A DNA stretch of 64,000 nt. Source: Escherichia phage vB_EcoM_01. The notes below the pieces were generated by a model, which was not told the origin of the DNA, did no database searches, and was given only the letters and a program-made list of their open reading frames with translations. Below, in pieces: positions 1 through 64,000 of the stretch. The stretch lies in sequence record PP129558; one strand, written 5' to 3'. Made by a program: the position numbers and the translations under genes. How positions within the stretch are numbered: position 1 is the stretch's first letter; each line of letters starts with the position of its first letter.

Positions 1-236
<236 letters not shown>

Positions 237-682
237 GATAAATAAGTGTTTGTGTGATTTATAATCAGGTGGCCCACCTTGTCGCTATGTTGGCATGAGC
301 CTTGCATAAGTCATTGAATACGAATGATAATTATTCTCATTCGCATGATATTTGGGAATTGTCGCTGCGTGGACCTGACGGCCCGAAAATTCGCGTTAAG
401 CACTTCTTACGTATGCGCCATGATTTTTGCCATATGATATTGATTCTATTAGATATTCTTGCCATGATTGCCATGAAACAGGGTGTCCCGAAATAATCTC
501 TCCCCGTGGATATTTTGGGTTACTTTTTATACAAGAGTGGGGTGTCAAAAATAATCGGTATATATGGGATAATTGATAGGAATCCCCTATGATAATTCGA
601 TTGTAATTCCTTAAGATTGATCGTATGATGTTGGTGATTGATGATTGCCATGAAAGATGGCTAACGATGAGAGGAGATTATC
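237..682 (+). promoter_or_regulatory. Non-coding leader with repeated ATGATTGCCATGAAA-type motifs upstream of the first gene
   Basis: 15-nt motif at 464-478 and 641-655, related copies at 417-438 and 459-470; no ORF with RBS. Confidence 0.35.
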
Positions 683-1057
683 ATGCAAGAGAGTAAAAAT
701 GTTCCGTTGAGTAGTGCAACATTACTTCGCTTCTATAAAGCATGGATTGCCAACTATCCTGCAATGAATCGCACAACGAGTGGCTTATGTGGTTGTCTGG
801 TAGATTATGTAAATGATTTTGTTGGTGAGACACCTAGAGAAGAAGATAGAAAATGGCGTGATCATTTGTTGGACCGTTTGAAATATGAAATGAGGAAACA
901 ATTTACATGTGCAGGGCTGGACTACAATCTTCCGTTCAATGTGGATTGCATGGATTACCTTTCAGAGTGTATAAACTTGGCGTGTCATACCAACACGTTA
1001 CGTCTTCAGTGGGTGAAAGATCGGATTGAAGATGCAAATAATGCTTGCATTGAATAA
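683..1057 (+). CDS. Hypothetical protein; member of 5-copy paralog family (GLCxCL ... GL..PF ... RxxWVKxR)
   Basis: GAGGAG RBS; motifs shared with ORFs at 4886, 8106, 11403, 12708. Confidence 0.5.
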   Translation: MQESKNVPLSSATLLRFYKAWIANYPAMNRTTSGLCGCLVDYVNDFVGETPREEDRKWRDHLLDRLKYEMRKQFTCAGLDYNLPFNVDCMDYLSECINLACHTNTLRLQWVKDRIEDANNACIE

Positions 1058-1106
1058 AGATGTTTGTATAATGGATGACATAACAGATAGCCAATGAGGA
1101 GATGAA

Positions 1107-1316
1107 ATGAAGAATTTGAAAACTGTCACAATGTTCTTGACTGATCCTACACGTGTGCAAGCACTGGCTAAAGCCAGCCGTGTAGCTGTAGAATTCCAAA
1201 ACTTTAAGCCGTCCGTTGTGACAGGCAGTGAAACGTGTGTTATCGATTTCATTAACGAATACTTCCGAGGGAATCCGGTTGGTCGTTACTTTATTAAGGG
1301 TCTGAAGGATGCATAA
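1107..1316 (+). CDS. Hypothetical protein
   Basis: ORF with GAGGAG RBS. Confidence 0.4.
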   Translation: MKNLKTVTMFLTDPTRVQALAKASRVAVEFQNFKPSVVTGSETCVIDFINEYFRGNPVGRYFIKGLKDA

Positions 1317-1539
1317 TATGAAACGCATGAAAATTCGTATTGAGAATGATGGTGGTTATAAAGGATTGGCACATGCAAAATTTCCACTTGTGTTGGAAGC
1401 TACAGTGGAATACAGTGGGCTTGCTCATGTACGATTCTCGAAGATGATGGAAGTGCAGGAATGGTTTTGGGACGAGATAGATGCACGAGAAGGGGAAGAT
1501 TATGTTTTCTTTCCTCATGAATATAACATTGTTTATTAA
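1309..1539 (+). CDS. Hypothetical protein; C-terminal W-F-W-D-E-I-D...DYVFFPHEYNIV motif shared with ORF 5596..5817
   Basis: ORF; paralog similarity read by eye. Confidence 0.4.
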   Translation: MHNMKRMKIRIENDGGYKGLAHAKFPLVLEATVEYSGLAHVRFSKMMEVQEWFWDEIDAREGEDYVFFPHEYNIVY

Positions 1540-1542
1540 AGG

Positions 1543-1791
1543 TTGTGTGCAATGATCACACCACAACAGAACGCAGCAGCAATGGATCTTCTTGATAGTT
1601 TGTATTTCGATAATTGGTACTCTGAATGTGAATGGATGAATATGCAAACTCTGAAAGAGAAGACAGAAGCGTTGATTACAGTAGATCAATTTCTTGCAGA
1701 GACGGAAAGAATGAATTATGATATGGCATCTCGCGCACGACGCGTTTCCATTTTCAATAAAATGTTAGCATTATGGGGAGGTAGAAAATGA
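1543..1791 (+). CDS. Hypothetical protein
   Basis: ORF in dense same-strand array. Confidence 0.4.
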   Translation: MCAMITPQQNAAAMDLLDSLYFDNWYSECEWMNMQTLKEKTEALITVDQFLAETERMNYDMASRARRVSIFNKMLALWGGRK

Positions 1792-2249
1792 GACAATTCA
1801 CTGTACTGGCAGCTTATGTGCAATGTGTTCACGACTATGTTAGTGCTCATACAGGTGTGCTGGAAGTTACCAGTAAAATTGAAGGTAATATGGGTACTGT
1901 CTGTGTGCAACATACTTTATCCAATGTACCGTTTAAAGTGTTCACTGTTGTAGCTGCCGATTACAATCGTGTAGATGTGCGTTTCTTGGATCATAATTTT
2001 CGTAACGCGCTAGATAATATCGAAGATTATCTTCCCGTGAAACCTTTGTCATTTCCACCAAATCGTGCAAATAATGTAGTGACAAATCTTAATGAAAGGA
2101 ATGTGGCTATGCACAAAAAAGTCCGTCAACTGAAAACGCTGATGGAAATGCAAGAAGAGATTGAAAAAGAACTGAAAGAAGATTTTGGTATGCTTCCAAA
2201 AGACGCTTTGAAATGGTATGATGAGTTAGGAGGAGAGAACAATGTTTAA
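1788..2249 (+). CDS. Hypothetical protein
   Basis: ORF, GGAGG RBS, start overlaps upstream stop. Confidence 0.45.
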   Translation: MRQFTVLAAYVQCVHDYVSAHTGVLEVTSKIEGNMGTVCVQHTLSNVPFKVFTVVAADYNRVDVRFLDHNFRNALDNIEDYLPVKPLSFPPNRANNVVTNLNERNVAMHKKVRQLKTLMEMQEEIEKELKEDFGMLPKDALKWYDELGGENNV

Positions 2250-2691
2250 AGAAGGTCATGTTTACCGTTTCCAGGATGAAGATTATATGCGACTATATTC
2301 TACCTTTGATAACAGTATTGCTGCTATCATCGGAGAGAATTTTTTCGAGGTGTTGAGCACTGATGCAAATGGTAATATCTTGTCAATGGTTGTGATAGGT
2401 ATGAGGGACGGTATTATCACTGCTGGCGATGGGGATCGTTACATAATCAATTCTGCTCATATAGATTATTTTGTTGACGGCGGTGGTCGTGGAAAACCCC
2501 AAGAAGAGCCTGTTGATACAACAAAAGAAGAGTGGTATGTTGTAATGACTGGTGACACCTGTATCTCTGGATCTCAAAGTTATGAAGAAGCTTTGAAAGA
2601 AGCAGCAGAGCATAAAATGACTAATCCTACAGAAGAGGTTGAAGTTTATAAACGTTTGGTTGTTGCTACCATCGGCGTATCTTTTGTTTAA
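2242..2691 (+). CDS. Hypothetical protein
   Basis: ORF with AGGAGGAG RBS. Confidence 0.45.
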   Translation: MFKEGHVYRFQDEDYMRLYSTFDNSIAAIIGENFFEVLSTDANGNILSMVVIGMRDGIITAGDGDRYIINSAHIDYFVDGGGRGKPQEEPVDTTKEEWYVVMTGDTCISGSQSYEEALKEAAEHKMTNPTEEVEVYKRLVVATIGVSFV

Positions 2692-2703
2692 AAGGGGNNT
2701 NTT

Positions 2704-3141
2704 ATGTTNAAAGCTAATGCTGTTTACTGTTTCAAAAGTAAAGCTGCCTGTGAAGCTTTCTCTGTGATCTCGGATGAAAATTTCAAAATGGCAGCTTTGA
2801 TTGAAGGGTCTTGTTTTCGCGTCGAAGATGTTAGTGAATCAGGGTCTGTTTGCTCATTGACTTTATTGGACAGCGGGGATATTATTGAAGCTGGACAGTA
2901 TCCGTTCAGAAGTTGGGAGATATTGTTAGCTCGCGGAGAGCGTAACTTTTTTATGTGCGTGTCTGCGGGGGAAGTTGTGAAAGAAACTAAGGATGTTTCT
3001 GTTTACAATTCTGAATTTATAAGTTATAGTGAGTATCAACATCTGGAAGGCATTGTTGGTCACTTGTTATCTCTGATTGACATTGAATGTGACCTTCCTG
3101 AATCATTGAAAGAAGAGTTGAAAGCATTAGATCTGCTGTAA
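2704..3141 (+). CDS. Hypothetical protein (ambiguous bases near start)
   Basis: ORF; N bases at 2698-2709. Confidence 0.4.
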   Translation: MXKANAVYCFKSKAACEAFSVISDENFKMAALIEGSCFRVEDVSESGSVCSLTLLDSGDIIEAGQYPFRSWEILLARGERNFFMCVSAGEVVKETKDVSVYNSEFISYSEYQHLEGIVGHLLSLIDIECDLPESLKEELKALDLL

Positions 3142-3168
3142 TGTTTCGCACAACGAAAGGAGAATAAG

Positions 3169-3468
3169 ATGAATCTGACTGAACAGTTACGCCGTATTGC
3201 AAAAGAAGCTTCCTTCAACTTCCCTGTTGAAGAAGTGATCGAGACATGTTTTGCTGAAGCACGAGCGGGAAACTCTTCAAGAAATTTCACGCCATCTGAT
3301 TTTGGTCTGGATAATTCCCCTACCCACCCAGGGGCGATCTACAATCAGGTGAAGTGGATGGATGAAGCAGTAGCAATTCTTCGTGAGCGTGGGCTTATTG
3401 TTTATAAAGAAATGGATTTGAACGGGGCATACGAGTGGATCACTATTGATTGGTCGGAGGTGAAATAA
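3169..3468 (+). CDS. Hypothetical protein
   Basis: ORF with AAGGAG RBS. Confidence 0.45.
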   Translation: MNLTEQLRRIAKEASFNFPVEEVIETCFAEARAGNSSRNFTPSDFGLDNSPTHPGAIYNQVKWMDEAVAILRERGLIVYKEMDLNGAYEWITIDWSEVK

Positions 3469-3677
3469 TGGTTACTATCACATTGACAGTTACACAAGAG
3501 CAAGCAGAAGAATTACGTGATGCACTGGCATATATGGGACGCGCTTATTATATGCCTCACAAATCTCAAGATGTTTTTGCTACAGCCGTTGAGAAAGCTT
3601 TAAATAAATACCAAGAAACTCATGCCGTTCCTAAAGTATCAGCGGAAGAGTTTGGCACTTGGCACGAAGTTCACTGA
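3450..3677 (+). CDS. Hypothetical protein
   Basis: ORF with GGAGG RBS. Confidence 0.4.
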   Translation: MVGGEIMVTITLTVTQEQAEELRDALAYMGRAYYMPHKSQDVFATAVEKALNKYQETHAVPKVSAEEFGTWHEVH

Positions 3678-3687
3678 GGAGGTTTCG

Positions 3688-3921
3688 ATGAAAGGTAACA
3701 AGATGAAAGTTAATCAAGTGCCGAGCGCATACACTTTGTGGCTTGCACGAGCGTTACACCAGACGATCAAAAACCCTAAGAAGCCAATGAAGAGCGGGAA
3801 GAAGTTTATGTCTAAGGGCAAAACAACCTTTGGCTTCACTCGTATGTCTGTTAAGATGAAAAGACTGGGGTACAAGCCAAACTACGCTCGTTACCCTTCT
3901 GAATACAACTGGTTTGACTAA
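3688..3921 (+). CDS. Hypothetical Lys-rich basic protein
   Basis: ATG at 3688 preceded by GAGGAGG; table ORF 3622 trimmed to RBS-supported start. Confidence 0.4.
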   Translation: MKGNKMKVNQVPSAYTLWLARALHQTIKNPKKPMKSGKKFMSKGKTTFGFTRMSVKMKRLGYKPNYARYPSEYNWFD

Positions 3922-4019
3922 AAGGAGGAAGATTATGGCTACTTTTCAACAACTGAAAGATGTTTCACGTTTAGTAAGAAAAATCCGAGAAGCAGACGCT
4001 GCTGCTGTCTCTTATACAN

Positions 4020-4609
4020 NNNNNNNNNNNNNNNNNNNNNNNNNNNNNNNNNNNNNNNNNNNNNNNNNNNNNNNNNNNNNNNNNNNNNNNNNNNNNNNNN
4101 NNNNNNNNNNNNNNNNNNNNNNNNNNNNNNNNNNNNNNNNNNNNNNNNNNNNNNNNNNNNNNNNNNNNNNNNNNNNNNNNNNNNNNNNNNNNNNNNNNNN
4201 NNNNNNNNNNNNNNNNNNNNNNNNNNNNNNNNNNNNNNNNNNNNNNNNNNNNNNNNNNNNNNNNNNNNNNNNNNNNNNNNNNNNNNNNNNNNNNNNNNNN
4301 NNNNNNNNNNNNNNNNNNNNNNNNNNNNNNNNNNNNNNNNNNNNNNNNNNNNNNNNNNNNNNNNNNNNNNNNNNNNNNNNNNNNNNNNNNNNNNNNNNNN
4401 NNNNNNNNNNNNNNNNNNNNNNNNNNNNNNNNNNNNNNNNNNNNNNNNNNNNNNNNNNNNNNNNNNNNNNNNNNNNNNNNNNNNNNNNNNNNNNNNNNNN
4501 NNNNNNNNNNNNNNNNNNNNNNNNNNNNNNNNNNNNNNNNNNNNNNNNNNNNNNNNNNNNNNNNNNNNNNNNNNNNNNNNNNNNNNNNNNNNNNNNNNNN
4601 NNNNNNNNN
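4020..4609. other. Assembly gap (N run) with duplicated flanks and adapter remnants
   Basis: 3856-4006 repeats at 4630-4780; CTGTCTCTTATACA at 4007-4018 and ACACCACGTCTG at 4610-4621. Confidence 0.8.
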
Positions 4610-4708
4610 ACACCACGTCTGTTGTNNAGATGAAAAGACTGGGGTACAAGCCAAACTACGCTCGTTACCCTTCTGAATACAACTGGTTTGACTAAAAGGA
4701 GGAAGATT

Positions 4709-4885
4709 ATGGCTACTTTTCAACAACTGAAAGATGTTTCACGTTTAGTAAGAAAAATCCGAGAAGCAGACGCTGCTGTGCGGAATGCACTAACGCCAGC
4801 AGAGCGTGAAGATCTTGAAGAGGAGGTGAAAACAGCCGAGAATGCTTTTGCTGCGTATCTTTCAACACTGTATACAGGAGGTTAA
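4709..4885 (+). CDS. Hypothetical protein (5' end also present in duplicated flank at 3935)
   Basis: AAGGAGGAAG RBS then ATG; 59 aa. Confidence 0.4.
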   Translation: MATFQQLKDVSRLVRKIREADAAVRNALTPAEREDLEEEVKTAENAFAAYLSTLYTGG

Positions 4886-5200
4886 ATGTCAGAGGAACTT
4901 AAAGAATTTTATCAGGTATATCATAACTGGCTATTAGCTGGTGCTCCAGATAATAATCCTTTCTGGCATGATAAAGGGTTATGTAGCTGCCTATATCTTT
5001 GGTCTGGTGGTTATGATGACCTAAATTATGAAATGCAAATGCAATTCCGCGAAGCAGGTTTGTCTGAAGAATACCCGTTTGATGATGGGGATTGGTTTAA
5101 ATATGATTTTGCACAAAGAAACGGGCTGCTACATTTGAATGCTGCTCGTATAAAATGGGTAAAAGATCATGCCACACAGGAGGATGTGCAATGCCTATAG
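4886..5200 (+). CDS. Hypothetical protein; paralog family member (GLCSCL ... GLSEEYPF ... RIKWVKD)
   Basis: ORF with AGGAGG RBS; family motifs. Confidence 0.5.
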   Translation: MSEELKEFYQVYHNWLLAGAPDNNPFWHDKGLCSCLYLWSGGYDDLNYEMQMQFREAGLSEEYPFDDGDWFKYDFAQRNGLLHLNAARIKWVKDHATQEDVQCL

Positions 5201-5391
5201 TGTTTGTTTTCTTGGCAATTGTTATGGTGGTTCTTTTCGCTGCATGGCTTTGGGATTTTGACCCAGGAGCCGCGCAGCAAAGAGCTACAGACTTGAAAGA
5301 ACAATGTATTGTGCTCAAACATGAACGAAATGCGGAGAAATTTCTTGACCTGGAGTGTGATCGCCTTGTAAGATACAAGCAAGATAAATAA
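5191..5391 (+). CDS. Hypothetical small membrane protein
   Basis: Hydrophobic N-terminus IVFVFLAIVMVVLFAAWLW; AGGAGG RBS. Confidence 0.35.
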   Translation: MPIVFVFLAIVMVVLFAAWLWDFDPGAAQQRATDLKEQCIVLKHERNAEKFLDLECDRLVRYKQDK

Positions 5392-5405
5392 CCTTGAGGT
5401 GCAAA

Positions 5406-5594
5406 ATGGTAATTGAGATTAAACTTGAACATGCTGGGGCTGTTGCCTTGATCGCACAAATGCTTGGAGCAAAGATTGAAGAAGTGTATATCAACGCCTG
5501 GAGCGTAGAGATTGATGTTCCTATGGACAACATTGCTAATCGCTTGCTGGTGGCAGAGTGTGAACGCACCAACATAATCTACAAAGGAGCATAA
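5406..5594 (+). CDS. Hypothetical protein
   Basis: ORF with GAGGTG RBS. Confidence 0.35.
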   Translation: MVIEIKLEHAGAVALIAQMLGAKIEEVYINAWSVEIDVPMDNIANRLLVAECERTNIIYKGA

Positions 5595-5595
5595 T

Positions 5596-5817
5596 ATGAA
5601 AATTAGAGTTTGTGATGTATTGGGTTATGTTGGTTTTGAGAATGTTCAGATTCCTTTTGTTGTTGAAGCACATCTTGTTAGTGAGGATATGACAACATTC
5701 TTTGTTACGATAGAAGAAATGTCCAAAGTTGAGGGATGGGAGTGGTTTGAAGAAGATGTTTGGGAAGGTTGTGATTACGTATTTTTCTCTGACGAAGTGA
5801 ATGTTCTTGCGGAGTAG
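5596..5817 (+). CDS. Hypothetical protein; C-terminal DYVFF motif paralog of ORF 1309
   Basis: ORF with AAGGAG RBS. Confidence 0.4.
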   Translation: MKIRVCDVLGYVGFENVQIPFVVEAHLVSEDMTTFFVTIEEMSKVEGWEWFEEDVWEGCDYVFFSDEVNVLAE

Positions 5818-5819
5818 GT

Positions 5820-6026
5820 ATGTCTTGTTTTACAAAAGCAGTATCCATATGTAAGAAACAGTATGAAAGTGATTACGGAATATTTAATATTCCAGTAGAT
5901 CATACAGTGTATTGTTCATGTGGTAGCAGAATGAAGAAAACAGTGATTTATGCGGATAATGGAGATGAACTTGTTCCAGTTATGGTTTGCAAAGCTTGTC
6001 ATTCTGTTAAAACATTAAAAGCGTAA
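5820..6026 (+). CDS. Hypothetical small Cys-rich (zinc-ribbon-like) protein
   Basis: CSCGS ... CKACHS spacing. Confidence 0.4.
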   Translation: MSCFTKAVSICKKQYESDYGIFNIPVDHTVYCSCGSRMKKTVIYADNGDELVPVMVCKACHSVKTLKA

Positions 6027-6121
6027 GGAGTCGGGACACCCGACGATTGGAGCTAAAAATTTTGCGTACAACCCTTTCCGCCCAACAGGGGCGCGTCGGG
6101 TAAATAAAGAGGAGAGTTTAT

Positions 6122-6520
6122 ATGAAAAAGATCATTGTAGGTTTATTGCTACTCGTTGCATCACTTGGAACAGCAAATGCGTCTCAAGTTTATGAGTGTG
6201 TGTCAGATGTGGTTGTTAAAAATCTGAAAGGTGAAGTGATTTCTGGTCCTAAGAAAATGGCTTCTGTTGTCATTAATAAAGATAACTCCTTTATCCTTAA
6301 AAATTCAGGTGGTGCTTTGATGAGTGGCATTCTGCAATACACAGGAGAAAAAAGTAAAGATGGTAGTGCTATGTACGGTTCACAACAATTTATTGGCACT
6401 ACTGAAGTAGTAATGATGCGCACAGAGTATCGAGACACTTTGGCTTGGTTTGCATTTCTAAAAAATGATAAAACAATAACGAATGTTCTTACTCTAGAAG
6501 CTGATTGTACGCAACGATAA
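6122..6520 (+). CDS. Hypothetical secreted protein with N-terminal signal peptide
   Basis: MKKIIVGLLLLVASLGTANA signal-like N-terminus; GAGGAG RBS. Confidence 0.5.
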   Translation: MKKIIVGLLLLVASLGTANASQVYECVSDVVVKNLKGEVISGPKKMASVVINKDNSFILKNSGGALMSGILQYTGEKSKDGSAMYGSQQFIGTTEVVMMRTEYRDTLAWFAFLKNDKTITNVLTLEADCTQR

Positions 6521-6529
6521 GGGGGATTT

Positions 6530-6976
6530 ATGACTAAAATGAGACATTACGCTGTAAACTGCAACGATGTTTGGCGTTTGTGTCCTGATGATCCGACAGA
6601 AGGCACATTTGTAAGATATGAGGATTATAAAGAGTTATCGGATGCTGTAGTCGCATTGTTAACAGATATCCGTTCACGTTATCCAGGACAAGATTTCACT
6701 TGCCCTCACATCAAACTTCTTGCCCTTCTGGTAGAAGGTGAGAAAGAAGTGGAAGATGGCTTCAAGCGTGTAGAGTATCAAGGTGAAACTTTAGAGGTTC
6801 CTGAATTTGTTAATTATATTGCAACAGATTCGAGTGGCGAGCGTTATGGCTACAGCCATAAGCCAGAGATTCCTGATTGGATTCCCGCTTGGAGATATTC
6901 CGTTAGTACCGGAGACTATATCTTCCTTGGTGTAGGTAGTAGTAAGGATTGGCGTTTCTCTTTGACAGAGGTTTAA
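6530..6976 (+). CDS. Hypothetical protein
   Basis: ORF with GGGGG RBS. Confidence 0.45.
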   Translation: MTKMRHYAVNCNDVWRLCPDDPTEGTFVRYEDYKELSDAVVALLTDIRSRYPGQDFTCPHIKLLALLVEGEKEVEDGFKRVEYQGETLEVPEFVNYIATDSSGERYGYSHKPEIPDWIPAWRYSVSTGDYIFLGVGSSKDWRFSLTEV

Positions 6977-6980
6977 TAAT

Positions 6981-7244
6981 ATGAAAGAGACATTGCCAGC
7001 AGCATACCGTTTGAATGATGAACGTATTTGGGAGTGGACCGACGTTTCTTGTTTTTACCCTGAAATAGTTCAATATTGGCGAGCAAAAGGGTGTGTTGTA
7101 GTTATCAACCCTTGTGGACCAGTGGATGAAGATTGCTTGTATCTCGATGGAAAGTGGCACAGTTATTGTCGCTGGCCTTTTGAGTGGATGTGTAAAGAAG
7201 ATCTCCCAGAGGGTTGGGAGTATCCAAAAGCAAATAGGAGATAA
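6981..7244 (+). CDS. Hypothetical protein
   Basis: ORF. Confidence 0.4.
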   Translation: MKETLPAAYRLNDERIWEWTDVSCFYPEIVQYWRAKGCVVVINPCGPVDEDCLYLDGKWHSYCRWPFEWMCKEDLPEGWEYPKANRR

Positions 7245-7245
7245 T

Positions 7246-7608
7246 ATGTCTAAAGATTTTGTTGAAGTGTTTGTCAAAGATGAAGAAACTGGTTTAGGCA
7301 CGGGTTTCATTTGTGAAGAAACTTTTAAACGTGAACAAGAAAAAGCTATCCTTATGCGAAACTATGATCATGCATTAGAACAATGGAAAAATGCAGAACA
7401 AAAATGCAAAAACCTTTATGCAGAAAATAGAAAACTACAAGATCAAATGGAGTTGTTAGCTATCAGTTTACGATCTCTCATTTTGGCTGTAGAAGACGGT
7501 TTTAAAAATCCAGATGGTTTTCCTGTGAGCGATATTGAACATGATTTGTATCTTGCTCGTGGTGCTTACTTTTATGTTAAACAGAAGTCTGTAGAAGGAG
7601 AGAAGTGA
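7246..7608 (+). CDS. Hypothetical protein
   Basis: ATG at 7246 after GGAGA RBS; table ORF 7114 trimmed. Confidence 0.45.
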   Translation: MSKDFVEVFVKDEETGLGTGFICEETFKREQEKAILMRNYDHALEQWKNAEQKCKNLYAENRKLQDQMELLAISLRSLILAVEDGFKNPDGFPVSDIEHDLYLARGAYFYVKQKSVEGEK

Positions 7609-7805
7609 TGGAAGAAAAACTGGAACGTATTATCGAGTTAGCCATGTCTATTGGCTACGACGATTGTTTTCTCCAAACTATTGGAGAAACACAGAACGAT
7701 TACGACTCTTGGGTGAAAGAGTTGGAAGAACTCAAAACTTCCTTGATTGCTGACTTTGCTGAAGCCGAGGATAAAGCAGATCGTTACAACTATCTGTGTC
7801 GATAA
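7608..7805 (+). CDS. Hypothetical protein
   Basis: ORF with GAAGGAGAG RBS. Confidence 0.4.
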   Translation: MEEKLERIIELAMSIGYDDCFLQTIGETQNDYDSWVKELEELKTSLIADFAEAEDKADRYNYLCR

Positions 7806-7808
7806 ACC

Positions 7809-7836
7809 TTGACATTTATTTTATGTATGGTATACA
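7809..7836 (+). promoter_or_regulatory. Sigma70-like promoter (TTGACA-N16-TATACA)
   Basis: Consensus -35 with AT-rich -10 upstream of gene 7868. Confidence 0.45.
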
Positions 7837-7867
7837 TACATTATCAACGTGAGCAAGGTGGTGTAAT

Positions 7868-8140
7868 ATGAATAAAGATCGGTTTCTTTCTTTAGTCGCG
7901 GAAGCTCCTTTTGATGTTCTTGGGGTGAGATTATGGAAAGACAGAAACTATGGGTTAGATGTTCAAACATACTCTCTTTGGTTGGTTGGGGAGCACAGCT
8001 TAGATGAAAGCTTGTGCATGGGTAGGGATTCTCGTTCCCTCTGTTTAAAGTTCAGAAGCTTAGAACGCGCAAACAAAGAGCAAGAAAAACTAACGAGGTG
8101 GCTAAATGAAAACAAGCACAAGGTTGATGGAGTTTTATAA
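7868..8140 (+). CDS. Hypothetical protein
   Basis: ORF downstream of promoter. Confidence 0.4.
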   Translation: MNKDRFLSLVAEAPFDVLGVRLWKDRNYGLDVQTYSLWLVGEHSLDESLCMGRDSRSLCLKFRSLERANKEQEKLTRWLNENKHKVDGVL

Positions 8141-8432
8141 AATTTATCTAGCATGGATTGATGTTGGTGCTCCTGATGGTAAACCTTTTCGGCGGGATTG
8201 TGGTTTGTGTGCCAACTTGTTCGATTATGTGCACAGAGGTAATTACAACCCCATTATAACAACCTTGTCAGATGAAATGCACGCACAGTTTTACCACAAA
8301 GGGTTGAGTCAAGCACTCCCTTTCAATGAGAACTACGATGCATATATCTTAGAATCAGATGCAGAGGTATGTCACCTGAACGTGGACAGGATTAATTGGG
8401 TAAGAGATCGTATTGCAGAGGAGGATGAATAA
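8106..8432 (+). CDS. Hypothetical protein; paralog family member (GLCANL ... GLSQALPF ... RINWVRDR)
   Basis: ORF; family motifs. Confidence 0.5.
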   Translation: MKTSTRLMEFYKIYLAWIDVGAPDGKPFRRDCGLCANLFDYVHRGNYNPIITTLSDEMHAQFYHKGLSQALPFNENYDAYILESDAEVCHLNVDRINWVRDRIAEEDE

Positions 8433-8659
8433 TGTCGGATTATAACTGGTATGAACTTGAGGCTGTTTGTCAGTTTTATGACTCAATAGTTCTGCGTGAT
8501 CCAATCTGTCAAGAATTGAGTCGCCGTGCAAGTGCATTGGCAATCCGTGTTAAAATAAACGGTTGGAACGCAGATTTGGAAAAAGAGTTGGAATTTCTCT
8601 TAGAAAACACGCGGGTCTTCCGCAAAGTGTTCCCTGAATGGTTTGAGATGGAAGAATGA
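8432..8659 (+). CDS. Hypothetical protein
   Basis: ORF with GAGGAGG RBS. Confidence 0.4.
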   Translation: MSDYNWYELEAVCQFYDSIVLRDPICQELSRRASALAIRVKINGWNADLEKELEFLLENTRVFRKVFPEWFEMEE

Positions 8660-8877
8660 TCATGTGGATTGTGCGTCTTAAGTATGATGGCCCTAATCCT
8701 TGGGTGAGAACAGTTTGCGGATGTGATACTAAAGAGTCAGCAGATAAAGCTGGAAGAATGATAAGTGCCTTTTATAATAGTAAACCTCTTTGTTTAGAAA
8801 TGTCTGGTGTGGTTTGTATGAGCATGTTCGAATACTACTCTTATGAGATCAAAGAACACCAAGGGGAATGGAAATAA
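8656..8877 (+). CDS. Hypothetical protein
   Basis: ORF overlapping upstream stop. Confidence 0.4.
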   Translation: MIMWIVRLKYDGPNPWVRTVCGCDTKESADKAGRMISAFYNSKPLCLEMSGVVCMSMFEYYSYEIKEHQGEWK

Positions 8878-8881
8878 ATAG

Positions 8882-8910
8882 TTGACAGAAGGATCTGTCT
8901 TTGTCATAAT
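8882..8910 (+). promoter_or_regulatory. Sigma70-like promoter (TTGACA-N17-CATAAT)
   Basis: Motif upstream of gene 8940. Confidence 0.45.
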
Positions 8911-8939
8911 CATCTCATCGAAACAAAGAGGAGAAAATC

Positions 8940-9395
8940 ATGAAAAAATTTATTTGCACCCGTTCCACTAACAGTGATATCCTTGTAGGTAAGGTTATCA
9001 AAGGAGAACTCTTCCATGCAAACGGTAAGAAATATATTCTGCTGAAAGATTCTTTCAACGGGGAATATCCGCGCTGCACTTTCTTCAATTACAACACTCC
9101 ATTTGCTTTAGAAGGAGATGCTTGGGACTGGGCTGAACTTCATCCTTTCTGTGAAGATGGACAGACAGAAGAGCAGGAAGAATCTACGGGAAGTTTACGT
9201 GATAAACTGCGTAATAAAGCACTGCAAGCAAATTCCCATTTTACTGAAATGGTAGACGCCGTTCTATTAGAGANNNAAGANNGNGCAAATGTTGTAGCTA
9301 CAATGCTACGTGCAAAAGGTTTGGATGTAACATTGGCAACCGCAGAGCACAGTATTTTTGGGATTATCAAACACATCGTTATTAGTTGGAACTAA
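8940..9395 (+). CDS. Hypothetical protein (contains ambiguous bases)
   Basis: ORF with GAGGAG RBS. Confidence 0.45.
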   Translation: MKKFICTRSTNSDILVGKVIKGELFHANGKKYILLKDSFNGEYPRCTFFNYNTPFALEGDAWDWAELHPFCEDGQTEEQEESTGSLRDKLRNKALQANSHFTEMVDAVLLEXXXXANVVATMLRAKGLDVTLATAEHSIFGIIKHIVISWN

Positions 9396-9405
9396 AGGAG
9401 AGAAT

Positions 9406-9705
9406 ATGCAAGTTGAAGACCTGATCCACATTCTGAATAAAGCTAAAGAGAAGGGTGCTATCAAAGACTGGAAACGTGAAACAAGTGAAGATTTATCTCA
9501 TTGTTGCCGAGAGTTTTACATCGAAGGTATTGCTAACGATCATTATACTATCGAATGGTATATCAACTTAATGACCCTTAAGCACGGTTCGTTTGAGGTT
9601 TGGTTTGATGACATTGATGTAAATGGTTTTCATCCTGGCTATAAAATCGCTATGCAGTTATCTTATCGTAGAGAAGTTGTAGCACATTTGGGTTTACATA
9701 ACTAA
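9406..9705 (+). CDS. Hypothetical protein
   Basis: ATG at 9406 after AAAGGAGAG; table ORF 9358 trimmed. Confidence 0.4.
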   Translation: MQVEDLIHILNKAKEKGAIKDWKRETSEDLSHCCREFYIEGIANDHYTIEWYINLMTLKHGSFEVWFDDIDVNGFHPGYKIAMQLSYRREVVAHLGLHN

Positions 9706-9715
9706 GGAGAAAAGA

Positions 9716-10039
9716 ATGCAAGCAGTTGTTAACGAAGCTATTATGAACTTATCCTTCTTGTTGGCTGGTTTAGGAGGTGTTCTCATAGGTTTGGCTCTTA
9801 TCTGGTGTATTCGTCGATTAATCGGGTACCGACAAAAAGGTGTTTCATGTTTTGTATCTTACAATTTTACAACTGCTTACAGCAATGAGGTTGGATCTGG
9901 CAATGCTCAAGCATTTTTACCAACATATCCTCCTACGGTGGAAGATATTCGAAACTTGGAAGTAGAACTTATGGGACTAAGTGATAACTATACATCTCTA
10001 GTTATTCAAAATATTTTTCGACTAAAACAGGAGGCGTGA
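9716..10039 (+). CDS. Hypothetical membrane protein
   Basis: Hydrophobic segment LSFLLAGLGGVLIGLALIWCI; AAGGAG RBS. Confidence 0.4.
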   Translation: MQAVVNEAIMNLSFLLAGLGGVLIGLALIWCIRRLIGYRQKGVSCFVSYNFTTAYSNEVGSGNAQAFLPTYPPTVEDIRNLEVELMGLSDNYTSLVIQNIFRLKQEA

Positions 10040-10252
10040 ATGAAGGTACATTACCCTCATCCCTTTGATCCTAAAAACAAAGCCGTAATTCTTCGTCAGT
10101 GGCAACGGGTTTGTCGTACTAAATGTCCAATCAATAGCCCACACAATGTAGACAAGGACTATCTTGGGACATTTGTTGAATACACTTACATAGACAAAAA
10201 CAAGCGTAAACAACATGTCGAGGAATACTGCTTAAGAGTAGAATGGCTGTAA
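10040..10252 (+). CDS. Hypothetical protein
   Basis: ORF with AGGAGG RBS. Confidence 0.4.
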   Translation: MKVHYPHPFDPKNKAVILRQWQRVCRTKCPINSPHNVDKDYLGTFVEYTYIDKNKRKQHVEEYCLRVEWL

Positions 10253-10264
10253 ATAATAAATACC

Positions 10265-10293
10265 TTGACAAGTGTTTATTCGTTTTGTAAAGT
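10265..10293 (+). promoter_or_regulatory. Sigma70-like promoter (TTGACA-N17-TAAAGT)
   Basis: Motif upstream of recombinase gene. Confidence 0.45.
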
Positions 10294-10322
10294 GAGAATA
10301 CAGCAATGGTTTAGGAGTGGTT

Positions 10323-10994
10323 ATGAAAAAGTTTGTTGTTTACAGTCGTCTTTCTAAACAGAAAAAAGGTGAGGCACAATATGGTATGGAGAGCCAAGAG
10401 AATGATATCCGTTACTTCTTAGACTCTGTGCCTGATGCGGAAGTTATTGGTCAATTTTCTGAATACTATTCGGGTAAGGGCGATTGGAAGCAACGTAAGG
10501 AACTGGTTAAAGCGGTTGAAATGTGTAAAGCTACCGGAGCAACTTTATTGGTAGCTAAAGTTGACCGCTTGGGTCGTAACAACGCCTCCGTAGCAACTCT
10601 TCTAGAAATGATTGATGTTAAGATAGCCATCATGCCAGACGCAGATAAAATGGTTATACAGCTTCTGTCTGTTCTGGCTGAACAAGAAGTTAGAGGTATT
10701 GCTGATCGTATTAAAAAGGGGCTTGCTGTAGCAAAAAGCAAAGGTGTTTTATTAGGCAGTGCTAATCCTAAAACTGCCGCTGCACGTAGAAAAGGAAAAA
10801 TGGAATACAACTCTGTTAAAGCAGACGCTTTTGCAGAGACATTCCGTGAACGCTTGGAGATCCTTAGAGATTTAAATACACCTTACAAAACTATTGCTGA
10901 AAAATTCAATAGTAAGAAAATAGCAACAGCACGTGGTGGTAAATGGGATGCTAAAACTGTTTCTCGTTTGTGTGCCAGACTGAACATTAAATAG
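10323..10994 (+). CDS. Small serine recombinase (resolvase/invertase family) with C-terminal DNA-binding region
   Basis: N-terminal YSRLSKQ (candidate catalytic Ser) and VDRLGRN motifs typical of resolvase catalytic domain. Confidence 0.6.
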   Translation: MKKFVVYSRLSKQKKGEAQYGMESQENDIRYFLDSVPDAEVIGQFSEYYSGKGDWKQRKELVKAVEMCKATGATLLVAKVDRLGRNNASVATLLEMIDVKIAIMPDADKMVIQLLSVLAEQEVRGIADRIKKGLAVAKSKGVLLGSANPKTAAARRKGKMEYNSVKADAFAETFRERLEILRDLNTPYKTIAEKFNSKKIATARGGKWDAKTVSRLCARLNIK

Positions 10995-11002
10995 GAGAGG
11001 AT

Positions 11003-11413
11003 ATGAAACAAGAAAATGAATCTATAGATCACTTAATCATGCTGTCAGCCCTTTTTGCCGGATGGGACGTATTTTTTGAAAATTTGTTCAATTCTGCTAC
11101 AGATGGTTCCGATTTTATGCGCCAGTTTAAACGACGAACTGTTGAGGACTATGCTTTCTATTCAGGTCGGATTGAAAAAGGTTACGAAGATACAAATACA
11201 ACACTCACCATTAAAGTTTTAGATGTGATGTTTAGTGTTATAGATGCTATCGACGAAAGTCTTCCGATCCTAGATAATTGTAATACGAAAGCCTATGTTT
11301 ACAAAATAGCTCGTGCTTATGTGTCTGCAAACAGTTGTCTTCTTTCCACCCAAATTGCGGTGAACAATCTTGCCAACTTGTTCGATGAAGGAGAAACTTT
11401 TTATGACAATTGA
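11003..11413 (+). CDS. Hypothetical protein
   Basis: ORF with AGGAGAGG RBS. Confidence 0.4.
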   Translation: MKQENESIDHLIMLSALFAGWDVFFENLFNSATDGSDFMRQFKRRTVEDYAFYSGRIEKGYEDTNTTLTIKVLDVMFSVIDAIDESLPILDNCNTKAYVYKIARAYVSANSCLLSTQIAVNNLANLFDEGETFYDN

Positions 11414-11768
11414 TTTGAAGTGTAAGAGGATTCTTTTAGATTTCTATAATAATTGGTTAGAACACCTCCGTCTCTTTCCACGAGAAAGTGGTTACGCTGA
11501 TGTTGGCTTATGCCGAGGTCTACGTATGTATATAAGTGATGAATTTCGAGCCGATCATTCTTTAGCATATTCTGTTTATGGTATGCAATTAGCCAGTTTT
11601 GAAAATGCTGGTTTAGATACAACTTTCCCGTTTAACACAGCAAAATCTTTTGAGCAAGAGTGTAAGGAAAAACGTTGCATGTTTAATGAAAAACGTGTAC
11701 AGTGGGTTAAGGAGCGAGTTAAACAACTGGAACAAGAGTTAGATTTCTTCTATGATGAGGCAGAATAA
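11403..11768 (+). CDS. Hypothetical protein; paralog family member (GLCRGL ... GLDTTFPF ... RVQWVKER)
   Basis: ORF; family motifs. Confidence 0.5.
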   Translation: MTIDLKCKRILLDFYNNWLEHLRLFPRESGYADVGLCRGLRMYISDEFRADHSLAYSVYGMQLASFENAGLDTTFPFNTAKSFEQECKEKRCMFNEKRVQWVKERVKQLEQELDFFYDEAE

Positions 11769-12040
11769 TGGATAGACAAACCTTAAAAACAATGGCAGAT
11801 GCCACTAATTCCCCGTACTTTGAAAAAGTAAGTAAATTGGTAGCTCAAGCCGCAGAGGAAGGATATTATAACATAAACATCCACAACCCAAGTCTTATAC
11901 TAGAAATGCCAAGTGATAAGAAGATACAAGAGAGTATCTGTGAAGGTATTGTTAGTTATTGGCGCGAGCGTGGGTGTGGTGCAAACATGGCTTTAGACAG
12001 TGCAAACATTGTAAGATATATAAATATTTCTTGGGGGTGA
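11768..12040 (+). CDS. Hypothetical protein
   Basis: ORF. Confidence 0.4.
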   Translation: MDRQTLKTMADATNSPYFEKVSKLVAQAAEEGYYNINIHNPSLILEMPSDKKIQESICEGIVSYWRERGCGANMALDSANIVRYINISWG

Positions 12041-12044
12041 TTTT

Positions 12045-12656
12045 ATGATTCAATGCACTCATATCCAAATTACTTGGAGAGATGAACTTTACCATTTAGG
12101 ACAATTTACTGTAGGGGAAACATACCCTGTCATTAAACATAATCCTAACATCGCAAACTTTGACAGGATGGTTCTTGTTGAGGACGATTTAGGTCAAACT
12201 TATTCTTTAGATCTAAAATATCCGTTTTCTTACGGCTACGATTGGATCGTTACTTTTGAAGACGTGGAGGAAAATAAAGCAATGAACGAAAAAAATTCTT
12301 GGTATTATCGTTGTGAACTGCCGCCAGTAGGCGAAAAGGTTATCTTTGTTCCTGATTTGGAAAGATATTCTTGGGACAGTTCTTATTCTGTTCCTAAAGA
12401 AGGCACCGAAGTTGAAGTTATTGCACATCGCACAACTTCGCATGGTAACGATGTAGCAGTTGTTTTCTGGGATGATGAAGGCGCTGCTTGTGCAGGTGGC
12501 TTTGTTGCAGGTAATTTTGAACCCCTGCCAGATCCTTTGAAGGAGGCAATTTTAGGCGTAGCTTCTTTTGGACTCTCTTACACATCTGCACAAGAGATCG
12601 TAGAAGGTATTTTAAACGGTACCGTTCCAAACGAAATTTTTAAACAGATTAAATAA
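12045..12656 (+). CDS. Hypothetical protein
   Basis: ORF with GGGGGTG RBS. Confidence 0.45.
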   Translation: MIQCTHIQITWRDELYHLGQFTVGETYPVIKHNPNIANFDRMVLVEDDLGQTYSLDLKYPFSYGYDWIVTFEDVEENKAMNEKNSWYYRCELPPVGEKVIFVPDLERYSWDSSYSVPKEGTEVEVIAHRTTSHGNDVAVVFWDDEGAACAGGFVAGNFEPLPDPLKEAILGVASFGLSYTSAQEIVEGILNGTVPNEIFKQIK

Positions 12657-12661
12657 TAATT

Positions 12662-12690
12662 GCACCCCGTTCTGCGGGGTGTTATTGTAT
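12662..12690 (+). terminator. Rho-independent terminator-like hairpin (CACCCCG-TTCT-GCGGGGTG + T-rich)
   Basis: GC stem then TTATTGTAT directly after stop of gene 12045. Confidence 0.5.
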
Positions 12691-12707
12691 ACGTAAAGGA
12701 GGCGCTA

Positions 12708-13046
12708 ATGTATTACACTGAAGACTACATATTGTATAACTTTTTTAAAGGCTGGTTGGAATGGGCGGAAAAAGCTCCTGTTGGAGATTGTGTTTTTCCT
12801 TGGGACTCTCGTCAAGGTTTGTGTCGTTGTTTGGAAGACTGGCTTATAACCACAAGCTACAATTCAGAGACTAAGAAATCTACATCAAAGAGACTAAAAA
12901 TGTTATTTGAAGAAGATGGTTTAGATCCGATTTATCCTTTCGGTGCTGAAAGCTTCCACAATGGTCTTTTTCTTGGCACTCAACATTATGACAAAGATCG
13001 CGTAGATTGGGTAAAAGAAAAGGTAGCACAGTATGAATGGGGCTAA
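12708..13046 (+). CDS. Hypothetical protein; paralog family member (GLCRCL ... GLDPIYPF ... RVDWVKEK)
   Basis: ATG at 12708 after AAAGGAGG; family motifs. Confidence 0.5.
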   Translation: MYYTEDYILYNFFKGWLEWAEKAPVGDCVFPWDSRQGLCRCLEDWLITTSYNSETKKSTSKRLKMLFEEDGLDPIYPFGAESFHNGLFLGTQHYDKDRVDWVKEKVAQYEWG

Positions 13047-13236
13047 GACTTATCATCGTTGGTTAGAAAGTTATATTAAGAAATGTGAACTTGGTGTTCC
13101 AGGCTATACTTACGACACGGACGAGATTCTTGATGAAATGGAAGTTTGGTTTAAAGAGCCTCGTGAACTATTGGAAAACATTCTAATGGCTTGGGATGGT
13201 ACGGCACAAAGCATTGAAGGAGGTAGAAATGAGTAA
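13033..13236 (+). CDS. Hypothetical protein
   Basis: ORF, weak RBS. Confidence 0.35.
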   Translation: MNGAKTYHRWLESYIKKCELGVPGYTYDTDEILDEMEVWFKEPRELLENILMAWDGTAQSIEGGRNE

Positions 13237-13365
13237 GAAATTGTTTAATATTCGTGAGAACCGTGATGGATCGTTCTCTGTAGTCAATGAGTTTAACGTT
13301 TCGGTTGGGACTTTTATTACTAAACGTCAAGCAGAACAAGTAAGAGATACTTTAAACAAGTAAAT
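13229..13365 (+). CDS. Hypothetical small protein (44 aa)
   Basis: ATG after GAAGGAGG RBS. Confidence 0.3.
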
Positions 13366-13380
13366 TTTTAAGGGGGACTT

Positions 13381-13800
13381 ATGTTAGGTAAGATCAAAGC
13401 TTTTTTCAAACGTATTGTTGAAGGAAGTCCAACAGAAGGTGCATTAGGAAGATCTCTAACAGGAGAACCACTTGCCATAATTTCTATCAGTCGGCATGGT
13501 GGATATTCCATTCGACAAACACCTTTAGGTATAGAAGGTAGTATGCTTTCTTGGACAATATCTCAAGTTGGTGATAACAGACTTGCAGCTATAGCGTTAC
13601 TTCGTGGGGAGTATGACCACTGTTTATCAGCATCTTGTAAGAAGCACCTCATAGAGCACATTAGAGACAGAGTAGAAAGAGAAGGCGGATACTTCTTCGA
13701 AACTAAGAGAAACGAACAAGGAACTCTTGACTTCACTAAGGTTTACTGGGACAATCATACTCGTCAAACTGTTGAACAACTTCTGGAGGAAAGATGTTAA
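13381..13800 (+). CDS. Hypothetical protein
   Basis: ORF with AGGGGGA RBS. Confidence 0.45.
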   Translation: MLGKIKAFFKRIVEGSPTEGALGRSLTGEPLAIISISRHGGYSIRQTPLGIEGSMLSWTISQVGDNRLAAIALLRGEYDHCLSASCKKHLIEHIRDRVEREGGYFFETKRNEQGTLDFTKVYWDNHTRQTVEQLLEERC

Positions 13801-14003
13801 AAGCTTTTGCTGTATACTCTACTGTAGGATTCTTTTATTGGATTATAGTTGTTGTTGGATGTTGGTTGGGTTCTTCTGTTGTGATGGGAGAATGGTTAAC
13901 ATACAATGTATTTGAATGGGATGTAGTTTGTAGATCATTGCTTGTTATATGGACTGCTATTGTTTGTTGGATAACTGTTAGTCTAACATTAGATCTATAT
14001 TGA
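13794..14003 (+). CDS. Hypothetical small membrane protein
   Basis: Two hydrophobic segments. Confidence 0.35.
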   Translation: MLKAFAVYSTVGFFYWIIVVVGCWLGSSVVMGEWLTYNVFEWDVVCRSLLVIWTAIVCWITVSLTLDLY

Positions 14004-14363
14004 TTAATAGATGGTAGATAGATGATCATAGTTTATCTACCTTCACTTACGTTTCATACCTCACTATCGTGAGTAACATGAAACATTATTATATAGAAAT
14101 CTACTACTCGCTATCGCTCGTAAACATATGTTTAGGGTACCATATTTTTTTGAAAAAGTCAATGCTGACTCACCTATCAATTATCTGTTTAAGATAAGTC
14201 TTACCTATCAATCTAACTCTTAACTAGTATTGCACCTATAGTAAGACTATTCCTATAGTTATTAACCATCTTCTTCTGTAGAATGTAATTAGATCCTTGA
14301 CAAACTCACAAAGCTTGTGTTACATTGTGTCTCACAGGTGAATAATACCGAACAGGAGGAAGA
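14004..14363 (+). promoter_or_regulatory. 360-bp non-coding region with repeated CCTATCAAT / CCTATAGT motifs and a TTGACA-N17-TTACAT promoter (14297-14325)
   Basis: No ORF with RBS; direct repeats; promoter-like motif before gene 14364. Confidence 0.4.
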
Positions 14364-14579
14364 ATGAGTTCCAATTTTCTATACAAAGCAAAAGATTCAC
14401 GAGATGGAGAGAACCATTGGTGGTTGATCACAGTAGATGGTGTTATCATCCTACCGTGGGACGGAGAGACGAAAGTTCAAATACTAGAGAAAGTAAAAGG
14501 TGTTAGTTTTAATGTTAGTCATGACATAACAACTTTCAAAGCTTTTGCTATGAATCCTAGTCTTGTTGCTGAATGGTAA
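14364..14579 (+). CDS. Hypothetical protein
   Basis: ORF with AGGAGG RBS. Confidence 0.45.
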   Translation: MSSNFLYKAKDSRDGENHWWLITVDGVIILPWDGETKVQILEKVKGVSFNVSHDITTFKAFAMNPSLVAEW

Positions 14580-14592
14580 TCCAGGAGAAGAT

Positions 14593-14811
14593 ATGACTAA
14601 AATGTATGCAGCCGTTGATAAGCTGGATGGGTCTGATTCTGTTTTTATTTTGAATAAAATGGGTGTCTTAGTTTATGCCCGAACTTCTCAAAACATAGAG
14701 CACCAAGTGGAAGCAGCACAAATTTTAGAGCAAATAACCCCTCCATACCTATACTCAAATGTTGAGCGTTTTAACGATGCACTTGGTTTGACGTTAATAG
14801 CGGAATGGTAA
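14593..14811 (+). CDS. Hypothetical protein
   Basis: ATG after AGGAGAAG RBS. Confidence 0.4.
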   Translation: MTKMYAAVDKLDGSDSVFILNKMGVLVYARTSQNIEHQVEAAQILEQITPPYLYSNVERFNDALGLTLIAEW

Positions 14812-15011
14812 TAATGGCGAAAATGTTGAAAATTGATAATGTCGTAACAATCACTACGTCCATACCTTGTCCTCCTATGTCTTGCCCCTATTGTGGTGGT
14901 GCAGGATATGTTATGGCGGATGTAGGTCAAATTTACGAGTGTAACCCGTGCAAAACCACAGGTTATATCCAAATAGAATCAGAGGAGAAACACTATGAGC
15001 CAAAACGCTAA
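14805..15011 (+). CDS. Small protein with DnaJ-type zinc-finger repeats (CxxCxGxG x2)
   Basis: CPYCGGAGY and CNPCKTTGY motifs. Confidence 0.4.
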   Translation: MVIMAKMLKIDNVVTITTSIPCPPMSCPYCGGAGYVMADVGQIYECNPCKTTGYIQIESEEKHYEPKR

Positions 15012-15444
15012 AGAAAAAGAAGTAATCACGGTAATCCGTCAGATGGAAGGTGCCGAAAACAATGCTTTTGTTACTAAGATTCTTCTTAATATCTTTGAAG
15101 ATGTTATTTTAAACAATCCTGGTCATAAAGATTATCAGTATGATGTTATGATGGGTGCTTTGCTTGAGATTAACAAAAACACTTTTGCTGAATATGAGCA
15201 ACACATGCTTTTACCAGAGGAAGATCAGGATTATTTGTTATCTGGTGCTTTAAGTGCACAAGAAAATTTCTACCACGTTCTTAATATGGCTTATGCAGAT
15301 GAACTTGCTGTCTCCCTTGAAGAGCGGATTCAAATGGTTCGTGACGTAATGAATGAACAAATCCAAGAAGTTGAAGATCTGGTAGCAGAGCCTTTAGCAG
15401 AAATTCGTGCAGCTATTGAAAAACAAAAAGGAACTCAATCATGA
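14995..15444 (+). CDS. Hypothetical protein
   Basis: ORF with GAGGAG RBS. Confidence 0.45.
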   Translation: MSQNAKEKEVITVIRQMEGAENNAFVTKILLNIFEDVILNNPGHKDYQYDVMMGALLEINKNTFAEYEQHMLLPEEDQDYLLSGALSAQENFYHVLNMAYADELAVSLEERIQMVRDVMNEQIQEVEDLVAEPLAEIRAAIEKQKGTQS

Positions 15445-15606
15445 TGCAAGTAGGTGATGTGGTTTGTCTTAAAGGTGCAAACAAACAAATGACAGTAATA
15501 GAAAGTTATGGTGAATCTTGTAAAGTAACTTGGTTTGATGAAAACGGGGAGTTGCAACACGCTATATTCGATCAAAAAGCTTTGAGGAAGGTTGAAGAAA
15601 AAGAAT
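15441..15606 (+). CDS. Hypothetical small protein (55 aa)
   Basis: ATG after AAAGGA; fills gap between genes. Confidence 0.35.
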
Positions 15607-15868
15607 GAGCCATCCGTCAATATTTTTCTGTTTTGTAGATCTTGAAAACGAGTCTTTAATCGTTGATAGTGAGGGTTACTTCACTTATTGGGAATCCGAG
15701 CACGAAACTATAAGTGTAGTGAAAGAAATTATGCAAACCAATCCAAACCTACCAGCGCATAAGTACGGTATTGCAAAAGTGTTTGTTACTAAAACAGAGT
15801 ACACAAAAGAGCGAAGCACTTTGTACCATAATATTGAAGTGATTCACTATTTCAAAGATGTTATTTAG
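15605..15868 (+). CDS. Hypothetical protein
   Basis: ORF. Confidence 0.4.
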   Translation: MSHPSIFFCFVDLENESLIVDSEGYFTYWESEHETISVVKEIMQTNPNLPAHKYGIAKVFVTKTEYTKERSTLYHNIEVIHYFKDVI

Positions 15869-15876
15869 GAGGTTAT

Positions 15877-16485
15877 ATGGAAGAGAAGATTTGGGATGGT
15901 AAAGATCCTTTAGAAGTTGGACACGTAGCGCGTGTCAAAAAATCTACTACAGGTCCTGGTTTTTCTGGTTTGTATCATATACCAGAAGAAGGTCAGCACG
16001 TTACAATTTTGGCTCGTGACAAACAAAACGGAGCAACGCCTGTGTGGATTGTTCGTTGGTATGACAAAGATCTTAACATTTGCTTGTCACCTATTATGGC
16101 TCATTTGCTGGAAGCCCCTTGCTCTGAAGAAGCTCTAATTTTTGTTTCGGCTTTTCAGAAAGCCACAGGTTTAACATTAGATGCAAAAGATGTGCAAAAA
16201 GCATTTGACATTATTCAGGAAGACAACGATACTACATCTAACGACGAACTGGTTGAAGTTACAATCTTATCTTCAGCAGATATCCGAGAGATTGATAATT
16301 GTGATTTTCCAATCACATTTAAAATGTCGCAGAAAGACATGCAGTCATCTGGAAGTTGTTTTGGTATACCTCGTTGGTTTTTTGATTCTATCAAAAATTC
16401 TACTACAGAGGGATCAGACTATGATCAAGATGACATGCTTTGGTTCTTAAAAAACCGAGAGATTGTTCTCTCACCACTTAAATAA
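15877..16485 (+). CDS. Hypothetical protein
   Basis: ORF with AGGAGG RBS. Confidence 0.45.
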   Translation: MEEKIWDGKDPLEVGHVARVKKSTTGPGFSGLYHIPEEGQHVTILARDKQNGATPVWIVRWYDKDLNICLSPIMAHLLEAPCSEEALIFVSAFQKATGLTLDAKDVQKAFDIIQEDNDTTSNDELVEVTILSSADIREIDNCDFPITFKMSQKDMQSSGSCFGIPRWFFDSIKNSTTEGSDYDQDDMLWFLKNREIVLSPLK

Positions 16486-16495
16486 GGAGAAATAA

Positions 16496-16597
16496 TGGTT
16501 TCATTTATCGTAGGTGTAGTTGTAGGCTATCTTATTAACAAATATCAAGACGTTATCACGGCAAAAGTAAAAGACATTTTAGACTCATCTAAATAAT
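16496..16597 (+). CDS. Hypothetical tiny membrane peptide (33 aa)
   Basis: AAGGAG RBS; hydrophobic. Confidence 0.3.
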
Positions 16598-16648
16598 CTA
16601 TCAAAGCTGCATCTTCAATAGGTGCAGCCTTTTAAAAGGAGATATGGC

Positions 16649-16822
16649 ATGACTAAACGCACTGATTTTAAATGTATGCATTGTGGGAAATCTTTTGGGG
16701 ATCATCAAGCTCGCACATTCAACTGTCCACGTAAAGGTCGCGGAAATTTTAAAGGTTTTAATCCCGCACATGTTTATTCTCCAGATTACGATAAGCCAGA
16801 AGAAGAAAAATTTGTTATTTAA
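16649..16822 (+). CDS. Hypothetical small zinc-finger-like protein
   Basis: CMHCG ... CPRKG; ATG after AAAGGAG. Confidence 0.4.
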   Translation: MTKRTDFKCMHCGKSFGDHQARTFNCPRKGRGNFKGFNPAHVYSPDYDKPEEEKFVI

Positions 16823-16834
16823 TAAGGAGGTCAT

Positions 16835-17116
16835 ATGGAACTCGTTCAAGAATTGTATAATGCTTTAGGAGCAAAAGGAAAAGATTGGCCCGAACATGCG
16901 CTTATTGCTATAAGAGACTCCGATGGTGAGATTAAGTTTTCAAGTGTAAGTAAAGAGCACATCGTAGAAACAAAACTGGGTATTTACATGCGTGGAACTT
17001 ATTGCTTATTCAACACCAGAATGGTAGAAGCTCCTGTTATTGAAGATGGAACAAAAGATTGCCCCACAATCGTAACAAAAGCTGAATATGAGAAGTTTTT
17101 CTACGCTAAGGCTTGA
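16835..17116 (+). CDS. Hypothetical protein
   Basis: ORF with AAGGAGG RBS. Confidence 0.45.
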   Translation: MELVQELYNALGAKGKDWPEHALIAIRDSDGEIKFSSVSKEHIVETKLGIYMRGTYCLFNTRMVEAPVIEDGTKDCPTIVTKAEYEKFFYAKA

Positions 17117-17160
17117 CACAGAAACAATACTATAGGATAGTGATCCTATCGTAGCAATAG

Positions 17161-17183
17161 AACCCGCTTCGGCGGGTTTTTTC
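17161..17183 (+). terminator. Rho-independent terminator (CCCGC-TTCG-GCGGG + T6)
   Basis: GC stem, UUCG loop, T run. Confidence 0.65.
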
Positions 17184-17207
17184 ATATCTGTAGCAATAGG
17201 AGGTCGT

Positions 17208-17438
17208 GTGTTAAATAAAATCGAAGAAGGTTGTATGGCATTTTTGGTAGATAACCCGTTTCCCTTTATGGTTAAGGTCCATGTAGGAGAGTATTTAGGT
17301 TATGACGAATGGGATTGTAGTATCAATAGTGAAATGCACCACTACCAACCAACAATACTTAAGACGGATCAAATGGCGCGTATTACAGTAGAGGATGAAT
17401 TGATCATTGAGTTATACGAGAGAGCACTACACAAGTAA
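17208..17438 (+). CDS. Hypothetical protein
   Basis: ORF after AGGAGG. Confidence 0.4.
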   Translation: MLNKIEEGCMAFLVDNPFPFMVKVHVGEYLGYDEWDCSINSEMHHYQPTILKTDQMARITVEDELIIELYERALHK

Positions 17439-17480
17439 GCTAGAACCCACCTAAATCGAACAGAGACGCTCTAAAATAGA

Positions 17481-17509
17481 AAAGGCACCCACTTGGGTGC
17501 CTTTGTTTT
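17481..17509. terminator. Terminator-like hairpin at strand switch (GGCACCC-ACTT-GGGTGCC + T-rich)
   Basis: Between convergent genes. Confidence 0.5.
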
Positions 17510-17780
17510 ATTCTTCGTTAGATTGCGTTTCAGAGGCGTTAAATTCGGTTTCAGTACAGCTTGCTAGGTAACTTATGTTTTGCATCACTACAACTACAGG
17601 TGTTTGAAGTTTATCTTCTAGCCCAGCAGCCACTTGAGCCAAGGCGTTATCAATATTTGATTTCCTAACGCCTGTTCCATGCCCTGTTGCCAAGTAAAGA
17701 TTACCTTCCCCTTTTTGTGTAGCATTGGCAAAGTAGTAAACGTAATGTGCAAGGTAGTAATCACGGATTTCTTCAGTCAT
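17508..17780 (-). CDS. Hypothetical protein
   Basis: ORF with AGGAGA RBS. Confidence 0.4.
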   Translation of the reverse strand: MTEEIRDYYLAHYVYYFANATQKGEGNLYLATGHGTGVRKSNIDNALAQVAAGLEDKLQTPVVVVMQNISYLASCTETEFNASETQSNEE

Positions 17781-17798
17781 TTTATTCTCCTAATAAGA

Positions 17799-17816
17799 AA
17801 GGGGCCGAAGCCCCTT
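17799..17816 (-). promoter_or_regulatory. Intercistronic GGGGCTTCGGCCCC hairpin (UUCG tetraloop), copy 1 of 3
   Basis: Identical 14-nt hairpin also at 29844-29857 and 36012-36025. Confidence 0.5.
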
Positions 17817-17823
17817 GAGTGGT

Positions 17824-18624
17824 TTATTTGTTTAAGTGGTCTTCGACCATTTTAATGAAACCTTCATTGCTGAAGGCTGTTGCAGCTTTTTCTCGGTAAA
17901 CAAAAACTCCACGATCTTCATAGAGAAGTGTTTCTTCGTAATTAACTCCAGGGTTAACTACAACCATTTTTGTTCCGATGTTAAGAGCAGGAAAAAGCTC
18001 CCAGTTAAAATTGATAACTTGATTAGAGCAACCCACTACAATCACCATATCTTGAGCCGTCAAGCCGTCTAAGATGTGGTACATATCGTTATACAATGGG
18101 GCAGTCTCCCCAAAGAACACTACATTGGGCTTCACATACTTGTAATCATCTACATCGATAGCAGCATAGCCAACATCTTTGATGATTCTATTGTCTACGA
18201 TCACTTCAGGCAGGAAGCCGTGAACATGTAGAACATCTTCATGAACAACACCTGCTTGTTCCAGAAGATCATCTACGTTTGTCGTGATGTTGATAACACG
18301 ATCACAGCCGTACTCTTGGAACCACTCTGCGATCTGGTAATGCGCAGCGTTAGGAGACACACTATCCATCTCTACGCGACGTTTATTGTAGAAGTCATGA
18401 GTTTTACGGTAGAGGTTGTATCCCTCTGCATCTAATCCACCAACAGCGCCAGGAACACACTGTTCTTGCTGGTAGCCAGCACGGAAATTGAAAATATCGC
18501 ACACTTCAGAAAGGTCGTATTCATCCCACAAAGCTTTCCCACTATCTGTATCAGTGCGGAAAGTACGTACACCGCTATCGGCGCTTAGACCCGCGCCGCT
18601 GATCACTATTAATCGTCTTGGCAT
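17824..18624 (-). CDS. Sir2-family (sirtuin-like) NAD-binding protein without visible zinc-ribbon module
   Basis: ISGAGLSADSGVRTFR, TNVDDL, HG, VVFFGE, VVGCS motifs; GAGGAGG RBS. Confidence 0.7.
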   Translation of the reverse strand: MPRRLIVISGAGLSADSGVRTFRTDTDSGKALWDEYDLSEVCDIFNFRAGYQQEQCVPGAVGGLDAEGYNLYRKTHDFYNKRRVEMDSVSPNAAHYQIAEWFQEYGCDRVINITTNVDDLLEQAGVVHEDVLHVHGFLPEVIVDNRIIKDVGYAAIDVDDYKYVKPNVVFFGETAPLYNDMYHILDGLTAQDMVIVVGCSNQVINFNWELFPALNIGTKMVVVNPGVNYEETLLYEDRGVFVYREKAATAFSNEGFIKMVEDHLNK

Positions 18625-19112
18625 TCTTCCTCCTCATAATCATCATAATCTTCGTCATCCAAATCGTACACTTCGTCTTGAGAATAACTCACTTCAAAGT
18701 AAATATCAAACTCCGCAAACAAACGTAGAATGTTGGACATGCTGTAATAATTATCGTAGGCAGATTCAGCTTCATAGTAAACATAAAGCAAATGGTTAGC
18801 CTTATCATCTTCCAAATATTTCCCGTCTGCATACGCATAGTCTGCATATGCTTTACCTGCATCTTCCACAAGAGAACGATCAAGCAGAGTAGGAAATGGT
18901 TTCTCTTTTTCTTTTAGTTTGCTCACCAACCAGTGTGCAATATCATGCCAATCTGCATCCTCTCCGCTGAAGCAGCTTGCGACTTCGCCAAACTTGGCAT
19001 CTCCTAAGTCTCCGCTAATAGTGATCATGGTTGAACTATTGTAACCACAAGTCTCGCAATTTGAACAACTGTTGTGCACATGAATTTCTACTTGAAACAT
19101 ATTTCCTCCCAT
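18609..19112 (-). CDS. Hypothetical highly acidic protein, start-overlapped with Sir2-like gene
   Basis: D/E/Y-rich C-terminus; 16-nt overlap with downstream gene. Confidence 0.4.
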   Translation of the reverse strand: MGGNMFQVEIHVHNSCSNCETCGYNSSTMITISGDLGDAKFGEVASCFSGEDADWHDIAHWLVSKLKEKEKPFPTLLDRSLVEDAGKAYADYAYADGKYLEDDKANHLLYVYYEAESAYDNYYSMSNILRLFAEFDIYFEVSYSQDEVYDLDDEDYDDYEEEECQDD

Positions 19113-19114
19113 AA

Positions 19115-19145
19115 AAGAAAAGCCCCCTGAAACAGGAGGCTTTGT
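19115..19145 (-). terminator. Terminator-like hairpin on minus strand
   Basis: GCCTCCTG-TTTC-AGGGGGC + T-rich on minus strand. Confidence 0.45.
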
Positions 19146-19158
19146 TCAGATATCGGCA

Positions 19159-19771
19159 CTATACCAGACTTTCAAGGTATTTGTCAAGGGCTTCTTGATC
19201 ACCTTGACAAACATAGCAACGGAAGTCTTGAGCCGAAGGTTGTTTATTTTCATCCCAGTCCCAATAAACATTACCCTTATAACGTGAACCAGGAAACTCA
19301 AAAGAGGCTGTATGTGTAATGTATCCTGGGCCACCAGTGAAATCACAGAATGAGAATTGAGGATATGCCGCCTTTACTGCCTCAATAAACCAAGCTTTAC
19401 GATCTAAGGCTTCATTGATGCTATATGCATGTCTCTCCATTTCTTCCCAAGTTTTCCAGACACTTCTCTCATCAGGAGAAAAGACAAGCNATTCNGGANG
19501 NGNANNNAGNNGACTCCTCCAGTTTTGAGTAATCAAAAGCAGAATATACCCACCAACCATCCTCCAGTAAGGCTTTGATAGGGACGAAGCCTTTATCAGC
19601 ATATTGATCGAATTGTTTGACACGGTGGCTTGTGCAGTCTTCAAACTCACATTCTAAACGATATGCACCTTTTCGACGAGCCTCAAGACCGTGTGTACTG
19701 AAAATAACAACACTTCCTTCACCATCATTACGATCTACTTGATAAGCAACTACTGGTTTTGAATTTGACAT
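19159..19771 (-). CDS. Hypothetical protein (ORF interrupted by ambiguous bases at 19490-19512)
   Basis: Two table ORFs in same frame across N-containing stretch. Confidence 0.4.
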
Positions 19772-20454
19772 TATTTCTCCTTATCTAGAAGATTGTTAGA
19801 CAAAAACACGGCACGAGCAAAACCACGTGCGGTTAGGGATCTAAGTTGTTTTGTTTTTGCACTAGCTCCACCTAAGCTTTTCCAACCCCAGAAGCAGCCT
19901 ATATGATCTACTGGTTTCTTCACTGGTTGAACAAAACCATTGCCGTGCCAAATACAAGTTTTCTTTGTATACCCATCACGGGTAGGCATTTTAGGATGAA
20001 AGCTTCCTTCCTCTTCAAACAAATACTCACCATACTCATAAGGATCAAAGTAAAAATCGGGTTTACGCCATAAGGTTGAAAGTTTACCTACTGGGTTCTC
20101 AATCATCCAAGGAACATTATATTTGTTACCCAAAGCTTCCACTACACGAATATTAGCTAAAGCTTCATCCAATTCCTCTGTGCTGCGTTCGTGTTTGCTA
20201 CCACTACCTGCTAACATAGTGCAAGGTGGAAATCCAAAAATAATATCGGGTTTAGGTATCCCATGATCTTCAGGGTTGAATGTAGAATCTATCCAGGCAT
20301 TCACATAGGTTATGTTTGGGTGCTCCATCCTAACCTCGTATTTACCGTGATCCCCTTCATCAGCGTTTACACAAAAACACTTGTGACCTGCTTCGGCATA
20401 ACGTAACACCATGATCCCAGATCCGTCAAACATAGACAAAACTGTTTTACTCAT
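19771..20454 (-). CDS. Short DNA (cytosine-5)-methyltransferase-like protein
   Basis: FDGSG (motif I-like), GFPPC (motif IV-like), ENP (motif VI-like). Confidence 0.45.
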   Translation of the reverse strand: MSKTVLSMFDGSGIMVLRYAEAGHKCFCVNADEGDHGKYEVRMEHPNITYVNAWIDSTFNPEDHGIPKPDIIFGFPPCTMLAGSGSKHERSTEELDEALANIRVVEALGNKYNVPWMIENPVGKLSTLWRKPDFYFDPYEYGEYLFEEEGSFHPKMPTRDGYTKKTCIWHGNGFVQPVKKPVDHIGCFWGWKSLGGASAKTKQLRSLTARGFARAVFLSNNLLDKEK

Positions 20455-20860
20455 TACCCCTCCATTCAAGACAAGCCATAACTTTACGCCAATCACTTTC
20501 TGTAAGAAAAATCTCGTTTGCTTTCTTCCACAAATCTAAATCGTGAAGGGTTGGAATACGATATGTTAGTTCACAGAATCTATGCTCTGCTTCTGTAATA
20601 TAACCAAAATGCAGAGCCACATCGTGAAACCAACACCAACCATGCATCTCTCGAACAACATGGTCATGTTGAGACATTATTTTATGCCGTAAACCTAACC
20701 AACAAGGAACAGATACTTTAGTAGTCTTTAATCTGTGTTCAACAGTATTAGAGTATTCAATAATAGCTGTCAGTTTCAATCGTGCTTTTTCTAAATCCTC
20801 ATGCGTCACTTTGAAATAACTTTCTGAAAGATATCCACACATATTAATAACCTCCTTCAA
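20447..20860 (-). CDS. Hypothetical protein
   Basis: ORF. Confidence 0.4.
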   Translation of the reverse strand: MKEVINMCGYLSESYFKVTHEDLEKARLKLTAIIEYSNTVEHRLKTTKVSVPCWLGLRHKIMSQHDHVVREMHGWCWFHDVALHFGYITEAEHRFCELTYRIPTLHDLDLWKKANEIFLTESDWRKVMACLEWRGNE

Positions 20861-21785
20861 AAGGCTTTACTACATGTTGATTAGCTTTAAAACGTTCAAC
20901 ATAGTCGTTTTCGCCCATGTTTTCATATAGCTTAATAACAACATAAAAGTTTTCCCAAGCATATTCCCTAAACCAACCACTAGTGATGGATGTGCAGACT
21001 TTAGATAAAGCCATTATAAAACTTTGCTTAGGGGTTGGACCTCCGATCTCTTCACCGAAAGGAATTTGTGAACGTTCCAAAGCCAAAACACACGCTTCTT
21101 CATAAACACCTAACAGCCGCACATGTTTTGGTTGAGCAAAAAACTTTTCTTTGCTGGTCATAACTTCACTTCCATCTTTCATATAAGATTTATATGCTGG
21201 AGCATCCATTAACGCGATTGCTTCATGGATAGAATCATGATCATAAACATACGGAACCTCGTCACCTTTAAAGAACTCTTTACTTTTTACGTTTAAGTTC
21301 GGATGAGAGTAAGTGTATGTTTCTCTCTCACGCAACTCATAAATACTCTTAAGATTTTCTGGGATCTTTGCGCCCAGTGACCGCATGAAATGAATATCTT
21401 TCATAGTTTTAAAGAAGTGAGGACTATCCTTTTTAAAACGATGACTCATTTTAAGAAGGTAGAGCACATCTAAAGGAGCAACAACATGTCCAGCGTAAGT
21501 TCGACGAACATCATCAGAATCTTCACAATAACTAATCAAAGCTTCTGTGCTATCTCCTTGAGAAGCAATATCGTATTCCAAATGTGCACCAGCTATCATT
21601 TTGACATGGCCTTTGTTCCCTTTACGTTCTACAAGTTCAACAAACTCGTCTTGAGAGAACATTTTTGATAATTCTTCCCACTCTTGTTCTGTACACAGGT
21701 AATCTAAATCTACACAAGGGCGATACAAGTCTTTTCCCATGCCCATAGCATGAATTTGTAATGCACGGCTACCAATTAACACCAT
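20844..21785 (-). CDS. Hypothetical protein with N-terminal GS...DxD motif (possible nucleotidyltransferase fold)
   Basis: LIGSRA ... CVDLD near N-terminus; weak. Confidence 0.35.
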   Translation of the reverse strand: MVLIGSRALQIHAMGMGKDLYRPCVDLDYLCTEQEWEELSKMFSQDEFVELVERKGNKGHVKMIAGAHLEYDIASQGDSTEALISYCEDSDDVRRTYAGHVVAPLDVLYLLKMSHRFKKDSPHFFKTMKDIHFMRSLGAKIPENLKSIYELRERETYTYSHPNLNVKSKEFFKGDEVPYVYDHDSIHEAIALMDAPAYKSYMKDGSEVMTSKEKFFAQPKHVRLLGVYEEACVLALERSQIPFGEEIGGPTPKQSFIMALSKVCTSITSGWFREYAWENFYVVIKLYENMGENDYVERFKANQHVVKPFEGGY

Positions 21786-21845
21786 AATATTTCTCCTCTA
21801 TTGGTTGATAGGTTAAGTTTATCAAGCTTCCAGATTCCTGTCAAT

Positions 21846-21866
21846 AAAAAACCCGCCGAAGCGGGT
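21846..21866 (-). terminator. Rho-independent terminator on minus strand (CCCGC-TTCG-GCGGG + T6)
   Basis: Same stem as the plus-strand terminator at 17161. Confidence 0.6.
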
Positions 21867-21875
21867 TATTATTTA

Positions 21876-22148
21876 CTAACACATTGAGGAAGAAGAGATC
21901 CAAACACCTCTTGTGGTTAAACCATTTTCATCCAACTCTACACCATAATCTTCACAAATGAAATCAATATAGTGATCTGCGGCTGGCGTTCCTGTAGGGT
22001 AATAAGTTTCTCCGTTACCGTAGTCACCTATCCAAGCTTGTTCCTGAAACTGTTCACAAAGTTCTTCAATTTCCTTACGAAACTTTCTTTGTGCTTGTTC
22101 CATCTCTTTAACTTTCTTTTTTATCAGCAGTTCGCCTTCAGACTCCAC
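21876..22148 (-). CDS. Small acidic protein with C-terminal GVWISSSSMC tail
   Basis: ORF; tail shared with neighbours. Confidence 0.45.
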   Translation of the reverse strand: MESEGELLIKKKVKEMEQAQRKFRKEIEELCEQFQEQAWIGDYGNGETYYPTGTPAADHYIDFICEDYGVELDENGLTTRGVWISSSSMC

Positions 22149-22157
22149 AATCTCTCC

Positions 22158-22376
22158 TTAACAGCTACTACTGTGCCAAACGCCTTGAGAATTAACAACG
22201 AAACCATCATCACCTTCACCATAACAAGAAGAGGATTGCCAATCTTCAAAACAGATTGCGTCATCTTCTAAACTAAGACCAAAACCAGCATCTTCAGCTT
22301 CTTTTGTAAGTTCGTCCACCAAAGCCATAATAGCTTGGGCTTTTTCAGTTAATTCTTCAACATTACGATAACTCAT
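22158..22376 (-). CDS. Small acidic protein with internal WQSSSC and C-terminal GVWHSSSC
   Basis: ATG after GAGGAG RBS. Confidence 0.45.
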   Translation of the reverse strand: MSYRNVEELTEKAQAIMALVDELTKEAEDAGFGLSLEDDAICFEDWQSSSCYGEGDDGFVVNSQGVWHSSSC

Positions 22377-22684
22377 TAGTATTTCTCCTCTGGTTGGAAA
22401 ACGGAACGACAGGCCCACATAGAAGCTTCTTTCAACTTAGTCTTTGCTATTGAAATTTGGTCAAGGCGGGTGGATATATTGGTAGACTCTTCCAAATCTT
22501 CACAATCATCCAGTTCAGCCCACAATTCAGACATTAGAGCATCAAAGATTAATCCTAATCGAACTTCAGCATCTTTAATAGCATTCACTTTACCAATTTT
22601 GTCATCGGTATGCGGTTTATAACCTTTGATATCTTCGATTCCCACTTTACCTCCTATTAACAACTTAAAGAAGATGGATGCCAA
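22376..22684 (-). CDS. Hypothetical protein (weakly supported, overlaps neighbours)
   Basis: ORF only; no clear RBS. Confidence 0.3.
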   Translation of the reverse strand: MASIFFKLLIGGKVGIEDIKGYKPHTDDKIGKVNAIKDAEVRLGLIFDALMSELWAELDDCEDLEESTNISTRLDQISIAKTKLKEASMWACRSVFQPEEKY

Positions 22685-22854
22685 TTTGTTCCAGTATTCT
22701 CATTTTCATCTTCTGGATCATAATAACCACCCATCCCATATTCAGGGGAGAAACTGAAACCTTCACCAGTCTCGTCTGCTAACTGCTCTGCTTCCGCTAA
22801 AGCCTCATAAGCTGCTTTTACGGCTTCTTCTACTGTTTTAAACTTGGTCGTCAT
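22657..22854 (-). CDS. Small acidic protein with C-terminal NWHPSSLSC tail
   Basis: ORF; tail motif. Confidence 0.45.
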   Translation of the reverse strand: MTTKFKTVEEAVKAAYEALAEAEQLADETGEGFSFSPEYGMGGYYDPEDENENTGTNWHPSSLSC

Positions 22855-23128
22855 AAAATTTCTCCTCTCCTAAAGACATGTTGACATGAAATGCGCGGTA
22901 TGTAAATTCGTTGTCCGTTGTGTTAGAATAAAACTCAAATTGAACAACACCGTCTTGAGAAGACAAATACATGCCAATTTGAACTGTTCCTTCTGGTACC
23001 AGGTAAGCATACTCTGGGCGTAGTGTTACATTGTAAAAATAAAGTTCCCCAACACCCATTTCATCCCAAGCTTCCCAAGCGGTAACGAAGTTACTTTCAA
23101 AACTTGTTACTGATCCGAACTCTGCCAT
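22838..23128 (-). CDS. Hypothetical protein
   Basis: ORF. Confidence 0.4.
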   Translation of the reverse strand: MAEFGSVTSFESNFVTAWEAWDEMGVGELYFYNVTLRPEYAYLVPEGTVQIGMYLSSQDGVVQFEFYSNTTDNEFTYRAFHVNMSLGEEKFYDDQV

Positions 23129-23619
23129 AAAACCTCCTCAATCTTGTAGTTTGACTCCATCTCCAACACATTTCCACGAACGTCTCTCCGAAGAAAGGCA
23201 TAAGCTTTATTAGGTATTGTAGACTCATATTTAACCATATCTGGCACAGCAAAAGATACTACTACTCCTGCTGGGCTTCTGTCAAGAGCCTTATTAATAT
23301 TTCTAAGGATATCGTTAGCCAAGATTTCTGCCAATTCTCCAAGAACAGTTTCGGTTATATCTTTATATCCCATTAAATATTTGTTGATATCTTTCATCTC
23401 TGTATTGTTCAGAGTATAGTCCAAAGGATAGAAATTCAAAGCGGAGTCACTTTTATGTGTCCACATGAAATGCACCCGATCCGAGCAGAATCGTAACCCT
23501 CTACGAAGAATATCTTCTACAACAGGCAGAATTTCTTTTGTCACATCATTAACCATGTTGTAATCTAAGATTTCTGCCAAGTTTGTTCTTTGTTCACCAC
23601 GTTTACGTCTAGGAATCAC
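23107..23619 (-). CDS. Hypothetical protein
   Basis: ORF. Confidence 0.4.
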   Translation of the reverse strand: MIPRRKRGEQRTNLAEILDYNMVNDVTKEILPVVEDILRRGLRFCSDRVHFMWTHKSDSALNFYPLDYTLNNTEMKDINKYLMGYKDITETVLGELAEILANDILRNINKALDRSPAGVVVSFAVPDMVKYESTIPNKAYAFLRRDVRGNVLEMESNYKIEEVLWQSSDQ

Positions 23620-24187
23620 TTGTTATCGCCCTCATTACCAAAGGTCGTAGAAAATCGTAAATCTCTTGTTTTGTTTTCCCACGAATGTTTAAACAAGGAA
23701 CATTATTGGCTTTAGCTATCTTCCAAGCCGTAGCTGTTCCACCTTTTGCATCTCCATGTTTATCAGTATTAGCACAAGCCAACAAGAAACATGATGGAGC
23801 AGGATTCTCCAAATCTCTGCCTAACACTTGATGCACATTACGTTGGTGCAATTTTCTAGCACCCTGCTTAAGCTTTTCATAAGCTGGGTGAACATCTTTG
23901 ATCCATTGCACAGAGATAGCATAGTTCATTGTATCTGGTTTTGCAAGAACAATAACATCACCTGGAATCTGATTACCTTTGAAATTTTCCCAAGGAACAT
24001 AAATCTCCTTGTTAGTAGGATTTTCAGACTCTTGGACACCTGTTTCAAAAGCAGAATCACTACCCTCTGCCTTCCCAGACCGTAATTTAAACCCAAGGTT
24101 TGAAAGCCATTTCCCTATGCCTACCATCAAAGCCCACTCTTCTTCAGATATGTCCCTACTTCCAACTCCCGTATAGAACAGTTCTGC
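23609..24187 (-). CDS. DprA/SLOG-like Rossmann-fold protein
   Basis: GVGSR ... SGKAEGSDSAFETG ... GGTATAWKIA pattern; GAGGTG RBS. Confidence 0.4.
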   Translation of the reverse strand, partial: AELFYTGVGSRDISEEEWALMVGIGKWLSNLGFKLRSGKAEGSDSAFETGVQESENPTNKEIYVPWENFKGNQIPGDVIVLAKPDTMNYAISVQWIKDVHPAYEKLKQGARKLHQRNVHQVLGRDLENPAPSCFLLACANTDKHGDAKGGTATAWKIAKANNVPCLNIRGKTKQEIYDFLRPLVMRAITSDS

Positions 24188-24197
24188 CATAATCACC

Positions 24198-24506
24198 TCA
24201 ACAAGTAATTTCAAAAGGTGTATAGGGTTCCGTATTTCTCATGATCCAAGGACTGCTAGGATTGCTCGGATCATAAGGACCAAAAGGTTTTATGGTAGGT
24301 TGTGTTTCTTTCTTCTGAATCTCTTCAAAAATACGACGAAGTTCAGAATATTCTTGATCCACCATAAGATTCGGTGCATCTGATTCTACAGCTTGCAGGT
24401 TATCTTCCTTAAGAACAATCTCACGAACAAGATTAACATCTTCTGTTTCTAAGATAACTTCTTTACGGATATTACCTACACTTTGAATAATTGTAATCTT
24501 ATACAT
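24198..24506 (-). CDS. Hypothetical protein
   Basis: ORF. Confidence 0.4.
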   Translation of the reverse strand: MYKITIIQSVGNIRKEVILETEDVNLVREIVLKEDNLQAVESDAPNLMVDQEYSELRRIFEEIQKKETQPTIKPFGPYDPSNPSSPWIMRNTEPYTPFEITC

Positions 24507-25249
24507 TAATCCTCCTCAAGAGTTGAATAAAATTGAAGACCACCGTCCATATCGAAATAAGCAAATGTTAAGTTATTATTGAACACAGATCCAGTATCCA
24601 TATAAACACGATTCGCATTGATAATAGGTGTTTTTACATAAGAGTGTCCATGAAACACATAATCCACACCCATCACAACAGGAAGTTTCATTCCCTCTTT
24701 AGCACAGTCTACCATATCTCTGTCCCACATAAGTGCTTCAGCAAAACGGTTTTCCTGTGTTTTTGTCATCTTCGAAATGTATTCTGGAATATCTGTTACA
24801 GGGAGATATTCCAAAGAAGATGGATACCCACCATGAATAAACGCAAGTTTCATGCCTCTGTAGTTAACAATGAGAACAACAGGTAAATCTTCTGTCATCA
24901 TTGCTAAGGCTGTAGCTCCTTCTTCACCACATTCTTCAAAGACCGTATATCCTCCATTTTGATACCAACACTCGTAGTAGCTACGATCTCCTTCCAGCAT
25001 ACCTTTAATCATCATGTCTTCATGATTGCCACGAATAGCATAGCGATTGTGTTTACGAGTAAATTCTAAAACACAACGAAAGTTTTGCTTTCCACGGTCA
25101 GTAAGATCTCCTAGAGATACAACCACATCTGTATCTCGGATACCTAACTTTGCCTTTCCTTTTTCATACAAATTATAACAACCGTGTAGATCTCCAATTA
25201 TAAAAAGATCTTGATCGCTTTTAACAGTAATTTCTCTGTGTATGATCAC
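24506..25249 (-). CDS. Ser/Thr protein phosphatase (calcineurin-like metallophosphoesterase, PP-lambda type)
   Basis: GDLHGCY, GDLTDRG, GNHE motifs. Confidence 0.75.
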   Translation of the reverse strand: MIIHREITVKSDQDLFIIGDLHGCYNLYEKGKAKLGIRDTDVVVSLGDLTDRGKQNFRCVLEFTRKHNRYAIRGNHEDMMIKGMLEGDRSYYECWYQNGGYTVFEECGEEGATALAMMTEDLPVVLIVNYRGMKLAFIHGGYPSSLEYLPVTDIPEYISKMTKTQENRFAEALMWDRDMVDCAKEGMKLPVVMGVDYVFHGHSYVKTPIINANRVYMDTGSVFNNNLTFAYFDMDGGLQFYSTLEED

Positions 25250-25575
25250 TTATCCTCCTCAAAATCTAAGAAAATAAAAATATTCACCTTTCCTTCAATC
25301 TCTTGTTCTAAAACAAGATCGGCAAATTCTGCATAAGCTTTCTCTTCAACTTTTTCAATATGTTCTGCGGCATCTTTAAAAGGCGTATCCCCATCCACCT
25401 TTACTAATAAGAAAAGAGATCGCATTTCGACGTTTTTACTGTTACGAGGAAGGAAATCTACAGCTTCAACAATTCTCCAACCCAAATAGCCAGGGGTTTT
25501 ATGAATCTCCCCTAAATACTTTTCTAAGATTTTACGACCCTCGTCGATAAGGGCTTGTTCTGTAGTAATTTCCAT
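25246..25575 (-). CDS. Hypothetical protein
   Basis: ORF. Confidence 0.4.
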   Translation of the reverse strand: MEITTEQALIDEGRKILEKYLGEIHKTPGYLGWRIVEAVDFLPRNSKNVEMRSLFLLVKVDGDTPFKDAAEHIEKVEEKAYAEFADLVLEQEIEGKVNIFIFLDFEEDK

Positions 25576-25585
25576 TCCTTCCTCC

Positions 25586-26158
25586 TCAAATTATTAACGA
25601 AACCGCATGACTAAATCTTGGTTCAGATATAACCTCTGCTACAGTCACATATGTATCGTGCAGCCAAAAAGATTCTACTCTACAAACACAAATACCGTTG
25701 ATAATGAAATCTACACAGGCTTTATTATTTTCGCACACTTGTTGACTATAAACAACCCCTAAAGAGTCATAAAGTGATCTCACTGTTGCTACCATTTCAT
25801 CTGTTTCGTCTTCCTGTGAAACAAAGAAAACGAATACAGACAAGTTATTAGCGAAAGTATTGCTATTCTCTACTTCAACCGACTTACAAGGTAAAAAGGA
25901 GTAATATTTACCGTTAGGTATCAATTTCGCCTCAACCTGGTTAAGTATGCTTTGAGATGGTTTTGTTACATAAAAAAGATTTTCTGTTGGGTTTTCAACA
26001 TTACTCCTTACTATGCAACGAGTGGGGTTCGAAGGATCAAAAACATGATCGAAATCGACACACACAGGTAAGTTAACAACTTTAAACTTTTTGCTAAGAA
26101 TGCTTACTGCTGTAAAAATCAAACCAGCATTTATTTTGCCAGTGAAAGTTGAACGCAT
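25586..26158 (-). CDS. Hypothetical protein
   Basis: ATG after GAGGAG RBS; table ORF trimmed. Confidence 0.4.
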   Translation of the reverse strand: MRSTFTGKINAGLIFTAVSILSKKFKVVNLPVCVDFDHVFDPSNPTRCIVRSNVENPTENLFYVTKPSQSILNQVEAKLIPNGKYYSFLPCKSVEVENSNTFANNLSVFVFFVSQEDETDEMVATVRSLYDSLGVVYSQQVCENNKACVDFIINGICVCRVESFWLHDTYVTVAEVISEPRFSHAVSLII

Positions 26159-26172
26159 AACTACTCCTCGGA

Positions 26173-26367
26173 TCATTCTACCAAAGAGAATTCCGCCTCT
26201 TCCAGGTAGATTACAGACCTTGTTGCATGATATTTAACGCTCCAGAAATTACCTTCGCGCCGTAAAAGTATCTCATTCACATCAAGATTGCTTAGAAAAA
26301 CCATATAACTTAAAGCTTGTTGACGCGTTGAGAATTGTTTCTCTAAAAGTTCTTCTCCGCTCTGCAT
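26173..26367 (-). CDS. Hypothetical protein
   Basis: ORF. Confidence 0.35.
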   Translation of the reverse strand: MQSGEELLEKQFSTRQQALSYMVFLSNLDVNEILLRREGNFWSVKYHATRSVIYLEEAEFSLVE

Positions 26368-26412
26368 AATCCCTCCTTAAAATACTCCCTCCGAAAAGGG
26401 AGTATAAGTATA

Positions 26413-26616
26413 TCACGTAGTTGTTATGTTGTCTTCTTGGATTCTAGAATCCACTTCTGCAAACATATCTTCTGCACTGTAATTATTTCCAGTCCAGCGT
26501 GATAAAAGGATAGCACCAATCTCTTTTGCATGAGATTCGGACTCCGCATAAACGTTAGTCCCAGTGTCACCTTTTTTCTTTTCATGTGCATAAATGCAGT
26601 AATAATTGTAAGCCAT
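26413..26616 (-). CDS. Hypothetical protein
   Basis: ORF. Confidence 0.35.
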   Translation of the reverse strand: MAYNYYCIYAHEKKKGDTGTNVYAESESHAKEIGAILLSRWTGNNYSAEDMFAEVDSRIQEDNITTT

Positions 26617-26852
26617 TAATCTTCCCAGTCATTGCCCTCGGTAGAGTGAACTAAAGCTCGCACGATACCACCGTAATCTACTGCCTGATTTGCAGCATGT
26701 TCGGCATAAACTTCAATGGCTTTTTTGAAGAAAAGAGCAGTAGCTGCTTCAATATTATCCATTTCGCCATCTACGTCAGTAGAAAGTGAAAGGTTGAGGC
26801 TTTCATCTACTTCATCAAAATCAATAGCCACTGTCATAATTAGTTTACCCAT
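26616..26852 (-). CDS. Hypothetical acidic protein
   Basis: ORF. Confidence 0.35.
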   Translation of the reverse strand: MGKLIMTVAIDFDEVDESLNLSLSTDVDGEMDNIEAATALFFKKAIEVYAEHAANQAVDYGGIVRALVHSTEGNDWED

Positions 26853-26864
26853 AGTTCACACTCC

Positions 26865-27374
26865 TTAAACAAAATAAAATGGTTGAGAGAGGCCCAAACG
26901 ATTCTTTGGGTCGTATACATACCAAGCGTATGCTGTCTTATCTGTTCCACCTGCAACAAACGAAGGCCGTTCTGAAAGGACTATAAGGTTTGTTGGTGGA
27001 TTCTTTTGATGGAACTCTCGTCGTTTCTTTGACTCCAAGAAGCCCAACCGAAGAAGATAAATACAAACATCCGCCTCTTTTAAGCTCTTTTCCAAGAACT
27101 CCATTGCTAACTTAAATGGAGGATTTGTGATTATAATGTCGGGACGATTTTCCCATTCATGACTAAAATAATCTTTACCTTCTTCAAGTTCGCAATATTC
27201 TGAACCTTCAGGAAAATGGCGATAAATCGCTTCAGCTTCACCTCTGCAAGGTTCTGCAAAAACCCAACCTTCTTCCTTTAGATTTTTGAAATCTATAACA
27301 CTAAACAAACTATTGATTGCTTTTTGCGGTGTCGGATAATAATCGCTCGTTGGGCGATCATAATCTAATGCCAT
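26865..27374 (-). CDS. DNA N6-adenine (amino) methyltransferase
   Basis: DYYPTPQ near N-terminus and catalytic NPPF motif. Confidence 0.6.
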   Translation of the reverse strand: MALDYDRPTSDYYPTPQKAINSLFSVIDFKNLKEEGWVFAEPCRGEAEAIYRHFPEGSEYCELEEGKDYFSHEWENRPDIIITNPPFKLAMEFLEKSLKEADVCIYLLRLGFLESKKRREFHQKNPPTNLIVLSERPSFVAGGTDKTAYAWYVYDPKNRLGLSQPFYFV

Positions 27375-27792
27375 CTAAAATCTCCTCTTTTGTAATATTA
27401 TCCAACTCTTTAAAGGATGAAATCTCGTTTAATAATCCTATTTGATCAGCCTCTAGAGGATAAGTGTTTTTATCTGTTTTTCTAGACAGAATATCTTCAA
27501 CAAACTTATCAATAGCCAAAGAAGAATCATAAAATTTTAAAAGTTGGTAATCCATAGGAGATATTTTGTCATCTCTTAGAAATATTTCTAACATGTTTTC
27601 AGGAGTATCGTGGTTTAGTTTATGTTCACCAAAAATATTAACTTCGTAAACATCTTTGCCAAACCAACGTTTTTTCTTTTCAACAGTATAGGTTTTTGCC
27701 ACCAGACCATCTAAACAGTTTCTTGCCCTCTTACATGTTTGACGGTAAGAGTGGATAGCGCCTTCAACAAACTTAGCAGGAACTTGTAACAT
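27358..27792 (-). CDS. Hypothetical protein
   Basis: ORF. Confidence 0.4.
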   Translation of the reverse strand: MLQVPAKFVEGAIHSYRQTCKRARNCLDGLVAKTYTVEKKKRWFGKDVYEVNIFGEHKLNHDTPENMLEIFLRDDKISPMDYQLLKFYDSSLAIDKFVEDILSRKTDKNTYPLEADQIGLLNEISSFKELDNITKEEILDGIRL

Positions 27793-27837
27793 TATTAATC
27801 TCCTATGTTTAAGAAATGCCCCCGAAGGGGCAGTTTG

Positions 27838-28530
27838 TTAAATAGCGGTTCCTTCGAAATCCGCCACATTTACGAGATTAATATTTTCAGATTTAGAAGT
27901 CAAGTTGTTTTCTGCAACAGATTTTTCTTCAGTATCCGCCTCGTTACCTGCCACGTTACGAGGTTCTTCTTCACCGTAGGGATTACCGAATTTCAAAAGA
28001 TTGATCAATTCTTCTTTGGAGAAGTTTTCTAAATCATCGTCTGTTAATTCAATAATCTCGTCTTGTTCTTCAATAAATGTTTCACCACCAGAAAAAGCAT
28101 CTCGCTTTTTAGCTACTTCCATAGCCTGTTCTGGTGTTGCCCCTGCATCAAGAGCAGCTAAAGCAAAGTCTGACCCACTTCCTACCGCATAATATTCTTC
28201 ATCAATCGGATATGCACGTGTTGGGTTGTTACCTTCGTGCAGGAAAATACGTCCGTCTGGATGAACAACAAGTGCAATAAACTCTTCATCTTCTTTATCT
28301 GGATCAGAGTGAATCATCAAACCAGGGACAGCATCACGTGCTGCTTCGCACTGTAGATTTTGTTCAAACCATTGAAAGAAAGAAAGCACGGAGGTCAGAC
28401 GACCAGCACCACCTACAAGGTAATCTCCAATTTTTCGGACCTTTTTGAAATTAATAGAATCTACACGTCCACCAAAAGTTACCTTACCATCACTCAAAAT
28501 CTTATTTTTGGTTGCAATAATTGTCGTCAC
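27838..28530 (-). CDS. HslV-like N-terminal-nucleophile peptidase (proteasome beta-like) with acidic C-terminal extension
   Basis: MTTIIATKN (Thr after Met), KKVRK, GGAGR, AVGSGSDFALAA resemble HslV. Confidence 0.65.
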   Translation of the reverse strand: MTTIIATKNKILSDGKVTFGGRVDSINFKKVRKIGDYLVGGAGRLTSVLSFFQWFEQNLQCEAARDAVPGLMIHSDPDKEDEEFIALVVHPDGRIFLHEGNNPTRAYPIDEEYYAVGSGSDFALAALDAGATPEQAMEVAKKRDAFSGGETFIEEQDEIIELTDDDLENFSKEELINLLKFGNPYGEEEPRNVAGNEADTEEKSVAENNLTSKSENINLVNVADFEGTAI

Positions 28531-29033
28531 TATTCTTCCTCCTCTGTTAATGTTTTAAGAACCGCTTTCCCACCATTCACATATTTGCAGATGTATTCTA
28601 TCGCACGTAGTGTCTCTTTGTCAACAAAAATTTGATCAGACGTTGCGAGCGGGTTATTAAGAAGATCACTGCAATCACGAACAAGCAGTGCTTTCTTATT
28701 AAACAAATTACTTAAGAACAGTAACTTCGCCTCTTCTTCTGTTATGTGCAGAAGGCTAGGATCGGAGCCAGCTATTCCTATTATACAATCAAACAAGCTT
28801 TCTTTACTATCAGAAAGTTCTTGAAAATGGTTTAAAAGCCAATCTTCTCCTAGACACCAACATTTAAACATTTCCAGTTTATCTCGGAGGGTCATATTCT
28901 CTAAAGTAAGAGCAATCTCTTTTTCAATATGGTTTACACAAATTTGACGAAATTCGTTAGGTTTTACGAGTCCCGTTTGATAGCACTCATCTATACCGCT
29001 TCTTCCGATAGCTATTGTTGCTACACCCATCAA
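28530..29033 (-). CDS. Hypothetical protein
   Basis: ORF. Confidence 0.4.
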   Translation of the reverse strand: MMGVATIAIGRSGIDECYQTGLVKPNEFRQICVNHIEKEIALTLENMTLRDKLEMFKCWCLGEDWLLNHFQELSDSKESLFDCIIGIAGSDPSLLHITEEEAKLLFLSNLFNKKALLVRDCSDLLNNPLATSDQIFVDKETLRAIEYICKYVNGGKAVLKTLTEEEE

Positions 29034-29065
29034 TCCTCCTTATAAATGGCTTCCCTGCCATGTTA

Positions 29066-29824
29066 TTAAATAAACACTTCAGTAATCAGTTTAGACAAAC
29101 GTCCACGTTTATTATCGTCCGTTGTCAGTTCAACGTATCCAATAAAATCTACAATTGGCTCACGAACACCTTCTTCATTTTCTGGATATAAAAGTTCCAA
29201 AATTTGATGCAGACCATTGCTACGTTTTTTAATTGCATATGTCTGGCGAACATCGCCTAATACAATAACATGCGTATTAATACCTGCACGTTCAATAAGA
29301 AGTTTAAGTGTTTCTGTTGACATAAGTTGTGCTTCGTCAATAATGACGATTGTATTATCCAGGGTGGCCCCCAACAAATAGTTAGGAATATTCAATTCGA
29401 TCTTACCTGATCCAATATCGTTTTCCAATTTGTTGGCTGTCATGAATTGCTGGAAAATACGTTTTGTAGATTCATAGTGTGCTGCTAGTTTATCTGTTTT
29501 ATCTCCAGACAAGAAACCAATCTGGTCATCTCCGACTTCAGTAGGGTTCTTGATAAAAAGTAGTTTACGGAAGTCTCCTGAACGAAGCATCTGCAAAGCT
29601 TTCCATAAAGCAACAGAGGTTTTACCAGTCCCTGCCGGAGCATTTACAACAGTCAGATCATTCCAAATCATGCTTTGAACAATCTTATTTTGGTCCCCTT
29701 CAGGCATAAATTCATCTAAACGGTAATCGTCATTACCTACCGCTTTTGCTGCATAACGGCTTTCAATCTTTGCTGAATTAGCCAGTTTCTGCCGTTGTGT
29801 TTTAGCTGCGGTTTTATTTCCCAT
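29066..29824 (-). CDS. phoH: PhoH-like P-loop ATPase
   Basis: Walker A APAGTGKTS; Walker B IIDEAQ; start set at internal ATG with AAAGGAG RBS. Confidence 0.75.
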   Translation of the reverse strand: MGNKTAAKTQRQKLANSAKIESRYAAKAVGNDDYRLDEFMPEGDQNKIVQSMIWNDLTVVNAPAGTGKTSVALWKALQMLRSGDFRKLLFIKNPTEVGDDQIGFLSGDKTDKLAAHYESTKRIFQQFMTANKLENDIGSGKIELNIPNYLLGATLDNTIVIIDEAQLMSTETLKLLIERAGINTHVIVLGDVRQTYAIKKRSNGLHQILELLYPENEEGVREPIVDFIGYVELTTDDNKRGRLSKLITEVFI

Positions 29825-29843
29825 AGTAGCACTCCTTTTAGAA

Positions 29844-29857
29844 GGGGCCGAAGCCCC
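29844..29857 (-). promoter_or_regulatory. Intercistronic GGGGCTTCGGCCCC hairpin, copy 2 of 3
   Basis: Identical to copies at 17803 and 36012. Confidence 0.5.
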
Positions 29858-29861
29858 TTTA

Positions 29862-30362
29862 TTAGTTGTAAGCATCTAAAGTTCCAGAAGTCAGAACTTT
29901 AATTACTCGTTCAGCACGGTTTGGCGTCTGGCTATACCATCGGCTTTTACGCATGTTTTTACCTGCTTGAGTATAATATGCATTGCTGATTAAAGTCAAG
30001 CTATTTTGAAACCCTTCAGCACCTTTTAACCCCAACTGGAAAACCATGTTGATTATTCCCAATTTACGAGTATCACTCACCTTATCATAGATTGGTGATA
30101 AGATAGCACTGTTTTTTATGTCTCTCTTCACTTTTGCAACATCATCAGCAAAGATTTGACGGGCTTCTTTTTCTGTGATAACTCCATTGGTCTTACGACC
30201 AAGAAGATTATCTAAGATTTGAATAGCCTTTGCTTTATCTTTTATTTTAGTCAGAAGGTGTCCTATGCCGACTGTCCAATAACCAAGATGGTCTTGATAA
30301 ACAGTAAGCTTCAGTCCTTCATCGACTCGTAGCATATCAAACTCATCTACTACTTTAGCCAT
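29862..30362 (-). CDS. T4-type lysozyme (endolysin, muramidase)
   Basis: LRVDEGLKLTVYQD ... GYWTVGIGHLLT and SRWYSQTPNRAERVI closely match T4 gene e lysozyme. Confidence 0.85.
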   Translation of the reverse strand: MAKVVDEFDMLRVDEGLKLTVYQDHLGYWTVGIGHLLTKIKDKAKAIQILDNLLGRKTNGVITEKEARQIFADDVAKVKRDIKNSAILSPIYDKVSDTRKLGIINMVFQLGLKGAEGFQNSLTLISNAYYTQAGKNMRKSRWYSQTPNRAERVIKVLTSGTLDAYN

Positions 30363-30364
30363 TT

Positions 30365-30520
30365 ACTTCCTATTCGTCGTCTCCTACTCCGTGATCCAAC
30401 TCATTAAACAACAGGTGTTCTGGAGAAGTTTCACGTTTTGGTTTCGTTTTCTTTATGTTGGACTTCAGCTCATTTGCCAAAGCACGAGAAAAGATCTTAC
30501 GTTTCTGTTTACTTTTCATA
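30365..30520 (-). CDS. Hypothetical small basic protein (51 aa)
   Basis: Small ORF filling gap; Lys-rich. Confidence 0.3.
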
Positions 30521-30524
30521 ATTG

Positions 30525-30785
30525 TTACTCCGCAATTTGAGCCATGAGATCACGCAGTTCGGTAAAACCGCCTACGTATGTTACCTCCCCGTTCACTTCA
30601 GACAGAATTTGTGGAAATGTGCGTGGAGGAACTCCGGTAAGATCAACAACTGTTTTAGTCATTGATTCTAAATCATAGTCTTGGTCAAGACTTAAATATT
30701 CAAACTGTTTATTGCGCATGGTTAATAGTTGTTTTGACATTTCACAAAATTGACAGTTAGGTTTACCAAAAATTACAAATTCCAT
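30525..30785 (-). CDS. Glutaredoxin (NrdH/Grx-like redoxin)
   Basis: CQFC active site, TFPQI, GGF motifs. Confidence 0.75.
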   Translation of the reverse strand: MEFVIFGKPNCQFCEMSKQLLTMRNKQFEYLSLDQDYDLESMTKTVVDLTGVPPRTFPQILSEVNGEVTYVGGFTELRDLMAQIAE

Positions 30786-31627
30786 TACCTCTCCTTATTA
30801 AGTAATACTGCTAAAGACTGTTCAATACCTTTATTTAAATCTGATTTTGTAAGATAGTGACTGGTTACTAGTTGTGACTTCACCGGACGTGCTGCTGGAG
30901 CATTATAGGTTGAAGCTGATACCGCCGATATCTTAACAGGTTCTGGCATCTGTGTCAAGATCTTTTCCGCAAACTCCGCCCAAGAAATAAGATGGCTTCC
31001 TGCAAAATGGTAAGTCTTAACAGACCTTGACCAACCTGTTTTTAATACTTCAAAAATAGCTTCTGCTAAATCTGGAGCATATGTTGGACAAGAGAACTGA
31101 TCAGCAACAATAATAAAATCACGTTGTCCATCATTATAGCGAGACAACATGGTTTTTAGAAAGTTATTTCCAAATTCACTATATACCGAGGCTGTTCGAA
31201 TAATATATGCATTTGGATTAACTCCTCGCACCATTTTTTCACCAAGTTCTTTCGTATACCCATAATTGTTTATTGGGTTAGGTGTAGTATCTTCAAAAAT
31301 AGGATGAGAATAATTAAAAATATAGTCTGTAGAAATATGCACAAAATCAATTCTAAGTTTGCTGCACACTGCTGCAATGTTTGCAGGTCCATACGCATTA
31401 ACAGCCAAAGCAGTAGCAAAATCCTGTTCAGCTTTATCTACAGCCGTATAAGCGGCGCAATTAATAACGCCATCTACATAATCTTCAACAATAGCGTTTC
31501 GCACAGCTTCAAAATTTGTAATATCTACACGTTCTTTAGGATAAATTAAAGATACATTTGAAGGAGCCACTTTACGTAAAGCTTGTCCCAGTTGTCCATT
31601 ACCACCCAATACCAGATATGTTAGCAT
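30785..31627 (-). CDS. rmlD: dTDP-4-dehydrorhamnose reductase
   Basis: N-terminal GGNGQLG Rossmann motif, YGYTK (YxxxK), last in rml gene order. Confidence 0.75.
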   Translation of the reverse strand: MLTYLVLGGNGQLGQALRKVAPSNVSLIYPKERVDITNFEAVRNAIVEDYVDGVINCAAYTAVDKAEQDFATALAVNAYGPANIAAVCSKLRIDFVHISTDYIFNYSHPIFEDTTPNPINNYGYTKELGEKMVRGVNPNAYIIRTASVYSEFGNNFLKTMLSRYNDGQRDFIIVADQFSCPTYAPDLAEAIFEVLKTGWSRSVKTYHFAGSHLISWAEFAEKILTQMPEPVKISAVSASTYNAPAARPVKSQLVTSHYLTKSDLNKGIEQSLAVLLNKER

Positions 31628-32187
31628 ACACCCTCGCTACGTAACTGTTGAAAAGATTTAGCCATTGCATCTTTTGTTGATAGAATAGGTTTAAAACCTT
31701 CGTCAAAAATCATATCGAAGCCCCAATCGATCCCTATATCAGGATCATCCCAACGTAAACTTTGTTCACTAGAAGGGTCGTATGGAGTTGTGCATTTGTA
31801 TTCAAAGATAGCATCCATACTCAAAACTATAAAACCATGTGCCAAACCAGGTGGAAGCCAAAACTGCGTATGGTGCCGTGCACGAAGAACAACACCGTCC
31901 CAAGCACCGTAAGTTGGACTATCTTTACGTAAATCTACAGCGAAATCCAAGACTTCTCCGCTTACACAACGAACAAGCTTACCTTGCGGGTTATTTGTTT
32001 GAAAGTGCATTCCTCGCAAAACACCGAAGTTTGATTTAGACATGTTATCTTGAACGAAAGTTTGTCTACCAATGATATCTTCGTATTTTTGTTCATTATA
32101 TGTTTCTAAAAAGAAACCACGATCATCTTTATAAACATCTGGTTTGATAATTACCGCACCTTCAATTTTTGTTTTTTCTACTTTCAT
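31621..32187 (-). CDS. rmlC: dTDP-4-dehydrorhamnose 3,5-epimerase
   Basis: [15 protein letters not shown] motif; ATGA start/stop overlap with rmlA. Confidence 0.7.
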
Positions 32188-33062
32188 TTTCTCTCCGCTA
32201 ATTTGAGTAGGTATTGCCCGTACTCTGTTTTCTTCAGTGAGTTTCCATGATATACCAAAGTCTCTAAAGAAATCCACCCTTTTTTGAAAGCAATTTCTTC
32301 CAGGCACGCAATCTTCAATCCTTGACGGTTCTCAATAGTCTGCACGAATTGACCAGCTTCCATCAGACTGGCGTGTGTTCCTGTGTCAAGCCAAGTAAAT
32401 CCTCGTCCGAGAACTTCCACTTGTAACTTCCTGTCTTCGAGGTAGCTGCGATTGATATCTGTGATCTCCAGTTCTCCACGCGCGGAAGGGGTTACTTCTA
32501 ATGCACGTTGAACAACAGAGTTATCATAGAAATACAAACCTGTGACAGCATAATCTGATTTAGGATTTTCAGGTTTCTCTTCAATAGAAATAGCTTGACG
32601 ATTACTCCCAAATTCAACCACACCAAATCGTTCAGGATCTTTCACCAAATACCCGAAGATACAAGCTCCGCCACAAACATCTACCATCTCACTGGCGTTA
32701 ATCAGTAGTTTACCAAAGCTTTGTCCGAAGAATAGGTTGTCACCTAAAATAAGAGCAACAGAGTCTTCTCCGATAAAATCTTTACCGATGATGAAAGCGT
32801 CCGCAAGACCTCGTGGCTCGGATTGGATTGCGTAAGTGAGTTTTATCCCAAACATAGACCCATCTCCGAGAAGATACTCAAAGTCTTCCTGATCGCCTGG
32901 TGTGGTGATGATTAAGATATCCTTAATGTCAGCCAACATCAATACCGATAAAGGGTAGTAGATCATGGGTTTGTCATACACAGGGAGCAATTGCTTGCTC
33001 ACACTGCGTGTTACCGGATGAAGGCGGGTTCCACTTCCTCCCGCCAAAATAATACCTTTCAT
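32184..33062 (-). CDS. rmlA: Glucose-1-phosphate thymidylyltransferase
   Basis: [19 protein letters not shown]-terminus. Confidence 0.85.
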
Positions 33063-33070
33063 AACCCTCC

Positions 33071-34063
33071 TTAAATCTTCTCACTCCACCATTGAGGGTT
33101 GTTTAAGTACCATTCAATCGTTGAGTAGAGATCTTGTTCAAATGTAGAGTTTGCACTCCAACCCAGTTCAGACTCTATTTTAGAAGGATTGATTTCATAA
33201 CGCAAGTCATGTCCTTTACGATCTTCAACAAAAGTTATCAAGTTGGAAGAAGGGTAGGTTCCTGCTTCTGGATGTACAGTATCCATGTAGTCACAAACCA
33301 TATAGATGATCTCCATATTGGTTTTGGGATTACGTGTTCCAACATTATACGTTTGACCTGGTTCTCCACCTGTTGCCACTTGAAGAATAGCTCGCGCATG
33401 ATCCTCAACAAAAAGCCAGTCTCGCACCTGATCGCCTTTACCATACACCGGAATCTCTTTATTCGTCAAGATACTTGTGATGATTTTTGGGATCAGCTTT
33501 TCTGGATGTTGATAAGGTCCAAAGTTATTGGAGCAGTTGGTTATCACAACAGGTAAACCGTAGGTACGGTACCAAGCTTTCACAAGATGGTCAGATGCTG
33601 CCTTAGACGCACTGTACGGGCTTGAAGGGGCATAAGCTGTCTCTTCGGTAAAGGGAACGCCAGAGTCTGCCATATCACCGTACACTTCGTCTGTGGAGAC
33701 GTGTACGAACATCTTCAGTTTATTTTTTGGGAGGAGCCTTGCAGCTTCCAATAAATTGTATGTACCAATAATATTGGAGTCGATGAAAACTCGTGGATTC
33801 TTGATAGAATTATCCACATGACTCTCTGCCGCTAAGTGAATGATGAAATCGGGATTGCACTCTACTACTAAACTTTTTACTTGGGCTTCGTTTGCCAAAT
33901 CTGTCATGCTTAGTTTAACGTGAGTGATATCGCCTACATTCTCAATATCTGCTGCATAGCTCATCTTATCAACGACAAAAACTTCGTTATTAGGATCTTG
34001 ACAAAGAGAGCGCACCACGGCACTCCCAATAAAACCAAGACCACCTGTTACCAGATAGCGCAT
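33071..34063 (-). CDS. rmlB: dTDP-glucose 4,6-dehydratase
   Basis: TGGLGFIGS Rossmann motif; YSASK catalytic motif. Confidence 0.85.
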
Positions 34064-34072
34064 CAGTTCTCC

Positions 34073-34399
34073 TTACCAGACGTTTTGTGATACTAATGTT
34101 TCAGTTTCAATATTATACTTATTAAGCAGTTCAAAATAGATCTCATTCGCTTTTTTATTTAAGCTTGTGAGGTCTATGGCACAAGCACCACAGCCGCTAC
34201 ACAGCTTGACACCGAAGACACAATCTTCAGGATCTGCATCGTACCACGGGGAAATGTTGTCCAAGCCCAAACCTTCGCAGAGAAACCAATTAAAGTCCCC
34301 ATCGAACTGGTCTTCAACTTGTGGGTCGTCTCCAAATATTTCTTTCCATTTATCATATGGTGCACCCTGTAACATATGCCATTCGATATCAATACCCAT
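34073..34399 (-). CDS. Hypothetical Cys-rich protein
   Basis: CSGCGAC cluster. Confidence 0.4.
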   Translation of the reverse strand: MGIDIEWHMLQGAPYDKWKEIFGDDPQVEDQFDGDFNWFLCEGLGLDNISPWYDADPEDCVFGVKLCSGCGACAIDLTSLNKKANEIYFELLNKYNIETETLVSQNVW

Positions 34400-34553
34400 T
34401 ATTCATCTCCTCCTCTTCTTGAGCAGCTTTAATAATTGCTTCATAAATATCGTAAGCAATACCTCCACAACATCTAGCTTCGAAAGCTATTGCTTCTGCA
34501 ATGTGATCTGTTAATTCTCGTGGAATGCGGACATACTCTTTTTCACTCTCCAT
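34389..34553 (-). CDS. Hypothetical small acidic protein (54 aa)
   Basis: Small ORF overlapping neighbours at both ends. Confidence 0.3.
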   Translation of the reverse strand: MESEKEYVRIPRELTDHIAEAIAFEARCCGGIAYDIYEAIIKAAQEEEEMNNGY

Positions 34554-34695
34554 CTTCTACCTCCAACCCTTCTTTTTCAAAGACTACTACTCGTCCCTCA
34601 CCATGACAATTCAGGCAAGGAAATGTTACCATAATTTCCACTTCCATCTGTCCCGTCCCACCGCACACAGGACAAAAAATAAGTTTTTCAGCCAC
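34543..34695 (-). CDS. Small DnaJ-type zinc-finger protein (50 aa)
   Basis: CPVCGGTG and CLNCHGEG; GTG start after AAGGAGG. Confidence 0.35.
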   Translation of the reverse strand: MAEKLIFCPVCGGTGQMEVEIMVTFPCLNCHGEGRVVVFEKEGLEVEDGE

Positions 34696-34904
34696 TATTC
34701 CTCCTTAATTATTTCAAACTTGGCAACACCATTTACAATAATATGACCACAAGACATAACTCCTAGCCAAGGATCGCCGTTTTTCTTCAGGCGTTTACCG
34801 AATACATCACAAAAACCATTCTTCATTTCAGAGGCTTCATAAGAAGCCCCTTTGTCAAAAACGTCTTTGAATGTGTCGATTATACCAACACATTTCAAAA
34901 TCAT
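34695..34904 (-). CDS. Hypothetical protein
   Basis: ORF. Confidence 0.35.
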   Translation of the reverse strand: MILKCVGIIDTFKDVFDKGASYEASEMKNGFCDVFGKRLKKNGDPWLGVMSCGHIIVNGVAKFEIIKEE

Positions 34905-35989
34905 TCGAAGTCAAGCTCCTCATCATCAGAGAGATCTTTGTTAGCTGAATTCAATTTGTAGTTAGTTAACTGAATCTCTTGGGCTGCTGACTGAATCAAA
35001 TCAGGATTCAACCATTTTTCCATCCAAGCTAAAGGACTATGTTTAGGTGCTTTAAACTTGGCTTTCATTTTCAATCGACGATAAATAGGGGCAGCATTGA
35101 AATAAACCCACTGTTTAGACAATTCGGCGTTAAGACCTACAATAAAACGCCCTTCACTAAACAGGTAGTCACACCACTGTTCCTCTTGTTCAACAACAGT
35201 GTCGAGAATCAAAGTCAACTCTTCGATATTGTCTTCGTAAATTTTACGCCAAATTGGGTCATGCATCAATGCATCAATTACAGCATAATCCATCTTAACA
35301 TGCAAGATTTCATCTAGCATAATTTTCTGGATCAGTTTACAAGCCCCAACAAACAGTTGTTGTTCTGCCATAGCAAAAGTAGCAGAGAAGGAAGATATAA
35401 ACTGAATACCTTCTAATCCAATCAGGGCTACCATCCCTTTAAGAATCAGCAGTCGAAGTTCATCGTTAGCTTCAATCAATCCTAGAGCATACTTATGACC
35501 AGCTTCTTCCAACTGACCCATGATATCAGCAATGATACCCATACGATTGAAAATTTTATCATTAATCATAATCTGATTGATGACTTCGATTGGATCTGGA
35601 GTACATTGACGGATTATTTCAGAATACGTTAACGCATGGAGAACTTCCATTTCACTCTGCTTCATCATCATAGCACAGGCTTCATTGTTACTCAAGAATG
35701 GAGAGAACAAAGTGATGATTGATTTTGCAAGAGAATCATTTTCCCATTGGAACGATAAGTTTTTAATCATAACATCATAGTTGTTTTTAGAACAAGCTAC
35801 GAAATCTTTACGTGTCTGATCCAGATTGACTTCATTCTCATCCCAATCTTGTGCTTTTTGAAGTTTGTAGAGTTTGTGCATCTCTGGATAAGTTACGTTA
35901 ACAGAATCAAAGATCCCTAATTGTTCCCCTAAAAATACTGGATATTTTCCTGTTTTGTAAACTTCATTGTGTAAATTAATTGCTGCCAT
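34901..35989 (-). CDS. nrdB: Ribonucleotide reductase small (beta) subunit
   Basis: Size and position next to nrdA; assigned mainly by context and family resemblance. Confidence 0.75.
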   Translation of the reverse strand: MAAINLHNEVYKTGKYPVFLGEQLGIFDSVNVTYPEMHKLYKLQKAQDWDENEVNLDQTRKDFVACSKNNYDVMIKNLSFQWENDSLAKSIITLFSPFLSNNEACAMMMKQSEMEVLHALTYSEIIRQCTPDPIEVINQIMINDKIFNRMGIIADIMGQLEEAGHKYALGLIEANDELRLLILKGMVALIGLEGIQFISSFSATFAMAEQQLFVGACKLIQKIMLDEILHVKMDYAVIDALMHDPIWRKIYEDNIEELTLILDTVVEQEEQWCDYLFSEGRFIVGLNAELSKQWVYFNAAPIYRRLKMKAKFKAPKHSPLAWMEKWLNPDLIQSAAQEIQLTNYKLNSANKDLSDDEELDFE

Positions 35990-36011
35990 TTAAAATTCTC
36001 CTCAATAAAAA

Positions 36012-36025
36012 GGGGCCGAAGCCCC
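36012..36025 (-). promoter_or_regulatory. Intercistronic GGGGCTTCGGCCCC hairpin between nrdA and nrdB, copy 3 of 3
   Basis: Hairpin + T-run then GAGGAG RBS and nrdB ATG; duplicated at 37013-37026 by assembly. Confidence 0.5.
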
Positions 36026-36123
36026 TAGTTTCATCACATCTTGCAAGCTTCACAACCACCATCAGAATCTTCTTGTGCTAAAGAGTCTGCTGATTTTGTT
36101 CTACTATTAAGGTAATACAATGA

Positions 36124-36975
36124 NNNNNNNNNNNNNNNNNNNNNNNNNNNNNNNNNNNNNNNNNNNNNNNNNNNNNNNNNNNNNNNNNNNNNNNNNNNNN
36201 NNNNNNNNNNNNNNNNNNNNNNNNNNNNNNNNNNNNNNNNNNNNNNNNNNNNNNNNNNNNNNNNNNNNNNNNNNNNNNNNNNNNNNNNNNNNNNNNNNNN
36301 NNNNNNNNNNNNNNNNNNNNNNNNNNNNNNNNNNNNNNNNNNNNNNNNNNNNNNNNNNNNNNNNNNNNNNNNNNNNNNNNNNNNNNNNNNNNNNNNNNNN
36401 NNNNNNNNNNNNNNNNNNNNNNNNNNNNNNNNNNNNNNNNNNNNNNNNNNNNNNNNNNNNNNNNNNNNNNNNNNNNNNNNNNNNNNNNNNNNNNNNNNNN
36501 NNNNNNNNNNNNNNNNNNNNNNNNNNNNNNNNNNNNNNNNNNNNNNNNNNNNNNNNNNNNNNNNNNNNNNNNNNNNNNNNNNNNNNNNNNNNNNNNNNNN
36601 NNNNNNNNNNNNNNNNNNNNNNNNNNNNNNNNNNNNNNNNNNNNNNNNNNNNNNNNNNNNNNNNNNNNNNNNNNNNNNNNNNNNNNNNNNNNNNNNNNNN
36701 NNNNNNNNNNNNNNNNNNNNNNNNNNNNNNNNNNNNNNNNNNNNNNNNNNNNNNNNNNNNNNNNNNNNNNNNNNNNNNNNNNNNNNNNNNNNNNNNNNNN
36801 NNNNNNNNNNNNNNNNNNNNNNNNNNNNNNNNNNNNNNNNNNNNNNNNNNNNNNNNNNNNNNNNNNNNNNNNNNNNNNNNNNNNNNNNNNNNNNNNNNNN
36901 NNNNNNNNNNNNNNNNNNNNNNNNNNNNNNNNNNNNNNNNNNNNNNNNNNNNNNNNNNNNNNNNNNNNNNNNNNN
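36124..36975. other. Assembly gap (N run) flanked by 148-bp exact duplication
   Basis: 35976-36123 equals 36976-37123. Confidence 0.8.
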
Positions 36976-37034
36976 ATTAATTGCTGCCATTTAAAATTCT
37001 CCTCAATAAAAAGGGGCCGAAGCCCCTAGTTTCA

Positions 37035-39275
37035 TCACATCTTGCAAGCTTCACAACCACCATCAGAATCTTCTTGTGCTAAAGAGTCTGCTGATTTTGT
37101 TCTACTATTAAGGTAATACAATGATTTGCCACCCAGTCTAGCAAAATTCAAAATAAACTGCATCTCAGCTTTCACGGATAAACGTCCACCTACCAATTTA
37201 GAATAATCTAGCCAAGAATCACAAGAAATTCCTTGGTCAGTAAACTTGGTAAAGATACCATACATTTCTGCAAGGTCTTTAGCCGGAGTATCCCAGGCAG
37301 ATTGGTAGAACATTTTCAGTTTTTCGTAGTCTGGAACAATAAATAATACACTACCTTTCTGACTTTGTTTATACATAATGGTATCACGAACAGGATACAG
37401 AGAGTTAGTAGTATTGCTTACCAAACTGCTGGACTCATTAGGTGCAATAGCAGCCAATACACTGTTACGGATACCACCTTGTTCAATGATTTCAGCACGT
37501 AAGCCTTCCCAGTCCATTTTAAGATCAAAATTACCGATACTATCTACTGTTTTAGCATAAGTGTCAATTGGTAGCCAACCTTGAGGCCATTTGGTCTTAT
37601 CGATCCATTCTGCATTACCTTTTTCCTTAGCCAGACGCAGAGAGGCTTTTGCCAACCAGAAGTAATGACGTTCTGCAAGTTCATGCATTAATTTTTTAGC
37701 ATAAGCATCTGAATAATTTACAAAATTACTTGCCAAGTAATGCGCTAAGTTTGTAATGCCTACACCAATAGATCTACGTGCTTTAGCAGTTATTTCGTTA
37801 TGTTTAAATGGATAATCCATTGTTTCAATAACGTTGTCAATTGTCAATACAGTGTAGTATGCAACATCTTCATATTCTTCAGGTAATACACGACCAGCAA
37901 CAATAGAAGATAAGAAGCATAAAGCCAATTCTTGATCTTCTGTATTCTCACCAGTAAAGAGATCCGGCATACTGTGGAAAGCTTTAGTTGGTAAGAAGAT
38001 CTCTTGACACAGGTTTGATTGATACACCGTATCCAGGAAAGGTGTATGGTTGTTAACGTTGTCAGCAAAGAACATGTAAATACGTCCTGTTTCTGCACGT
38101 TGAACAATAATCTCTGTCAGAAGATCACGAGCCTTAACAAATTTTTTCTTAATGCGACGACGGCTTACTTTGTCATAAACTGCATCAAACTCTTCTTCAC
38201 TTTTATACAAAGCTTCATAAAGTTCTGGAGCATCATCACAACTAACTAACATCCAATCTTCGTTTTTTGCTGCTCGACGCAAGAATGAACGGTTAACAAC
38301 AATAGAATAATCCAGTTTGTCTACTCGTTTATCTATAGGTGTTGTTGGATTCTTCAGTCGAATCAGATCGTCGAAGTCTGGTTCAAGTATGGTAAAGGTA
38401 ACTGTAGCACTACCTCCACGGCTTGCTTGCTTCGAAGCTCCAACACTATCTTCCATCCATTTCAGATATGGAAGAAGACCACCATGAATAATACGATTAT
38501 TCTTAACACCTTGACCTGTGGCACGAGTTTGAAGATTAACACCAATACCTGCGTTATTTAACGTATACTCATGAGCTAAGTAATTAGCAATGGCTAAAGA
38601 CTCTGCTGTATCGTCTGCGCGGAATAAACAACAAGACGCACTTCCTTTGATTGGAGTTCGTAGAGTTGTCAGATACGGCGATGGCAGATTAATCTTAAGA
38701 TCGCTAACATAAGTATAAAGTTTTTTAATATCTTCTATACGGCGTTCTTTTGGTTGGATCTCCATAACCTTCATTGCGATACCAATGAAAAGAAACTGTG
38801 GAGACTCATGCACAACATCGTTTACTGCATCTCGAATAAGATATTTATCTACCATCTGACGTAAAACAGAATAACCATAAGTTAGATTTTTATTATGCTT
38901 TACAATCTTACCGATTTCTTTGATCTCTTCATCAGTATAATCCATTTTAGCCCAATGTCCACGTTCTACCATATCATGATAAAAGGTATTCAGTGAAGGG
39001 ATACTGTGGTATCCCCCATGAGCCTGTTTGTAAATCATACCCAGAAGAAGTCTTCCTGCCATATCACTGTAAGCTTGTGTTTTCTTGTCAATACACGCTG
39101 CAATCATTGCTTTATGCAGATCACGTGTAGACACACCGTCATAACACCGCTTCACAGCTTCTAATTCAATTTCAGACCAGTTTAGTTTACCTGCTGCAAA
39201 TTCAGACCACTTGCGAAGTTTTTCTGGATTAAACTCCTCTGTCTTACCGTTAGATTTAGTTACAAAACGAATCAA
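37035..39275 (-). CDS. nrdA: Ribonucleotide reductase large (alpha) subunit, class I
   Basis: 746 aa; multiple conserved Cys including C-terminal pair; context with nrdB and glutaredoxin. Confidence 0.8.
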   Translation of the reverse strand: MIRFVTKSNGKTEEFNPEKLRKWSEFAAGKLNWSEIELEAVKRCYDGVSTRDLHKAMIAACIDKKTQAYSDMAGRLLLGMIYKQAHGGYHSIPSLNTFYHDMVERGHWAKMDYTDEEIKEIGKIVKHNKNLTYGYSVLRQMVDKYLIRDAVNDVVHESPQFLFIGIAMKVMEIQPKERRIEDIKKLYTYVSDLKINLPSPYLTTLRTPIKGSASCCLFRADDTAESLAIANYLAHEYTLNNAGIGVNLQTRATGQGVKNNRIIHGGLLPYLKWMEDSVGASKQASRGGSATVTFTILEPDFDDLIRLKNPTTPIDKRVDKLDYSIVVNRSFLRRAAKNEDWMLVSCDDAPELYEALYKSEEEFDAVYDKVSRRRIKKKFVKARDLLTEIIVQRAETGRIYMFFADNVNNHTPFLDTVYQSNLCQEIFLPTKAFHSMPDLFTGENTEDQELALCFLSSIVAGRVLPEEYEDVAYYTVLTIDNVIETMDYPFKHNEITAKARRSIGVGITNLAHYLASNFVNYSDAYAKKLMHELAERHYFWLAKASLRLAKEKGNAEWIDKTKWPQGWLPIDTYAKTVDSIGNFDLKMDWEGLRAEIIEQGGIRNSVLAAIAPNESSSLVSNTTNSLYPVRDTIMYKQSQKGSVLFIVPDYEKLKMFYQSAWDTPAKDLAEMYGIFTKFTDQGISCDSWLDYSKLVGGRLSVKAEMQFILNFARLGGKSLYYLNSRTKSADSLAQEDSDGGCEACKM

Positions 39276-39291
39276 CTTCTCCTCCCTATTA

Positions 39292-39546
39292 TTAATGCAT
39301 ATTCAAAACATCTACATCATAACCGAACTTCATTTCATTAAAAAGTCCATTAGCATATAGAAAACCTTCAAAATGAGTTATGTCATCAAACCCTTTTGCT
39401 TTTGCTCGACGGTCTGCTTCTTGTCTTTTAGGAGATAAACGTTTTGAAGTGTCTAGAATTACAGTTACATTACAACCAACAGTTTCATCAAAATAGACTT
39501 CGATTTCACAGCCTTCATATTTATTATCAGTCATTGTCCCTCTCAT
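39292..39546 (-). CDS. Hypothetical protein
   Basis: ORF. Confidence 0.35.
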   Translation of the reverse strand: MRGTMTDNKYEGCEIEVYFDETVGCNVTVILDTSKRLSPKRQEADRRAKAKGFDDITHFEGFLYANGLFNEMKFGYDVDVLNMH

Positions 39547-39953
39547 TGATTAGTATCATCTGCTTTCGCAGGATCATAAGAGTTACCGAAATCATCCATC
39601 TTAATATGTGACGCACCCCAACCTGTAAATTCTTCATCACCAAAATGAAAAATATCATTTTCTTGGTAGATTCGTTTAAAACCACAATTAGGTGAAACAG
39701 GGAAAGTGAAAAGCGTTGTATTTGCAAACACTACTCGCTTATCGTTATTGCTTCGGATATTCACATTACGCTCAACAGAATAGTGTGAATCTTCAGCCAT
39801 ACCCAGCATTACAAGCGACGCTCTAATAACAGCATTTTGTTTCTCGTGTGGGATATTGCCATTGTGTTTATTTGATTCTAGTTTCCAGATAGGGGTAGAC
39901 ATTACAGTAGACATGCTTACGGTAGCCCAAGTTGTAGTATTTACTAATGACAT
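39543..39953 (-). CDS. Hypothetical protein in nucleotide-metabolism cluster
   Basis: ATG after AAGGAG RBS; no confident motif. Confidence 0.4.
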   Translation of the reverse strand: MSLVNTTTWATVSMSTVMSTPIWKLESNKHNGNIPHEKQNAVIRASLVMLGMAEDSHYSVERNVNIRSNNDKRVVFANTTLFTFPVSPNCGFKRIYQENDIFHFGDEEFTGWGASHIKMDDFGNSYDPAKADDTNQ

Positions 39954-40051
39954 ATTTTCTCCTTCATTTTGAATGGGAGGACTCACCTCCTCCCAGTATT
40001 GTGCTATATTATACTAAAACTAATACTAAAGTCAATAATTATTTAAACAGA

Positions 40052-41050
40052 TCACCATTTAGTATGATTTGTTAAAAGTTGACGATGTTGAATCCAGCCT
40101 TTGAAATTGCCAGACCAAAACTTACCATTACGATCTACATGGGTAATACCTGGTTCCCAAGAGTTAAAATCCCAAGGAGCATTGATAAACAAATCTTCAA
40201 AACAGTTCTCTCCATATTGTTCGCATGTTTCTTGCATTGGAGTCGCTTGATGTTCAAACGGAGAAGCATGAACCTTGCGCCCAGTCAGCAAACGACCATA
40301 GATATCTAAAGCTTTATCTTTAGTTGCATTTAAACGACGATAGCTAACCTGTGCACAACACGAAGCTGAAATAGCTTTGGCTTCTTCCAAAGTAAGCACA
40401 ACAACTTCTCCAGATTCATCTTGAACGTAGTATCCACCAAAAACAAAATGATCGTCACCTTCTGTGCCAATATTATCATAGAAATGGTCTACATAAGGTG
40501 TGTGCCATTGCCCTGGTTTCAGCACTTCTGGTGTAGATTCTTCATACTCTTTGTGCATCTCTTTAGCCAAAGCTTCGATAGTAGGATCGGCTTCTTTGTC
40601 ATCACGTAGCCACCAGAAATTTTCATATTCTGTTGCTGTCAGAACTGTTTTAATTCGTTGGAAAGGTTCCAGAAGACGGTTTGCAACTTGTTTGTGGTAC
40701 CCTGCCAAAGAGAATTCTTCTGCAAAACGTGCTGCACTAAGCGCGGCAAGATCCCACCACTCTTGAGCAGTATAACCTGCATCAATAAGAGCGTCATGAT
40801 CAACACCTTTATCCTGCATACCAGGTTGGTTAGCCCCAAAACGATAAGGACGAGCAGGTTGATTTCGCACCATTTCAATCAGTGTTTTAACAGGTATAGC
40901 ACGGCTAGAAGCAGCATTACGACTGAACAGGCGGTGAGTCATCAATTCTGAATGAATAATACGTGGATATTCTAGTTCAAAAGTTACAATCTCTTTTCCG
41001 TCTTCAGTGATGGAATGCGCAATAATACTAGCCGAAATCTGTTTTGTCAT
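40052..41050 (-). CDS. thyX: ThyX-like flavin-dependent thymidylate synthase (variant THR in place of RHR)
   Basis: ELMTHRLFSRNAASSRAIP resembles ThyX RHRxxxxxxxS signature; 332 aa is longer than typical. Confidence 0.55.
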   Translation of the reverse strand: MTKQISASIIAHSITEDGKEIVTFELEYPRIIHSELMTHRLFSRNAASSRAIPVKTLIEMVRNQPARPYRFGANQPGMQDKGVDHDALIDAGYTAQEWWDLAALSAARFAEEFSLAGYHKQVANRLLEPFQRIKTVLTATEYENFWWLRDDKEADPTIEALAKEMHKEYEESTPEVLKPGQWHTPYVDHFYDNIGTEGDDHFVFGGYYVQDESGEVVVLTLEEAKAISASCCAQVSYRRLNATKDKALDIYGRLLTGRKVHASPFEHQATPMQETCEQYGENCFEDLFINAPWDFNSWEPGITHVDRNGKFWSGNFKGWIQHRQLLTNHTKW

Positions 41051-41059
41051 TTTTTCTCC

Positions 41060-41668
41060 TTAGTTTTTAAAATTGTTCAAAGTGTTAAAAACATCCAAAC
41101 ATGTTAGCCACTGATCTTCTAAACCTGTGATCACAACATTTGGTTTTTTCTTTAGTTCTTCTAGATGGTTATCTTTATAAGGCGTATTAAAATATATTTT
41201 AACCACTTCATCTGGAAAATATAGTAGGTTATCAGCCCTGTCATCTATTGCTATATCACAAGGCAATAAATATTTTTCTTTCGTAGCAAAAAAGCCGTTG
41301 CCAGATCCTTTGCTAAAATCAATCGTATCTAATGTTCTTAAAACATGCTTATGTTTAGAACTTAAGTGACCACCTTTTGTCACACTTGCGATCAAAAGAT
41401 TGCTACCTTTTCTTGAAACATACTTTAAGAAATCTGGCATACCTGTAACAAAACCCATTGTATCATAGAGATGAGGATTATCCAGAAATCCGTAAGGATC
41501 TATGTTGAACTCTTCCCTGAAACCAGGAAAATAGTTGGTAAGATCGTAATCTGCATTTTTTGTGAATGTGTCGATTTTAACACCAAGTCCACTAATCTTA
41601 TTCAACCATTCTAACCAAGCAACATCTAATGGAGCCACAACTAAATCCCAATCACATACTATCTGCAT
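41060..41668 (-). CDS. HAD-superfamily phosphatase, possible 5'-deoxyribonucleotidase
   Basis: N-terminal VCDWDLV (DxD); context. Confidence 0.45.
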   Translation of the reverse strand: MQIVCDWDLVVAPLDVAWLEWLNKISGLGVKIDTFTKNADYDLTNYFPGFREEFNIDPYGFLDNPHLYDTMGFVTGMPDFLKYVSRKGSNLLIASVTKGGHLSSKHKHVLRTLDTIDFSKGSGNGFFATKEKYLLPCDIAIDDRADNLLYFPDEVVKIYFNTPYKDNHLEELKKKPNVVITGLEDQWLTCLDVFNTLNNFKN

Positions 41669-41704
41669 AAAACCTCCTCTCTCTTTTAGTATAGTTATCT
41701 TATA

Positions 41705-42280
41705 CTAACTTTCAATTTCCTGCAATAGGATTTTGACTATTTGTTTACGGCGTTTAGCTACTGTGCTTTCAGGTTCTATTTTACGCTTCTTCAACCAAGC
41801 TTTATCTTTCTTAGCTCTACACAAAGCTATCGCTTCTTTTTCAGCTTTTGCTTCTTCAAAAGATATGCCTTGCTTGTCTGCATAAGCAAGAATAGAGTTG
41901 CACAATTTACAAACCATGCGCAAATCTTCTTCTTTCACATAGATTAAACGGAAAACAAAAAGAGGAATATCATCAAAACATTGAAGTTGTTTTGCTGCGT
42001 GAATATGATCCACTTGGAAGTCTTTCATTCCTCCTCTATGTCCACATATTTCGCACTCACAATTCCAAACTTGTTTTGGTTTTCCAGTTTTCTTGTCTAT
42101 CATCACATTGCCGTCTTTATCTACGCGATCAACTTTAAAACGCCTTGCATTGATAACCTTAATTTTATTAGGGTGTCTCATCCATGCTTTTCTAAAACAT
42201 CCTCTAAGATAAGTATAAAATTCCGCTTGTGTTTTCCAGGGTGTTCCTTCACCCCACATTATTTTTGGTTCACCTGCCAA
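41705..42280 (-). CDS. HNH endonuclease (free-standing, homing-endonuclease-like)
   Basis: CECEICGH ... VDHIHA ... CKLCNS. Confidence 0.65.
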   Translation of the reverse strand: MAGEPKIMWGEGTPWKTQAEFYTYLRGCFRKAWMRHPNKIKVINARRFKVDRVDKDGNVMIDKKTGKPKQVWNCECEICGHRGGMKDFQVDHIHAAKQLQCFDDIPLFVFRLIYVKEEDLRMVCKLCNSILAYADKQGISFEEAKAEKEAIALCRAKKDKAWLKKRKIEPESTVAKRRKQIVKILLQEIES

Positions 42281-42329
42281 TATTGCTCACCTTTTTAGCT
42301 GTATATTCCCCTGGTGGGATATTGTGTTT

Positions 42330-42357
42330 AAAAAACAAAAGGCGGTCTAACCCCGCC
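42330..42357 (-). terminator. Rho-independent terminator on minus strand upstream of HNH gene
   Basis: AAGGCGG-GGTTAGA-CCGCCTT + T-rich on minus strand. Confidence 0.5.
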
Positions 42358-42447
42358 TTGCACATTGTTTCTGGAATAGTCAAAGTTAGTAAAAGTTTAT
42401 CACCTTTTCGGTTGAATATTTTATAAACTTCTCCTGCTCCATATTGT

Positions 42448-42849
42448 TTAGTATTGCTCGCCACTAATACGTTCCTTAAGTTGTTTAATAGCTTCAACTG
42501 CATCTACATAAGAAGAGTTATACATGTGTTTCAGTGCCACTCGGATTAAAGGATCTTTTGTGAAGAAATCAATAAGAAGCATAGCTTGATCATGTTTAGC
42601 TGCATTTGTCATAGATGGATAATTTTCACGAACCATATACGTGTTATTTTGCATAAGGGTTCTTTCTAGTTCGATACAATGAATAGCTTTATCTAGGTTA
42701 ATCTGACGTTCACCTTTAATACGTGTTGCGTATTTTGCCAATTTGCAAAAACAAGGTGTGCCACCAACCAAATAAGTTAGTTCGATAGGTTGCATTGCCA
42801 TTTTTGTGTAGTGATCACCGTCAACCTGATTATCAAAAGCATTAGACAT
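42448..42849 (-). CDS. Conserved phage protein of unknown function (GDHY motif)
   Basis: VDGDHYTKMAMQPIE N-terminal motif. Confidence 0.4.
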   Translation of the reverse strand: MSNAFDNQVDGDHYTKMAMQPIELTYLVGGTPCFCKLAKYATRIKGERQINLDKAIHCIELERTLMQNNTYMVRENYPSMTNAAKHDQAMLLIDFFTKDPLIRVALKHMYNSSYVDAVEAIKQLKERISGEQY

Positions 42850-43114
42850 AATTTTCCTCCTGAATTCCTACTGCGCCTTCTTCTGGGTAATCTGTATAAT
42901 AAGCTACCCTACCTTGATAGATAACATCACCATCATCATTGTAGATTGCTGTATCTTCTTGAATTGTTATTTTAACGTCAAGTAAATCGGGGTCTTTCTC
43001 GATGGTGTAGTTTAAACCTAACATTTCAAACAGTTCGAAAATTTCGTTACCTGTTAATGTAATGCTCATATTTCCTCCTTTTATTGTGGTTAGCAGAGTA
43101 TACACTAATATCAA
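42842..43114 (-). CDS. Hypothetical protein
   Basis: ORF. Confidence 0.4.
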   Translation of the reverse strand: MILVYTLLTTIKGGNMSITLTGNEIFELFEMLGLNYTIEKDPDLLDVKITIQEDTAIYNDDGDVIYQGRVAYYTDYPEEGAVGIQEENYV

Positions 43115-43155
43115 ATTTTTGTCAATAAAAAAGGGAGCAATAAGCTCCCTGATTA

Positions 43156-44115
43156 TTAGATTCCAATAATAGTTGCTGCTCGTTTATCTTTGGATCTGGT
43201 GTTTGCTCTACTACGTGACAAACCTCCACAAGATTCACAACGAATGATATCGAAAGAACTTACCGCAGTGTGGTATTGTTTACCAGTAACAACGTGAACG
43301 TGATCACTGCCACAACGAGAACAACGGACCTTCTCATCTGGGTAATAAGCGGATAAGTTAGGATGCTGTGGAATCCACGGAAGGATTTTCATATACAAAT
43401 CACGGAGCGAAACAACATCACCATCATTGTAAATCTGCATACGTTCAAAAGCATCACGATCACCTTCACAACATGCTTTCCATAAAGGGAACCCCTCGTT
43501 ATCCAGTTTTTCACTTTCTGTTTCGAAATATGCTCCCATTTCTTTAAGGGAATTGGAAGGAAGTGCAAATTGTTTCTTAGCTGCCTTCAATGTATCAACA
43601 ACTACATAATTAGAAGGAGGAGCCATATCGTGATATGCAAATCGTTGGTTAATGTATGCACGGTCAAACTTATATCCGTTGTGTGCCACAACTACATCTG
43701 CCTCATTCAGAAGGTTCCAAAGATCTTGGCAAAGCTCCCAATCATCTGTATGATCAATATCAAAAAGAGGATAAGAAGACAAGTTCTTACCTTCCACTTC
43801 ACCAGTATACAGGTCGGCAGAAGAGTAAGATAACAAATAACCCCTACGAATTACTTGATCTGGAGAAATGAAGGCTTTGAATCGACGGAAAGTATATGCA
43901 ATCTCTGGTGCAGTTTCAACATCAATAATTTTAATAACTGGTTGTTTCTTTTTAACTGGCTCTTGTTTACTTGCTCCGAATCGTGCAAGGAAATCGTTCA
44001 CTGTGCTTTTTCTTGTTGGACTACCTAAAACAATTGCTGCAATATTGCGAGAAGACATACCCTCTGCACTCATACTAAGGATATCTGCTTTCTGCTCTTC
44101 TGTTAATCTGCTCAC
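43156..44115 (-). CDS. DEDD-family 3'-5' exonuclease with N-terminal HTH-like region
   Basis: IIDVETA, VVAHNGYKFDR, YNDGDVV exo motifs; C-terminal Cys cluster. Confidence 0.6.
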   Translation of the reverse strand: MSRLTEEQKADILSMSAEGMSSRNIAAIVLGSPTRKSTVNDFLARFGASKQEPVKKKQPVIKIIDVETAPEIAYTFRRFKAFISPDQVIRRGYLLSYSSADLYTGEVEGKNLSSYPLFDIDHTDDWELCQDLWNLLNEADVVVAHNGYKFDRAYINQRFAYHDMAPPSNYVVVDTLKAAKKQFALPSNSLKEMGAYFETESEKLDNEGFPLWKACCEGDRDAFERMQIYNDGDVVSLRDLYMKILPWIPQHPNLSAYYPDEKVRCSRCGSDHVHVVTGKQYHTAVSSFDIIRCESCGGLSRSRANTRSKDKRAATIIGI

Positions 44116-45230
44116 TCTGCCTCCTGTTGCGAGATGTATGACTGAAGCATACTCTCAAATGTTGTATCGTCATTATCCCAGCGTTTCATGTATACCAACT
44201 GGAAAATTGTTTCTATCCATTCATCTGTTGTCATATGGACTTCTTCTCCATCCCAAGAAGTAAAATTAACACCATCTGGGAACCATGAGTAGTAAGTATC
44301 TTTAACTGTTTGGAAAAGTTCTGCTTGAGTTTTACAAGCTGAAAGAAGATTAAAACAAGTAATATCTCCGAACTTAATATCAAAATCTTGATAAGGTCGG
44401 ATACTATCTGTTTTATCTCCCATTAGCATCTGATATGCTAACCAGTAACTGCCCCAACCTTTAACTTCTTTCTTTTTACCTTTATCTACGATCCATATGT
44501 CGCCAATAGACTCGTCAATAAGAATTATATCTGGATTTTTAAATACTCCATCCTCTTTGTAGAAATTAAAAAGGATACTAGGAGTATGTAAACTATCTTT
44601 ATCTATAGATACAACGATATAAGAAAATTTACCCGTCCTTTTATAATCTTTATAACCTTGGAAACCATACTTCTCTAACTCATCATCAGCTTCTATTACA
44701 GTAACAACATCACCATTGTGGAACTCCACAAGATAATCTTTGGTTTCTGAAAGCTGGAGTGGTTTGATATCTAATCGTTCAGATTTATATTCTACAGGCA
44801 TTTTGAAGGCGTGTCTGAAAGTTTTTCCTACGCCAATAACTCCGCAATATTTTTCTAAACGTAGATGTTTTAGAATACCTAAGACTTTTGTTTTAGCTGC
44901 TTGGAAGGTGTGTCCGATATCTTCTGGCGGGTATTGCTTATCAATGATTTCGAACTCTTCCTTTGTGAAGGGACGTTTGTTTTTGGAGGCTCTTTCTGCA
45001 TTTGTATCTCCTAGCCAACCTCCAATTTTAGTCTTGCTTTTACCCCAAAACTCTGTCTTATTTTTAAATTCCTTTTGAGCACCTGAAGGGATGTGCTTCG
45101 CAATGATTGTTCTTTTCTCTAATGCAGACGCTGCTTGGAAAGCGATCTGATCGTAATCAATTGCAGCTATTGTTTCTTCGTTGACATATAAATGAAGATC
45201 TTCAGGTTTAATTAAAATATAACCGCTAAT
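44112..45230 (-). CDS. rnh: T4 RNase H-like 5'-3' exonuclease / flap endonuclease; start codon uncertain (no in-frame ATG/GTG/TTG upstream of 44801)
   Basis: IAAIDYDQIA and MGDKTDSI resemble T4 RNase H; ORF open to stop at 45240 with GGGGGG SD and in-frame ATT at 45230. Confidence 0.55.
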   Translation of the reverse strand: MSGYILIKPEDLHLYVNEETIAAIDYDQIAFQAASALEKRTIIAKHIPSGAQKEFKNKTEFWGKSKTKIGGWLGDTNAERASKNKRPFTKEEFEIIDKQYPPEDIGHTFQAAKTKVLGILKHLRLEKYCGVIGVGKTFRHAFKMPVEYKSERLDIKPLQLSETKDYLVEFHNGDVVTVIEADDELEKYGFQGYKDYKRTGKFSYIVVSIDKDSLHTPSILFNFYKEDGVFKNPDIILIDESIGDIWIVDKGKKKEVKGWGSYWLAYQMLMGDKTDSIRPYQDFDIKFGDITCFNLLSACKTQAELFQTVKDTYYSWFPDGVNFTSWDGEEVHMTTDEWIETIFQLVYMKRWDNDDTTFESMLQSYISQQEAE

Positions 45231-45243
45231 ATTTCCCCCCTAA

Positions 45244-45453
45244 TTATTCATCGTCATCCTCTGTTGAGAATGTTTTAGTATACGGACATTGACGACTTTT
45301 CGGGATTGCTATAACTTCATCTTGGTTAGCGTTAGAATAGTAGCAATATTTTGTATTGCCATTAACTTCAGAATCAGACAAGATTAAAGTAATTTGACCT
45401 GCTGCTACTGTGAAACTAAAAGCTAAAAGAACGACTGTCAGAATCTTTTTCAT
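45244..45453 (-). CDS. Small secreted protein with signal peptide
   Basis: MKKILTVVLLAFSFTVAAG N-terminus. Confidence 0.45.
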   Translation of the reverse strand: MKKILTVVLLAFSFTVAAGQITLILSDSEVNGNTKYCYYSNANQDEVIAIPKSRQCPYTKTFSTEDDDE

Positions 45454-45456
45454 AAC

Positions 45457-45490
45457 GCCTCCTAAAAAGCCTACCTCATTAAGTAGGTAG
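45457..45490 (-). terminator. Terminator-like hairpin on minus strand
   Basis: GCCTACCT ... AGGTAGGC + T-rich. Confidence 0.45.
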
Positions 45491-45525
45491 GCATAATATC
45501 ATAACTAATCCCGCAAGTCAAGAAC

Positions 45526-46404
45526 TTATTTAAGGATTGTTGCTTTGGTTAAATCTTCCATCAGACCTCGAATCTCATTGAAGCACAGAAGGACCGAAGC
45601 TTCAATACTACCTTCTTCGTCTGCAAAATATTTCGGAAAACGTAGTTTAGAAAGTTTAAACTCTTTATCCACTACAAAATCTACAACACCGTCATATTCA
45701 AGACCGATTGCAACAACATCTTTACCATCTTCTTTTAGTTCGACAGCTTTAGACTCGTATAGGGATTCTTTACTCCAAACAACAACGCCCTCGCTATCCT
45801 CCATTTTGATATAATTTCCGAGAGTAATACGATCTGCTTCGTGATTCTCCAGCAATTCACCAAAACCTTTCACAATAGCTTCTTCATGCACACTAAAACC
45901 TACCGAAGGGAAAGTCCCCAGAACGGAACGGAGGAAAGAAGTAATCTCTTCTGCAACCTTTTTACTTCCATTAAGAACATAAAGAAGATTCGTAGTTTTA
46001 TCCAGAACCACATAATTGAAGAAATCTTCCGGTTCGGTTTCTGGGAGCAGACCAAATTCAATATCAGCTTTCAGGACTTTCATGTCTTCTTTAGCTACAA
46101 AGAATTCTTGGCCTTGGCTTTCCATATCTACTCGAATTTCTTCCAGGCGTTCATTAAGAAGACGTTTAACTTTCTTCTTGTCAACTTTCTTAACAGATTG
46201 ACCAACCTGGAGGAGTTCCAGATCGGAGAACTCTTTTACGTATTTCCCATCATCTTCAAAACGAACCAGACCAATAGTATGGGCTTGAGATCCTTCGGCA
46301 GGTACAAAGTCAATCGGAAATTCGTTGAACTCGTTCAGAGACGCTACAGAAGCATTATCACCAGCAACCATCGGAAGTGCAGATTTAAAAGATTTAACGA
46401 ACAT
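45526..46404 (-). CDS. Hypothetical protein
   Basis: ORF. Confidence 0.4.
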   Translation of the reverse strand: MFVKSFKSALPMVAGDNASVASLNEFNEFPIDFVPAEGSQAHTIGLVRFEDDGKYVKEFSDLELLQVGQSVKKVDKKKVKRLLNERLEEIRVDMESQGQEFFVAKEDMKVLKADIEFGLLPETEPEDFFNYVVLDKTTNLLYVLNGSKKVAEEITSFLRSVLGTFPSVGFSVHEEAIVKGFGELLENHEADRITLGNYIKMEDSEGVVVWSKESLYESKAVELKEDGKDVVAIGLEYDGVVDFVVDKEFKLSKLRFPKYFADEEGSIEASVLLCFNEIRGLMEDLTKATILK

Positions 46405-46461
46405 ATATTTCCTCCTATTATTTAACTCTCACAATAACCGCCCCGAAGGGCGGCTTACAGA

Positions 46462-47190
46462 TTATTTCTTAGCAATGATTTTTGCAATATCAGGTTTAAC
46501 AAAGGTAGAAGGCTTCATGATCTTACCTTTATCATCAAAGAACACATACACTTTCTGTTTTTCATTATAAACAGCATGAACACCAGTGTATGCCCCTTCT
46601 GGACGATTGGCATTTCGTTCTTCAATTGCAGCGCATTCTTGTGCAATGGCTGAATCGATATCCGAAGTTTTCCAAGTTTTCAGCAACTGTTGTTTAGTTG
46701 GATACTTGGAATCATTACTTTTCAATACCTCTTTAATAACTTTCTTTTCTGGATATTTTGAACGGATTAGAGTGTCACGAGACATACGCATAATACCAGC
46801 AGCCATTAGTGCCATTTGAACTGGCTCTGTAAATGTTTGTTCCAAAGCATCAAAATCAGTATACACAGTTGGAGTAAAAACATCGCCTACAACATAGTCC
46901 AAGAAATTCATCGTATGTTCTTCACCAAAGAACATGTAAGTAAGATAACTGGATACTACAAAAATATCCGCTGCTGCATCCAAGAGTTCTACATGATCGT
47001 TTACTTTCGCGGCTGTTTCATACTCTTTAAGCTCTTCACGAACGAACCCGATTTGGGACATAAATAGCTCTTGAGTGAATTCAGGTTGTTCACCACCTCG
47101 TGCTTTGGCATTCCAATCAATTACGTGCTTTGCTGCATTTTTGAAAAATTCAGTATCGAATTTAATATCTTTAAAAAAATTCTCGATCAT
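46462..47190 (-). CDS. MazG-like nucleoside triphosphate pyrophosphohydrolase (tentative)
   Basis: REELKEYETA (EExxE) and ELLDAAADI (ExxD) motifs. Confidence 0.45.
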   Translation of the reverse strand: MIENFFKDIKFDTEFFKNAAKHVIDWNAKARGGEQPEFTQELFMSQIGFVREELKEYETAAKVNDHVELLDAAADIFVVSSYLTYMFFGEEHTMNFLDYVVGDVFTPTVYTDFDALEQTFTEPVQMALMAAGIMRMSRDTLIRSKYPEKKVIKEVLKSNDSKYPTKQQLLKTWKTSDIDSAIAQECAAIEERNANRPEGAYTGVHAVYNEKQKVYVFFDDKGKIMKPSTFVKPDIAKIIAKK

Positions 47191-47199
47191 TATAACTCC

Positions 47200-47382
47200 T
47201 TATTTAAAATAGCTTTCTAGAAAGTTGCTAATATTTACTACAGACTCACCCATGTAAATCCCTGCGAAACCGAAAACAAGCATACGTGGAATATTGAAAT
47301 ACCATTTATCTGCCGGAAAAGATGCCAGAATTACGATAGCAATTGCTATCAACATCATAAGAATTGTTGCTAAAATTATCAT
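47200..47382 (-). CDS. Small hydrophobic membrane protein (lies in duplicated segment)
   Basis: MIILATILMMLIAIAIVILA; GGAGG RBS. Confidence 0.35.
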   Translation of the reverse strand: MIILATILMMLIAIAIVILASFPADKWYFNIPRMLVFGFAGIYMGESVVNISNFLESYFK

Positions 47383-47622
47383 AAAAATGCCTCCAGGTAT
47401 TTTGCACAATGATAAGCTAAGAACATTTTTCCTCCTTATTCTGCTGGTTCCCAAGTGCCTGGGATCATTTCTCGAATACGATAGCAATTGCTATCAACAT
47501 CATAAGAATTGTTGCTAAAATTATCATAAAAATGCCTCCAGGTATTTTGCACAATGATAAGCTAAGAACATTTTTCCTCCTTATTCTGCTGGTTCCCAAG
47601 TGCCTGGGATCATTTCTCGAAT
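47339..47622. repeat. Exact tandem duplication of ~142 bp (probable assembly artifact)
   Basis: 47339-47480 identical to 47481-47622, includes 3' end of ligase gene. Confidence 0.7.
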
Positions 47623-48708
47623 ACGAACACCAACAGGTTTTGTTGGAATACCTTCATCTGAAAATTCTTCATACTCTATTTCAACGAACTGATTAATCAA
47701 GGTAGAAGCATTCTCTGCTTTACGATAATTGATAGTCTCATGAGCATCTTTACGCATTAAGAATTCGACTACTTTACCATTTTCCATCTCACCTGTCAAC
47801 ACTCCATCACCATTTTTATCACTTTTTGAATTTGTTACTTTAACTTCAAGGGTGTGGCGAGGCTTACGTTTAATAACGTCATAAGAACGTTTATCAAATT
47901 CGTAAACTCCGTGAGCATTACGATATACTACACCTTCAGCTTTCTCAAGTAAAGCTTTTTCATAGAAAGCATCAAACTGTTCTTGGTTTTCAATATACTC
48001 TGTATGAACTACGCAAATAAGCTCGTCAAGACCATAATCTTCAACTACTGCCTTAAGAGCAGCAAGAACATCAACACGTTTTTCAAACGGTAGATCTGGA
48101 ACTGGAATATCGTATACGTAATAATTCAGCAAAGGTGTATTTGCATTATGCTTCTTCCAGGCACTGTTAATTTGTTGCAGACTAAGGACACCTAACCCAG
48201 CAAACACTTCACCATCAAGAGGATGACCAACAACTTCACTAATAAAGTTTGGAATACCTTTCCAATGAGGTGGCAGGTTATACACTTCTCCAGCTTTTGA
48301 TAAACACTCCCCTTTCATGTTAATCATAGAACGTAACCCGTTCAGTTTGTATTGTGCATAACCAGGGAACACAACCCTTTCAGGATAATCTTTATAATCC
48401 TGGCATTTCATTGGTGTGGAAGGAACATGGTTTTCAGCTTCTTCTTTTGTTTTATAATAGCCATTCTTTAACTGTTTTGTCCATTTGGCAAAAGCTTCAA
48501 GTTCAGCTTGTTCTTCTGGTGTTGTTTCATTGGAACGACCGATGTTTTTTGCTTCTGCTGTATAAGATTTTTCTGTGATTTTTCCACCTACCCTTCCATG
48601 AGCTACAGTAACAACTGCACCATCTGTATACACTGTCCACTGTTTAAGTTTTCCTTTTGAATCTTTACCATACAGCGTTTGATTTGTTTGTTGCATTAGT
48701 CCTCCCAT
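47581..48708 (-). CDS. ATP-dependent DNA ligase
   Basis: KLNGLR adenylation motif, DGEVF, 375 aa. Confidence 0.6.
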   Translation of the reverse strand: MGGLMQQTNQTLYGKDSKGKLKQWTVYTDGAVVTVAHGRVGGKITEKSYTAEAKNIGRSNETTPEEQAELEAFAKWTKQLKNGYYKTKEEAENHVPSTPMKCQDYKDYPERVVFPGYAQYKLNGLRSMINMKGECLSKAGEVYNLPPHWKGIPNFISEVVGHPLDGEVFAGLGVLSLQQINSAWKKHNANTPLLNYYVYDIPVPDLPFEKRVDVLAALKAVVEDYGLDELICVVHTEYIENQEQFDAFYEKALLEKAEGVVYRNAHGVYEFDKRSYDVIKRKPRHTLEVKVTNSKSDKNGDGVLTGEMENGKVVEFLMRKDAHETINYRKAENASTLINQFVEIEYEEFSDEGIPTKPVGVRIREMIPGTWEPAE

Positions 48709-48917
48709 TTAAAAACTGAAATTTTCAATCTGTTACACACTTCATCCAAATCTGCGTCGAGTAACGTTGTAGATGTTGCCAACATATAATCAATGCTTGT
48801 GAAACCTTGCCCTTTGGCATAGTCAAGCATATCTTCATACATATCTTCAAGATCACCGTCATCAAAAGTAGCTAGAAAATCCTCGTCCCCACTACGAACA
48901 TAAAATGCAGTACTCAT
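48696..48917 (-). CDS. Hypothetical acidic protein
   Basis: ORF. Confidence 0.35.
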   Translation of the reverse strand: MSTAFYVRSGDEDFLATFDDGDLEDMYEDMLDYAKGQGFTSIDYMLATSTTLLDADLDEVCNRLKISVFKWED

Positions 48918-49102
48918 TCATCTTCATCCCAAGATTCAAAAACGCAGCAATCATCGGTTTCTATAATACCAACACGTCCGCAGGTATTGCAAGTGATTTT
49001 ATCACCGTAGAATAAATAATTTTTATCACCCTCTGTGTTTACAGTTATGTCATTACTACCACAAGGGCAAGTCAGCCAACCAACAACGATATCTTTTTTC
49101 AT
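48914..49102 (-). CDS. Small zinc-ribbon protein
   Basis: CPCG ... CNTCG. Confidence 0.4.
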   Translation of the reverse strand: MKKDIVVGWLTCPCGSNDITVNTEGDKNYLFYGDKITCNTCGRVGIIETDDCCVFESWDEDE

Positions 49103-49111
49103 AATCCCTCC

Positions 49112-49438
49112 TTAAGCGTTCAGTTCGTTGTTGAGTTCGTAAATCTCTTCTTGAAGAGCATCAATCTCTTCCTCCAAACGGGAGATCTCTTCTTTTAGAT
49201 ATACCATTTCTGATTCTTTCTCTTCTAATTCATTTTCAAATTTTACTTTATTCGCCTCATTTTCATAATGCAGTTCAGCGTAATCATCACGCATTTGTTC
49301 AATAAGATGAATCAGAGATAAGATATAGTTATCCCCAGTTTCATCTCGCCACTCTTCCCCGTGGCGCAAGATTGTGATTCGTCCAGTATCTTCATCTAAA
49401 ATTGTCTCATATTTACGATCATCTGTATAAATCTGCAT
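49112..49438 (-). CDS. Hypothetical coiled-coil protein
   Basis: Heptad-rich E/L C-terminus. Confidence 0.4.
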   Translation of the reverse strand: MQIYTDDRKYETILDEDTGRITILRHGEEWRDETGDNYILSLIHLIEQMRDDYAELHYENEANKVKFENELEEKESEMVYLKEEISRLEEEIDALQEEIYELNNELNA

Positions 49439-49447
49439 TATTTCTCC

Positions 49448-49852
49448 TTATTGAAGTTTAAGTGAACCACGAAGACGCTTCTCTTGCTGATCACGAATAT
49501 ATTGTGGAACCTCGTGAATTGAATCATTACCGTGCCTATTTTCAACAACTAAAGAGATAACTTGATAACCAAACTCTTCAGCAAGAGTTAGATAAGGTTT
49601 AAGTTCTTTCTCTGTGGTTGAAGTGTTAGAAACAATAATCTTGTTAAGATTAGATGCCATAGCATCACGAACAATACTCTGACACCATGCGTGTGCTTTA
49701 CCTACATTTTCTGGCTTCCAATCGTAAACACCACTTTCTGTGTAATGATATTGATCTGCCTCACAGATAGGCCAATAACCTTCAGAAATAATTTCTGCTA
49801 CTGTAGATTTACCAGCACCTGAAACGCCACGTAAAATGATAAGTTGTTTCAT
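49448..49852 (-). CDS. Polynucleotide 5'-kinase (T4 Pnk kinase-domain-like P-loop kinase)
   Basis: Walker A GVSGAGKST at N-terminus, ~134 aa, adjacent to ligase. Confidence 0.6.
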   Translation of the reverse strand: MKQLIILRGVSGAGKSTVAEIISEGYWPICEADQYHYTESGVYDWKPENVGKAHAWCQSIVRDAMASNLNKIIVSNTSTTEKELKPYLTLAEEFGYQVISLVVENRHGNDSIHEVPQYIRDQQEKRLRGSLKLQ

Positions 49853-50785
49853 TTATCCTCCAAAGAAGTTTTCGATTTTTTCACGTCGCTCTTGCTGATT
49901 TAAAGCAGCCCATTGAGTCTTCGTAAAATTATTTCGAATCCATTCTAACAAAGCGTAATATTCTTCGTCAACAATTTGTTTGGCATTTTTTGGATTATCC
50001 CAAATCAGATCCCACTTTTTATCTCCACCGCGCATAAGAAACTTCTTAGTAAGATAGTGTGGTGATTTAATTTTTAAAAGTAAGTTGAACGGATAGTTTG
50101 TTTCACGAACTACAAACCCTTCGTGTTTACAATGCTTAGACATTTCAACAACATCTGAAAACTTAACCATTGGATGAACTTCAGGACGCTTAAATTTGGT
50201 GACAGAAGCAATCCCATCAAGAGCACCTTCAGGTAACATAAAACTTGTCCCATCAGGATTTTGAATTCTGGCACCAATTAAGTATGCACCTGGTTCTTCT
50301 TCGACAATATGTGGATCAGAAGGATCACAGATTTCAAAAAGGAAAGTTGCTTTTGCACTCTCTGTCCATTTGATGAAATGTTCTATGTCATCACACTCTG
50401 AAACAATACGATTCTTTGCAATACTTGCAAAATCTGATTCAAGGCTTCCTGTTGTCGATACAATAAGCTGACCTTTATATACACCTACAGAGGCCATAAA
50501 ACCATTTACTTTACGAACCACATCTACAAATTCATCCGCTGGTAGATCTGTGCCATTCTCAAAACGATTAAAAATCTTAGTGAAAGGCCAAATAACAACA
50601 TTGTCATCAGCGTCAACAACGATTCCGCGACATTCTAGAAGACGAGAATCAATGTTCCACAGGTTATCCCAGAAAACTTTGTTCTTATACTTAAGAACAG
50701 ATAGACCAGAATACTCTCCTTCTTTATATGTTTTCTTATGAACTAAACCTTTTTCAACCAAATCGTCGCAATTAAATTTAGTCAC
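49853..50785 (-). CDS. Nucleotidyltransferase-type ligase, probable RNA ligase
   Basis: KVNGFM (KxNG), EGFVVRE, LLKIKS motifs; RNA assignment from operon context. Confidence 0.5.
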   Translation of the reverse strand: MTKFNCDDLVEKGLVHKKTYKEGEYSGLSVLKYKNKVFWDNLWNIDSRLLECRGIVVDADDNVVIWPFTKIFNRFENGTDLPADEFVDVVRKVNGFMASVGVYKGQLIVSTTGSLESDFASIAKNRIVSECDDIEHFIKWTESAKATFLFEICDPSDPHIVEEEPGAYLIGARIQNPDGTSFMLPEGALDGIASVTKFKRPEVHPMVKFSDVVEMSKHCKHEGFVVRETNYPFNLLLKIKSPHYLTKKFLMRGGDKKWDLIWDNPKNAKQIVDEEYYALLEWIRNNFTKTQWAALNQQERREKIENFFGG

Positions 50786-50786
50786 A

Positions 50787-51338
50787 TTACTCTCCTTTGA
50801 TTATTTTGTGATGGTCTACAGTTACGATATCTCGTTTACTCATCATAGAAATTATCTCATCAAAATGTAAGATTTTTCCATGTGCATCCCAACCCACATC
50901 TAACATTTTACCATAAGCTTCATCAGGGAAAGATCCGTGGGAATGCCCATGTAGCATGATTGATCCACGACCTTGTTTATTCCAGGAGGCCATAGGGTAA
51001 TGGCTTAAGACGAAGAACAGCTTCTGATATTTCACTTCGTCATAATACACCACTTCTCCATACTCTGCAAGCACTTCTCGGTGTTTGCTGTAATCATGGT
51101 TCCCAACACAATAAGTGATATCCCCTTGGAGGCGGGAAGCAATCTTACGGGTATCTTCTTCAGTCCCGAAACAGAAGTCACCCAAATGCCACATCTTGAC
51201 ACCTGGACTCGTAGCGCATTTATTCCATGCTTCGATCAGTGCTTCTGTCATGTGGTCCATATCTTCCCACGGTCGATATTCAGGAGCAAACTCTCGTATA
51301 CGTTTGTGCATAAAATGCAAATCACTTGTAATAAACAT
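50787..51338 (-). CDS. Calcineurin-like metallophosphoesterase (candidate 2',3'-phosphatase of repair cassette)
   Basis: SDLHFMH, GDFCFG, GNHD, HGHSH motifs. Confidence 0.6.
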   Translation of the reverse strand: MFITSDLHFMHKRIREFAPEYRPWEDMDHMTEALIEAWNKCATSPGVKMWHLGDFCFGTEEDTRKIASRLQGDITYCVGNHDYSKHREVLAEYGEVVYYDEVKYQKLFFVLSHYPMASWNKQGRGSIMLHGHSHGSFPDEAYGKMLDVGWDAHGKILHFDEIISMMSKRDIVTVDHHKIIKGE

Positions 51339-51694
51339 TAGTATAATCCCTCGCTAAATAGGTCACGATCATGACCATTACGTTCGTAGTCAATCTGGTC
51401 TGCGTGTTTTGCAATAATGTATGCATCTTCACGACTCCACCAATTGTAGTATTGATCAATAAAACCTTGATTGTTTGGAAGACAATGCACTTTATCAAGC
51501 ACACCTGCTTCTTTCAATACATTCAATTGTGCTGATAATACAGGATTTGCATGTCGAACACAAGGAATAATTAACTCTTCACCATTATTCAAAATATATT
51601 TATTCGCAGCACAGACGATAACACGTTGCGCATAATGACCCTCACCAATCCAGGTAAGAGGTTGGTAACAAATGTTCTGATCAATACTACTCAT
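51338..51694 (-). CDS. Hypothetical protein
   Basis: ORF. Confidence 0.4.
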   Translation of the reverse strand: MSSIDQNICYQPLTWIGEGHYAQRVIVCAANKYILNNGEELIIPCVRHANPVLSAQLNVLKEAGVLDKVHCLPNNQGFIDQYYNWWSREDAYIIAKHADQIDYERNGHDRDLFSEGLY

Positions 51695-51912
51695 TAAGTT
51701 TCTCCTTAATAGTGAACACGAATCATTTTAATACCATAACGCAGCATGGATTCTTTTGCAAGCATATAACACGTTGCGCATAATGACCCTCACCAATCCA
51801 GGTAAGAGGTTGGTAACAAATGTTCTGATCAATACTACTCATTAAGTTTCTCCTTAATAGTGAACACGAATCATTTTAATACCATAACGCAGCATGGATT
51901 CTTTTGCAAGCA
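51619..51912. repeat. Exact tandem duplication of ~147 bp (probable assembly artifact)
   Basis: 51619-51765 identical to 51766-51912. Confidence 0.7.
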
Positions 51913-52210
51913 TGAATTTATCCCCAGCGGCGGGGTTAGAAGTATGCACGAAAATGGTAGGTGAACCAAAGCAAGGTTTACCAAACGCCAGAAGTTCTTC
52001 CAGGTACAGGAAAACATCATACCCATCTTGGTCTGACTCCATACCCAAATCGTTGTCAAAATGCCACTCGTCTACAAAACGATAACCCTTCTGCACCTCA
52101 TTCATGTAACGAGAGGCAAGAAGTTCCTGTGAGGTTTTAAACCAGATTGCATCTGGACAACCATAATCTTTTGGATCACGTAAATCATCAAGCCAAATAA
52201 TAGTACCCAT
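51854..52210 (-). CDS. Hypothetical protein with N-terminal IIWLDDxRDP motif
   Basis: ORF. Confidence 0.4.
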   Translation of the reverse strand: MGTIIWLDDLRDPKDYGCPDAIWFKTSQELLASRYMNEVQKGYRFVDEWHFDNDLGMESDQDGYDVFLYLEELLAFGKPCFGSPTIFVHTSNPAAGDKFMLAKESMLRYGIKMIRVHY

Positions 52211-52220
52211 ATAACCTCCT

Positions 52221-52691
52221 CTAAGCTGGCATTATTAAAAAAGAACTCTCCACTTCAAAATGCCAATCATCCACAAGCCCTGATTCCCAATCCTTCTCTT
52301 CATGGAAAGAGCAAATCCAACGGTACATACCTGGCGGTGTATTCTCAACATCTTCTGGCAACCCGTAATCCAAAGCTGTCAAACCGTTCTCTGTAAAACT
52401 AGGATGGAGATTAGGAGCTTTCAATACAGAAACCATGCCTCCAACATCTACAGCCACAATCCACTCTGTCATGTATGGGCTGTCATATTGAGGCTCATCA
52501 GAACCTACCTCAACAGCCTCTGTGCGTAAGATGATAATAGCCTGCTCTGTGATTGGGGCTTTGACAATATAACCTTGGTCCTCAAAAAGATCGATAACCT
52601 CGAACTCATCGCCGTTTTCGACACCATAACTCTTATTCAAAGAGATAAACTTCGGGTTATCATCGTAAGCTTTAGTTACTTTAATTTTCAT
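52221..52691 (-). CDS. Hypothetical protein
   Basis: ORF. Confidence 0.4.
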   Translation of the reverse strand: MKIKVTKAYDDNPKFISLNKSYGVENGDEFEVIDLFEDQGYIVKAPITEQAIIILRTEAVEVGSDEPQYDSPYMTEWIVAVDVGGMVSVLKAPNLHPSFTENGLTALDYGLPEDVENTPPGMYRWICSFHEEKDWESGLVDDWHFEVESSFLIMPA

Positions 52692-52912
52692 TTTTCCTCC
52701 TTCACTTTAACCTCAAATTCTACAGGCTTACCCTCAATGTAAAAACACTGATACTCTGCCTTATCATCCTCATCACGAGGCCAAGTTACCAAGGAGTTAT
52801 AGCAATCTTCTGGTGCTTTGAAGATGGTTTTAGTCTCCACAGTAACATTCCCATTAAGTGTTGCCAATACCACCCAACCAGCTACAGGGATCATAGTGTC
52901 TCCACTTTCCAC
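52688..52912 (-). CDS. Hypothetical protein
   Basis: ORF. Confidence 0.35.
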   Translation of the reverse strand: MESGDTMIPVAGWVVLATLNGNVTVETKTIFKAPEDCYNSLVTWPRDEDDKAEYQCFYIEGKPVEFEVKVKEEK

Positions 52913-53073
52913 GTTTTACCATTATCAACCAAGGTCTTTGCTACAGCATACTCCTTCCCATTAACAAGGAAATAATAAACTATAAAAGATTTCCCGATTG
53001 TTACTGTCTTAGTAACCTCTACACGTTTAACACCTTGCATGTATTTTGCCTTACCGGAATAGAGTAAAATCAT
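52891..53073 (-). CDS. Hypothetical protein
   Basis: ORF. Confidence 0.35.
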   Translation of the reverse strand: MILLYSGKAKYMQGVKRVEVTKTVTIGKSFIVYYFLVNGKEYAVAKTLVDNGKTWKVETL

Positions 53074-53351
53074 TTTGCATTCCTCTTGTTGTTGATAACA
53101 TCCATAGCAGTATATGGTTTATTAGTGCCATGATACTCCAGAATCATTGGAGAGCCTTCTTGCACTACTTCAAAGATACCATAAACAGAACTTTCAGCAA
53201 ATACCATTTGCTTCGTGCCTTCATCGTTTACAACGAGAGAAAACTTCTTGCCTGTCCCGTTGAGGATCTCGTATTTCTTGCCAGCAGTGAATAATCCAGA
53301 GTACCACTCATTATCTGTTGCTTTTACACACTTCAGGAAAGTCTTGATCAT
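53070..53351 (-). CDS. Hypothetical protein
   Basis: ORF. Confidence 0.4.
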   Translation of the reverse strand: MIKTFLKCVKATDNEWYSGLFTAGKKYEILNGTGKKFSLVVNDEGTKQMVFAESSVYGIFEVVQEGSPMILEYHGTNKPYTAMDVINNKRNAK

Positions 53352-53463
53352 TTCTTTTTGCTCCTCTTTTTAGATTTCTCATACAAACCTAACACAGCCG
53401 CTTCTTTTGCACAAGTAGGAACTGAAGTCATTCCTCTTCTTTTTGCTTCTGGCAGTTGCAAAG

Positions 53464-53844
53464 TCCATATTCNGTCTCTTATNNNNNNNNNNNNNNNNNN
53501 NNNNNNNNNNNNNNNNNNNNNNNNNNNNNNNNNNNNNNNNNNNNNNNNNNNNNNNNNNNNNNNNNNNNNNNNNNNNNNNNNNNNNNNNNNNNNNNNNNNN
53601 NNNNNNNNNNNNNNNNNNNNNNNNNNNNNNNNNNNNNNNNNNNNNNNNNNNNNNNNNNNNNNNNNNNNNNNNNNNNNNNNNNNNNNNNNNNNNNNNNNNN
53701 NNNNNNNNNNNNNNNNNNNNNNNNNNNNNNNNNNNNNNNNNNNNNNNNNNNNNNNNNNNNNNNNNNNNNNNNNNNNNNNNNNNNNNNNNNNNNNNNNNNN
53801 NNNNNNNNNNNNNNNNNNNNNNNNNNNNNNNNNNNNNNNNNNNN
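53464..53844. other. Assembly gap (N run) with duplicated flanks
   Basis: 53322-53463 repeats at 53860-54002; AGAGACAG adapter remnant at 53845-53852. Confidence 0.8.
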
Positions 53845-53879
53845 AGAGACAGCTTTTACACACTTCAGGAAAGTCTTGA

Positions 53880-54233
53880 TCATTTCTTTTTGCTCCTCTT
53901 TTTAGATTTCTCATACAAACCTAACACAGCCGCTTCTTTTGCACAAGTAGGAACTGAAGTCATTCCTCTTCTTTTTGCTTCTGGCAGTTGCAAAGTCCAT
54001 ATTCCCCACCAATAGATTTGGTCTGCCGTGAGTGGTTCAGCCATTGGATCTGCCTCCTGCTCCTCAAGACGTTGCAACGCTTCTTCAATCTTCTCGATTG
54101 GTGTGTCAAAGACGAATGCCTCCGTATCAAACTTATCTTTCTTAGGAACTGATTTGGCTACTTTGAGAACCTCGTTTTTCGGTTTCTTAGTAACGTTCTT
54201 TGGCTTTGATAACTTCTTCGGTGTTTTCGCCAC
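53880..54233 (-). CDS. Hypothetical Lys-rich protein
   Basis: ORF. Confidence 0.4.
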   Translation of the reverse strand: MAKTPKKLSKPKNVTKKPKNEVLKVAKSVPKKDKFDTEAFVFDTPIEKIEEALQRLEEQEADPMAEPLTADQIYWWGIWTLQLPEAKRRGMTSVPTCAKEAAVLGLYEKSKKRSKKK

Positions 54234-54426
54234 TTACTACCTCCATACGATCTAAAAAGTCATTCACAAATCTCCAGTAACGTTGACCTGTTCTAAGATC
54301 TTCATAGATAACCACAGGATCAAACACTTTAGATATTCCGGCAGGTTTTGGAAATTCCACTACTGTATATAAACCACCTTTTGCTACACAAGAATAGGTT
54401 ACGCCTGTAATTGGATAGTTGCTCAT
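54187..54426 (-). CDS. Hypothetical protein
   Basis: ORF. Confidence 0.35.
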   Translation of the reverse strand: MSNYPITGVTYSCVAKGGLYTVVEFPKPAGISKVFDPVVIYEDLRTGQRYWRFVNDFLDRMEVVSGENTEEVIKAKERY

Positions 54427-54617
54427 TTCTTTACGTACTCCATGATTGGGGTATGGTCGCCAGTAAGCGTAACACGGCTGTAGGACACATCTTGTGTCTT
54501 CAATGTATCAATCCACTCTAAGAAGTGTTCTTTAGCTTCTGTGTAGTTCTGTGTGCCTTTAACAACGTGTATACCATCTAGCGTTACACGGAATACCATT
54601 TGAATAACGTCTTTCAT
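54423..54617 (-). CDS. Hypothetical protein
   Basis: ORF. Confidence 0.35.
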   Translation of the reverse strand: MKDVIQMVFRVTLDGIHVVKGTQNYTEAKEHFLEWIDTLKTQDVSYSRVTLTGDHTPIMEYVKK

Positions 54618-54730
54618 TTCTTACCTCCTTTGTTGTCAAAGTAGCTTACCAGAACATCGTGAACCACACACATGGCAAAAATCAGAACAATTGTTGCCAG
54701 GATTGGGTTCTCACTAATTAGTGCTATCAT
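54614..54730 (-). CDS. Tiny membrane peptide (38 aa)
   Basis: ATG after GGAGGTGG; hydrophobic. Confidence 0.3.
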   Translation of the reverse strand: MIALISENPILATIVLIFAMCVVHDVLVSYFDNKGGKK

Positions 54731-55037
54731 CTTTAACCACCTCCAATTGCCTTTCGAGTTTGACTCTGTTTGAGAACTGATAATGACACAACTTACATTG
54801 CATGTCAACAATCTGATCGTGATTTAACCCTACAATTTTAACTTCCTTTGCACCATCCCACTCCAAATACTCAAAGCCATCTAAATGATTACTCTTGTCC
54901 AACAGGAATGCTATCTGCTGCCATTCAATCTGAATATCATTTAAATGATATGCTGCACAGAAGATATCCTCATAGTAAAAGACGATCATTGTCATTGCTT
55001 CGTCTAGTACAACTACCTCTTGTCTTGTAAATCTCAT
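54714..55037 (-). CDS. Hypothetical protein (first gene of minus-strand block)
   Basis: ORF with GGAGG RBS. Confidence 0.4.
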   Translation of the reverse strand: MRFTRQEVVVLDEAMTMIVFYYEDIFCAAYHLNDIQIEWQQIAFLLDKSNHLDGFEYLEWDGAKEVKIVGLNHDQIVDMQCKLCHYQFSNRVKLERQLEVVKDDSTN

Positions 55038-55049
55038 TCTAGCCTCCTA

Positions 55050-55517
55050 AACGCGTCTCTGACACACTTTTTATATATAAGATGATAAATCACCTTACCT
55101 AGTAAGTAAACTTGCTCTACGAGCCTCTTATGAAGCTTATGTTATAGGCTATACTATTACTACCTGTTTAAGCAAGGTTTTGCACACAGAAATAATTTTT
55201 TAATAAAACTCTTGACTTTTGTGTTCGAAGTATGCTACCCTAGAAATCTATTAACGAGCGCAGCGAGTTAAGGTTTTAGGTTGTTGATGTAGTACTCTGT
55301 ACTCAAGTACTGTACTCCGTACTAGATTAATAATTATTAAATATTAATAATAAATAATTATTAGATCTAACAAACAGGTACAGTGTATCAGAACTGGTAC
55401 GTACAGATCAACTTCTATCAATTAAAAATAAAATAATAAATTATTATAAATAATACTTGATCTATAGATCAGTATGAAGTACAGTACGTAACATCTTAAC
55501 AAGAATGGAGGTGTGCA
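55050..55517. promoter_or_regulatory. AT-rich divergent intergenic control region with GTACT(C) iterons and a perfect palindrome
   Basis: Five GTACT repeats 55292-55324; palindrome TGATCTATAGATCA ~55458-55471; no ORF. Confidence 0.5.
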
Positions 55518-55703
55518 ATGATTAGTGAGAATCCGTGCAAATGGCATCATGTGCCTATTAAAGATTGTATGTCTTGTAATCCACGTTCTATTTATAACAT
55601 TGCATCTTATGATGATGACAATGTGTTAGACGATGATGAAGGCTGGGAGGATTTAGATTGGACTGGTTATGAAACCAAAAGGGATAAAATTATTCCTAGT
55701 TGA
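55518..55703 (+). CDS. Hypothetical small Cys-containing protein
   Basis: ORF with GGAGG RBS. Confidence 0.4.
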   Translation: MISENPCKWHHVPIKDCMSCNPRSIYNIASYDDDNVLDDDEGWEDLDWTGYETKRDKIIPS

Positions 55704-55740
55704 CTTAAGATATCCTTCGTGCTAAACTAGAAGTGAGGAG

Positions 55741-55992
55741 ATGCCGATCACTCCCCATTTGGGGTTCGAAGGATATATGCAAAATAGCTTTTATTTTAGG
55801 TGCCGTGCTTGTAATAGGCATTTGACAAACCACTCCAGACGTGATAAAAATGGAGTCATCAAGGAATCAGACCTCTGTTCTATTTGCACAGGTTTGGCTT
55901 TTGATGATAGTCCCGAAAGGGTTTATCAGCATCAATATATAACAGACGTTCTCGTGTCAAACTTGGTAGAGGACGAACAACTAACAGATTAG
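55741..55992 (+). CDS. Hypothetical zinc-ribbon-like protein
   Basis: CRACNRH ... CSICTG. Confidence 0.4.
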   Translation: MPITPHLGFEGYMQNSFYFRCRACNRHLTNHSRRDKNGVIKESDLCSICTGLAFDDSPERVYQHQYITDVLVSNLVEDEQLTD

Positions 55993-56000
55993 GAGGAACA

Positions 56001-56249
56001 ATGTCTCTATTAGAAAAACACGTGTTTGAAGATGGTAACGGCAATGCAGTTTTTCTTTTCCATCCAGAAAAATACACATCTGAAAATAATGGTACAACTT
56101 CTATTGTAATCACTAAAGATGTTAAAGTTATTGATTTCTTGGCTCTGATGCGAGAGATGGATCTTGAAATTAATACTTTTAACGCAGAAGCTTTGGTTGT
56201 TGCTCTTCTGGAAAAGAAAGATAGTGAAGAAGTAGCAGAATATGCTTAA
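56001..56249 (+). CDS. Hypothetical protein
   Basis: ORF with AGGAGG RBS. Confidence 0.4.
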   Translation: MSLLEKHVFEDGNGNAVFLFHPEKYTSENNGTTSIVITKDVKVIDFLALMREMDLEINTFNAEALVVALLEKKDSEEVAEYA

Positions 56250-56256
56250 ATAACTA

Positions 56257-56286
56257 TTGACAAACGTATCCTTCATATGTTAGGAT
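56257..56286 (+). promoter_or_regulatory. Candidate sigma70-like promoter ahead of ncRNA/tRNA region
   Basis: TTGACA at 56257, TAGGAT 18 nt downstream. Confidence 0.35.
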
Positions 56287-56299
56287 ACGTTCATCAAGT

Positions 56300-56490
56300 G
56301 TGGTAACAGGGTCGTTGATTTTTGTTAAGAGGGGCTTGCACTGCGGTAGTGTTAGAGACTACTTCTTCAGAGGTTAGCTACCAAAGAGGAAAAGGAATAG
56401 TCTCGGCTCAAGAACTTTTACGCTGAAAGTTGGGCTTGGTCTTAGAGAATGTAGCGATTCTCTACAATCGTCAGCGTCTCTGTTACCACA
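56300..56490 (+). ncRNA. Candidate structured small RNA closed by a long-range helix
   Basis: GTGGTAACAG (56302-) pairs with CTGTTACCAC (56480-); internal hairpins GAGACTA/TAGTCTC and AGAGAAT/ATTCTCT; no ORF. Confidence 0.35.
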
Positions 56491-56495
56491 TTTAT

Positions 56496-56570
56496 GGCCC
56501 TGTAGCTCAATGGGAGAGCTGTCGGCTCATAACCGATAGGTAGCTGGATCGAAACCAGCCAGGGCCACCA
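56496..56570 (+). tRNA. tRNA with CAT anticodon (Met, or Ile via lysidine)
   Basis: Hand-folded cloverleaf: acceptor GGCCCTG/CAGGGCC, anticodon loop CTCATAA, CCA encoded. Confidence 0.65.
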
Positions 56571-56572
56571 AC

Positions 56573-56647
56573 GTCTTTATGGTGTAATGGATAGCACAGG
56601 AGTCTTCTAAACTCTTAGTCAAGGTTCGATTCCTTGTAAAGACACCA
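56573..56647 (+). tRNA. tRNA-Arg (anticodon TCT)
   Basis: Acceptor GTCTTTA/TAAAGAC, T-arm CAAGG-TTCGATT-CCTTG, loop CTTCTAA. Confidence 0.6.
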
Positions 56648-56844
56648 GAACATTTTAACATGAATTAGCTCAAGTGATTTGAACCCACTACTGATCATGG
56701 TGGCAGAGAATGAGGCAAGTATGTCAGACATTATAAACAAAGGCCACGGTTATATTAGAAGACATAAATGCTCGAAGAGCACCGTTCGTGGAGAGCGGGG
56801 GTTGGTGGAGTCACCATTCATGGTAAAATGTTTTAAAAAACTAT

Positions 56845-56879
56845 TGACAACTAACATTATTTTATGTTAGATTATAAGT
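56845..56879 (+). promoter_or_regulatory. Sigma70-like promoter upstream of tRNA-Ser genes
   Basis: TTGACA at 56845; TTAGAT/TATAAG -10 candidates; upstream A tract. Confidence 0.4.
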
Positions 56880-56881
56880 AT

Positions 56882-56972
56882 GGAAGGGCAAATCGACGTG
56901 GCGACGAAAACGGTCTTGAAAACCGCCGAGCTTGAAAGAGCCTTGGGAGTTCGACTCTCCCTCCTTCCGCCA
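56882..56972 (+). tRNA. tRNA-Ser (anticodon TGA), long variable arm
   Basis: Acceptor GGAAGGG/TCCTTCC, loop CTTGAAA, T-arm GGGAG-TTCGACT-CTCCC; D-arm irregular. Confidence 0.55.
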
Positions 56973-56977
56973 GATTA

Positions 56978-57063
56978 GGTAGATTGGTGAAATGGTAGCC
57001 ACGACAGTTTGCTAAACTGTAGTCGGAAACGGCGTGTAGGTTCGAGTCCTACATCTACCGCCA
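56978..57063 (+). tRNA. tRNA-Ser (anticodon GCT), long variable arm
   Basis: Acceptor GGTAGAT/ATCTACC, anticodon arm ACAGT-TTGCTAA-ACTGT. Confidence 0.7.
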
Positions 57064-57193
57064 AGTTCTTTTTAATGTAGCTTACTTTAGCAGAGTAAAT
57101 CTTCGGCAAGTGGCGGTAACCACTTTACCGATACCTCATAGTTAGTGGTGAGAACACTGGCTATTTTAAAAAGAATTTAAATATTAGTATTTA

Positions 57194-57281
57194 GGTGAGT
57201 TAATTCCGTAGGGGTAGCGGGGCAGACTGTAAATCTGTTATCATTGCGATTCGGGTGGTTCGACTCCATCACTCACCACCA
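57194..57281 (+). tRNA. tRNA-Tyr (anticodon GTA), long variable arm
   Basis: Acceptor GGTGAGT/ACTCACC, loop CTGTAAA. Confidence 0.6.
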
Positions 57282-57287
57282 AATTAA

Positions 57288-57373
57288 GATGAGTTGGCTG
57301 AATGGTTTAAGCGGCGGACTGTTAATCCGTGTTCGAAAGAACAATATAGGTTCGAATCCTATACTCATCGCCA
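57288..57373 (+). tRNA. tRNA with long variable arm, anticodon uncertain (best fold reads GTT)
   Basis: Acceptor GATGAGT/ACTCATC, T-arm ATAGG-TTCGAAT-CCTAT; D-arm poorly formed. Confidence 0.45.
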
Positions 57374-57463
57374 GAATTATGGACTTGTAGAGTTAAGGTA
57401 AACCCCCAGTCGCCAATAGGCTTCTGGAATTGCAGGTATCGAATCCTGCCGAGTCCCAGCATT

Positions 57464-57538
57464 GCTCCTATAGTATAATGGCTATTACAACGGTTTTGTA
57501 ATCCGTGGATCTCTGTTCGATTCAGTGTGGGAGCACCA
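57464..57538 (+). tRNA. tRNA-Thr (anticodon TGT)
   Basis: Acceptor GCTCCTA/TGGGAGC, loop TTTGTAA, T-loop TTCGATT. Confidence 0.55.
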
Positions 57539-57811
57539 ACACAACATTAAGAGCACTGTGATTGATCGTCGTATCCTGTGCACAAGGTCTGCTCGAAAGA
57601 CAGTGTTCTTAGTATTGTGTTGATCACAAAAAGAGTCACCCGAAACTTGACCGGAGTAGGGTTGGATGGGGCAAAATGAGAAGCGGCTCTCCCATCGACA
57701 GCAACGAAGAATAATATTTGACTTTGGTTTTGTATTATTTTAAGTTAGCTTACCGAACGTAGGGCTAGTCACCCAACGGGATACTCGTCACTGTCCCAAT
57801 CAATAAAAGTC

Positions 57812-57840
57812 TTGACAACAAATAGTAAAATGTAGTATAG
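57812..57840 (+). promoter_or_regulatory. Sigma70-like promoter (TTGACA-N16-TAGTAT) inside tRNA region
   Basis: Motif upstream of tRNA-Gly. Confidence 0.45.
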
Positions 57841-57852
57841 TAAATATATAGG

Positions 57853-57926
57853 GCGTTCTTGGTGTAGCGGTAGCATTCCGTCCTTCCAAGTCGGCGGCAC
57901 GAGTTCGATCCTCGTAGAACGCTCCA
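57853..57926 (+). tRNA. tRNA-Gly (anticodon TCC)
   Basis: Acceptor GCGTTCT/AGAACGC, T-arm ACGAG-TTCGATC-CTCGT, loop CTTCCAA. Confidence 0.6.
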
Positions 57927-58024
57927 AATTATTTAATAAAGGGTTGCCAGAAAACTTTCTCTTTTACTCATGGTTTTCTCCTTCTCTCACACTTCTTCTG
58001 GTTGCCCTTCATTAAATGATTTAT

Positions 58025-58100
58025 TGGTTTGTAGTGTAGTCCGGTAGCACACGACACTTTGACTGTCGTAGGTTTGGTTCAAATCCAGACAGACCAGCCA
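58025..58100 (+). tRNA. tRNA-Gln (anticodon TTG)
   Basis: Acceptor TGGTTTG/CAGACCA, anticodon arm CGACA-CTTTGAC-TGTCG. Confidence 0.65.
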
Positions 58101-58267
58101 TATAACGGAATTTAGCTCAGTTTGGTAGAGCGTACGCTTTGGGAGCGTAGGGTCGCAGGTTCGAATCCTGCAATNCNGACAGACCAGCCATATAACGGAA
58201 TTTAGCTCAGTTTGGTAGAGCGTACGCTTTGGGAGCGTAGGGTCGCAGGTTCGAATCCTGCAATTCC
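58088..58267. repeat. Exact ~90-bp tandem duplication spanning tRNA-Gln 3' end and tRNA-Pro, N bases at junction (probable assembly artifact)
   Basis: 58088-58177 equals 58178-58267; Ns at 58175 and 58177. Confidence 0.7.
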
Positions 58268-58272
58268 GACCA
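58196..58272 (+). tRNA. tRNA-Pro (anticodon TGG); a redundant copy at 58106-58182 lacks a proper 3' end
   Basis: Acceptor CGGAATT/AATTCCG, anticodon arm TACGC-TTTGGGA-GCGTA, T-loop TTCGAAT. Confidence 0.65.
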
Positions 58273-58278
58273 ATTAAA

Positions 58279-58352
58279 TGTTTCGTAGTTCAATGGTAGA
58301 ACCCACGACTGATAATCGTGAGACACAAGTTCGATTCTTGTCGAAACAACCA
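58279..58352 (+). tRNA. tRNA-Ile (anticodon GAT)
   Basis: Acceptor TGTTTCG/CGAAACA, anticodon arm CACGA-CTGATAA-TCGTG. Confidence 0.7.
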
Positions 58353-58430
58353 GTTTCCCGTTAGACTTACAGGATAAGAGATCCACAATTTATTGTGACG
58401 CTGGTTCGAATCCAGCACGGGATACCTAAT

Positions 58431-58509
58431 AGCGGGATAGAGGAGTCTGGTCGTCCTCGCCAGTTTCATATGCTGGAGATCATTGGTTCAAATCCAATTC
58501 CCGCCTCCA
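58431..58509 (+). tRNA. Second tRNA with CAT anticodon (Met/fMet or Ile2), A1-C72 mismatch
   Basis: T-arm ATTGG-TTCAAAT-CCAAT, anticodon arm CCAGT-TTCATAT-GCTGG. Confidence 0.5.
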
Positions 58510-58623
58510 AATATCGCTTGCCAGCGGTATCTTTGAAGACCTTGCCTGGTTCCTTCTAAGATGGAGGGGTGCGACTCCTTAACGCACAATTATAATAAAT
58601 CATTTCAAATTAACAGTATTTAT

Positions 58624-58650
58624 TAGCCTCCTTATTGGAGGCTTTTTGCT
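58624..58650 (+). terminator. Rho-independent terminator after tRNA cluster
   Basis: AGCCTCC-TTATT-GGAGGCT + TTTTT. Confidence 0.55.
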
Positions 58651-58666
58651 ATCTATTGAATAAAAC

Positions 58667-58695
58667 TTGACTTATTATTTTTTATATGTTAAGAT
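58667..58695 (+). promoter_or_regulatory. Sigma70-like promoter (TTGACT-N17-TAAGAT)
   Basis: Motif upstream of gene 58717. Confidence 0.4.
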
Positions 58696-58716
58696 AAAGT
58701 TTAGGAGGATTTTATT

Positions 58717-59013
58717 ATGCCTAAACTAAAACGTGGTCGTGGAAGACCAACAGCCGAAATGCAACAGATTTACGCAATGGATGCGGCGCAAGCAAGTGTA
58801 AAAGAATTATTTGCAGAGCATTATTTAGAAGCTATGCGGTATATTGTTGAACTTGTTAATGATAAGGATGCAGCAAAACCTCTCCGCTTCCAAGCAGCTA
58901 AAGCTATTAAAGAGCAAGTAGAAGAATGGTTAGAAGAACATTATGAAGCTATGGAAGAAGAAACCCCTGCCGTGCAGAATACAGATGACGTTCCTAAAAA
59001 GATCGTAATCTAA
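58717..59013 (+). CDS. Hypothetical protein with N-terminal RGRGRP basic motif (possible DNA-binding)
   Basis: AGGAGG RBS; KRGRGRPT AT-hook-like motif. Confidence 0.45.
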   Translation: MPKLKRGRGRPTAEMQQIYAMDAAQASVKELFAEHYLEAMRYIVELVNDKDAAKPLRFQAAKAIKEQVEEWLEEHYEAMEEETPAVQNTDDVPKKIVI

Positions 59014-59153
59014 TCCCTCTCCTCTCTTGGGGCTTTGCCCCTCCTCCTTGTTATTTTTAACACCCCTCTCCGAAAGGTTAGGGGCTTTTTTATTTTTAAT
59101 GCTTGCAATTGTATATCATTTTATGATAAGATCAGATATGAGGAGGATAAAAT

Positions 59154-59324
59154 ATGCGCAATTTTGTAGTTAAAAATGATTTTAACCGTTCTTCTTATCA
59201 TAAAGATAAAAAGAATGATTACACACGGGTTTGGAACTTGGAGGAAGAACTTTATGATGACAGAGAAGACTTGGGAAGAGATCCTAGCGGAGGCTCAACC
59301 AATGGAAGTGAAGAAGATAGTTAA
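59154..59324 (+). CDS. Hypothetical small protein (56 aa)
   Basis: Strong GAGGAGG RBS then ATG; preferred over out-of-frame table ORF 59176..59391. Confidence 0.35.
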   Translation: MRNFVVKNDFNRSSYHKDKKNDYTRVWNLEEELYDDREDLGRDPSGGSTNGSEEDS

Positions 59325-59374
59325 CAACGCCCCTTCTCTTCCTAAAATAAAATTTTATGAGGAAGTAGAAGATA

Positions 59375-59767
59375 ATGAATCTAAAGACTAAAACTGTATT
59401 AAGTTTTGTTTTAATTGTTGTTCTTATTCTTGCCGGAATGTTTGCTTATAACAAGATACGTGAGTCTGGCTACAAAGATGGTGTTGCCTATCAAACGCAA
59501 GTATATCAAGCAGCCCAAGCAAAAGCAAAACAAGATTTTGATGTTCTTCAAAAAAGAGCAGATGAAGAAAGAGCATTATTAAATACTCAAATAAACAACT
59601 TGTCTAAAAACAATGCACAATTAAAAGCAGATTTAGAGAAGAAGAAACAAACGATCAATGAGGATACAACGAATTATGCAAAAACTAATTCTGGCAGTAT
59701 GTCTTGCTTTGCCCCTAATGATGACGGGTTGTTCATCATCAACAAAAGTTTCCCCAGTTCTTATTGA
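59375..59767 (+). CDS. i-spanin (Rz-like): N-terminal TM anchor plus coiled-coil periplasmic domain
   Basis: TM segment VLSFVLIVVLILAGMFAY; charged coiled-coil; contains nested out-of-frame lipoprotein ORF. Confidence 0.55.
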   Translation: MNLKTKTVLSFVLIVVLILAGMFAYNKIRESGYKDGVAYQTQVYQAAQAKAKQDFDVLQKRADEERALLNTQINNLSKNNAQLKADLEKKKQTINEDTTNYAKTNSGSMSCFAPNDDGLFIINKSFPSSY

Positions 59768-60002
59768 TGAGTGTAAGGCTGTAGCCATAGAAAAGGTTAA
59801 AGGTCCAGATTCGGACTTGATGGATAAAGTATCGACACCTGTGCCATACACTAAAAATCAAATTGCAAAAGGGGTTAGTAGATCTGAAGTTGTTAACAAC
59901 CAAACTCAAAACAATGCTCTTTGGGAGCAAGATAGACGAAAGGTTCTAGGTTTACAAACATATATTAAAACACTGCAAGAAAAAGGTATTATTGCTGAAT
60001 AA
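59676..60002 (+). CDS. o-spanin (Rz1-like) outer-membrane lipoprotein, overlapping Rz in another frame
   Basis: Signal peptide with lipobox-like LMMTG-C; GAGGAT RBS; 92-nt overlap with Rz 3' end. Confidence 0.5.
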   Translation: MQKLILAVCLALPLMMTGCSSSTKVSPVLIDECKAVAIEKVKGPDSDLMDKVSTPVPYTKNQIAKGVSRSEVVNNQTQNNALWEQDRRKVLGLQTYIKTLQEKGIIAE

Positions 60003-60011
60003 GGAGGGAAT

Positions 60012-62087
60012 GTGGCAAAGAAAAAGGCAGCAGGTAGTTTAGCTGGAGTAGATATTGAAGTAAAGGCTCAACCAGGTAAACAGACTCTTGCAATGGATTT
60101 AATGCCAGAAGTTATGATTTATGGTGGTGCCGCTGGATGTGTTTCGGCTGAAACGGAATATCTTACAAAAGATGGTTGGAGGCAGATTAGTGAATATTCG
60201 GGAGAGGATATTTACCAATACAATCCTAAGAATAAGCGTTTAGAATTGGTAACACCTTATTTTGTAGAATATGATTTAAATGGAGATAACCTATACAGAA
60301 TAACAAATGGTGTAGGATTGTTCCAAGAACTTAGTATGGAACACCGTTTTGTATTCTATAAGAAAAAGAAATCAAAGAAACATTTCGAGATTCTTGTAGG
60401 AGATCTTATTGCATTACAGCAAATAGGAAAACCCCTGCAAGGTTATGTAGAAAATCCATTCGGTAAACGTGTTCCTTTTAACATACCTGGTAAAAAGAGC
60501 ACTTACTTAAAAATACACGAGGTTATTTCAACAGATGATAAGAAATATTGTTTTGAGACTCCAAGCAGCTATATTGTCTTTAGACGTGGCGATCACTGCT
60601 TCGTTACTGGGAATAGCGGCAAGTCTCGTCTGCTATTGCTGAAAGCTTTAAAATACGCCTACAAAGACCCTTTGTTTGGTGGAATACTTTTCCGTAAGAA
60701 CACCACTGCTCACCGTAAACCAGGTGGTCTGTTTACAGAAGCAAAACGTTTGTATCTTCCTTTACAACCACACGTAAAAGAAAGTACAATGGATATCATT
60801 TTTGAAGCCACTGGTGGTGGAACCCTCAAATTTGACCATTTGGAAAATGATAACGTAACAGCAGAAACAAACCATCAGGGTACACAGTATTCAATGGTAG
60901 GTTTTGACGAGTTAACCCACTTCACACAATATGAAATGCTCTATCTTCTGGGACGTATGCGTTCAGAGTCAGAAACAAGTTTCATGTTGTGCACATGTAA
61001 CCCTGACGCAGATAGTTGGGTTTTGAATTGGGTGTTACCTTATCTTGATGAGGGTGGTTATCCTAGAGAAGATATGTGTGGTAAACAAAAATATTTCATC
61101 ATTGTTAACGATGAACCTGTTTTTGCTGACACACCTGAAGAACTGAAAGAAAAATATCCAGAAAACTGTTTCATGGAAAACCCTAATACAGGGGAGACAG
61201 TTGTTATTGAACCACAAACTTTCGTATTTATTGGTGGGACAATATTTGATAACCCAGAACTCATTAGGCTTAACCCTAATTACCTAGCACAGCTTAAATC
61301 ACAAACAGCGATCAAAAGAGCACAGCTTCTGGACGGTTGTTGGTTTGCACGTATCCAGAAAGAATCTTTCTTTCAACGTGAATGGTTACATAAAATATCT
61401 TATAAAGATGTTCCTAACAATCTTAAACTAATGCGAGCATGGGATAAAGCTGTTTCAGTTCCTACAGAAACTTACCGTTATCCAGACTATACAACATCTG
61501 TCAAAATGGGTAAAGATCAAGATGGTAATATCTACATCTTTGGCGACTATGATTATGATGCTGTGGATGAGAAAAGTAAAATTTTCGGAAGGTTTCGAAG
61601 ACTACCTGGGGAAAGGGATAATTTGATTCTAAATCAATGTAAGATTGATGGACCAGAAGTTACAGTAGTGCTTCCTAAAGACCCATCTGGTGCTGGGACA
61701 ATAGAATACACAGAGTCTGCAAAGAAACTTATTCTAGAAGGTTTTGTTGTTAAACCAGATGCTATGCCAGGTAACAAGAAAAAGCTTCAGCGTTTTATGC
61801 CTTTTAGTAGTGCGTGTCAAAACGGCTTTGTTTATATTGTTGAAGATTCTTTCCCTAATGTGGAAACTTTAACCCACTTTTATAAAGAATTGGAATCTTT
61901 CAATGGTGAAAGATCTACAGCCACTATTAAAGATGACATTCCCGATGCTGCTGCCTCTTGTTTTAATACTCTGTCAAAAGAGAATACTTTCAAAGCAGTA
62001 GCAATCCCTACAACAACAAATGCTCCTACAGGATACAGTAGAATGAACAGCGGATTTCACCAACCGTATAGTGTCCGTAAAAGATAA
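60012..62087 (+). CDS. terL: Terminase large subunit (ATPase + nuclease), interrupted by a probable mini-intein
   Basis: Walker B MVGFDE; P-loop GGAAG / SGKS split by ~159-aa insert; GTG start after AGGAGGG. Confidence 0.75.
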   Translation: MAKKKAAGSLAGVDIEVKAQPGKQTLAMDLMPEVMIYGGAAGCVSAETEYLTKDGWRQISEYSGEDIYQYNPKNKRLELVTPYFVEYDLNGDNLYRITNGVGLFQELSMEHRFVFYKKKKSKKHFEILVGDLIALQQIGKPLQGYVENPFGKRVPFNIPGKKSTYLKIHEVISTDDKKYCFETPSSYIVFRRGDHCFVTGNSGKSRLLLLKALKYAYKDPLFGGILFRKNTTAHRKPGGLFTEAKRLYLPLQPHVKESTMDIIFEATGGGTLKFDHLENDNVTAETNHQGTQYSMVGFDELTHFTQYEMLYLLGRMRSESETSFMLCTCNPDADSWVLNWVLPYLDEGGYPREDMCGKQKYFIIVNDEPVFADTPEELKEKYPENCFMENPNTGETVVIEPQTFVFIGGTIFDNPELIRLNPNYLAQLKSQTAIKRAQLLDGCWFARIQKESFFQREWLHKISYKDVPNNLKLMRAWDKAVSVPTETYRYPDYTTSVKMGKDQDGNIYIFGDYDYDAVDEKSKIFGRFRRLPGERDNLILNQCKIDGPEVTVVLPKDPSGAGTIEYTESAKKLILEGFVVKPDAMPGNKKKLQRFMPFSSACQNGFVYIVEDSFPNVETLTHFYKELESFNGERSTATIKDDIPDAAASCFNTLSKENTFKAVAIPTTTNAPTGYSRMNSGFHQPYSVRKR
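60138..60614 (+). other. Probable mini-intein (159 aa) in terminase Walker A motif
   Basis: Starts with Cys (CVSAETEYL), ends ...FVTGN followed by Ser; removal restores GGAAGSGKS. Confidence 0.55.
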
Positions 62088-62090
62088 TTG

Positions 62091-62119
62091 TTGACAAAAG
62101 TCACTTTAAAGTGTATTAT
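62091..62119 (+). promoter_or_regulatory. Sigma70-like promoter (TTGACA-N17-TATTAT)
   Basis: Motif between terL and downstream gene. Confidence 0.5.
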
Positions 62120-62188
62120 AACTAGATAGGTGAGGTTGTATATAATACAGCCTTGCCTTAACGATTTTATACCTGACTGGAGGAACAA

Positions 62189-63754
62189 GTGTCAACAGGA
62201 AAAAGAACGTACACTAAAAAGTCAGAATACTGGGACAAAGGTGCTGCAAATAAAGCTGCTCTCTCTCCAACAAAAGAGGCAGAGAAAGAGAAAACGTTAC
62301 TCCTGTCACCTGAAATAGGAACGATCGGATTAAACTCAATCAAAGCATTTACGAATTTCATGCAACCTTATGAGACTCGTTTCCCAGAATGTATTCGCAC
62401 TTTTAAAGAGATGGGTGAAGACCCTGATGTAGCTACTGCTCTTGATGCTACATATATCTTTGTAGATAGAGCATTCTTTGATTTCAAGATAAAATACAAT
62501 GTAAACTCGGCAAAGTCAAGAAAAGCTGCTAAGTTTATTGATTACATGTTACGCAATATGCAAGCCCCTCTACGTCAATATGTTAGATCACTTTTGACAT
62601 ATAAGCAATATGGTTTTGCATTTGCAGAGAAAGTTTATGAGTTGGATGAAGATCCTAAAAGTCCTTACTTTGGGTATTGGCGATTAACCAAACTGGCTTT
62701 TAGACCACAAGACACTCTTCACATGGCTCAACCTTTTACATATTCGGCAGACGGACGTTCTATTCTATCTGTTAACCAGAATATCACCAATACGATGTTA
62801 GCTCCAGGCAATACAACTTTAGAAACTGGTATTAAAGAAATTCCTTTCAGTAAAGTTTTATTTGTTGGTAGCAACATTACAGAGAATAACCCACTAGGAG
62901 TTAGTCCGCTTTTAGCTGTATATCGTAGCTGGCGTGAAAAATCTCTTATTCAGGAATTTGAGGTTATTGGGGTATCTAAAGATTTAGGTGGTATGCCAGT
63001 TCTTAAGGTTCCAAGTGACATTCTAAACAGGGCATCTTTAGATCCTGCTGGGGATGAAGCACAATCTCTTCGAGTTCTCCAAGCCAACATCGCTAACCTG
63101 CACTCTGGTGAGCAAGCCTACATGGTATTGCCTTCAGACGTTTATGAAGGCACAGTGATGCGTCAATACGATCTTGTATTCCAAGGTGTTGATGGCACAG
63201 GTAAACAGTTTGACACTCAAGCACTAATCAAACAACGCAAGCTAGATATTTATAACCGCTTTGGTGCGGGTGTGTTGATTATGGGTGATGGTGATGCAGG
63301 AAGTTTTGCGCTTTCTGACAACAAACAAACACTATTGTCTCATTTTATTGAGCGAGATGTAGATATTGTTGTAGAAGCTATAAACTCTCAACTGATCCCT
63401 CAAACACTACGACTAAACAATATCTTCCTTTCTGATGAAGATATGCCTAAGTTTGTCAGTGGTGAAATGGGTGATCCTGATATTGAAGTAAATGCTAAAG
63501 CTATTCAGCAGTTGGTAGCCTCTGGTGCAATACCTTTAACCCCAGAAGTTATTAACGAGTTCCTTGAAAAAATTGGTTTTGAATATCGCATCCCTGACGA
63601 TATTGTTGCCAATAAAGAGAAATTCTTTGAATTCATGGATAACTATATGCCTGACAAAACTTCACGATCAGGAGATGGTTTAGCTACAGCGGGAACTGGA
63701 ACATCTGATACTGTTTCTGCTTTAGATCCTTCAGCACAAAACCTGTCGAATTAA
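62189..63754 (+). CDS. Probable portal protein
   Basis: 521-aa ORF directly after terL; assigned by position and size only. Confidence 0.5.
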   Translation: MSTGKRTYTKKSEYWDKGAANKAALSPTKEAEKEKTLLLSPEIGTIGLNSIKAFTNFMQPYETRFPECIRTFKEMGEDPDVATALDATYIFVDRAFFDFKIKYNVNSAKSRKAAKFIDYMLRNMQAPLRQYVRSLLTYKQYGFAFAEKVYELDEDPKSPYFGYWRLTKLAFRPQDTLHMAQPFTYSADGRSILSVNQNITNTMLAPGNTTLETGIKEIPFSKVLFVGSNITENNPLGVSPLLAVYRSWREKSLIQEFEVIGVSKDLGGMPVLKVPSDILNRASLDPAGDEAQSLRVLQANIANLHSGEQAYMVLPSDVYEGTVMRQYDLVFQGVDGTGKQFDTQALIKQRKLDIYNRFGAGVLIMGDGDAGSFALSDNKQTLLSHFIERDVDIVVEAINSQLIPQTLRLNNIFLSDEDMPKFVSGEMGDPDIEVNAKAIQQLVASGAIPLTPEVINEFLEKIGFEYRIPDDIVANKEKFFEFMDNYMPDKTSRSGDGLATAGTGTSDTVSALDPSAQNLSN

Positions 63755-63782
63755 AAATATTTAATATTTTTTAATTTTTCTA

Positions 63783-63811
63783 TTGACAAAACAACAAATA
63801 TCCTGTAGACT
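63783..63811 (+). promoter_or_regulatory. Sigma70-like promoter (TTGACA-N17-TAGACT)
   Basis: Motif upstream of partial gene. Confidence 0.4.
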
Positions 63812-63847
63812 AAGATTTATGGGATATCTGTTTTTAAGAGGTTTCAA

Positions 63848-64000
63848 ATGGAACTCAATAAAGATACACTGTGGGAACTCTTCAAAACCTTCGCTGGTTT
63901 TAAAGAGAATTCTGAATCCCAACAAGATTCTATACCATCTCAAAAACCTGAAACTCTAGTCAAACAAAATAAATTTGATGAAGAAAAGATGCAGGTTATT
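63848..64000 (+). CDS. Hypothetical protein, 3'-truncated at window end
   Basis: ATG after AAGAGG RBS; ORF open to window edge. Confidence 0.4.
   Translation, partial: MELNKDTLWELFKTFAGFKENSESQQDSIPSQKPETLVKQNKFDEEKMQVI

What the first reader, a model, noticed from the sequence alone, without database searches (positions are those of the whole stretch)
60138..60614. Probable mini-intein splitting the Walker A P-loop of the large terminase
The terminase N-terminus reads ...MIYGGAAG-CVSAETEYL...(159 aa)...DHCFVTGN-SGKSRLLLL. The insert begins with Cys, ends with Asn, and is followed by Ser. Removing it restores a canonical P-loop GGAAGSGKS. A candidate block B (SMEH) is present, and at ~159 aa there is no room for a homing endonuclease domain. 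Packaging would then depend on protein splicing.
Basis: partly seen in the sequence, partly recalled or inferred. Interest (0 to 1): 0.65.

Follow-up and report, generated by a model that had tools for sequence, protein, structure and literature searches.

The report
Unannotated mini-intein in coliphage terminase P-loop
The DNA-packaging enzyme gene of this phAPEC8-like E. coli phage carries a real 159-residue self-splicing protein insert (a mini-intein) in the middle of its ATP-binding loop; the kind of element is already known, but this one is unannotated and has unusual active-site residues.

Summary
TerL (60012-62087, 691 aa) carries a 159-aa in-frame insert (60138-60614) reading GGAAG|C...TGN|SGKS. 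The intein reading is supported.

- Related phages have the uninterrupted GGAAGSGKS. One of them, Klebsiella phage KP13-16, is in the same subfamily.
- Homologous inserts sit in unrelated proteins (PhoH, DnaB, DnaC-like, RtcB, RNR). About two thirds lie at this same Walker A position.
- dN/dS of the insert (0.06) equals that of the terminase.
- Relatives of 310-330 aa carry a LAGLIDADG-like domain at the position where this copy has only a short loop.

Terminase P-loop inteins are known, so this is a new member of a known kind. It is unannotated in every record and feature listing inspected, out of about 133 phage genomes that carry it, and Pfam and NCBIfam intein models do not match it. It combines the class 1 nucleophile Cys1 with class 3 hallmarks (Cys F:4, Thr G:5) and has Gly in place of the penultimate His. 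Which cysteine starts splicing is unresolved.

The parts
60012..62087 (+). TerL precursor ORF (691 aa plus stop; calculated 78.7 kDa). It is the only TerL homolog found per related genome.
   Evidence: Terminase_6N E 5e-17; one place per record; phrog_979 E 1e-216
60012..60137 (+). N-extein, aa 1-42. It ends with GGAAG (60123-60137), the first half of the Walker A motif G-A-A-G|S-G-K-S.
   Evidence: uninterrupted homologs
60138..60614 (+). Mini-intein, 159 aa (calculated 18.6 kDa), HINT fold, no homing endonuclease domain.
60138..60176 (+). Block A (CVSAETEYLTKDG), containing Cys1.
   Evidence: Cys1 is present in 221 of 222 family members; T6, E7, G13 and W14 are conserved
60315..60356 (+). 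Block B (GLFQELSMEHRFVF): Ser66 (B:7), His69 (B:10), Arg70 (B:11), Phe71 (B:12).
   Evidence: His is invariant in 222 of 222; B:12 is hydrophobic and never Trp; aligns with KVSPNHRMIY of AceL NrdHF
60360..60380 (+). Lys-rich loop KKKKSKK, at the position where full-length relatives carry the endonuclease domain.
   Evidence: Conserved in mini-intein TerL homologs of 56-87% identity; alignment gap against full-length members
60540..60587 (+). Block F (KKYCFETPSSYIVFRR): Cys138 at F:4 (60549-60551) and Pro142. There is no His at F:13.
   Evidence: F:4 is Cys in 215 of 222 by fixed offset and about 219 after allowing for indels; aligns with EFH(C)LSVPGKSFVV of AceL NrdHF
60594..60617 (+). Block G (HCFVTGN|S): Thr157 (G:5), Gly158 (G:6), Asn159 (G:7), Ser +1.
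   Evidence: Gly 208, Asn 217 and Thr 172 of 222; AceL NrdHF ends SVTG(N)|S
60615..62084 (+). C-extein, aa 202-691. It begins with SGKS (60615-60626), the second half of the Walker A motif. The spliced TerL would be 532 aa (60.1 kDa).

Best explanation
The segment is a functional, endonuclease-less mini-intein fixed in the large terminase gene of phAPEC8-like and phi92-like phages. TerL is translated as a 78.7-kDa precursor whose Walker A loop is split between its fourth and fifth residues, so it should be unable to bind ATP. The HINT domain then excises itself and joins Gly42 to Ser202, which gives a 60.1-kDa TerL with GGAAGSGKS and a free 18.6-kDa intein. The most likely chemistry has four steps. 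Cys1 forms the first thioester, activated by Ser66 and His69. The acyl group passes to Ser +1, with Cys138 (F:4) and Thr157 (G:5) lining the active site. Asn159 then cyclises without a penultimate His, probably helped by Arg70 as in AceL NrdHF. Finally an O-to-N shift forms the peptide bond. The element descends from a LAGLIDADG-bearing intein family that repeatedly targets this Walker A position in many ATPases. This copy has lost the endonuclease and is now inherited vertically. Shown here: the fold, the homology, the empty sites, the conservation and the absence of an endonuclease domain. Inferred: splicing itself and the order of the steps.
Against: No splicing product has been observed. 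Pfam and NCBIfam intein models give no match at E<=1. The penultimate His and the block F His are absent, and F:4 is Cys rather than the usual class 1 Asp. The closest characterised relative uses the F:4 Cys, not residue 1, as its first nucleophile (PMC7891396), so the order of steps proposed here may be wrong.
Confidence: 0.9

Rival explanations
1. It is an intein, but it splices by the class 3 route or by a two-cysteine relay. Cys138 (F:4), in a Cys-His-Thr triad with His69 and Thr157, attacks the N-terminal junction and forms a block F branched thioester before transfer to Ser +1. Cys1 would then be dispensable or play a secondary role.
For: The nearest characterised relative, AceL NrdHF, is experimentally class 3 and shares Ser B:7, His B:10, Arg B:11, a hydrophobic B:12, Cys F:4, Pro four residues after it, and TGN|S (PMC7891396). 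F:4 Cys is about 97-99% conserved and G:5 Thr 77%. Family member P0079 begins with Pro, not Cys, and keeps Cys F:4 and TGN|S. Most +1 residues are Ser or Thr, and the P-loop location is typical of class 3 (PMC2807308).
Against: Cys1 is conserved in 221 of 222 members, unlike class 3 inteins, which are operationally defined by having no Cys at position 1 (PMC7891396). Trp B:12 is never present. Two members have Ser and one has Asp at F:4 while keeping Cys1, so Cys1 alone may be sufficient.
Confidence: 0.3
2. It is a permanent, non-splicing accessory domain of the terminase, for example a DNA-binding or regulatory module, that stays in the mature enzyme.
For: It is conserved in about 133 related genomes under strong purifying selection. 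It has a conserved Lys-rich loop. One GenBank record calls it an 'N-terminal endonuclease domain'.
Against: It interrupts the eight-residue Walker A loop. All nucleophiles needed for splicing are conserved (Cys1, Asn159, Ser +1). The same domain occurs in at least ten unrelated host protein families, mostly at the same P-loop position. KP13-16 in the same subfamily lacks it precisely. The fold and sequence match a proven intein.
Confidence: 0.03
3. It is an intein whose splicing is conditional and times or throttles DNA packaging, for example through a redox-sensitive Cys1-Cys138 pair, rather than a constitutively splicing passenger.
For: There are two conserved active-site cysteines. A P-loop DnaB intein has been reported as an oxidative-stress sensor (PMC6195587, abstract seen). 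Conserved-site inteins have been proposed to be beneficial (PMC4760082).
Against: There is no direct evidence. The equal dN/dS of intein and extein is explained simply by the need to splice. The endonuclease-loss series fits a selfish element after fixation.
Confidence: 0.07

Closest known systems
AceL NrdHF-1-1 split intein (PDB 6ZGQ; Hoffmann et al. 2020, PMC7891396)
   Different: AceL NrdHF starts with Ala, is naturally split by a GIY-YIG endonuclease gene, sits in RNR beta and is proven class 3. The window intein starts with Cys, is contiguous and sits in the TerL Walker A motif. Its mechanism is untested.
Mycobacteriophage TerL1-a and TerL1-b P-loop inteins (Kelley et al. 2016, PMC5050341)
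   Same: They are inteins in the Walker A motif of the large terminase ATPase domain. Phage class 1 inteins often lack the penultimate His. Splicing was demonstrated for several of them.
   Different: Their host is Terminase_1, not Terminase_6. TerL1-a lies between the Walker Lys and Thr and TerL1-b one residue away, whereas here the insert lies three residues upstream, at G|SGKS. The only Terminase_6 site reported there (TerL6-f) is in the C-motif. No sequence relationship was tested.
Class 3 inteins (MP-Be DnaB, Msm DnaBi1, MchDnaB1; PMC2807308, PMC5222942, PMC7664689)
   Same: Cys at F:4, Thr at G:5 and mostly Ser or Thr at +1. They prefer ATPase P-loops of helicases and terminases and have a proposed phage origin.
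   Different: They lack an N-terminal nucleophile and have Trp at B:12 and usually His at G:6. The window intein has Cys1, Phe at B:12 and Gly at G:6.
Unannotated same-site inteins in other phage TerL genes (Escherichia phage Av-05, Vibrio phage 501E54-1, metagenomic P0007, P0010, P0023)
   Same: They are inserted at the same GGxAG|SGKS site, with homologous blocks A, B, F and G.
   Different: Av-05 has 241 aa with a partly deleted endonuclease region. P0007, P0010 and P0023 have 323-329 aa with a LAGLIDADG-like domain. The Vibrio copy is a 146-aa mini-intein only 30-33% identical.

Membership tests
Intein (HINT-fold protein-splicing element) | HINT fold | tested here: met
Intein (HINT-fold protein-splicing element) | In-frame insertion at a conserved site of a host protein, with intein-free homologs | tested here: met
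   GGAAG|...|SGKS here against uninterrupted GGAAGSGKS in KP13-16, Aeromonas DL and 4L372D, and PVP-SE1.
Intein (HINT-fold protein-splicing element) | Splice-junction residues: Cys, Ser or Thr at position 1, C-terminal Asn, and Cys, Ser or Thr at +1 | tested here: met
   Cys1, Asn159 and Ser +1. Family frequencies are 221, 217 and 222 of 222.
Intein (HINT-fold protein-splicing element) | Block B Thr/Ser-x-x-His | tested here: met
   S66-M-E-H69. His is invariant in 222 of 222.
Intein (HINT-fold protein-splicing element) | Match to curated intein sequence models (Pfam intein and Hint families; NCBIfam TIGR01445 intein_Nterm) | tested here: not met
   No hit at E<=1 in Pfam or NCBIfam. Full-length relatives are also missed, with one sub-threshold TIGR01445 hit. 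This reflects model coverage and does not define membership.
Intein (HINT-fold protein-splicing element) | Autocatalytic excision with ligation of the exteins | not testable with these tools
   Inferred from the essential single-copy TerL and a dN/dS of 0.06.
Mini-intein (no homing endonuclease) | No endonuclease domain between blocks B and F | tested here: met
   159 aa, all modelled as HINT strands plus one helix. Relatives of 310-330 aa carry an extra LAGLIDADG-like domain there (PF14528 on two hits; weak I-DmoI and VMA matches).
Class 1 intein | N-terminal Cys, Ser or Thr nucleophile | tested here: met
   Cys1, present in 221 of 222 family members.
Class 1 intein | Usual assisting residues: Asp at F:4 and His at G:6 | tested here: not met
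   Cys138 and Gly158. These residues are common in class 1 inteins but not obligatory (PMC5050341).
Class 1 intein | A linear thioester at residue 1 as the first intermediate | not testable with these tools
   Needs C1A and C138A mutants and trapping of the intermediate.
Class 3 intein | No nucleophile at position 1 | tested here: not met
   Cys1. The operational definition is quoted in PMC7891396.
Class 3 intein | Cys at F:4 and Thr at G:5 | tested here: met
   Cys138 and Thr157.
Class 3 intein | Trp at B:12 | tested here: not met
   Phe71. The family has V, I, M, F or L and never W. AceL NrdHF, which has Met here, is nevertheless class 3.
Class 3 intein | A block F branched thioester intermediate | not testable with these tools
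   Requires biochemistry.
Bacterial intein-like (BIL) domain | Lacks the +1 nucleophile and mainly cleaves | tested here: not met
   Ser +1 is present and conserved as S, C or T in 222 of 222.
Terminase_6 large terminase (the host protein) | Terminase_6N ATPase domain with a Walker A motif, plus a C-terminal nuclease domain | tested here: met
   PF03237 E 5e-17 from residue 202. phrog_979 E 1e-216. The portal gene follows at 62189.

The most novel reading that the evidence does not exclude
The window intein belongs to a very large, P-loop-seeking phage intein clade: 15,538 cluster representatives match at E<=1e-10, although the search profile also covers the endonuclease domain. The clade keeps both the class 1 nucleophile (Cys1, 221 of 222) and the class 3 catalytic set (Cys F:4 about 97-99%, His B:10 100%, Thr G:5 77%). 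It includes a proven class 3 member with Ala1 (AceL NrdHF) and a member with Pro1 (P0079). [quoted passage not shown] That would argue for a divergent rather than convergent origin of class 3 inteins.
Probability: 0.25. Interest if true: 0.65.

Novelty: new member of a known kind. Interest (0 to 1): 0.45.

Why it matters
There are three reasons, all modest.

1. Annotation. Phages of the genera Phapecoctavirus and Justusliebigvirus (phAPEC8, phi92, BASEL Bas60-62 and many therapy candidates) all appear to make their packaging ATPase through protein splicing. No record or feature listing inspected says so. The BASEL table lists 0 inteins for Bas61, which carries the insert. A 2024 paper states that no inteins have been reported in coliphages. 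The insert also contaminates family profiles: through it, TerL hits a 'PhoH-like' PHROG.

2. Mechanism. The element joins class 1 and class 3 hallmarks, so it offers a cheap test case, in an E. coli phage, for how the two splicing routes relate.

3. Tools. It is a compact 159-aa intein with Ser +1 and a penultimate Gly, native to E. coli conditions, and is related to the fast AceL NrdHF intein. It could be useful for protein engineering.

Tried and rejected
- Pfam and NCBIfam scans of the insert and of six full-length relatives found no intein, Hint or LAGLIDADG family above threshold. I therefore switched to structure prediction and profile searches.
- A single-sequence phmmer search against the PDB gave only noise, with a best E of 0.05 to a portal protein. 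A family profile was needed.
- The first word-indexed homolog search with the insert alone returned only 5 close fragments. The 10-sequence alignment returned 65.
- A profile search of all window ORFs for a second member of this intein family found only TerL.
- I looked for an intein-less Phapecoctavirus or Justusliebigvirus allele with a spliced-junction query. None appeared among the listed rows. The nearest empty site is KP13-16, at 62-63% identity. The listing was a sample, so a rare intein-less strain is not excluded.
- Tori & Perler 2011 (PMC3133030) and the phi92 genome paper (PMC3457257) are not held. What they say about Cys1-bearing WCT inteins or about phi92 gp119 could not be checked.
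- Active-site distances in the model, such as Cys1 to Cys138, could not be measured because model coordinates are not exposed.
- I considered the A-rich KKKKSKK-coding run as a frameshift site and dropped the idea. It is not a canonical in-frame X XXY YYZ heptamer, and the peptide is conserved at protein level.

Full report
**Observation.** The window comes from a phAPEC8-like E. coli myovirus (genus Phapecoctavirus, subfamily Stephanstirmvirinae). The 58-64 kb stretch is 99% identical to many such genomes. The ORF 60012..62087 (+, GTG start after AGGAGG) encodes 691 aa. It matches Terminase_6N only from residue 202 onward and the terminase PHROG 979 at E 1e-216. A tRNA cluster and spanin genes precede it and the portal gene follows it. 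The protein reads ...VMIYGGAAG|CVSAETEYL...FVTGN|SGKSRLLLL.

**Empty sites.** Related large terminases carry the junction uninterrupted.
- Klebsiella phage KP13-16 is in the same subfamily. Its TerL is 514 aa and 62% identical over the exteins, and reads VLIYGGAAGSGKSRLILLKALKYA.
- Aeromonas phages vB_AdhM_DL and 4L372D read VMIYGGAAGSGKSRLLLIKALK.
- Salmonella phage PVP-SE1 and the Felix O1-like phages are also continuous.

Excision therefore restores the Walker A motif G-A-A-G-S-G-K-S. The insert lies between its fourth and fifth residues.

**Distribution.** A tblastn search with the insert alone finds it in 64 records at >=99% identity (Phapecoctavirus), 67 at 80-90% (Justusliebigvirus, including phi92 and BASEL Bas60-62) and 2 at 60-80%. 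These counts nearly match the number of records with a TerL of >=60% identity (135). The difference includes the intein-less KP13-16. Each genome has one TerL locus.

**It is a mobile intein type, not a terminase domain.**
- The N-terminal half of the insert also hits RtcB, ribonucleotide reductase, DnaB-type primase/helicase and PhoH genes of unrelated phages.
- Reading those genes shows homologous inserts with the same ends, C[VL]xxxTE[YVF]L...[YF]KYCF...TGN|[STC]. In PhoH (GFAG|..|TSKT), DnaB-like (GGSG|..|SGKT; GSASG|..|TGKS) and other TerL genes they sit at the same P-loop position.
- A profile search returned 65 proteins whose other domains include Terminase_3, Terminase_6N, IstB/DnaA/DnaC-like, ABC ATPase, PhoH, DnaB_C, Toprim, RNR small subunit, ThyX, metallophosphatase and prim-pol.
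- Against 1.84 billion cluster representatives the profile, which also covers the endonuclease domain, finds 20,326 proteins at E<=1e-3 and 15,538 at E<=1e-10. Some carry several copies.
- Of 222 complete members defined by the HMM alone, 147 lie directly before [STC][GSA]K[STD].

**Fold.** An AlphaFold2 model built on a 30-sequence alignment has mean pLDDT 95.9 and pTM 0.88. It is almost entirely beta strand, with one helix.
- Foldseek against the PDB returns only HINT-superfamily proteins at the top.
- A profile of the mini-inteins also finds 6ZGQ by sequence over its full length, E 5.9e-13. The alignment pairs ELSMEHRFVF with KVSPNHRMIY, KKYCFETPSSYIVF with EFH(C)LSVPGKSFVV, and FVTGN|S with SVTG(N)|S.
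- AceL NrdHF splices efficiently in vitro (PMC7891396).

**No endonuclease.** Family members of 310-330 aa carry about 170 extra residues between blocks B and F. That region gives weak but consistent matches to LAGLIDADG enzymes (I-DmoI and the VMA intein endonucleases; PF14528 on two hits). At the same TerL site there is a size series:
- 323-329 aa: P0007, and P0010 and P0023, which share the MIYGGAAG|..|SGKSRLLL extein context.
- 241 aa: Escherichia phage Av-05.
- 146-160 aa: this window, Vibrio phages and several metagenomic TerL genes.

This pattern is what endonuclease decay after fixation would produce.

**Selection.** Between the window and phi92, dS is saturated at about 1.5. dN/dS is 0.060 for the intein and 0.063 for the C-extein. 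The insert is therefore constrained as strongly as the essential enzyme that hosts it. Its GC content is slightly lower (34.6% against 38.7%).

**Mechanism.** The catalytic positions in the window intein are:

| Position | Residue |
|---|---|
| 1 | Cys1 |
| B:7 | Ser66 |
| B:10 | His69 |
| B:11 | Arg70 |
| B:12 | Phe71 |
| F:4 | Cys138 |
| four residues after F:4 | Pro142 |
| G:5 | Thr157 |
| G:6 | Gly158 |
| G:7 | Asn159 |
| +1 | Ser |

Across the 222 members:
- Position 1 is Cys in 221.
- B:10 is His in all 222.
- B:12 is never Trp.
- F:4 is Cys in 215 by fixed offset, and about 219 after allowing for indels. The true exceptions are two Ser and one Asp.
- G:6 is Gly in 208 and G:7 is Asn in 217.
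- +1 is Ser in 122, Cys in 76 and Thr in 24.

Cys F:4 and Thr G:5 are two of the three class 3 WCT signature residues (PMC2807308; PMC5222942). AceL NrdHF shares every one of these positions except residue 1, which is Ala, and is experimentally class 3. In that intein G145H abolishes activity and Arg B:11 assists the C-terminal step. One family member, P0079, begins with Pro.

The near-invariant Cys1 argues that residue 1 is needed in most members. I therefore favour class 1 type initiation, with Cys138 in an assisting role. I give the class 3 or relay alternative about 0.3. A penultimate Gly is no obstacle, because the Bethlehem RDF intein with Gly splices completely (PMC5050341).

**Comparison with what is known.** Inteins in terminase ATPase domains, including the P-loop, are well documented in mycobacteriophages (PMC5050341). 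P-loops are a general intein hot spot (PMC4760082). The kind is therefore not new. The differences here are:
- The host family is Terminase_6. The only site reported for that family in the mycobacteriophage study is the C-motif.
- The position within Walker A is G|SGKS, rather than between the Lys and the Thr.
- The catalytic signature is a hybrid of class 1 and class 3 features.
- The element has gone unnoticed. The GenBank features under the match read 'terminase large subunit', 'hypothetical protein' or, once, 'potential large terminase with N-terminal endonuclease domain'.
- BASEL Table S5 lists 0 inteins for Bas61, which carries the insert.
- Full-text searches found no paper linking an intein to phAPEC8, phi92 or their genera.

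**Verdict.** This is a new member of a known kind, of moderate interest. Splicing itself and the identity of the initiating cysteine remain to be shown experimentally.

Noticed in passing
window 60360-60380 (intein residues 75-81): A Lys-rich loop, KKKKSKK, encoded by an A-rich run, sits where full-length relatives carry the endonuclease domain. It is conserved (KKKSKK or KKKKSKK) in mini-intein TerL homologs down to 56% identity and is modelled with high confidence. Its role is unknown.
   Followed up: partly
window 60012-62084; PHROG profiles 979 and 32482: The PHROG 'terminase large subunit' profile 979 includes the intein at profile positions 17-172. TerL also hits the 'PhoH-like' PHROG 32482 (E 9e-15), purely through the intein. 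Intein sequence embedded in family profiles can therefore cause cross-annotation between unrelated ATPases.
   Followed up: partly
L004 (Aeromonas phage vB_AdhM_DL), L015 (4L372D), hit H67 (Klebsiella phage FKP3); rV5 (PMC3606486): TerL genes of relatives are interrupted elsewhere. In the two Aeromonas phages the gene is split after NHQG; in Klebsiella phage FKP3 an HNH endonuclease gene lies inside it; rV5 has two reported introns. The window's TerL is continuous there, so this terminase lineage is a hot spot for several kinds of selfish element.
   Followed up: partly
L006 (Escherichia phage Av-05, NC_025830 267-1397): Av-05 TerL carries a 241-aa intein at the same site, with a partly deleted endonuclease region. 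The annotated CDS stops at 376 aa, just after the Walker B region, so the gene is probably interrupted or mis-annotated downstream.
   Followed up: no
P0079 residues 39-361: This family member begins with Pro instead of Cys (VGPFG|PLSNDTEFLT...) and keeps YKYCF and TGN|SGKS. Within this clade it is either a natural class 3 like variant or a dead copy.
   Followed up: no
window 56496-58509: A cluster of 11 tRNA genes lies just upstream of the spanin and terminase genes. It includes two tandem tRNA-Pro(TGG) copies (58106-58180 and 58196-58272), whereas phage Mt1B1_P17 is annotated with one. This probably accounts for the roughly 90-bp length difference between strains.
   Followed up: partly
hits H12 (Acinetobacter phage vB_AbaM_ABPW7), H149 (Campylobacter phage A110a), H31 (Klebsiella phage ZCKP1): Records assigned to Acinetobacter and Klebsiella hosts carry a TerL 99.7-99.9% identical to the E. 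coli phages; the Campylobacter record A110a was matched only with the insert, at 86.8% like the phi92-type phages. This suggests a broad host range, host misassignment or contamination.
   Followed up: no
BASEL Table S5 (PMC8594841), Bas60 and Bas62: BASEL counts 2 inteins for Bas60 and 1 for Bas62, but 0 for Bas61. Some phi92-like genomes therefore carry further inteins elsewhere. A profile search found no second member of this family in the window.
   Followed up: partly
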